This document shows positions 1-27,929 of a stretch of DNA of 27,929 nt, one piece after another; positions within the stretch are counted from its first letter, which is position 1; every line of letters begins with the position of its first letter. The notes under the pieces were generated by a model. It saw only the letters and a list, made by a program, of their open reading frames with translations. It searched no databases and had not been told where the DNA came from. Origin of the DNA: a virus (Duplodnaviria; Caudoviricetes); the IMG/VR virus record IMGVR_UViG_3300044267_000302, positions 1 to 27,929 of that record; one strand, given 5' to 3'. The translations under genes and the position numbers were made by a program.

Positions 1-1600
1 GTATTGATAGTAATTCTTCTTTTCTTTTAGAGATATTTAGGTCTTCATTTTGAGCCATGTAGTCTGTCCAGTAGGCAACTGCACCTGCTAGAGAGTCAAC
101 AAGGTCATCATGTACAAGGGAACCTCTGTGTCTAGATATTCGAGATAGTTGATATACAAGTTGAAGCTTTAATCTTCTTTCTGGTGTCTCTTGAGGGTTA
201 GAACGGAAGTCTTTTTCTATCACTTTGCGGTCTATTATCAGGCGGTGAGAGTTCATTACAGGTTCTAATGTGTCTATTATTCGTAGTTCTTTGGTTTTAT
301 TGTTTCTAACGTCTTCAACTTGACATGGGTGGAACCTCATTAGGAAAGGTTTAAGGAGTTCAGCGAACATACCACCACCGAAGTTTTGTTCAACGAGTAT
401 TTGATTTATGTTATTGTCTCTAGCAATCTTACTAATTCTTTCCAGAACGGCATCTGAGTAGCCCCCAGAGAGTCCTAAACACTCTGTGACGTATAAATTA
501 CCATTAAGCATCTTAACGCAGCTTATAGCGGTCTGATCCTTGCCCTTTCCAGAGGGGTCAACGAACATAACTGACCCTGTATATTCTATGAAGTCTCCAA
601 ATTCTTGGGCTGGTCGATAGAATCTATCGCCATTAAACCCTACACATTGGAGATCTGTGATGACATATTCGGGATTATTAGACCAAATAATTTTTTCTGG
701 TGCAAATTCTTTATTTACAGAAGCAATTACTAGGTCGTTTATCTTTAAAGGGTATCTATCTTGATCTGAAAGGGTTGTATCTAGTTGGAACTGTAGATTG
801 AAGCCAGAACGACCATAGGAAGCTTCACGTTCCATTAGATCTTGTGCTGAGAACCTTATAGGGTCTACAGGATCTTTAGGCTTTACAAGCCCTTCTAGAA
901 GTTCTTTTTGAATTTTAGGAGCAAGTCTATCTCCATAGTTGTTTTTTAGTTCTGGGTATCTGGCAGTCCATATTCTTGTTTCATATCCTCTTTCTTCTAG
1001 TGTTAGGTACACAGAGTTTTCTACTTGTGGTGTACCTAGAAAAGTAATTTTGCCATTTGGTTTTAAGATAGCTTCAAATTCTTTTACAGCTTCACTAAGT
1101 TTGTCTCTCATGGGCTGTGTGTAGGAATTATTAGGAACTTCTACGTCATCAGCGATTACTTCATCTGCCCTAGCTCCTGACATTTGTCCTAATACACCCC
1201 TAGAAGAGCATGAGGGAGCATGATCAGCCTGTGCAGGTTTTACATCAAAACTTACCTTACTGTTTCTCTGGTCATCTCTGGGTATTAAATCAGCTAATAT
1301 TGGCATCTCATTGATAAGACGCATGGTAAATGTAGTAAAGTTATCGGCTCTATCTTTACTGGCAGATACGACTAAGAACTTTAGCTGTGGGTCCATACGA
1401 AGTCTCCACACTACATAGGTAGATGTAATCCAACTTTTACCTACACCACGAAATCCCTGTATGATTTTACGTCTTGCACCATATTGTAGATATTCAGCTA
1501 TATCTAACTGAACAGGTGTAGGGTCTGGTAGGTTTAGATGTCTCCAAGTAACGATTAAGAAATATCTAAAGTCTTGTAATTTTTTTGGTAAAGGTTGCAA
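1..1600 (-). CDS. terL: Terminase large subunit (T7 gp19-like), 3' end runs off the window
   Basis: Not in the ORF track because it has no stop in the window. Manual translation from TTG at 1600, abutting the TerS stop: MQPLPKKLQDFRYFL...IIQGFRGVGKSWIT (Walker A)...EVIADDVE (Walker B)...FLGTPQ (motif III)...MFVDPSGKGKDQT (nuclease Asp)...HDDLVDSLAGAV. Confidence 0.96.
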   Translation of the reverse strand, partial: MQPLPKKLQDFRYFLIVTWRHLNLPDPTPVQLDIAEYLQYGARRKIIQGFRGVGKSWITSTYVVWRLRMDPQLKFLVVSASKDRADNFTTFTMRLINEMPILADLIPRDDQRNSKVSFDVKPAQADHAPSCSSRGVLGQMSGARADEVIADDVEVPNNSYTQPMRDKLSEAVKEFEAILKPNGKITFLGTPQVENSVYLTLEERGYETRIWTARYPELKNNYGDRLAPKIQKELLEGLVKPKDPVDPIRFSAQDLMEREASYGRSGFNLQFQLDTTLSDQDRYPLKINDLVIASVNKEFAPEKIIWSNNPEYVITDLQCVGFNGDRFYRPAQEFGDFIEYTGSVMFVDPSGKGKDQTAISCVKMLNGNLYVTECLGLSGGYSDAVLERISKIARDNNINQILVEQNFGGGMFAELLKPFLMRFHPCQVEDVRNNKTKELRIIDTLEPVMNSHRLIIDRKVIEKDFRSNPQETPERRLKLQLVYQLSRISRHRGSLVHDDLVDSLAGAVAYWTDYMAQNEDLNISKRKEELLSI

Positions 1601-1822
1601 TTATAAATCAGCTAAAGGTACAGCATCTAGGTCTGGTAAGTTCTCCATAAGCTCTTGCATTGGGTTTTTTTCTACAGGTAAGCACTCAACACCATTATCT
1701 TTTAGAAACTGTCTAGCTACGTTTAGATCCCCTGCCTTTGCTTCTCCACTTTGTATTTTACCTAATAGTTCTTTTGCTAAACATTCATGTAAAGTTTCTA
1801 ATGTTTTTAAACTTCTATCCAT
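1601..1822 (-). CDS. terS: Terminase small subunit (T7 gp18-like DNA packaging protein)
   Basis: 73 aa directly upstream of terL; helical with the LNVARQFLKDNGV motif typical of small terminases of T7-like phages. Confidence 0.8.
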   Translation of the reverse strand: MDRSLKTLETLHECLAKELLGKIQSGEAKAGDLNVARQFLKDNGVECLPVEKNPMQELMENLPDLDAVPLADL

Positions 1823-1843
1823 GATTAGTCTTGTTTTTTAAAT

Positions 1844-1849
1844 AATATA
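1844..1849 (-). promoter_or_regulatory. Putative sigma70-type -10 box (TATATT) upstream of terS
   Basis: Minus strand reads GTGAT-TATATT-ATTT, 21 nt before the terS ATG; only a weak -35. Confidence 0.35.
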
Positions 1850-1850
1850 A

Positions 1851-2159
1851 TCACTTCTTATCTGTATTGCCAGTAAGAAGATACTTTATCTTACCAAAAA
1901 ACCCTAGTTTTCTAACTTTTTTATATAGTTTCATACCTCTTTCATACTTATATAGTTTAGTTTCTATTTCTGATATACGCATTATTGCTGAAGTCAAAAG
2001 CAAATCTTGTAGCTTGGTGTACTTAACCAAATCTAGACAATATGCTTTTATAGCTTCATCAGGCATTTGTTCTGTTTCACGTTGTTTGACCTCAATTTCA
2101 AACTCTATTTCTGGCGGTGGGTTGCCAATAAGTACTTTAAAAAATTCTTTGTGGTTCAT
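1851..2159 (-). CDS. Hypothetical protein, 102 aa, helical/coiled-coil with basic C-terminus
   Basis: ATG start 1 nt after the upstream stop, co-oriented with the late operon; no recognisable motif. Confidence 0.75.
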   Translation of the reverse strand: MNHKEFFKVLIGNPPPEIEFEIEVKQRETEQMPDEAIKAYCLDLVKYTKLQDLLLTSAIMRISEIETKLYKYERGMKLYKKVRKLGFFGKIKYLLTGNTDKK

Positions 2160-2160
2160 A

Positions 2161-2325
2161 TTAGTTCATTTTAGGAAATAACTTTTGTTCTAATAAATCA
2201 ACTGCTCTATCGTCTAATGTGTTTGAAGTTTGCTGACAGATTACACGTAATAAATCTATTATTAATCGTTTACAACCTGTCGTAGAAAGGAAGCGTAATA
2301 GTATAGGCTTTAGTATTTTGTACAT
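2161..2325 (-). CDS. Small hypothetical protein, 54 aa, amphipathic (possible lysis-associated)
   Basis: Start moved to the ATG at 2325 (MYKILKPILLRFLSTT...SNTLDDRAVDLL), because the track's GTG at 2355 lies upstream of a likely promoter -10. An N-x-x-D-D motif follows an amphipathic N-terminus. Confidence 0.7.
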   Translation of the reverse strand: MYKILKPILLRFLSTTGCKRLIIDLLRVICQQTSNTLDDRAVDLLEQKLFPKMN

Positions 2326-2343
2326 AGTTTGTTCGTTTTTCCA

Positions 2344-2352
2344 AACATAGCA
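2344..2352 (-). promoter_or_regulatory. Putative extended -10 promoter TG-C-TATGTT
   Basis: Located 18 nt upstream of the ATG at 2325 in the intergenic gap 2326-2356. Confidence 0.5.
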
Positions 2353-2356
2353 CACG

Positions 2357-2518
2357 TTATTGTATCTTGCCTTCTATTCTGCTAACCGCTTGCGACAACT
2401 TGTTTAATCTAAAGTAAATGTCTCGTATGTCTCGTTCTCTACGACTACTCATATTAGATAACACCATAACTAAAGCTGTAGCTGCTGCTCCCACTAATGC
2501 ACCATATATCTCAGGCAT
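2357..2518 (-). CDS. Small membrane protein, 53 aa (N-terminal TM + coiled coil; holin-like candidate)
   Basis: Below the ORF-track cutoff. Manual translation MPEIYGALVGAAATALVMVLSNMSSRRERDIRDIYFRLNKLSQAVSRIEGKIQ*; fills the gap and shows a TM helix then a heptad pattern. Confidence 0.75.
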   Translation of the reverse strand: MPEIYGALVGAAATALVMVLSNMSSRRERDIRDIYFRLNKLSQAVSRIEGKIQ

Positions 2519-2547
2519 TTGCGTAAATAGGTAATTATGTATAGTAT
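2519..2547 (+). promoter_or_regulatory. sigma70-type promoter for the inverted operon
   Basis: TTGCGT (2519-2524), 17-nt spacer, TAGTAT (2542-2547), 18 nt before the ATG at 2566. Confidence 0.65.
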
Positions 2548-2565
2548 GACTAATAAATACTAATT

Positions 2566-2823
2566 ATGGCAGAAGAACAAGAAGAAAAAGAAGGTACGGA
2601 TTGGGGTGAACTTTTTGGTCACGCTGTTCGATTCATGATTCTTGTCTGGTCATTAGCAATGATGACTCTTGGCTATATGGATAAGATTAGGAATGATGGA
2701 GCATTCCTTGCAGGTCTGACCTCGGGGGTCTTAGGATCTTATGGTATAAGTGTGAACAAAAAGAAACCTGCTAACGCTGCTAAAGTATTAGATAACAAAG
2801 ACACCAACGTAGGAGTCAAATGA
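2566..2823 (+). CDS. Small two-TM membrane protein, first gene of the inverted operon
   Basis: Acidic N-terminus, hydrophobic segments AVRFMILVWSLAMMTLGYM and GAFLAGLTSGVLGSYGI, basic C-tail; ATGA overlap with the next gene. Confidence 0.85.
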   Translation: MAEEQEEKEGTDWGELFGHAVRFMILVWSLAMMTLGYMDKIRNDGAFLAGLTSGVLGSYGISVNKKKPANAAKVLDNKDTNVGVK

Positions 2824-3338
2824 AAAAACTACTGCCTTTCATTATCTTTCTTTCTCCATCTAGTGCCTTTGCTGATATCACAGCCAAGTATGTAACTTCA
2901 GCACAGATTTCTATTGACTCTCCTTATGTAATTACAAATGCCGCACCTAGTACATACTCTATAAGTGGAAATAATGTTACTACCTCTACAGGAACAGGAG
3001 ACAGTATAGTGACAAATGGGTTAGGTGGACTGAATCTTGGCAGCTTAAGCAATGGAGTTCCAGCTTTAGTAAATACAAATAAGACAGTAACAACTGCTGG
3101 TTCTGCCTTCTCTCTCAGCGAAAGTTATCAAGCTGGAGACGTAACACAATCAGCAATCACTCCTTCTAGCGGTATTGCAAGTCTTCCTGTACTTGGTGGA
3201 CAAACCACAGTAATTTCTGGAGGTACTGCTGGAAATCTCGCCCTTACGAGTGTTAGCTCGGGGATTCATACTTGTACTGCTGGTGGTTCTGGAACAAGCT
3301 GTATTGCTTCAACTACTGTTCAGATTGAAATTGACTAG
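2820..3338 (+). CDS. Secreted Ser/Thr/Gly-rich beta protein A, 172 aa
   Basis: Sec signal peptide MKKLLPFIIFLSPSSAFA|D; mature part nearly uncharged; Cys pair CTAGGSGTSC near the C-terminus. Confidence 0.88.
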   Translation: MKKLLPFIIFLSPSSAFADITAKYVTSAQISIDSPYVITNAAPSTYSISGNNVTTSTGTGDSIVTNGLGGLNLGSLSNGVPALVNTNKTVTTAGSAFSLSESYQAGDVTQSAITPSSGIASLPVLGGQTTVISGGTAGNLALTSVSSGIHTCTAGGSGTSCIASTTVQIEID

Positions 3339-3768
3339 ATTTTGGTTATTATTAATATTACTACTACCTTTGAGAACCCTTGCCACACCTGTCGTTCCTC
3401 AGTTTAGGTCTGGTTCAAGCACTCAAAGTTCTACTTCGCAATCAGTAATTAATGAGACAATTACCTCTCACCAATACAATTCTGGCTTTTCATACTCTGC
3501 ATCAGGCCACAATATCGAATCAGCAGACCTTAATGGTTATATCAACCCTTCAACAGTTGCTGGAACAACTCAAACTCTTAATGGTGTCCAATTTAGTTGG
3601 ACAAGTCCATCACTTGAAGCAGTCCCCAGATGGAAAATAGTAAATGCTGGACAAAGTTTCAGTTTAGTGGAATCGCTGCAAGGTGCTGGCCTTTCAAACG
3701 TAACCACAATAAATCGGACTATTACAACTACCACAACAACGGAAACTCAAAGTATTTTTGGTCAGTAA
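3331..3768 (+). CDS. Secreted Ser/Thr-rich beta protein B, 145 aa, paralog of protein A
   Basis: Start revised to TTG at 3331 (TTGACTAG overlap with the upstream stop), giving the signal peptide MTRFWLLLILLLPLRTLA|T. Shares YSxSGxN(V/I) and AGxxFSLxESxQ motifs with protein A. Confidence 0.82.
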   Translation: MTRFWLLLILLLPLRTLATPVVPQFRSGSSTQSSTSQSVINETITSHQYNSGFSYSASGHNIESADLNGYINPSTVAGTTQTLNGVQFSWTSPSLEAVPRWKIVNAGQSFSLVESLQGAGLSNVTTINRTITTTTTTETQSIFGQ

Positions 3769-4346
3769 TTCTTGTAATCCTTTGCCCTGCAAGGGTTTTG
3801 GCTAATACGACTGTTGCTTCGCCTAGCTCGAATGCCCAAGGGGTAGTGAATAACAACGCAACCATGATTACACCCTCCAGCTTGCCCCAGAATCGCTACA
3901 GTCAAGGAATTGTTTGTACCTCGCCCAGTTTGACCATAACTCCTTATTTGACAGATGCGTGGTCATTTAACCGCCCTATAGAAACAGTTACTAAACAAAA
4001 TATTTACGATGAAGATACAGGCCAAATTAAATATGTTCAAGAAACCCCAAGGTTCGAGAAGGATAATTACAACTTAAATTATGGAATATCTATGCAATTT
4101 AATATTCCTTTGGGTAAAGGTGGTGAGCTTTGCCAGAAAGCTGCAAGGGTAAATATTGAAGCTCAAGAGTTATTAATATCAAAAACTAAAATGGAAATGG
4201 AATTATATCGTTTAAAAATTTGCGGTGAGCAAGCAAGATTAGGAGTTGTTTTTGTCGGTAAGTATCAAGTTAATTGTGATGGAATCAAACTTATTGCACA
4301 ACCAAATCAAGTTCTACCTCATACACACAAAATAAAAACTAAGTAG
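3630..4346 (+). CDS. Secreted Cys-containing protein with beta-hairpin + long helix (outer-membrane pore-like candidate); start uncertain
   Basis: Signal-like segment KYFWSVILVILCPARVLA|N at residues 41-58; four Cys in the mature part; alternating strand NYGISMQFNIPLG followed by a long amphipathic helix. Confidence 0.8.
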   Translation: MENSKCWTKFQFSGIAARCWPFKRNHNKSDYYNYHNNGNSKYFWSVILVILCPARVLANTTVASPSSNAQGVVNNNATMITPSSLPQNRYSQGIVCTSPSLTITPYLTDAWSFNRPIETVTKQNIYDEDTGQIKYVQETPRFEKDNYNLNYGISMQFNIPLGKGGELCQKAARVNIEAQELLISKTKMEMELYRLKICGEQARLGVVFVGKYQVNCDGIKLIAQPNQVLPHTHKIKTK

Positions 4347-4986
4347 ATTTATCTTTTTTCTTTGTAAGCTTTTTAACAATATTCTTAATAGCTGGTTTGA
4401 TTATATTGAGAATAAGAGGAGAACTCGCAGCCACAAGACCAATAACAGCAGTAGAGACAATAGTGCTAGGTTCTGGGATGTATTGATCTTTAAACGAAAC
4501 GTCTTCATAGAGAGTTATACATCTAGTCCCATCTTCGCTTCTTTTGTGAGAAATAACACGTTCTAACTTTTTTTCGTTACGAAAATCTCCCACCCTCTGC
4601 TCTTTCGAGGAAGGACATTCTACAAACTTAACTTCTTTTTTTTCTTCTTTAGGTTGCTTCACTTCTGGTGTTTTAGTTTCTGGCATTGCTGGTTGTTCAT
4701 TAGTTACAGGCAAATCCTCAGTAATTACTATTTGATCTGGTCTGTAATCAATAGGGTAAAAGTTAGGAAATAAAGATTCTCCACAGGTCAGAAACACTCC
4801 GTTTGGGTCATCAAGTAAAAGCTGTGTATTACCAGTATTTTTTATATCTCTATGCTGATAAGTACAACCTACAACATCTATTTCTAAATTTGTTATTACA
4901 GGCAATACAGGGTCAGGTTTGTATACCTCAGGAATATATACCTCAGGAATATTTACTTCTCTAATACCTATCTCAGGTATCTCCAT
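4339..4986 (-). CDS. Hypothetical protein, 215 aa, Pro-rich, four Cys, C-terminal membrane anchor
   Basis: IPE repeats at the N-terminus, Pro/Glu/Lys linker, TM STIVSTAVIGLVAASSPLILNII then a Lys-rich tail; converges on the inverted operon with an 8-nt stop overlap. Confidence 0.85.
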   Translation of the reverse strand: MEIPEIGIREVNIPEVYIPEVYKPDPVLPVITNLEIDVVGCTYQHRDIKNTGNTQLLLDDPNGVFLTCGESLFPNFYPIDYRPDQIVITEDLPVTNEQPAMPETKTPEVKQPKEEKKEVKFVECPSSKEQRVGDFRNEKKLERVISHKRSEDGTRCITLYEDVSFKDQYIPEPSTIVSTAVIGLVAASSPLILNIIKPAIKNIVKKLTKKKDKST

Positions 4987-5194
4987 CTTCTATGTCTCCA
5001 ATAGAAATAGACCAACCATCTTCTCCAAAAGTACCTTTTTCTACAATTTTTGGTTTCTTTACTTTTTTATCTAATTCTTCGTGATACTTTTTTATGTCAT
5101 TATCTAACTCTAAATTAAATTTAGTCATACGCATCCAATGAATTAATTTATCTATGTAATATTTAATTAGCTTTTTTAAAAATCCAAAAACCAT
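4973..5194 (-). CDS. Hypothetical protein, 73 aa, amphipathic N-terminus
   Basis: TAATG coupling to the upstream gene and a 14-nt overlap with the downstream gene. Confidence 0.7.
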   Translation of the reverse strand: MVFGFLKKLIKYYIDKLIHWMRMTKFNLELDNDIKKYHEELDKKVKKPKIVEKGTFGEDGWSISIGDIEDGDT

Positions 5195-5430
5195 TATTTA
5201 GTTGGTGCTGGTGGTCTAAACTCTGGAACTGTTGGGCCTGTCATATCTGGTAAAGCATTATCTAAAACTTTGGGCATAAGCCCCTGTACATTTGAAAGTA
5301 CTTCGTTCATTAATTTGGCTTTGAATTGTTCAGAACTCAGATATTTATAACCCATGTAACTTGCACCTAAAGTACTGGTTATGAGAACAAATGAGGCTAT
5401 ACTTAAAATGTTAGCAATTTTTTGAAACAT
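5194..5430 (-). CDS. Small signal-anchored membrane protein, 78 aa
   Basis: N-terminal TM (IANILSIASFVLITSTLGASYMGY), then an amphipathic helix and a Pro-rich tail. Confidence 0.8.
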   Translation of the reverse strand: MFQKIANILSIASFVLITSTLGASYMGYKYLSSEQFKAKLMNEVLSNVQGLMPKVLDNALPDMTGPTVPEFRPPAPTK

Positions 5431-5560
5431 GGTTAAAGAGGCAATACTAAAAGCGATTTCTCACAGTCTTATTATATCTTTTTTAATAATTATTCCTACT
5501 ATTACTCCTTTATATTTAATAACCAGCTATATGACAAGACAAATGGAAAAGACTAACTAA
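5429..5560 (+). CDS. Putative 43-aa single-TM microprotein on the opposite strand
   Basis: Manual translation MVKEAILKAISHSLIISFLIIIPTITPLYLITSYMTRQMEKTN*; spans the whole gap between two minus-strand genes. Confidence 0.5.
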   Translation: MVKEAILKAISHSLIISFLIIIPTITPLYLITSYMTRQMEKTN

Positions 5561-5736
5561 TCAGCAGCTTCGGCTGTGTTTCCCTCTGCTACCCACTCAA
5601 GGTACTCTTGGTAGTCGGTATTGTCTGAATTAATAGGTATCGAATAAACCAAAGAATTTTTAATTGTTTTAACTCCTATAATGTTATCCCTTTCATTTTT
5701 TAAAAGTTTATAAATTGGGTTTGTTGGAAATGCCAT
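5557..5736 (-). CDS. Small tail-fibre-associated (assembly chaperone-like) protein, 59 aa
   Basis: Below the track cutoff. Manual translation MAFPTNPIYKLL...SIPINSDNTDYQEYLEWVAEGNTAEAAD*; the IPxxxxNxDYQEYLEW motif is characteristic of small genes that follow phage fibre genes. Confidence 0.8.
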   Translation of the reverse strand: MAFPTNPIYKLLKNERDNIIGVKTIKNSLVYSIPINSDNTDYQEYLEWVAEGNTAEAAD

Positions 5737-5739
5737 AAT

Positions 5740-6906
5740 TTAAAGCTCCGCATTGAATCCTAATACTGCTGATGTAGATTCAGCAGCCATTAATATGCCT
5801 ACACCATCAGAGGGGTTAGAAACATTACCATCTGCTTGGATTCTTGCAGTTGTTGTACTTACAGTTGACAAGGTCATTGTATCAAAAAAATCAGTATTAC
5901 CTCCTTGTTGATAGTAATAAGCATCTGTAAAATTGCTTGCGACAATACTTGGTGGATTTCTCATCTTAACTGGAAAATGCACTATTGCTCTAACTCCGTA
6001 ACTCATAGTTCCAGATGCGATTGGGTCATTAGAATTACCATCAAGAGGAGTATAATAATACCTCTGACATAAAGCAAGCTCCTGACCATAAGACCTATGC
6101 TCAAACAAGGTCGCATAATCTGAAACTTCTAGTTGCAAACCTGTAATTTCAAATGTTGCATCATTTGTTGTAAACCATGTTGAAGTTTGATCTGGTGTCC
6201 TTGAACCAGCAGCGTAAGCATTCCATTGATTTAAAGAAACTCCTGACGCTGTAGAATCTGTACCCATGAAAGCCTGAATTTCAACTTGAAGTCCTGATCC
6301 ATTATCATTATTAAAAGTTAAATTAGAATTTCCAGAAATTGTTTTAGTTACTTTTGTCCAAGTATCAGCAGATAAAGAACCTGTCTCGAAGGGATATAGA
6401 TATCCACTTCCATCAAACGTCTCTAAATATCCATAAAAATTTTGTGCAACACTTGATTTTACCCAAAAAGATAATGTTATATAACTTGAACTTGATGTAT
6501 AGTTCCAACCACTATTGGCAATATTCTGTGCCTCTATTCTATGTTGAAATTTAATAAAATCACCAGCACCAGCACCACTTGTTTGGTTTCCATTAGTGAT
6601 TTTAAAAGACTTTCTAAAACCTAATGTATATGGAGTAGTTCCACTTGCTACATCTGCGTGTGCCTGAGTAGGTACTTCATCCAAACCAGAAGAATTATAA
6701 CTTAGTCTTACTCTATCAACACTTCCATAACCATTAGTTGTAGATGACGTACCACGTTGAGCCACTTGCATCGCTCCGTTGATTATTAAATTTTTATTAC
6801 TTCTGTTAGTAATATTGGCAGTACACGTTCCATCAGTATTGTTGACAGTAATAGCAGCAGCACTAGCTCCTACCCCTTTTATCGAATTTACCTTGATCTC
6901 TGACAT
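5740..6906 (-). CDS. Tail fibre / receptor-binding-like protein with probable carbohydrate-binding beta-sandwich, 388 aa
   Basis: Motifs KNLIINGAMQVAQRG, ITLSFWVKS, ITGLQLE and ELALCQRYY as seen in phage fibre-region proteins; lies in the tail cluster. Confidence 0.75.
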   Translation of the reverse strand: MSEIKVNSIKGVGASAAAITVNNTDGTCTANITNRSNKNLIINGAMQVAQRGTSSTTNGYGSVDRVRLSYNSSGLDEVPTQAHADVASGTTPYTLGFRKSFKITNGNQTSGAGAGDFIKFQHRIEAQNIANSGWNYTSSSSYITLSFWVKSSVAQNFYGYLETFDGSGYLYPFETGSLSADTWTKVTKTISGNSNLTFNNDNGSGLQVEIQAFMGTDSTASGVSLNQWNAYAAGSRTPDQTSTWFTTNDATFEITGLQLEVSDYATLFEHRSYGQELALCQRYYYTPLDGNSNDPIASGTMSYGVRAIVHFPVKMRNPPSIVASNFTDAYYYQQGGNTDFFDTMTLSTVSTTTARIQADGNVSNPSDGVGILMAAESTSAVLGFNAEL

Positions 6907-6908
6907 AA

Positions 6909-7232
6909 TTAACTAGGTTTTGGGTTAGCGTCTTTAACCGCTTTGTTGTGAATAGCAAAGCTACCTGTTGCATCTAGTTTACCTGCAATAATATCGTCAT
7001 ACAACATTCCGAGTTGATTTCCGATTGTATCGTAGGTTGTAGAACCATCAGTTGTTCTATCAGTTTTGTATTTAACAGCAGCAGCTTCAGCATCTAACGT
7101 AACTCTTGCAGCGTCTATCTTGCTTTGTTCAAGACTTATAGATTTACCATCTTTATCAAATGCTCCTGTTCCATCATCAACTCTTACGCAATCTGCATAC
7201 GCTTTAAAAATAGCATCGTGGTCTAAACTCAT
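6909..7232 (-). CDS. Putative tail fibre assembly/chaperone protein, 107 aa
   Basis: ATGA-coupled to the preceding fibre-like gene; Y-x-x-x-R...IGNQLGMLYDDI...VKDANPKP pattern. Confidence 0.6.
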   Translation of the reverse strand: MSLDHDAIFKAYADCVRVDDGTGAFDKDGKSISLEQSKIDAARVTLDAEAAAVKYKTDRTTDGSTTYDTIGNQLGMLYDDIIAGKLDATGSFAIHNKAVKDANPKPS

Positions 7233-7885
7233 GCTGCTACCTCCATAATTGTTATCGAACTTGCTAATCGAGAAGTATAACGATCATCCGTTTCACTTTG
7301 TACACGATTTATTCTTGATGTACGACCCGTAGTCGCAACATATATTTGTAATTTATAAGTTACTGGTGTACTACCATCAGCACCATGAGTATCTAAAAAT
7401 GAACCTCCATGAGCTTCTATTCCTGAATTAGCTGCTAAGTTAAAACTTGATAGTCTTATTTTACTTCCATCAGCATCGCCCAAATAAATCTGTGTTGAAT
7501 CTCTAAACACTGCTATTCCTTGTTTATATGAACCTTCTCCACCCAAATTAACATCGTAAGTTACTAAACATTTTGTGCCGCTTGCTGGAGTTAAAGTTAC
7601 AGAAAGTCCAGAAATATCAAAATAAGAATCAGCTATTGTAGCAGAACCAGTTGAATATGAAGCCGTATCTGTTTTTACAGCTTGTTTAACTTGAAGAATT
7701 TTACCGCCTTGATCTGTTGCCCATCCAAGGTTTCCAGATCCATCAGTTTTTAATAATTGGTTTGCACTACCATCGGCTACAGGAAGCTGTAATTCAACAG
7801 CAGCGTTACTTGTAGTTGTAGAAGGTGCTTTAAGGCTTACTGACCCACCACCTGATGCTGCGTTTAGTTTAATCTTTGCTGTCAT
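7229..7885 (-). CDS. Tail fibre-like protein, 218 aa
   Basis: Fibre motif LPVADGSANQLLKTDGSGNLGW followed by a GKILQV...SSITIMEV beta domain. Confidence 0.7.
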   Translation of the reverse strand: MTAKIKLNAASGGGSVSLKAPSTTTSNAAVELQLPVADGSANQLLKTDGSGNLGWATDQGGKILQVKQAVKTDTASYSTGSATIADSYFDISGLSVTLTPASGTKCLVTYDVNLGGEGSYKQGIAVFRDSTQIYLGDADGSKIRLSSFNLAANSGIEAHGGSFLDTHGADGSTPVTYKLQIYVATTGRTSRINRVQSETDDRYTSRLASSITIMEVAA

Positions 7886-8779
7886 TTATGCAGCCTCCAG
7901 TGCAGCGACTTTTGTTTCTAATACTTCAATTTTAGCAACAGCTTCCTGTAATGCAGCAGTAAGTAAAGGTACAAGTTTACTTTGATCTATTCCTTGATAA
8001 ACAGGATTGTTGTCAGCGTCAACTTCATCTTTAGTCCCACTTATAGCTTCTGGTACTGCTGTAACTTCATGTGCTAAGAATCCGTCTACTGTTGTTTTTG
8101 CATCAGCTTTAAAATTAAATCTTGATGGTTTTAATGTTTTTAATCTTGTAATCCCATCAGATATTGCAGTTACATTTTCTTTTAAACGATAGTCAGAACT
8201 TGTGTTAAAACTTGTGCTTGATCCATTTGTTCGTATAGTCCCAACAGTTCCGTTAGGATTTAAAAATTTCGCCACATCTGAGTTATCTGTGACACCGCAA
8301 CCAAGGTGCAAAATTGATCGACTGCTAGAAGTGTTCTGAAAATAAGCATGAGTTGTTCCCATAGAAGTGGTTCCTATAAGAACATCGCCACTAGAGGTGA
8401 TACGCATACGTTCTGTATCAGCAGTACCAAATTTTAAAGAAATACTATCAGCAGTATAAAACCATGCTTGACTTCCAGACATTCCAAAGTAGGCATCTTT
8501 ATCTGTATCAGTTTCATGTAATAGAATTTGTGGCTGTGTTCCTGCAACATTTATTCCTCTTGAACTTCCTCCAAAAGCACCATTATTGTAAGAAGTATTA
8601 CCGATTAATAAATTTCCATTTGAATCAAATCTGCTTCTTTCAGTTCCTCCAGTATTAAAAGCTAAAATATCAGATCCAAAATTTATTCCTGTATTACTGT
8701 CTGTTCCTGTTACTGCTGGTGCGGAAGCTGACCCATCAACCCCAGAAATACCAGTAGTGCCGTTAATAGATAAAGCCAT
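7886..8779 (-). CDS. Tail fibre protein with C-terminal intramolecular chaperone (peptidase S74) domain
   Basis: ERMRITSSGDVLIG-type fibre repeats; autocleavage motif TSSDYRLKEN (Ser-Asp at 8192-8197), GFLAHEV, and a terminal coiled coil. Confidence 0.88.
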   Translation of the reverse strand: MALSINGTTGISGVDGSASAPAVTGTDSNTGINFGSDILAFNTGGTERSRFDSNGNLLIGNTSYNNGAFGGSSRGINVAGTQPQILLHETDTDKDAYFGMSGSQAWFYTADSISLKFGTADTERMRITSSGDVLIGTTSMGTTHAYFQNTSSSRSILHLGCGVTDNSDVAKFLNPNGTVGTIRTNGSSTSFNTSSDYRLKENVTAISDGITRLKTLKPSRFNFKADAKTTVDGFLAHEVTAVPEAISGTKDEVDADNNPVYQGIDQSKLVPLLTAALQEAVAKIEVLETKVAALEAA

Positions 8780-10917
8780 TATGGAATTGTTACAACTGAA
8801 GGACTATTTATTGTTAGTGTAGCATTAATTGTTAGAGGACCTGCAACTAAAGCGTTATGATTTGAAGTTATTGTGTAATCATTATCCATTGTATTTTCGC
8901 TCTCAAAGAATATAGATTCTCCACCACCACCCTGCGCACCTGCTGTTATACCTGTTAAAGCTGAACCATCACCAGCAAATGATGTGGCAGTACAAGTACC
9001 TGTTACAGTAACTCCAGTAGAAGAGATGCTAAACCGACTTGCATCAGCAGTATTATCTCTAATATCAAATACACCACCATTTACTTTTATTAAATAATCT
9101 GGGTTTCCATCAGAATCAACAAAACTAATGTTTGGTTGTGTACCATTAATAATTAGATTATTGTTATTTAAGGTTAATCCGTTTCCAGATAAGTTACCAG
9201 ATACACTTATGTTTCCAGTTCCGTTTATATCGTTACTATTAAGGTCAAGATTACCACCTAACTGTGGTGATGTGTCATTTACTAGATCTGTAGTGACAGT
9301 ACTCCAAGATAGTTGAGCATTACCATCTGTTTTTAAGAATTGATTAGCAGATCCATCAGCTTGAGGGTATTTAAGACCATCTATTATTACATCACCTGTA
9401 CCGTTAGGAGTGATAACTATATCATTATTAGCTCCATCTTCAATCTCAATAGTACCTGAGTTCGTACCACTATTAGTACTTAATGTTAAATCACCAGTAC
9501 CTTGAGTGGTAATAGTAGTATCAGTATTATTATCTCCAACTCTTATAGTATCAGCATCTAAATTAACATCACCTGTACCGTTAGGTATGATATTAATATT
9601 AGCATTAGATGTAGAAACTATATCATTTCCATTAACATCTAAATCTCCACCTAGTTGTGGGGTAGTATCTTCAACAAGATTACTCATACCACTACCTGCT
9701 GGTACTGTAGCCCACTTAACACCTGTAGCTTCATTACTATCAGCAACTAATACATAGTTATTAGTACCAACACCAAGTGCTGTAGGATCACCAGAACCAT
9801 CACCAACCAATATTTGACCTTTTGTACCTAAGTCACTATTCATTACTGCACCAGCAGCATTTACGTTAGTTGCATCTGTAACATCAGCACTAGCTTCAAT
9901 AGCAGCTAGTTTACTTTTTTCAGTATCAGTAAAAGCATTTGTATTGGATTCTGCTTCGTATGCACTTTTTATTTCTGCACCTGTTTGATCTTGTGTTGCA
10001 CCAGATTCAATTCCATTTAATTTAGAATGGTCTGCATCAGTAAACACATTGCTATCACTAGCATTTTCTACAAGTGTTCTAATCTCAGCAGCAGTTTGAT
10101 CTGCGGTAGCACTAGCTTCAATGCCATCTAATTTACTGTGGTCTGCATCTGTAAATACATTACTATCTGTCGCATTACCAACAAGTGTTTTTATTTCTGC
10201 TGCTGTCTGATCTGCTGTTGCTCCACTTTCAATACCATCTAATTTTGTACCATCAGTTGATACATCTCTACCATCAACAGTTCCAGAAGTAACAATATTT
10301 TGACTACCAAAGTTAGGTGATATTTTAGTTCCATCTATAGCTGCACTTGCATTTATATCAGCATTAACAATAGTTCCATCATTAATCATTGTTGATGTAA
10401 CAGTTCCCGAATCACCTGTTGTAACAACTGTTCCTGTAGTATCAGGTAACGTAATTGTTCTGTCATCAGTAGGATTTGTTACAGCTAAAGTTGTTTCATT
10501 ATTGTCATCAGTACTACCTTCAAATACAAGATTACCAGTTACAGTTTGTGATCCATCTCTTTTTACATAATCATCTGCTAATTCTTGTAAACTAAATAAT
10601 AATTGATCTGTACTACTATCTAAATCTGTTTCAGTTAAAACACTACCATCTTGAAAATCTACTTTTTTTGAACCAATATCTGTGTCTCTTTGAAATTTTA
10701 TAGCTGCTGAGTTTGCTGGATTATTACCAGAAGTAAATTGAATTGTAGTAGCAGAAGCAAAAGTATAATGTGTAGTTTTAGTTTTTAAGACCCCATCAAC
10801 AGTAACATCTACTTCATCTTCATCTATATAACTAAACGATATGGAATAAGGACCAGCAGTAGAACCAGAGCTAGGTGCGGTATGTTCTGTAAAAGATGGT
10901 GCTGTGTTCGTAGCCAT
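8779..10917 (-). CDS. gp17: Tail fibre protein (T7 gp17-like N-terminal anchor), 712 aa
   Basis: N-terminal YSISFSYIDEDEVDVTVDG...IKFQRDT...VDFQDGSVLTETDLD matches the T7 tail fibre attachment domain; follows the gp16-like gene. Confidence 0.92.
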   Translation of the reverse strand: MATNTAPSFTEHTAPSSGSTAGPYSISFSYIDEDEVDVTVDGVLKTKTTHYTFASATTIQFTSGNNPANSAAIKFQRDTDIGSKKVDFQDGSVLTETDLDSSTDQLLFSLQELADDYVKRDGSQTVTGNLVFEGSTDDNNETTLAVTNPTDDRTITLPDTTGTVVTTGDSGTVTSTMINDGTIVNADINASAAIDGTKISPNFGSQNIVTSGTVDGRDVSTDGTKLDGIESGATADQTAAEIKTLVGNATDSNVFTDADHSKLDGIEASATADQTAAEIRTLVENASDSNVFTDADHSKLNGIESGATQDQTGAEIKSAYEAESNTNAFTDTEKSKLAAIEASADVTDATNVNAAGAVMNSDLGTKGQILVGDGSGDPTALGVGTNNYVLVADSNEATGVKWATVPAGSGMSNLVEDTTPQLGGDLDVNGNDIVSTSNANINIIPNGTGDVNLDADTIRVGDNNTDTTITTQGTGDLTLSTNSGTNSGTIEIEDGANNDIVITPNGTGDVIIDGLKYPQADGSANQFLKTDGNAQLSWSTVTTDLVNDTSPQLGGNLDLNSNDINGTGNISVSGNLSGNGLTLNNNNLIINGTQPNISFVDSDGNPDYLIKVNGGVFDIRDNTADASRFSISSTGVTVTGTCTATSFAGDGSALTGITAGAQGGGGESIFFESENTMDNDYTITSNHNALVAGPLTINATLTINSPSVVTIP
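9871..10245 (-). repeat. Intragenic tandem repeat, 111 bp (37 aa) x3 plus a partial fourth copy, in the tail fibre
   Basis: KLDGIESGATADQTAAEIKTLVGNATDSNVFTDADHS / KLDGIEASATADQTAAEIRTLVENASDSNVFTDADHS / KLNGIESGATQDQTGAEIKSAYEAESNTNAFTDTEKS / KLAAIEASAD; units start at 10245, 10134, 10023 and 9912. Confidence 0.9.
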
Positions 10918-10920
10918 AAT

Positions 10921-13900
10921 TTAAAATCGTTTTAGATTAAGTGTATCTAAAATGTTTTCCATTTCTTTATTATACTCGTTTTGTTGATCTACCTTTGCAT
11001 TTATTCTAGCTTCTAATTCTTTTTCTGAAAAGTTTGCTTTAAGATAACTTTCAATACCTGCATTAATATATCGTTGATTTATTTTATTTAATACTTTAAA
11101 TATTCTTTCTGATGCTATTCTTCCCTCTGTTGAACTTAATCCATACTTTTCTATTTGTTGCTTATTAGCTTCATAGTTATATTGGTCAGCACTAAAACCA
11201 TCTTCTCTTAACTCAAGCTCACCTTTAAGGTATGCTTTCATAGCATCAATATTATTATAATTTTTTCCATCATAATCTAATACAGTTGTATTAACGTATT
11301 TTTTTAAATTATTATATGCAGTTGTATCTAGTTTTATAGGTACAAATAATTTGCTACTAAAGTTAGAGTTTTTAACAAAGTTCTTTACCTTACTACCTCT
11401 AATAATATCAGGTGGTTCTGGTAGAAATTTTCCTATTAGGTAAGTGGCTTCATGTATTAAATTGTTATTGCTCTTTGAATGTTTAGCATTTGAAAATAAA
11501 TTACCTCCTCTTTTTGAAGGATATGTAACTACATCATTTGTTAAATGCTCTACTTGAAAAGGCATATCTCCACCAACACTAGATGGTACATTTGTTCTCA
11601 TTTGTTGTACTAACCCATGTAGATATTGCAAGAAACCATTTACTTGGTTATAGTTTTCATCTGATAGTCCTAATTTATCTTCTCCTGTAAGAAATCTAAA
11701 GTTTTTTATATTTCGTGTTAAATCAGAATAATCACCTGAGTATGTCTTTGTATCTAGTTTTGCAAATAACCTTATAAGTTTTTTATTTTTAACATTACCT
11801 AAACTTATTTCTTTACCAAGAATGTTTAATGCAAATTTAGTTATACCTTCTGCACCTTCTTTTCTAAGTCTTTGTGCTTCACGTTCATCTATGCCTAATA
11901 ATTGAGCAGTTATATCTGCTGGCATACGAAGTAAATCTTCTATCAAACTACTATAAGGAGTAACAGAAGATTCAAATAATCTAGCTAAGTAAGATATGTT
12001 TCTTTGTTTTTGATAACCTATAGTATCTTCTGGATCAGCATTGTTAGCACCTATTTCTGGTACAGCAGTAAGCATTGTTAGTGTTTCATCTATTTGTTGA
12101 ACATAACTTTTGTCTGTAATAACACGACCAATAAAACCTGCCCAACCAATAGTAAATTCATCATATATTCGGTCTTGTTCCTTAGTAAAAAATGGAGACA
12201 TTTCTTGAAAATCAACCCACATTTTTATGAAAGATAAAACTGGATCTGGTAAATCTTCATAAGAAACATAGTTATACATTGGTTGTCCATCTTCATCAAA
12301 TAATATTTCACCATCTTCGTCATACATTAAGTAAGCTCTAGAGTATGGCAACCAACCACTTCTTAATAAAGAAAGATATTTAACAGCACCTTCTTTTGTT
12401 TTCCAACTAGGACCACCGCCTGTCAAAAATGTTTTTGGTATTTCGTCTTCGCTATCGTATTCACTTGAACTAATAAATTCATTTGCTGGTTGATAAATTT
12501 TGTTATATGCAAGAAATCCTAAAATAGTAGCAAAGGCATTACCCATATAAATTTGACCTCTTGTAGTAGCACGAACTTGAGGATCAGGACTTCTAAGGTC
12601 TGCTGCTATCTCTGGCAAAAGAAAAGCATTAAGAGGGTTGTAATTTCTTTTACCACCAAATCTTGCAGGTGTATTCAGAATAGGAATATACCTCATTACG
12701 TCTTTAATCATATTGGTAGGTGTTCTTGTAAATTTAAAGAACGTTCTCATTGGTGGATATTGTATTGCTAAATTATTTATTTCTTCTGCAAACAAACCAA
12801 GTGGATCTGTAACATCATCACTACGACCACCTCTTATCTGTTGTGTATATGTAATTTCTTTACCAAAGTTTTTAGCTCTTTCAAATATTTTTGCAAGAAC
12901 AGGATCAGCTATAAACTCTTTTGGACCTATACCTTTCTTAAAAAATGTATCTCCTTCCAAAGGTTTTAACCTACCTAGATCTCCTTCTTGTCCTTTTAAT
13001 ATATAATCTATAACTCCATCAAGACTACCTTTTACATAATCATCTAAGTCTTGTCCTTTTAAACCTTTCTTCAAACCTTCCATAGTTGCATGATAGGCAG
13101 TAGAACCAAGAATATTTGGTGTTTGTATAAGAGCATCATTAGATGTCATTAATCTACTAGGTAGTCTTATAATTTTTCCTGTTGTGTTTATAGCTGTTCT
13201 CAAAGGAAAGAAAGAACTTTCAGATGAAATAACAAATCTTTGACCAGTTTCAACTTTAGAATTACCTACATTAATAAAATTATCTTCCATATCCCATGAT
13301 CTTTTCCATACTTTTAAAGAAAAATCAAAGTTATACATTAAAGCAAATAGATGTCTAGTAGCTGCTTCTACTCCTTCTTTTCTAATTAATCCTTTACCAC
13401 CTGCAACATCTAAAGTACCACTAAAATTTTTCATAATACTTAAAAATGTTTGTGCAATACCAGAATATAAATTTACTCTTTGAGAAGGCAGACCAGATAA
13501 AACTCCATTAATACCAACTTCGTTAATAACTCTTGAAGTCTGGTTAGCAATTTTTAAAGTCTTACCAAAAGCATCTGCGTTATACAGCTTCACCATATTT
13601 TCTATACTTCCACTTGCTTCTTTCATATCTTGTGCAACTTTTATAACTTCTGTATAATCTCCTGTTTCATGTCCTTGTTTTACTTTAGCTAATAAATTTG
13701 TTTGAAAGTCTGCACTTTGATCTAGTAACTGAGTAAGAGCAGGGGATATGTCACGATTTTGTGCTGTTAAGTTTTTCTTTTCTAAAGGACTTAGTTTCAT
13801 AACTTCAGCAGGTGTCATACCTTCTATGCCTTCTATAGGTTTAATTTTAAAAGCTTGTAAGGCTCTACCTAGTCTTGTACCTAAAGGAATCCCCATGCCT

Positions 13901-15972
13901 AGCCAATCATCTACTAATTTTTCAGCTTGTATAATTTTTTCAACTGCTTTGTCTATTGCATTTCTGCTTGTCTTAGTCTTCTTACCTGCATTTTTTTTGA
14001 TAACATCTAAAAAATTTTGAGTTGTGCTTGCAACTCTATCTGTAGCTATTTGTAAACCTTGTTGATTAATAATAACTTCTTCATCATCAGGCAATCTATC
14101 TTGTAAAAATGCTTTTTTTCTTGTGTATTCATTGAAAAACTTTCGATTTTTTTTATCTATACCTATCTTTCCTTTTTCATCCACCATCTTACTTAATCCA
14201 CCTTCTTGAGTTTCAAACTGGCTTTTGCTTTCAGCACCTTTAAAACCACCTTCTTGTTTTTTTGTTCTAACTTTTTTCGCAATAAATTCTTTTTTACCTT
14301 TTTTAAAATCTTTAATACGATCCATCTTCTGTGGATTTTGTTGTTTATTACCTATATCTAAATCATCTTCACTATCTAATTTATTTAATTTTGTTTGTAC
14401 CTTACCTGCATAATCTTTTAGTATTGGTACTTCAAGATTTAAACCTTTAGTATTGTTTACTGACGCACTAGCATTACCTGTTAGTTCTACGACTATTGAC
14501 TTTAATTTTGCGTGTACCTTATCTCCATGCAGTCTGACTTCTTTTTCTGTAAACCCTTGATCTAAAAATATCTTTAATATCTTGGCATCATTCTGTGCTT
14601 TTTTCTTTTTACCATTTCTTAATGACCAAGATAATTTATCAAAGTCAGATTTGAATTGTATAGTTGCAGATCCATAACGAGGTTTAGTTCTTTTGTAAGC
14701 TTCTGGTGCTACAAAAGTAAGCTCCTGTGTAACTTCTGTTTTAACAACTGGTGTTTCTTCTGTTTGTACTTTCTTTGTTGTTGTATCTTCTGTCTCTCCT
14801 GTCTTAACTTTTGCTACTTCTTCATCTATTTTTTGTTGTATTTTTTTAGGATCTCCACCATCTGCTTCTATCTTTTCATCTATCTTGTTTTTTACTTCTG
14901 CTAAATCATCAACTGCTTTTTTTGTAATTTCTGTATCTTCTTTTGTCCATAGTTTCTTAATGCTACTTAAATCTAAACCATCATATTTTCTATAAAGACC
15001 TTCTAATCCTTCTATTGATCCTTTTAAACCAGCACCAAAAACAGAACCAAAACCTAAACTTAAAGCATAATCTTCCCAATCTAAATCTTCTCCAAAGAGA
15101 TCACGCATAAAAGCTTCTGATGTAGATAAAGCACCACCATAAACTCCTGATCTAAATATACCTTTTAGACCTTTAAGTTCTGTACCTAAAGGAATAGTTC
15201 CTACAAGGCCAGAAGAAAAAACCTCAGGCCAACTAAATAACTCTTCATTACCTGCTAACGATTGTCCGTATCTTATTTTTTGTGCTTCTATGTTGAAGTA
15301 AGCATTTAAAGCAAACTGACTAAGACCATAAACAAGCCAACCTTTAGGACCAAATGCCAGTAAAGGAGTAAGTGCAGCATCAGCTATCAAACCTCCACCT
15401 ATTTCATAACCGATACCACTAGCCTGTTGTAAGACAGCATTATCGTTCTTGTCTGGTATTGTTATTTTATCTGTAAATTGATTATAAAAATTATTTAAAC
15501 CTTCTTGAAACTGATCGCTTTCAATAACTTCTTTACTTATTTTATTATTTTCAACGTCTGAAAAACTATAACCTGTAGTCTGTTTAAATATTTTTTCTAC
15601 ATTTATTCTTGTTTTAGGTTTACGACTTACATCTCCTTTTATAATGTACTCCGACACCCCAATATATTTAAGAAGATTATCAGTTATTTCTAGATTTGGT
15701 CCTTTTTTTTCTTCTGTTAAATCATTAAAAATATTATTAGTAAGACTAAAATCTTGAGAACTAAAATCAAAAGTTTCTTCATCAAACAAAGTATTATTTA
15801 CATAATCATTAAAATTAAAATTAGGTGTGTAGTTAGTATCTTCAAAAACATTAGTAAAAGTAGAAGAAAGATTTGTATTTAATGGCTGCTCATTTACATC
15901 TAGTGATTGGTCATTTATATTTTTTTCTTCTTCGTTGTTATTAAGAAGGTTGTTGATGTTTGAGTCTGTCAT
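10921..15972 (-). CDS. Internal virion (ejection) protein, T7 gp16-like, 1683 aa
   Basis: Largest gene, between the gp15-like gene and gp17; helical, with Gly/Ala hydrophobic segments and an FxRTPxN motif (FFKFTRTPTNM). Confidence 0.85.
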   Translation of the reverse strand: MTDSNINNLLNNNEEEKNINDQSLDVNEQPLNTNLSSTFTNVFEDTNYTPNFNFNDYVNNTLFDEETFDFSSQDFSLTNNIFNDLTEEKKGPNLEITDNLLKYIGVSEYIIKGDVSRKPKTRINVEKIFKQTTGYSFSDVENNKISKEVIESDQFQEGLNNFYNQFTDKITIPDKNDNAVLQQASGIGYEIGGGLIADAALTPLLAFGPKGWLVYGLSQFALNAYFNIEAQKIRYGQSLAGNEELFSWPEVFSSGLVGTIPLGTELKGLKGIFRSGVYGGALSTSEAFMRDLFGEDLDWEDYALSLGFGSVFGAGLKGSIEGLEGLYRKYDGLDLSSIKKLWTKEDTEITKKAVDDLAEVKNKIDEKIEADGGDPKKIQQKIDEEVAKVKTGETEDTTTKKVQTEETPVVKTEVTQELTFVAPEAYKRTKPRYGSATIQFKSDFDKLSWSLRNGKKKKAQNDAKILKIFLDQGFTEKEVRLHGDKVHAKLKSIVVELTGNASASVNNTKGLNLEVPILKDYAGKVQTKLNKLDSEDDLDIGNKQQNPQKMDRIKDFKKGKKEFIAKKVRTKKQEGGFKGAESKSQFETQEGGLSKMVDEKGKIGIDKKNRKFFNEYTRKKAFLQDRLPDDEEVIINQQGLQIATDRVASTTQNFLDVIKKNAGKKTKTSRNAIDKAVEKIIQAEKLVDDWLGMGIPLGTRLGRALQAFKIKPIEGIEGMTPAEVMKLSPLEKKNLTAQNRDISPALTQLLDQSADFQTNLLAKVKQGHETGDYTEVIKVAQDMKEASGSIENMVKLYNADAFGKTLKIANQTSRVINEVGINGVLSGLPSQRVNLYSGIAQTFLSIMKNFSGTLDVAGGKGLIRKEGVEAATRHLFALMYNFDFSLKVWKRSWDMEDNFINVGNSKVETGQRFVISSESSFFPLRTAINTTGKIIRLPSRLMTSNDALIQTPNILGSTAYHATMEGLKKGLKGQDLDDYVKGSLDGVIDYILKGQEGDLGRLKPLEGDTFFKKGIGPKEFIADPVLAKIFERAKNFGKEITYTQQIRGGRSDDVTDPLGLFAEEINNLAIQYPPMRTFFKFTRTPTNMIKDVMRYIPILNTPARFGGKRNYNPLNAFLLPEIAADLRSPDPQVRATTRGQIYMGNAFATILGFLAYNKIYQPANEFISSSEYDSEDEIPKTFLTGGGPSWKTKEGAVKYLSLLRSGWLPYSRAYLMYDEDGEILFDEDGQPMYNYVSYEDLPDPVLSFIKMWVDFQEMSPFFTKEQDRIYDEFTIGWAGFIGRVITDKSYVQQIDETLTMLTAVPEIGANNADPEDTIGYQKQRNISYLARLFESSVTPYSSLIEDLLRMPADITAQLLGIDEREAQRLRKEGAEGITKFALNILGKEISLGNVKNKKLIRLFAKLDTKTYSGDYSDLTRNIKNFRFLTGEDKLGLSDENYNQVNGFLQYLHGLVQQMRTNVPSSVGGDMPFQVEHLTNDVVTYPSKRGGNLFSNAKHSKSNNNLIHEATYLIGKFLPEPPDIIRGSKVKNFVKNSNFSSKLFVPIKLDTTAYNNLKKYVNTTVLDYDGKNYNNIDAMKAYLKGELELREDGFSADQYNYEANKQQIEKYGLSSTEGRIASERIFKVLNKINQRYINAGIESYLKANFSEKELEARINAKVDQQNEYNKEMENILDTLNLKRF

Positions 15973-15975
15973 AAT

Positions 15976-18780
15976 TTAAAACCACCCTTCTCTAATAGCA
16001 CGATCAATAATGCTTAATACATTTTTATCATAATCTGGATTGGTTGCATAATCTTCAGCTTGTAGCATTTTTATTGCTTCTTGAATACTGTTTGCATTTA
16101 CTATACCTTCTCTACCCAAAAAATTATCATTCCATTGTTTCTTGTATTGCATCATCATTGCTATAACATCATCAAATGTTTTAAAATCTGCTTCTTCTAC
16201 TTGTTCACCTTGACCTCTAAATTCGGTAGTCAGTTTTCTTTCAGATTCACCCCCTGCAACTTCTGATGGTGTAGCTTGAAGACCTAAGAAATTATTTTCT
16301 GCTGATTGAGTTTCACCAAAACCTGTTTCTTCCATAGCTTGTGCAGCTACAAGTTCGGGATATTTAATACCTAATTCTTTAGCAATATTATAAATAACTT
16401 GGAAATTATGTTTTTCTCTTACAGGTGCATAGGGGTGTTCTTGTTCTGTAATAATTTTAGTTTTGTCTAAATTTTCTATAAAATTAATATTATTTAAATC
16501 AGTATAATCAACACCTTCTGGTATTAATAAAACATCACCAATATCTATTTGATTAGCATTTGTAATTCCATTAGCTTTCATAATAGCTTCCATTGGAATA
16601 CCAAAATTATTTGAAATTGCAGATAAAGTATCACCAGATTCTATTTCAAATGATGTAAAACCACCTTCTGAAAATGCACCACCTTCTAAATCATCATTTA
16701 ATAAATTTGTATTTTTTTCTTGTACTTGTTTGTTTTGATAATTTCTATTGTAAACATTAAAATTAAAATTCTCATAAGTATCTATGTTTAATTCTTTTCG
16801 TAATTCTTCACCAGCACGTGTAATTGAACCATTAATAGCAACGATTGTAGTAGTTGGTCCTGATTCAAATTCATTAATAGTTGCTTCCTTAAATAATTTT
16901 GTATTTGTATCGTAGGTTAAAACTTTTTGTTCTTGTATGTTAATAGTTTGACCATCATTATCTTCACCATCACCATCATTTTCTTCTTCAACTAAAGGTA
17001 CGTTTTGGTTAAAATCATAAGCTGGATCAGTAAATACATATTGTCCAAAATCTCTTGGATTTTTAATTTTTCTTACTTCTCCTAAATACCAATTTTTAAT
17101 TGTATATCTCTTACCATCTTTTTCTATTACAGCATCAATTCCTCCATTTGCTTTTGTTAACCTTTCTAATTCTCTATTTAGATCTTCTAGTTTATTTACA
17201 TTACTTTGATCTTGTACAAAATAAACACCATCTTTTTGCTTACCAATAGTTTTAAGTGCATACTTTTGAAGGTTTGAAATCTCAGGAAATCTTTGAGTTA
17301 AACTTTTACCTTCTGTTTCGTTTAAATATTTTTTTAAATTATTATATTTTGTTCTATCTTCTTTAGAAGCATTTGGTCCTAAAGCTTGCATAACATCAGT
17401 CAACTTTGTTAAAGCATCAACTTTACTTATTTCACCTTGATCAAATTGTGTTTCTAAATCAAAAAAGAAATCATCAACATTAAAATTTCTTAGATCATAT
17501 TGCTCATATAGAAAAGCAATTTGAGTTGGAAATCGTTGTGCTAGTGACTCTAAAGTATTACCTATTAACTTATAGTCATCTATTGTTAAATCTTCTTTAG
17601 TAAAATCTATTTGATTTAATGTATTGTTTATTGTTCTTTGATTATCTACTTTTTCAAAATCGTTTTGTTTCTTTATAATTTTTTCTTTCTTGTCATAAAC
17701 ATCAGTTAATAATGTTTCAATTTGATCTTCGCCATCTTTTATATAATATGCACTTAAAGGATTTTGTATAACAGTTCCATCTTTTGAAATTGTTTTTGGT
17801 CCTACTTTTAAATTACCAATCCAACCAATATATTCTTCTATTTCTTCGTAAGCAACATCCATGTCAAGATTATTGCTTTCGTAGTAATCAAGAATTTTTA
17901 ATACATTTGTTTTTACAATCTTCAACATATTTGTTGGCGATACACTAGAAGCTAAACCTCTTTCTACCATAGAATCTACATTGCGTTGCAACTCGTTAAG
18001 AGCTAAAAATTCTCCTTGCGAAAGACCATTATTATTAATTCTGTCTGTATCTGTATAGTTATCATCTATTAAATCTAATTCTATATTGTCGTTATAATTA
18101 TCTATGCTAAACCAAGAATTTAATACTGAATAATCTAATAACGTATTTGCTTGGTTTATTTTTGAATTTGCTAAATTTATTTCTTGGTCGTTAAATACTT
18201 TTTGTAAGGCAAGATTTTGTTTAGGTAATAAATAATCTTGTATTAACTCAGGTCTAATTCCTCTTGTATCTACTAATGATGTTCTTTGAAATTCACTTAC
18301 AGCATTTGAAAACTCCTCAGAGTTAACATCAAATTGAGATAAAGGTTGTTGTATTGTCGTTCCATCTGGCAGTTCTACATCTACAACATAATCAGCAAAA
18401 AACTTTTTAGTCTTTGCTTCTGATGCGTTACCTAAATTAATTGCTAATTGTTTTTCTATTCCATATTGCATATAGTAATTCGTACCAAGAAAAAGTTTAG
18501 AAAATTTACTACCTCTTTTTTCTTCTAAATCTTTTTTAAGTTCTATAAGTTCTTTAGGAGTAGCTCCTAAAACTTCTAATTGTCCTTTTGTTATTGTTCT
18601 TTCTGCTCTTTCTTTAGCTTTTACTGCTATAAAATTTTGTAGTGTAGGATTTACTTCTGCTAAAGTTTCAGCAAAATCCATTAAGCTACTTTCTTGTACA
18701 ACATCAACAGGTGCTACAAAAGTATTTACTGGTGTTCTAAAACTTTCACCTGCTGTACTTTGAAAATTACTATTTGTCAT
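15976..18780 (-). CDS. Internal virion protein, T7 gp15-like, with C-terminal LysM and GH73 glucosaminidase-like domains
   Basis: Synteny; LysM FEIESGDTLSAISNNFGIPMEAIMKANGITNANQIDIGDVLLIP (~16519-16650); GH73 motifs AAQAMEETGFG, NNFLGLQA and YATNPDY. Confidence 0.88.
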   Translation of the reverse strand: MTNSNFQSTAGESFRTPVNTFVAPVDVVQESSLMDFAETLAEVNPTLQNFIAVKAKERAERTITKGQLEVLGATPKELIELKKDLEEKRGSKFSKLFLGTNYYMQYGIEKQLAINLGNASEAKTKKFFADYVVDVELPDGTTIQQPLSQFDVNSEEFSNAVSEFQRTSLVDTRGIRPELIQDYLLPKQNLALQKVFNDQEINLANSKINQANTLLDYSVLNSWFSIDNYNDNIELDLIDDNYTDTDRINNNGLSQGEFLALNELQRNVDSMVERGLASSVSPTNMLKIVKTNVLKILDYYESNNLDMDVAYEEIEEYIGWIGNLKVGPKTISKDGTVIQNPLSAYYIKDGEDQIETLLTDVYDKKEKIIKKQNDFEKVDNQRTINNTLNQIDFTKEDLTIDDYKLIGNTLESLAQRFPTQIAFLYEQYDLRNFNVDDFFFDLETQFDQGEISKVDALTKLTDVMQALGPNASKEDRTKYNNLKKYLNETEGKSLTQRFPEISNLQKYALKTIGKQKDGVYFVQDQSNVNKLEDLNRELERLTKANGGIDAVIEKDGKRYTIKNWYLGEVRKIKNPRDFGQYVFTDPAYDFNQNVPLVEEENDGDGEDNDGQTINIQEQKVLTYDTNTKLFKEATINEFESGPTTTIVAINGSITRAGEELRKELNIDTYENFNFNVYNRNYQNKQVQEKNTNLLNDDLEGGAFSEGGFTSFEIESGDTLSAISNNFGIPMEAIMKANGITNANQIDIGDVLLIPEGVDYTDLNNINFIENLDKTKIITEQEHPYAPVREKHNFQVIYNIAKELGIKYPELVAAQAMEETGFGETQSAENNFLGLQATPSEVAGGESERKLTTEFRGQGEQVEEADFKTFDDVIAMMMQYKKQWNDNFLGREGIVNANSIQEAIKMLQAEDYATNPDYDKNVLSIIDRAIREGWF

Positions 18781-18787
18781 AATTTAT

Positions 18788-19303
18788 TTAAGCGGGTAAT
18801 GCAGCATAAGTTTGTAAACCAGAAGCAGCAGCATTTAATAATACTGATCCTAATGAAGGTATTTGGTTATAAGCTTGAATAGTATTACTTCTGTATTGAT
18901 TTCTAATACCTTGATATTCAGACTCAGTTCCTTTGACCTTAGATAAATATTGTCTGTTCATTGAATCAATGCTTTGTCTTACCTTCTCTTTATAATTAGC
19001 ACCTTGTCGAACTGTGTCCATTACTAATAGATTTGTATTGTTACCAACTTGTCCTGATGCAAGTAAAGCTTTTGATGCTTTTAGTGTATCAATATTTTTA
19101 GCAAATACATCTTGTCTAGCAGCTACAGTTTTTTCTTGTTTACCTTCTGCTAAAGCTAATTGTTTTTCTCTTTTAGCGTCTTCTGCTGATTTAACTCCTT
19201 GTTTTTCTATTTCAAATGTATCTGCTGCTGCCTGACTTGCAGCACTACGCATAGCAAGCCCTTGGAATAAAGAAAGACCAATAGAAGCAGCGACCATGCA
19301 CAT
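18788..19303 (-). CDS. Internal virion protein, T7 gp14-like
   Basis: Met-Cys start, hydrophobic N- and C-terminal segments around an Ala/Gln-rich helical core; position after the gp13-like gene. Confidence 0.8.
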   Translation of the reverse strand: MCMVAASIGLSLFQGLAMRSAASQAAADTFEIEKQGVKSAEDAKREKQLALAEGKQEKTVAARQDVFAKNIDTLKASKALLASGQVGNNTNLLVMDTVRQGANYKEKVRQSIDSMNRQYLSKVKGTESEYQGIRNQYRSNTIQAYNQIPSLGSVLLNAAASGLQTYAALPA

Positions 19304-19756
19304 TTAAGCAACCCTCAAAAATTCATAGAATGGTTTTTCATGTTGTCCATACTTTTCGTGATAGTTTATAAACACAAAACCGAGAGCTTCTAACCACTTT
19401 ATAGCAGAATGATTCTCTGCATATACAAAATTATATAGGACTTTATAAGATTTCAACAAACTGTTTATCCATTCTCTACCTTTTCTTATTAGTTGTATTT
19501 TATATTTTTTATTAGAAAACAATTCATCAGTACAGATCATAAATATACAACCATCTTTAGCAACACCACATAAGCCCATAGGTTGATCCTCGTCACCAGC
19601 TATTGTTAGTATTGTTTTACCAAATAAAAACGACAAGCGTAAAGCATCTTCTGGATCTTGTCCTGTTTGATATAAACCTTCTAATCTATCCATTTGTCTC
19701 ATATTTTGACATACATAGTTTAGATCAGATAGTTTTGATTTTCTTAAATATCCCAT
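19304..19756 (-). CDS. T7 gp13-like protein (internal virion protein A, GNAT-like)
   Basis: 150 aa after gp12; LYNFVYAENHSAIKWLEALGFVF resembles GNAT motif B (N-x-x-A-x-x-x-x-x-x-x-G-F). Confidence 0.82.
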   Translation of the reverse strand: MGYLRKSKLSDLNYVCQNMRQMDRLEGLYQTGQDPEDALRLSFLFGKTILTIAGDEDQPMGLCGVAKDGCIFMICTDELFSNKKYKIQLIRKGREWINSLLKSYKVLYNFVYAENHSAIKWLEALGFVFINYHEKYGQHEKPFYEFLRVA

Positions 19757-22215
19757 TAAGTTCTTCTACTCCTCATGTGAAATACTCCTTCATATTCTGC
19801 ACTAGCTAACAAAGTAGGCAAGAACGTATTGTTCTTTATATCTATATCTACTCTATCTGATTTGCTCATAATTGGTACTTTAAATGTACCTGTATCTAAA
19901 TTAATTTGACCGATAGAAGCAGAAGCAGCACCAAGCAAACGACCAGTAAATTTATGTAAAGATGTGTCTCTATTCTCAGGTGTTACTTCTACTTGAAAGA
20001 AACCAGAATCTTCATACTTAATATAAAAATGATGTATTTGTAATCGACCACTTATAAGTTCAGTAGCGCCACCCCCACCACCTTGAGTTAATCTTTGTTG
20101 ACTAAACCTATAGTGCATTTCATAAGGTTCACCAATAATAAATTTACTATTTCTAAAATCACCTGCTGCTGTAATGGTAGAAGTAGATCCGTTTGTAAGG
20201 TTAGTAGTATTTAAAACTTGTCCTGATTTAAGTGTTTGTGTATTACCTTGAGTATCAACAAAAGTACTTGTTTCATTGCTGGCAAGATAACGACCAACAA
20301 TATTCATATTTGCTCTAAGTCTATATGGCACAGTAAAAGTTGTAATGTCAGTACCAGAGTCATAAGCAACAGATACACCACTAGTTGCTTCAGTTACTTT
20401 ATGGTCTAAGTGATATTCAAACTCTGCATTAGGTTCTCTAAAATTAGTTTCAAATGGTATCTTTTCTAAGGTTACTTTATTTGCTTCTTCTACAACCATT
20501 ATTAAATCAGTACCAATAAAATCAATATTTAAGATAGACCTATTACTGTTAAATGTATAAGTAAACCAAGCGTTTAAAGCTTTACTAAACCCTTCACCAT
20601 ATAACCATCTGTTTACATATAACTTGTTTGAATTTTCTGTACCAAGCAAAACAAGAATATCTTGGTTGTTTGATACTGCCATTTTAAAAATGCCACTTGG
20701 TATCAGTCTTGGTACATGAATAGTTGTGTTTGCAGCATCTTGGATCTGTTGATTGCCTGTAATAATATATTCTCTAATACCTGCAAAAGTACCTTTTTTA
20801 GTTAAGAAATAAATAGAAGAACCAGAACCTACAGGCTGTGCTGCTGTATTACTTTCAAATTCAGTTTGTACAAGTACGTTAGCTGTTGAAGGTGTAAGGT
20901 TGTCTGCTGAACTTGATAGTACAAATTGCGTTTGTTCAGAAAATAATATAAGCTTTTCTCCCATAGTTACTGCGTGTTTTAAGATCGCAACTTTTGTATG
21001 AGATGCAGCTACGTCTATGGGTTCTGTATCTAAAACTGATATAACTGTTTCTGGAAAGAAATTAAAAAACTCTGATACTGTTGAAAGAATTACATTATCT
21101 GCTGCAAGAAACCCAAGCCTATTTCTAAAGAAAAATACATTATTAATTTTTTGTCCTATAAAAGAAGGATCTGGTGATGACACTAAATCACCAACAACAC
21201 GTTCACCCCATTTAGGTAATGTATATGTCGTACCAGAAAGTGTATATGTATCTCCATCTACTCTTGCAAATCTAAAATTTCCATCAGCTTGACGTATAAG
21301 AACGTGTGGCATTGTGTCGTAATTAAATTTAAAAGGTATGCCAGCTTTTACTGTTTCTGACCATTGCCCTTCTTCAAAAGCATTTCCATTATTAGTCGTA
21401 AATTTAACGTAGTAATTATCAAAGTCTGTACCTTCATCTCCAACAATCTCTACCACATATCCATTAGGAGATACGTTTGGAAGATCAGTAAATTGCTGTA
21501 CTGTATTTTTTATTACTGTCATCTTAGTATTACCTTGAGAGTCACTACCATCTATTGAAAAATTACTGCCATCACTCTTCTTAATGTGTATTACAGGACC
21601 ATTTCTAGCAATAGTGAAACCTGTAAGACCAGAGTTTAAACCATTAGTAAGATCAGTAGCTACAGTTTCAGTTGATAAGGGATCATTACCAGTAGTGTCA
21701 TCTGTAACTGTTACACCATCTACAGTTATCGAATAAGTTGTTTTAGCTGTTGCTTGATTTATAAATACTATTGCTTGCGTAATATTACTAGCACTATTTG
21801 ATACTGCTGAATCCATTGCTGGTGTAATACTTGTATTAACAACAAAAGTATAGTCAGCAATAGTTACTGTCTTCATTACATTTCTAGGGTCTGATGTATT
21901 TAAATAGTTCGTACCATCTGGTTTATTTACTGTCTTTTCTGTACCATCTAACTCATAAACTTTTACATTGCCATTACTAAATACTGCTACATACTGTTCA
22001 CTAGCATCTCTATTTATAGTTTGGATATGAACATTACCAAGAGTAGAACTACTAATACCAGCTAAAAATTGCGATCCAGACCTTTTTGTTAAACCAAGAA
22101 CAGGATTACTGTCAGCATTATCTTGTATGTCAGCGTGGTCTGCTTGCTTTAAAGCATCAGAAGATTGTGATATACCTCTCAATAATGTAGGTATAGCTCT
22201 TGATATAACAGCCAT
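19756..22215 (-). CDS. gp12: Tail tubular protein B / nozzle
   Basis: 819 aa beta-rich; IPTLLRGISQ, LGLTKRSG, TMPHVLIR, PSFIGQKINNVFFFRNRLGFL. Confidence 0.94.
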   Translation of the reverse strand: MAVISRAIPTLLRGISQSSDALKQADHADIQDNADSNPVLGLTKRSGSQFLAGISSSTLGNVHIQTINRDASEQYVAVFSNGNVKVYELDGTEKTVNKPDGTNYLNTSDPRNVMKTVTIADYTFVVNTSITPAMDSAVSNSASNITQAIVFINQATAKTTYSITVDGVTVTDDTTGNDPLSTETVATDLTNGLNSGLTGFTIARNGPVIHIKKSDGSNFSIDGSDSQGNTKMTVIKNTVQQFTDLPNVSPNGYVVEIVGDEGTDFDNYYVKFTTNNGNAFEEGQWSETVKAGIPFKFNYDTMPHVLIRQADGNFRFARVDGDTYTLSGTTYTLPKWGERVVGDLVSSPDPSFIGQKINNVFFFRNRLGFLAADNVILSTVSEFFNFFPETVISVLDTEPIDVAASHTKVAILKHAVTMGEKLILFSEQTQFVLSSSADNLTPSTANVLVQTEFESNTAAQPVGSGSSIYFLTKKGTFAGIREYIITGNQQIQDAANTTIHVPRLIPSGIFKMAVSNNQDILVLLGTENSNKLYVNRWLYGEGFSKALNAWFTYTFNSNRSILNIDFIGTDLIMVVEEANKVTLEKIPFETNFREPNAEFEYHLDHKVTEATSGVSVAYDSGTDITTFTVPYRLRANMNIVGRYLASNETSTFVDTQGNTQTLKSGQVLNTTNLTNGSTSTITAAGDFRNSKFIIGEPYEMHYRFSQQRLTQGGGGGATELISGRLQIHHFYIKYEDSGFFQVEVTPENRDTSLHKFTGRLLGAASASIGQINLDTGTFKVPIMSKSDRVDIDIKNNTFLPTLLASAEYEGVFHMRSRRT

Positions 22216-22217
22216 AG

Positions 22218-22826
22218 TTATCTAATTAAGGCACTAGAAGGATTGTAAGTATCAAAGATACTGGTAAGTGAAGGATCTCCTCTTAATAAGTTATGATCTC
22301 CATTTGCTAAATCGGTTTCCATTAATATTGCTCTAGCTCTTTGCTCGTCTTGTTGTGTATAAGTTCTTAATGCTTGATCGCTTACAAGTCTGTCAACAAA
22401 CTTTCTTGCAGCTTGTATATTTATATAGTGCCTAGCTGGTTCTGGTATCTCATCAAAATCTCTAAAATAAACAACAGTACAAATTAAATCCTCATCAAAT
22501 TCATATTTATTATTTTGCCTGTCATATAATTTTAAACCACGTTGTATAGGATCAATGGTTGGGTGTTGATGGATATTAGCGTCAACTCTTAATATGTTTG
22601 TAGAAAGATGAACATGACCTGTATTATCTCTGGTAAGTTTTACATCTATTTCAGTATTAAAAGACCAACCTTCTGATTGAACGCTTTTATTTACTTCAGA
22701 TAAAGTAGACTGAGCGATACGAGCATCAACAGGAAGTGTACCTGTAAGACTATTTATAGGAGCTTCTCCTATAGCAGCCAGCATTATGTTGATAGATTCA
22801 AGTTCTGTTGTTGCAGCTACAGCCAT
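22218..22826 (-). CDS. gp11: Tail tubular protein A / adaptor
   Basis: ELESINIMLAAIGEAPINSL and VQSEGWSFNTE motifs; 202 aa, upstream of gp12. Confidence 0.95.
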   Translation of the reverse strand: MAVAATTELESINIMLAAIGEAPINSLTGTLPVDARIAQSTLSEVNKSVQSEGWSFNTEIDVKLTRDNTGHVHLSTNILRVDANIHQHPTIDPIQRGLKLYDRQNNKYEFDEDLICTVVYFRDFDEIPEPARHYINIQAARKFVDRLVSDQALRTYTQQDEQRARAILMETDLANGDHNLLRGDPSLTSIFDTYNPSSALIR

Positions 22827-22996
22827 TACTTACCTCCAATCAGTTTGTTTCTAATTTTAGCTGTTTCTTTGGTAAATCTATATTTTTCAGCAAGCGTTGT
22901 TTTACCTGTATCATTCATTTTTTGATTGTAGGCATCAATATAAGCTTGACCTTCTAGACCAAGAATACCTTTTTTCTTTTTGTTTTTACCAAACAT
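22826..22996 (-). CDS. Small basic hypothetical protein, 56 aa
   Basis: Manual translation MFGKNKKKKGILGLEGQAYIDAYNQKMNDTGKTTLAEKYRFTKETAKIRNKLIGGK*; TAATG overlap with gp11, and its last codons supply a GGAGG SD for gp11. Confidence 0.7.
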   Translation of the reverse strand: MFGKNKKKKGILGLEGQAYIDAYNQKMNDTGKTTLAEKYRFTKETAKIRNKLIGGK

Positions 22997-22998
22997 AA

Positions 22999-23082
22999 TT
23001 AATACCCCTTCTTGTTAATTTTAAGTGAGTCTCTCCCACCTTTCTGTTTTTTTTTAATATTGTAAGCTTTTCCTTGTGGCAT
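22999..23082 (-). CDS. Very small basic protein, 27 aa
   Basis: Manual translation MPQGKAYNIKKKQKGGRDSLKINKKGY*; packed with 10-nt and 2-nt gaps to its neighbours. Confidence 0.55.
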   Translation of the reverse strand: MPQGKAYNIKKKQKGGRDSLKINKKGY

Positions 23083-23092
23083 GATAATAAAG

Positions 23093-23281
23093 TTATTTTA
23101 TTTTAAGTGTAGCTTTTTGACGAGCTTGTGCTTGTTTTTGTTTGACAGTTTGCATTGCTTTTTTATTTGCTTCTTCTTGCATTTTCTTCCGTTGTTCTTC
23201 TATTTGTTTTTTTCTTAGTTCTTCTAACATTTTTCTTTGTTGTTGCTGTTGCAACTTTTGATAGCTTGAACCAAAATCCAT
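23093..23281 (-). CDS. Gln/Lys-rich coiled-coil small protein, 62 aa
   Basis: ORF starts 3 nt after the terminator U-tract; low-complexity Q/K/E helix. Confidence 0.6.
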   Translation of the reverse strand: MDFGSSYQKLQQQQQRKMLEELRKKQIEEQRKKMQEEANKKAMQTVKQKQAQARQKATLKIK

Positions 23282-23284
23282 AAT

Positions 23285-23315
23285 AAAAAAAGGGTATCTA
23301 ATAATAAGATACCCT
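23285..23315 (-). terminator. Intrinsic terminator after the major capsid gene (T-phi position)
   Basis: Minus strand AGGGTATCT-TATTATT-AGATACCCT, a perfect 9-bp stem followed by TTTTTT. Confidence 0.9.
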
Positions 23316-23326
23316 ATAAATTGAAA

Positions 23327-24313
23327 TTAAGAAGCAGATAGCTTAATAGTAGCTGCACATTCTGGTCTTAGGATTCCATGACCTAGAGCATACTTAGCAA
23401 CCATTAATGTACCTTGATACATAATTCCGTAGTCAGAACCAGAGATCTCAGTTGTCATATCCATAAGTTTTACTGTACCAACAGCAGACTTGTGGAAGAC
23501 AAGACCAATAGTTTTACTATCGTCACCTGAGTAAGTGTTGTTCGCACCACTTGGGTTTGATCCTACGTTACTCTGAGGTACGTTGTTGCTCATCATCACA
23601 GGGATACCAGCAACTTGTTGTACCTTACCAGAAGCAAACGAACCATTACCTTGTGGGTTGAAGTCAACGTCTACAGTTCTTGTAGCAGATTCAGCAAGTT
23701 TGTAGTACTCAGCAGGTGGTAGTACACAGAAACGATCTGTTGGAGGAATGTCTCTTTCGTCAAATGTCTGTGCAATGTCATAGATAGCTGCTGCTATCTC
23801 ATCACCAGTAACATCAGAAGAAGCTGTATTACCATTAGCAAGTGTTAATACAAGACCACCATTACCACCTGTAAGAGTAGTAGATGCACGACTTGCATTA
23901 GCTATTTGTTTCGCTACGTTTTCATCGTATTTTTTAGCGAGTGCCTTACCTAATTCATCAGCGTAAGTAGCTCTTACGTCATAATGATTTTTTAGTTCGT
24001 CAATACTAGCAACGAAACTTTGAGCAATTAGAAGATCATCTATGTTGATAATCTTTTCATTCGCCAAGATTTGGTTAGCACCAACAAGAGGAGTTCCTAC
24101 TGTATGGTATGCAGCAGTAGCAGTTCCTAATACTGGGAACTGTGCTGACTTACCACTTGTGATAGTACGAACTGAATGAAGTTGCTCGTTAAAGATATTG
24201 TTTCTAGCAAAAGCTGTTAAAACTTCCCCAGAAAATACCTTTAAAAACAGGGCATCATAAGATGTGCCTGAGTTATTAACCAAACCAAGACGAGATACTG
24301 TGGCGTTAGCCAT
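23327..24313 (-). CDS. gp10: Major capsid protein
   Basis: ALFLKVFSGEVLTAF, RTITSGKSAQFPVLG and YALGHGILRPECA match T7 gp10A; SD AAGGAG 7 nt upstream. Confidence 0.98.
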   Translation of the reverse strand: MANATVSRLGLVNNSGTSYDALFLKVFSGEVLTAFARNNIFNEQLHSVRTITSGKSAQFPVLGTATAAYHTVGTPLVGANQILANEKIINIDDLLIAQSFVASIDELKNHYDVRATYADELGKALAKKYDENVAKQIANASRASTTLTGGNGGLVLTLANGNTASSDVTGDEIAAAIYDIAQTFDERDIPPTDRFCVLPPAEYYKLAESATRTVDVDFNPQGNGSFASGKVQQVAGIPVMMSNNVPQSNVGSNPSGANNTYSGDDSKTIGLVFHKSAVGTVKLMDMTTEISGSDYGIMYQGTLMVAKYALGHGILRPECAATIKLSAS

Positions 24314-24498
24314 AGGAAAACTCCTTGATTAATGTTTAAATTTGAGTAACTAACTTCGTTTCAATCCTTTCTCTCAAGTGGTATCTGACGCATCAGGCAC
24401 AAGGATATTTAGATTTCTACTCTGTTAATTTATACAGACTCACAATATTATTTGTGAGTTAGCTTACCATCTAGATGTAAGTTATTTTTAATATAACA
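24314..24498 (-). promoter_or_regulatory. Capsid 5' leader: extended -10 promoter plus multiple hairpins and SD
   Basis: TG-T-TATATT at 24490-24498; inverted repeats at 24463-24481, 24438-24459, 24421-24438 and 24364-24406; SD at 24321-24326. Confidence 0.6.
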
Positions 24499-25302
24499 CT
24501 AATTACCAAATACGTTAGAACCTGCTAAACGTGCTTTTACATTTTCGGTATAAGATACATCTTTTTCCCAACGAGGATCAGACATAGCAGTTACTACTTC
24601 TGCTGTAGATCTAAATGGTGTAGGTCCACTTGTTGAAGCACGACCTGAGTAGAGATTTGGTTCAACTCCCATAGCGTTATTGTATTGTGAAAAGATACCT
24701 TGAACAGCCAACTTAATAGCAGGTCCATCTCCTGTATCAGTTAACTTGTTAAAGGCTTGAACATCATCAGCAGGTAGATTTTCTACAGCCCAAGAAACCA
24801 TTTGATTGTAGCTTTCATCTCCACCAACTGAATCTTTAATACCTTGTGCATCTACTTCACCTGCCATAGCAGAATTGCGTAGACCATCTAAATAGGTATC
24901 AACAATTTGTTTTGAAAAACCAGCTTCATTTAGTTTGCTGTAATCGTCTTTAGAAATTTCATTATTTTTTTCAAAGCGATCTGATATATCTTGTGCATCA
25001 ATACCAACTTCTTCTAATACAGAAGCAAGACCTTCTCCATAATATTCTTTTGCGTCAAATTCAGAATCGTTAGTTTCTGTTTCTTGTTCTTGCTCCTCTT
25101 TTTGTTCTTCTACTTTACCTTCTGGTTCTTCTTTGGTTTGATCTATAGCACCAAGCTTACCTTCAAGTTCTTTATAGCTACCTACAAGATCTTCTACAGA
25201 TTTAAACTTGCCAGCATATAAACCATTCTCTTCTTTTAAACCTTCCAAGTCATTAGCAGACATTGGTGGAGTTTCTGAAACATTTACTTGTGATGAAGTC
25301 AT
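24499..25302 (-). CDS. gp9: Capsid assembly scaffolding protein
   Basis: Highly acidic; YAGKFKSVEDL, SVGGDESYNQMVSWA and AEVVTAMSDPRW motifs; between portal and capsid. Confidence 0.93.
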   Translation of the reverse strand: MTSSQVNVSETPPMSANDLEGLKEENGLYAGKFKSVEDLVGSYKELEGKLGAIDQTKEEPEGKVEEQKEEQEQETETNDSEFDAKEYYGEGLASVLEEVGIDAQDISDRFEKNNEISKDDYSKLNEAGFSKQIVDTYLDGLRNSAMAGEVDAQGIKDSVGGDESYNQMVSWAVENLPADDVQAFNKLTDTGDGPAIKLAVQGIFSQYNNAMGVEPNLYSGRASTSGPTPFRSTAEVVTAMSDPRWEKDVSYTENVKARLAGSNVFGN

Positions 25303-25314
25303 AGTGGTTTTCTT

Positions 25315-25473
25315 TTAACTATAGTGAATTGTACTGCCATGTCTAGTAGTGACATCACCAGACTTTTCGGGTACAGGGTTTGGATCGTTAACACCTAGTT
25401 CGCTAACGATAGCTTTTTCAGAGACAAATTTTCCGTCTTCATCTCTTTTTCTACTGGACTTCTTGTTGGGCAT
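25315..25473 (-). CDS. Small hypothetical protein, 52 aa, with RDxxGKF motif
   Basis: Start revised to the ATG at 25473, preceded by GGAGG-AACCAA; overlaps the last 23 nt of the portal gene. Confidence 0.7.
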   Translation of the reverse strand: MPNKKSSRKRDEDGKFVSEKAIVSELGVNDPNPVPEKSGDVTTRHGSTIHYS

Positions 25474-27043
25474 TTGGTTCCTCCGTTGGTAATTGTTGTG
25501 AAGCATCAGCTAATTTTTTAGGATCAACTAATGGTGAGCCTAAAGCAGCAGGTCCAAGACTTTGAATAAGCTGTTGCTGTTGTGCAGCTTCTTGTTCTGC
25601 TTGGATTTGATCTTGTGTTTTTACTAGGTTAGCAGTATCTATACCAATACTGGTAGCAAGACGTTTGACCGCTTCATCTACATTGACGTATTGTCTCATC
25701 ACATCTGGTCCTAATGCTTGAGCTACAGTTCCAATAAACTCAATTAATTTGTTTCTATCATTACCCCTACCAAGACCTTGAAGTCCTGTCACTATCTTGG
25801 GTTTGACCAGTTCATCAGGTAGCTTGGGAACTTTACCTTGTCTTACCAGTAGGTGCATACGTCTTCTGAGATATGGTAGTTGGAACTCTTGAGTCAAGAT
25901 ACTATAAATACCACCAAGACTATTCTCTAGCTCTTGTGCCATAAGATTTATTTCTGCTGCCGTTACTCTTTCTGCGTCACGTTGTACTGATCTTGCCATC
26001 AAGAAAGCAAACTCAAGTCTTGCTTCTATTCTTTGTATTGCACTAAAAGCAACAGAGAAGTCTGCACTTTTTCCAACTTGCATTACAGAAATATCTGCTG
26101 CTGTACCTTCTCTTACTGCTCCATTTGGGGCTTTACTTATAGTCGCTGCCCTTGTAACTCCATTAGGATTTACTAAAAACAAAGTCTTAGCACTAGCAGC
26201 AGCACCTTCTATGATTGCTTGCATCAAAGACTCAAGACTAATTAAGTCTCCTCTGTATTCTTCAACATAACCTCTACCATAATCTTCACCATCAACTCTA
26301 ATAAATCTAAGAGGTAGCCAAGGTGTTACATCTACTCTTGATCTACCATCTGTGTTTGGTATCTTTTCTCCCTTACATTCTTGAAACCAGAAAACATCAT
26401 CATTAATTCTTTTTATATGTGTATATATATCAAGGTCATCTGTTATTGTCTTAGCGTCATAGTTCTCTTTCTTCTTGATCTGTTCTAAGAAAGCAGCAGG
26501 TAAAGCTTGTGGGTGTATTGTTTCTTTAGTTAGAATTTCTAATACGTTACCTACTTCATCACGCTTACAAACAAACTTAGATAATGGAAATACTTTAAGA
26601 CCTGCATCTGTTAGATATAACAAGACATTACCTGATACGACTAGATGTTTGATAGCTTCAAACATAGCAACCCTATCGTTAGATATTTCTATCTGATTCA
26701 TCAAGGCATTTTCTATTGTGCGTAGTCCTTTATCTATCTCACTCTGCATTTGTTCTTGCCCTTGTTTTCTTATTTCAAGAGCATCTATTTCTAATTTAAA
26801 AAATGCTGTGCTTGGAGGAAGCAAAGTCATTAATAATTTATTGGACAAAGAATTTACACCACGACTACCAGTAGCTTGAAAAGGTGTTTTTATTCTTGCT
26901 CTTGTACCTGATGTTTGTTCTGGTATTAAGCTAGGTATCGTTAGCTTTGAAGATTCTTTTGCTTCTCTATCGTAGACAGACCTACTACTAACAAGTGCTT
27001 CATACCTACCTGCTGCGGTTGTGCCTTGTGCTGAGTATTCCAT
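25451..27043 (-). CDS. gp8: Portal (head-to-tail connector) protein
   Basis: 530 aa; GSRGVNSLSNKL, DGEDYGRGYVEEY and RDAERVTAAEI...ELENSLGGIYS. Confidence 0.97.
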   Translation of the reverse strand: MEYSAQGTTAAGRYEALVSSRSVYDREAKESSKLTIPSLIPEQTSGTRARIKTPFQATGSRGVNSLSNKLLMTLLPPSTAFFKLEIDALEIRKQGQEQMQSEIDKGLRTIENALMNQIEISNDRVAMFEAIKHLVVSGNVLLYLTDAGLKVFPLSKFVCKRDEVGNVLEILTKETIHPQALPAAFLEQIKKKENYDAKTITDDLDIYTHIKRINDDVFWFQECKGEKIPNTDGRSRVDVTPWLPLRFIRVDGEDYGRGYVEEYRGDLISLESLMQAIIEGAAASAKTLFLVNPNGVTRAATISKAPNGAVREGTAADISVMQVGKSADFSVAFSAIQRIEARLEFAFLMARSVQRDAERVTAAEINLMAQELENSLGGIYSILTQEFQLPYLRRRMHLLVRQGKVPKLPDELVKPKIVTGLQGLGRGNDRNKLIEFIGTVAQALGPDVMRQYVNVDEAVKRLATSIGIDTANLVKTQDQIQAEQEAAQQQQLIQSLGPAALGSPLVDPKKLADASQQLPTEEPNAQQEVQ

Positions 27044-27044
27044 A

Positions 27045-27260
27045 TTAAGTTGGGTAGTTCAAATCTCCACCTTTTTGGTTATCAAGCAATGGTATTTGTA
27101 ATGATTTAGTTCCCATTTTTTTACCCATAGCAATTTGTGTATCAGCTTGTTTCTTTTTCTTTTGCTTACCAACAACTACGGCATCAGCAGTATCTTCTAT
27201 AGGAGAGTCAACTGGTTCGGGTGCAGGTGCAGGTGGTGGCTTGGGTCTTCCGAAACACAT
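27045..27260 (-). CDS. Small virion protein, T7 gp7.3/gp6.7-like
   Basis: MCF start, Pro-rich then Lys-rich, ending GTKSLQIPL...GGDLN; immediately upstream of portal. Confidence 0.7.
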   Translation of the reverse strand: MCFGRPKPPPAPAPEPVDSPIEDTADAVVVGKQKKKKQADTQIAMGKKMGTKSLQIPLLDNQKGGDLNYPT

Positions 27261-27285
27261 AGGAGGTTTATATTATTTTTTCCTT

Positions 27286-27294
27286 ATACTAGCA
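27286..27294 (-). promoter_or_regulatory. Putative extended -10 promoter TG-C-TAGTAT
   Basis: In the 38-nt gap, 25 nt upstream of the ATG at 27260. Confidence 0.55.
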
Positions 27295-27298
27295 TGAA

Positions 27299-27529
27299 CT
27301 AAATTAAAGTCTTCTTTTTAGTTTTTGTTAACTTTTGTGCTGTAGCAATAGTTGGGTTAGAAAAGTTTTTAGTTTCTTTTTGTTTCTTAATCTTTAAAGC
27401 ATCTGCTGTCTCAGTTTTTTTCTTTGTATCTTCAAGACCTTCTTGTTCACCTGTAATGACAACAGGGTCATTCTTACTTTGATACTTTGCAACTCTAGGT
27501 TGATTGTTACCACCACCACCAAAACACAT
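27299..27529 (-). CDS. Small Lys-rich protein with MCFG start (gp6.7-like position)
   Basis: 76 aa; N-terminus MCFGGGG parallels the neighbouring gene. Confidence 0.7.
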   Translation of the reverse strand: MCFGGGGNNQPRVAKYQSKNDPVVITGEQEGLEDTKKKTETADALKIKKQKETKNFSNPTIATAQKLTKTKKKTLI

Positions 27530-27531
27530 AG

Positions 27532-27726
27532 CTAGTTCTCCAATACGCTGTTAGTTAACATAGTTTCTTTTTGTCTTAGTTGTTGTTCAATTAGATAGTC
27601 AACAACAGACCTCTGCCCTGCACGATACCACACTTCTCGATCTGATAAGGATAGGTCTGGGTGTCTGTTAGGAAACACAGCATCTAAAGCTTGTATAAGT
27701 TCGTCAGTAATTACTGGTAAAGACAC
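27532..27726 (-). CDS. Conserved-type phage hypothetical protein (gp6.5 position), 64 aa
   Basis: GTG start; LDAVFP...AGQRSVVDYL pattern; TATAAT box 23 nt upstream (27750-27755). Confidence 0.8.
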   Translation of the reverse strand: MSLPVITDELIQALDAVFPNRHPDLSLSDREVWYRAGQRSVVDYLIEQQLRQKETMLTNSVLEN

Positions 27727-27765
27727 AAAAATTGAAGAGCTATATCTATATTATATGTTAATGTG

Positions 27766-27843
27766 TAGATAACAAGGGAGTGGTTATCCTTGTTGCAACG
27801 CTAAGAAAACCTCAAGGGTGTGGTTCCTCTTGGGGTTTTCTTT
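27766..27843 (+). ncRNA. Candidate twin-hairpin small RNA; the second hairpin may also act as a bidirectional terminator or RNase III site
   Basis: Hairpin 1 AACAAGGG-AGTGGTTA-TCCTTGTT and hairpin 2 AAGAAAACCTCAAGGG-TGTGGTT-CCTCTTGGGGTTTTCTT; both loops carry GTGGTT; G-U pairs form only on the plus strand; TTGAAG-N16-TATGTT lies upstream. Confidence 0.45.
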
Positions 27844-27929
27844 ATGGGTTCCAAAGTTTTACTTCACCTGTATTGTAATCATAATCTCCTTCTCGCAGTA
27901 TTCTTGTAAGCCTTGCGTTCAAGATAGCA
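27842..27929 (-). CDS. gp6: 5'-3' exonuclease (T7 gp6-like), C-terminal fragment
   Basis: Manual translation ...AILNARLTRILREGDYDYNTGEVKLWNP*, matching the ARxxRILR...LWxP end of T7 gp6. Confidence 0.85.
   Translation of the reverse strand, partial: AILNARLTRILREGDYDYNTGEVKLWNP

Follow-up and report, generated by a model that had tools for sequence, protein, structure and literature searches.

A two-hairpin unit at positions 27771-27843 probably encodes a trans-acting antisense RNA that represses the early region of its own phage, with a logic like that of the c4 RNA but with many targets; we put the probability of this reading at about 80%. The unit was studied in a 27,929-nt stretch of viral DNA, hereafter the window, which is an entire contig from a DNA-polymerase-less T7-like cyanopodovirus. 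The lineage is an abundant T7-like ocean cyanophage, and its closest isolate is Prochlorococcus phage P-SCSP2, described in excerpts of PMC9860041 as a T7-like cyanopodovirus without DNA polymerase. The early and middle regions are absent from the window, so only late-gene matches were visible to the initial annotation. Comparison with relatives established, at the level of sequence, the spacing of an extended -10 promoter, a plus-strand structure, the enrichment and position of a 7-base tag before start codons, G-U-type variants of that tag, matched switches of loop and tag, and the lack of a detectable MarR gene.

Structure, Strand, and Conservation of the Two-Hairpin Unit

The unit lies between the stop codon of the exonuclease gene (27842-27844; the 3' end of the gene occupies 27842-27929, minus strand) and a 64-aa gene (27532-27726, minus strand), the first gene of the late block. 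The predicted small RNA of ∼73 nt (27771-27843, plus strand) is antisense in orientation to all neighbouring genes, and its ends were placed by promoter spacing and by a U-run. Hairpin 1 (27771-27794, plus strand) carries seed 1 in its loop (27779-27786), which costs 0.25 kcal/mol to open. Hairpin 2 (27803-27842, plus strand; loop 27819-27826), which is likely a terminator as well, has undergone compensatory and G-U changes and is flanked by U-runs on both strands. The main 7-nt seed at 27820-27826 (plus strand) is the reverse complement of a sequence that precedes early-gene start codons; we use "seed" for 27820-27826 and "tag" for its reverse complement.

The plus-strand fold of 27771-27843 has an energy of -28.9 kcal/mol, and none of 200 shuffles folded as well on either strand. 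Folding energy alone cannot choose the strand, since the z-scores are similar (-4.55 for plus and -4.72 for minus). Stem mismatches were counted in 32 distinct structures: A-C or C-A mismatches occur 37 times in the minus-strand folds and never in the plus-strand folds, which bears out the initial annotation in its remark that the stems show G-U on the plus strand and A-C on the minus strand. Its two adjacent hairpins with a shared 6-nt loop core are present in the window and conserved in relatives, and the U-rich downstream end is present too. Covariation across relatives, which it had proposed as a check, was found in a 16-sequence alignment as two-sided changes at 8 of the 19 consensus pairs, many via G-U intermediates. 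A covariance model matches the window at 27771-27845, a circular result, and Rfam gave no match in the window at the gathering score (best E-value 1.7, to an unrelated family).

The loops are the fixed part of the unit. Among 82 relatives chosen by the adjacent gene, loop 1 is invariant in 74/74 covering loci, on variable stems, and the 7-nt core of loop 2 (the seed) in 71/71. In a sister clade the stem of hairpin 1 has been wholly replaced and loop 1 retained. Loop 1 is altered in two small groups; L576, L592, L593, and L606 combine a changed loop 1 and new stems with an identical 7-nt seed, and in this group all seven tagged early starts (7/7) have two 5' flanking bases that extend the pairing with their own loop 2. 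An extra hairpin with a different loop stands between the two seed hairpins in 6 of the 67 relatives that span the gap (L001, L008, L012, L014, L034, and L065). Several of these extra loops look anti-Shine-Dalgarno or anti-AUG, yet a target search found none.

Predicted Promoter and Transcript

A host-type extended -10 promoter (TG, one base, hexamer) is predicted at 27756-27764 (plus strand) by conservation. The last hexamer base is fixed in 59/59 distinct units and the three preceding bases vary (10 nonamer types), TG and the first two hexamer bases being partly imposed by the search pattern used for these units. The same spacing was found in 28/28 sister-clade loci that had been chosen by loop alone, without a promoter pattern. 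Transcription would start near 27771, at the foot of hairpin 1, and the ∼73-nt RNA would end in the U-run of hairpin 2, so that conservation points to the promoter and terminator of its own that a trans-encoded small RNA should have. The promoter put forward in the initial annotation did not hold up: its -35 hexamer at 27732-27737 occurs in 1/59 distinct units, and the conserved extended -10 lies five bases downstream of the claimed -10. Contigs from RNA libraries touch the element in 7/7 RNA runs; these are no evidence for or against expression, because the runs were found by the element's sequence, are unstranded, and possibly contain DNA.

Conserved alignment columns mark an A/T-rich stretch at 27743-27759 (minus strand), a putative divergent promoter serving the late block and its first gene (64 aa). 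It was not found in the sister clade and is therefore not needed for the small RNA. The idea that it is a repeated phage-polymerase promoter was rejected, there being no close copy elsewhere in the window. Separately, a core that we take to be T7-promoter-like is conserved before the scaffold gene (window 25317-25330, minus strand) and after the terminase gene (L210, near 34760); these cores are candidate promoters of a phage RNA polymerase.

A Tag Complementary to Loop 2 Precedes Early-Gene Start Codons

In 6/6 complete relatives the tag stands just before the AUG of the integrase gene (identified by Pfam PF00589), and in each it also precedes several other early genes. It is the top 7-mer in 20-nt leaders of the six complete carriers (21/300, vs 0/293 in five control phages, which are phages without the RNA), and its core is the top 6-mer (27/300 vs 2/293); host leaders gave 0/1550. 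Within the window the 6-mer is not enriched (7 seen, 6.1 expected); the enrichment at starts that the initial annotation had suggested as a check appears, for the tag, in the complete relatives. Of 59 integrase loci, 51 have a readable start: 40 carry the exact tag, nine an A-to-G variant that keeps G-U pairing, and two neither, one of the latter (L620) carrying the RNA.

The tag is confined to early genes. Early gene families with the tag number 34/75, vs 0/23 for middle/late families (p = 1.1e-5), and the corresponding counts of distinct starts, called by a simple rule that gets a few wrong, are 63/237 and 0/140. In a replication on metagenome contigs, from which already-seen starts had been removed, the tag preceded 37/165 early and 0/53 middle/late starts; for integrase, 51/74 starts had the exact tag and 12 more the variant. 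The end of the tag is 1 or 3 bases upstream of AUG in 48/63 cases. Inner one-base variants of the tag are G-U compatible with the plus-strand loop in 22/23 cases, all of them being also transitions, a frequent class of change anyway. Opening the loops and the target sites costs little (0.25-1.0 kcal/mol), and the duplexes reach -10 to -11.6 kcal/mol. The arrangement of c4-type RNAs, loop-exposed seeds complementary to translation-start regions of the phage's own genes, is thus present here. The exact tag was not found at three conserved small genes upstream of integrase (25-29 starts each), and the bases flanking the tag track the loop only loosely.

Two observations concern neighbouring sequences. 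In some early leaders of the sister clade (the L712-L744 group) a loop-1 site lies a few bases before the loop-2 site, and both loops might bind one mRNA there. The gene just upstream of integrase in L554 (8000-8215) encodes a small zinc ribbon like the N-terminus of NrdR (PF22811); it occupies the position of MarR in other T7-like phages and belongs to a family without the tag.

These data bear on whether the tag is read by an RNA at all. A protein, such as a RegB-like nuclease or a translational regulator, might recognise it, with the mRNA-strand hairpins as decoys or cut sites; the minus-strand loops do display the tag, and both strands fold better than shuffles. We consider such a reader very unlikely, as A-C mismatches are found on the minus strand only, the plus-strand promoter is conserved in two clades, and the variants of the tag can still form G-U pairs with the plus-strand loop.

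Loop and Tag Change Together

An altered seed loop occurs in L657, in which loop 2 has two changed bases. A scan with the changed loop gave 33 matches, 27 of which are the element and six of which were dropped as something else. L807 and L808 are chance matches and not the element. Fourteen sister-clade loci with this loop include early genes (two of the 14 had been chosen by the tag), and the correspondingly changed tag stands at 16/62 of their distinct starts and the original tag at 0/62; in the earlier main-clade set the changed tag was found at 0/237 early starts. Loci chosen by the exonuclease alone gave the same picture, those with the changed loop having the changed tag at 9/49 early starts and the original tag at none, and those with the original loop having the original tag at 17/54 and the changed tag at none. 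All these loci are related and partly redundant, and the counts are not tree-corrected for independence; the sister-clade switch may be a single event.

The changed tag spans six protein clusters, and for two of them homologues in the main clade carry the original tag. Three contigs show a third and intermediate state of the loop; only L760 includes an early region, and its integrase carries the matching tag. The three tag states form a path of one step at a time, along which mismatched pairs are still able to pair as G-U. Seed-target covariation, as expected of a trans-encoded small RNA, was accordingly observed in three matched states, the third resting on one contig. L744, an exception, combines the changed loop with seven early starts that all lack a tag. 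Loop 1 stayed the same where the early tag changed.

The matched switches weigh on several functions that do without pairing in trans. The position of hairpin 2 beside the stop codon and its two U-runs suggest that the exonuclease gene ends in a processing site or in a terminator working in both directions, and hairpin 2 may serve so in addition. As the sole function we judge it highly improbable, for it leaves unexplained the fixed loops on replaced stems, the dedicated promoter, and the matched tag switches 7 kb away. The plain exonuclease terminator and the RNase III site like T7 R6.5 named in the initial annotation both fail to explain these switches. So does its protein-titrating RNA, and the plus-strand loops complement the tag rather than repeat a motif. 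A primase site or origin was dropped from consideration: the 6-mer has no strand bias in the window, and the tag switches would be unexplained.

Late Genes and Host RNAs as Possible Targets

The initial annotation had proposed that the RNA mainly delays translation of late genes, and its three loop complementarities, to the scaffold, 52-aa, and 102-aa genes, are all present in the window at the coordinates that it gave. Their conservation differs. The site of loop 1, an exact complement at 25303-25309 (minus strand) directly before the scaffold AUG, is kept in 42/66 loci and in 16/23 sister-clade loci, though in only 7/21 distinct leader types; in a third group, where both loop 1 and the scaffold leader are altered, the two still pair over 7 bases. 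The 9-nt match of loop 2 to the 52-aa gene is retained in 5/63 loci, and the match to the first codons of the 102-aa gene is exact in 1/5 complete relatives in which that gene was called. With these two sites not conserved, and with the tag at 0/140 and 0/53 middle/late starts, late genes are very improbable as the main targets. What stands of the proposal is that a trans-acting small RNA probably pairs with translation starts of its own phage; the target class is early rather than late, with the integrase and the variable early genes marked by 63 tagged early starts. The pairing of loop 1 with scaffold, the sole late target named there to survive, is a possible secondary one.

Host RNAs were weighed as well. 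Loop 1 matches the D-loop of 3/4 host tRNA-Ser, a complement of 9-11 nt exists in host 5S rRNA, and loop 1 is fixed when the early tag changes, all of which would suit loops acting as a tRNA-Ser D-loop mimic or as antisense to 5S rRNA. Such a role could apply to loop 1 only, as the changes of loop 2 follow the phage's own tags. Chance alone is expected to give single short matches, and complements of the seed near host starts number seven where 9.2 are expected; we regard action on host RNA as extremely unlikely.

MarR, Lysogeny, and the Host

In other integrase-bearing T7-like phages (LUZ100, P-SSP7, HTVC019P, and S-SRP02) a MarR gene lies beside integrase, and excerpts of PMC10134795 propose that this MarR-like regulator controls the integrase/RNA polymerase block in a T7-like phage. 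A MarR profile that recovers 4/5 held-out seeds at E ≤ 2e-19 found no MarR gene in 70 loci of the present clade (best E 6.1). Conversely, the covariance model of the RNA gave 30 strong matches, all of them this element, and none in P-SCSP1a, P-RSP2, P-SSP7, S-SRP02, or Deep1-GF2-KM23-C739, in the left parts of HTVC019P and LUZ100, or in two non-T7 genomes. P-SCSP1a has no annotated integrase and no tag.

A search by portal match found no prophage in 285 Prochlorococcus genomes, and a search for an attachment site found no match to the tRNAs of MIT 9302. In its excerpts, PMC8776855 reports only transient integration in other T7-like cyanophages and no homologue of known lytic repressors. The missing prophages and the merely transient integration weaken the lysogeny part of our proposal. 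The erratic timing of lysis by P-SCSP2, from ten hours to days according to excerpts of PMC9860041, favours some latency.

No host copy of the RNA was found in 151 genomes, and neither the unit nor the cassettes described below have a long match to host MIT 9302. An exact scan of genome contigs for hairpin 1 gave 19 matches, no record among them having Prochlorococcus in its title; in L194 the element sits on a MAG contig. In host genome G001, at ∼416500-436000 (L392-L393), the 5' part of tRNA-Ser(TGA) is present three times, once as the intact gene; the other two copies look like scars of integrative elements.

Cassette Arrays at the Wider Locus

In 14 of the 67 gap-spanning relatives hairpin 2 is followed by a second unit, which comprises an extended -10 of its own, between one and four modules, and a hairpin that closes it. 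The modules are stem-closed and 45-100 nt long, and the same modules occur in tandem elsewhere, including in two near-complete genomes without a T7-like portal. Arrays were seen behind hairpin 2 (L011, L012, L044, L068, and L161), between two convergent genes (L084, L101, L128, L160, and L462), and between the scaffold and capsid genes (L095 and L102). They stand behind extended -10 promoters, are shuffled in order and content, and occur in marine phages both T7-like and non-T7. When 151 distinct arrays were split automatically, 51 clusters resulted, 22 of them in at least two arrays, some clusters being splitting artefacts. Rfam gave no match for the cassette modules of 20 loci, and a target search found none.

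The window has no modules at these sites. Its convergent gene pair at 4339-4346, which flanks an array in many other phages, abuts without one; G009 has a single short module at that convergent-pair site (L554, ∼1550-1585). Module cluster 2 (L015, L084, L101, and others) shares 8/11 bases with the conserved Yfr1/Yfr10 motif given in excerpts of PMC2518516, and is possibly a host small-RNA mimic, or simply an anti-Shine-Dalgarno seed. The non-T7 array carrier G005 has a 450-nt non-coding stretch before its early genes (L567, 4230-4677) that by eye seems structured; one complement of loop 1 lies within it. In L224, L232, L236, and L242 a protein-coding gene has apparently been inserted behind hairpin 2, replacing RNA cassettes.

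Proposed Mechanism

In the mechanism that we propose, two stems would hold open loops complementary to the 7-base tag before integrase and many unrelated early genes. The RNA, predicted to be made by the host RNA polymerase, would pair with the tags in trans and block ribosome loading. In the standard model of small-RNA action, pairing over the bases that precede AUG blocks 30S loading, so repression is the likely outcome; the direction of control is assumed from the position of the tag.

The same pairing could in principle act in the opposite direction, the RNA shielding early leaders from RNase E or aiding their translation. Protection against RNase E by antisense RNA is a known feature of cyanophage infection, and all the covariation evidence is compatible with either direction. 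Protective antisense RNA and RNase E induction are discussed in excerpts of PMC2518516. We think this outcome improbable, as the duplex lies over the bases immediately upstream of AUG, the place that the 30S subunit has to occupy, and the leaders are unstructured already.

Under repression, further consequences would follow from gene order. The integrase and RNA polymerase genes overlap by 8 nt in 3/4 genomes examined; where they do, repression of integrase could be passed on to the polymerase by translational coupling. The small-RNA gene, ∼7 kb downstream of integrase, would enter the cell later, giving a delayed negative feedback that ends early expression in lytic growth. The same circuit may silence a genome that has integrated or stalled, taking over the part of MarR in other T7-like phages with an integrase. 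A tag of closely related sequence, and perhaps also the start of scaffold, would be covered by loop 1.

We also entertain, as a speculation more doubtful than not, that the clade controls both its choice between lysis and latency and its immunity by RNA alone. The small RNA would have replaced MarR, incoming early genes would have been recruited by gaining the 7-base tag, and loop-tag switches would create heteroimmune groups in the ocean. The RNA would then be the constant component of a larger system, whose stem-closed cassettes are stacked downstream of host-type promoters and exchanged between cyanophages of the T7-like and non-T7 kinds.

An RNA aimed at integrase and the early region would be a concrete and testable regulator in an abundant marine lineage. 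If the proposal is true, a phage builds a multi-gene regulon from a 7-base tag and changes the code in step. T7-like cyanophages often have an integrase, and the small RNA would offer control where excerpts of PMC8776855 report no homologue of a known repressor. P-SCSP2 on MED4 is a cultured carrier, and a phage engineering method is described in the same source.

Comparison With Known Systems

Our literature search, with subscription papers and supplements mostly outside its coverage, yielded no paper describing this RNA or the cassette arrays. The MarR system of other integrase-bearing T7-like phages is a protein acting on transcription, whereas this clade has the RNA and no MarR was detected; in the MarR-bearing records searched, the RNA was not detected. 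In T4, early-mRNA shut-off depends on RegB and RegA, a single protein factor recognising one short motif across many early leaders; the reader is a protein there and an RNA in our proposal. In CsrB/RsmY-type RNAs the loops repeat the site of a protein, while the loops on the supported strand here complement the tag. An R-type RNase III site of T7 has one long mRNA-strand stem with a free loop; here the mRNA-strand stems contain A-C mismatches, and the loops are the conserved part.

Among small RNAs of the same host system, Yfr1/Yfr10 of Prochlorococcus and the cyanophage CfrI, wcaG, and manA RNAs (excerpts of PMC2518516 and PMC12197685) are likewise small and structured, but have no sequence or model match to the element and differ in motifs and contexts. 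SviR of the PLE satellite (bioRxiv 10.1101/2022.04.08.487710) is a trans-acting, multi-target viral small RNA that lowers translation; it is directed by a satellite against its helper phage, and its abstract does not describe a shared start-codon tag.

The closest parallel is the c4 RNA of P1 and P7, to which the CI RNA of P4 is related. Like the cyanophage unit, c4 is a structured RNA of ∼75 nt with loop seeds that targets, in trans, mRNA of its own phage close to the ribosome binding site, and differences in its seed sequences separate phage groups (excerpts of PMC12197685 and PMC8546580). According to the same excerpts, c4 is processed from a precursor and serves one antirepressor operon, whereas for the cyanophage RNA a separate promoter is predicted, ∼7 kb away from the targets. 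It does not match the Rfam C4 model, its target is not an antirepressor operon that gives rise to the RNA, and it matches a tag before dozens of unrelated early genes including integrase. We concluded that the cyanophage RNA, although by model match, origin, and number of targets not a member of the c4 family, works like c4.
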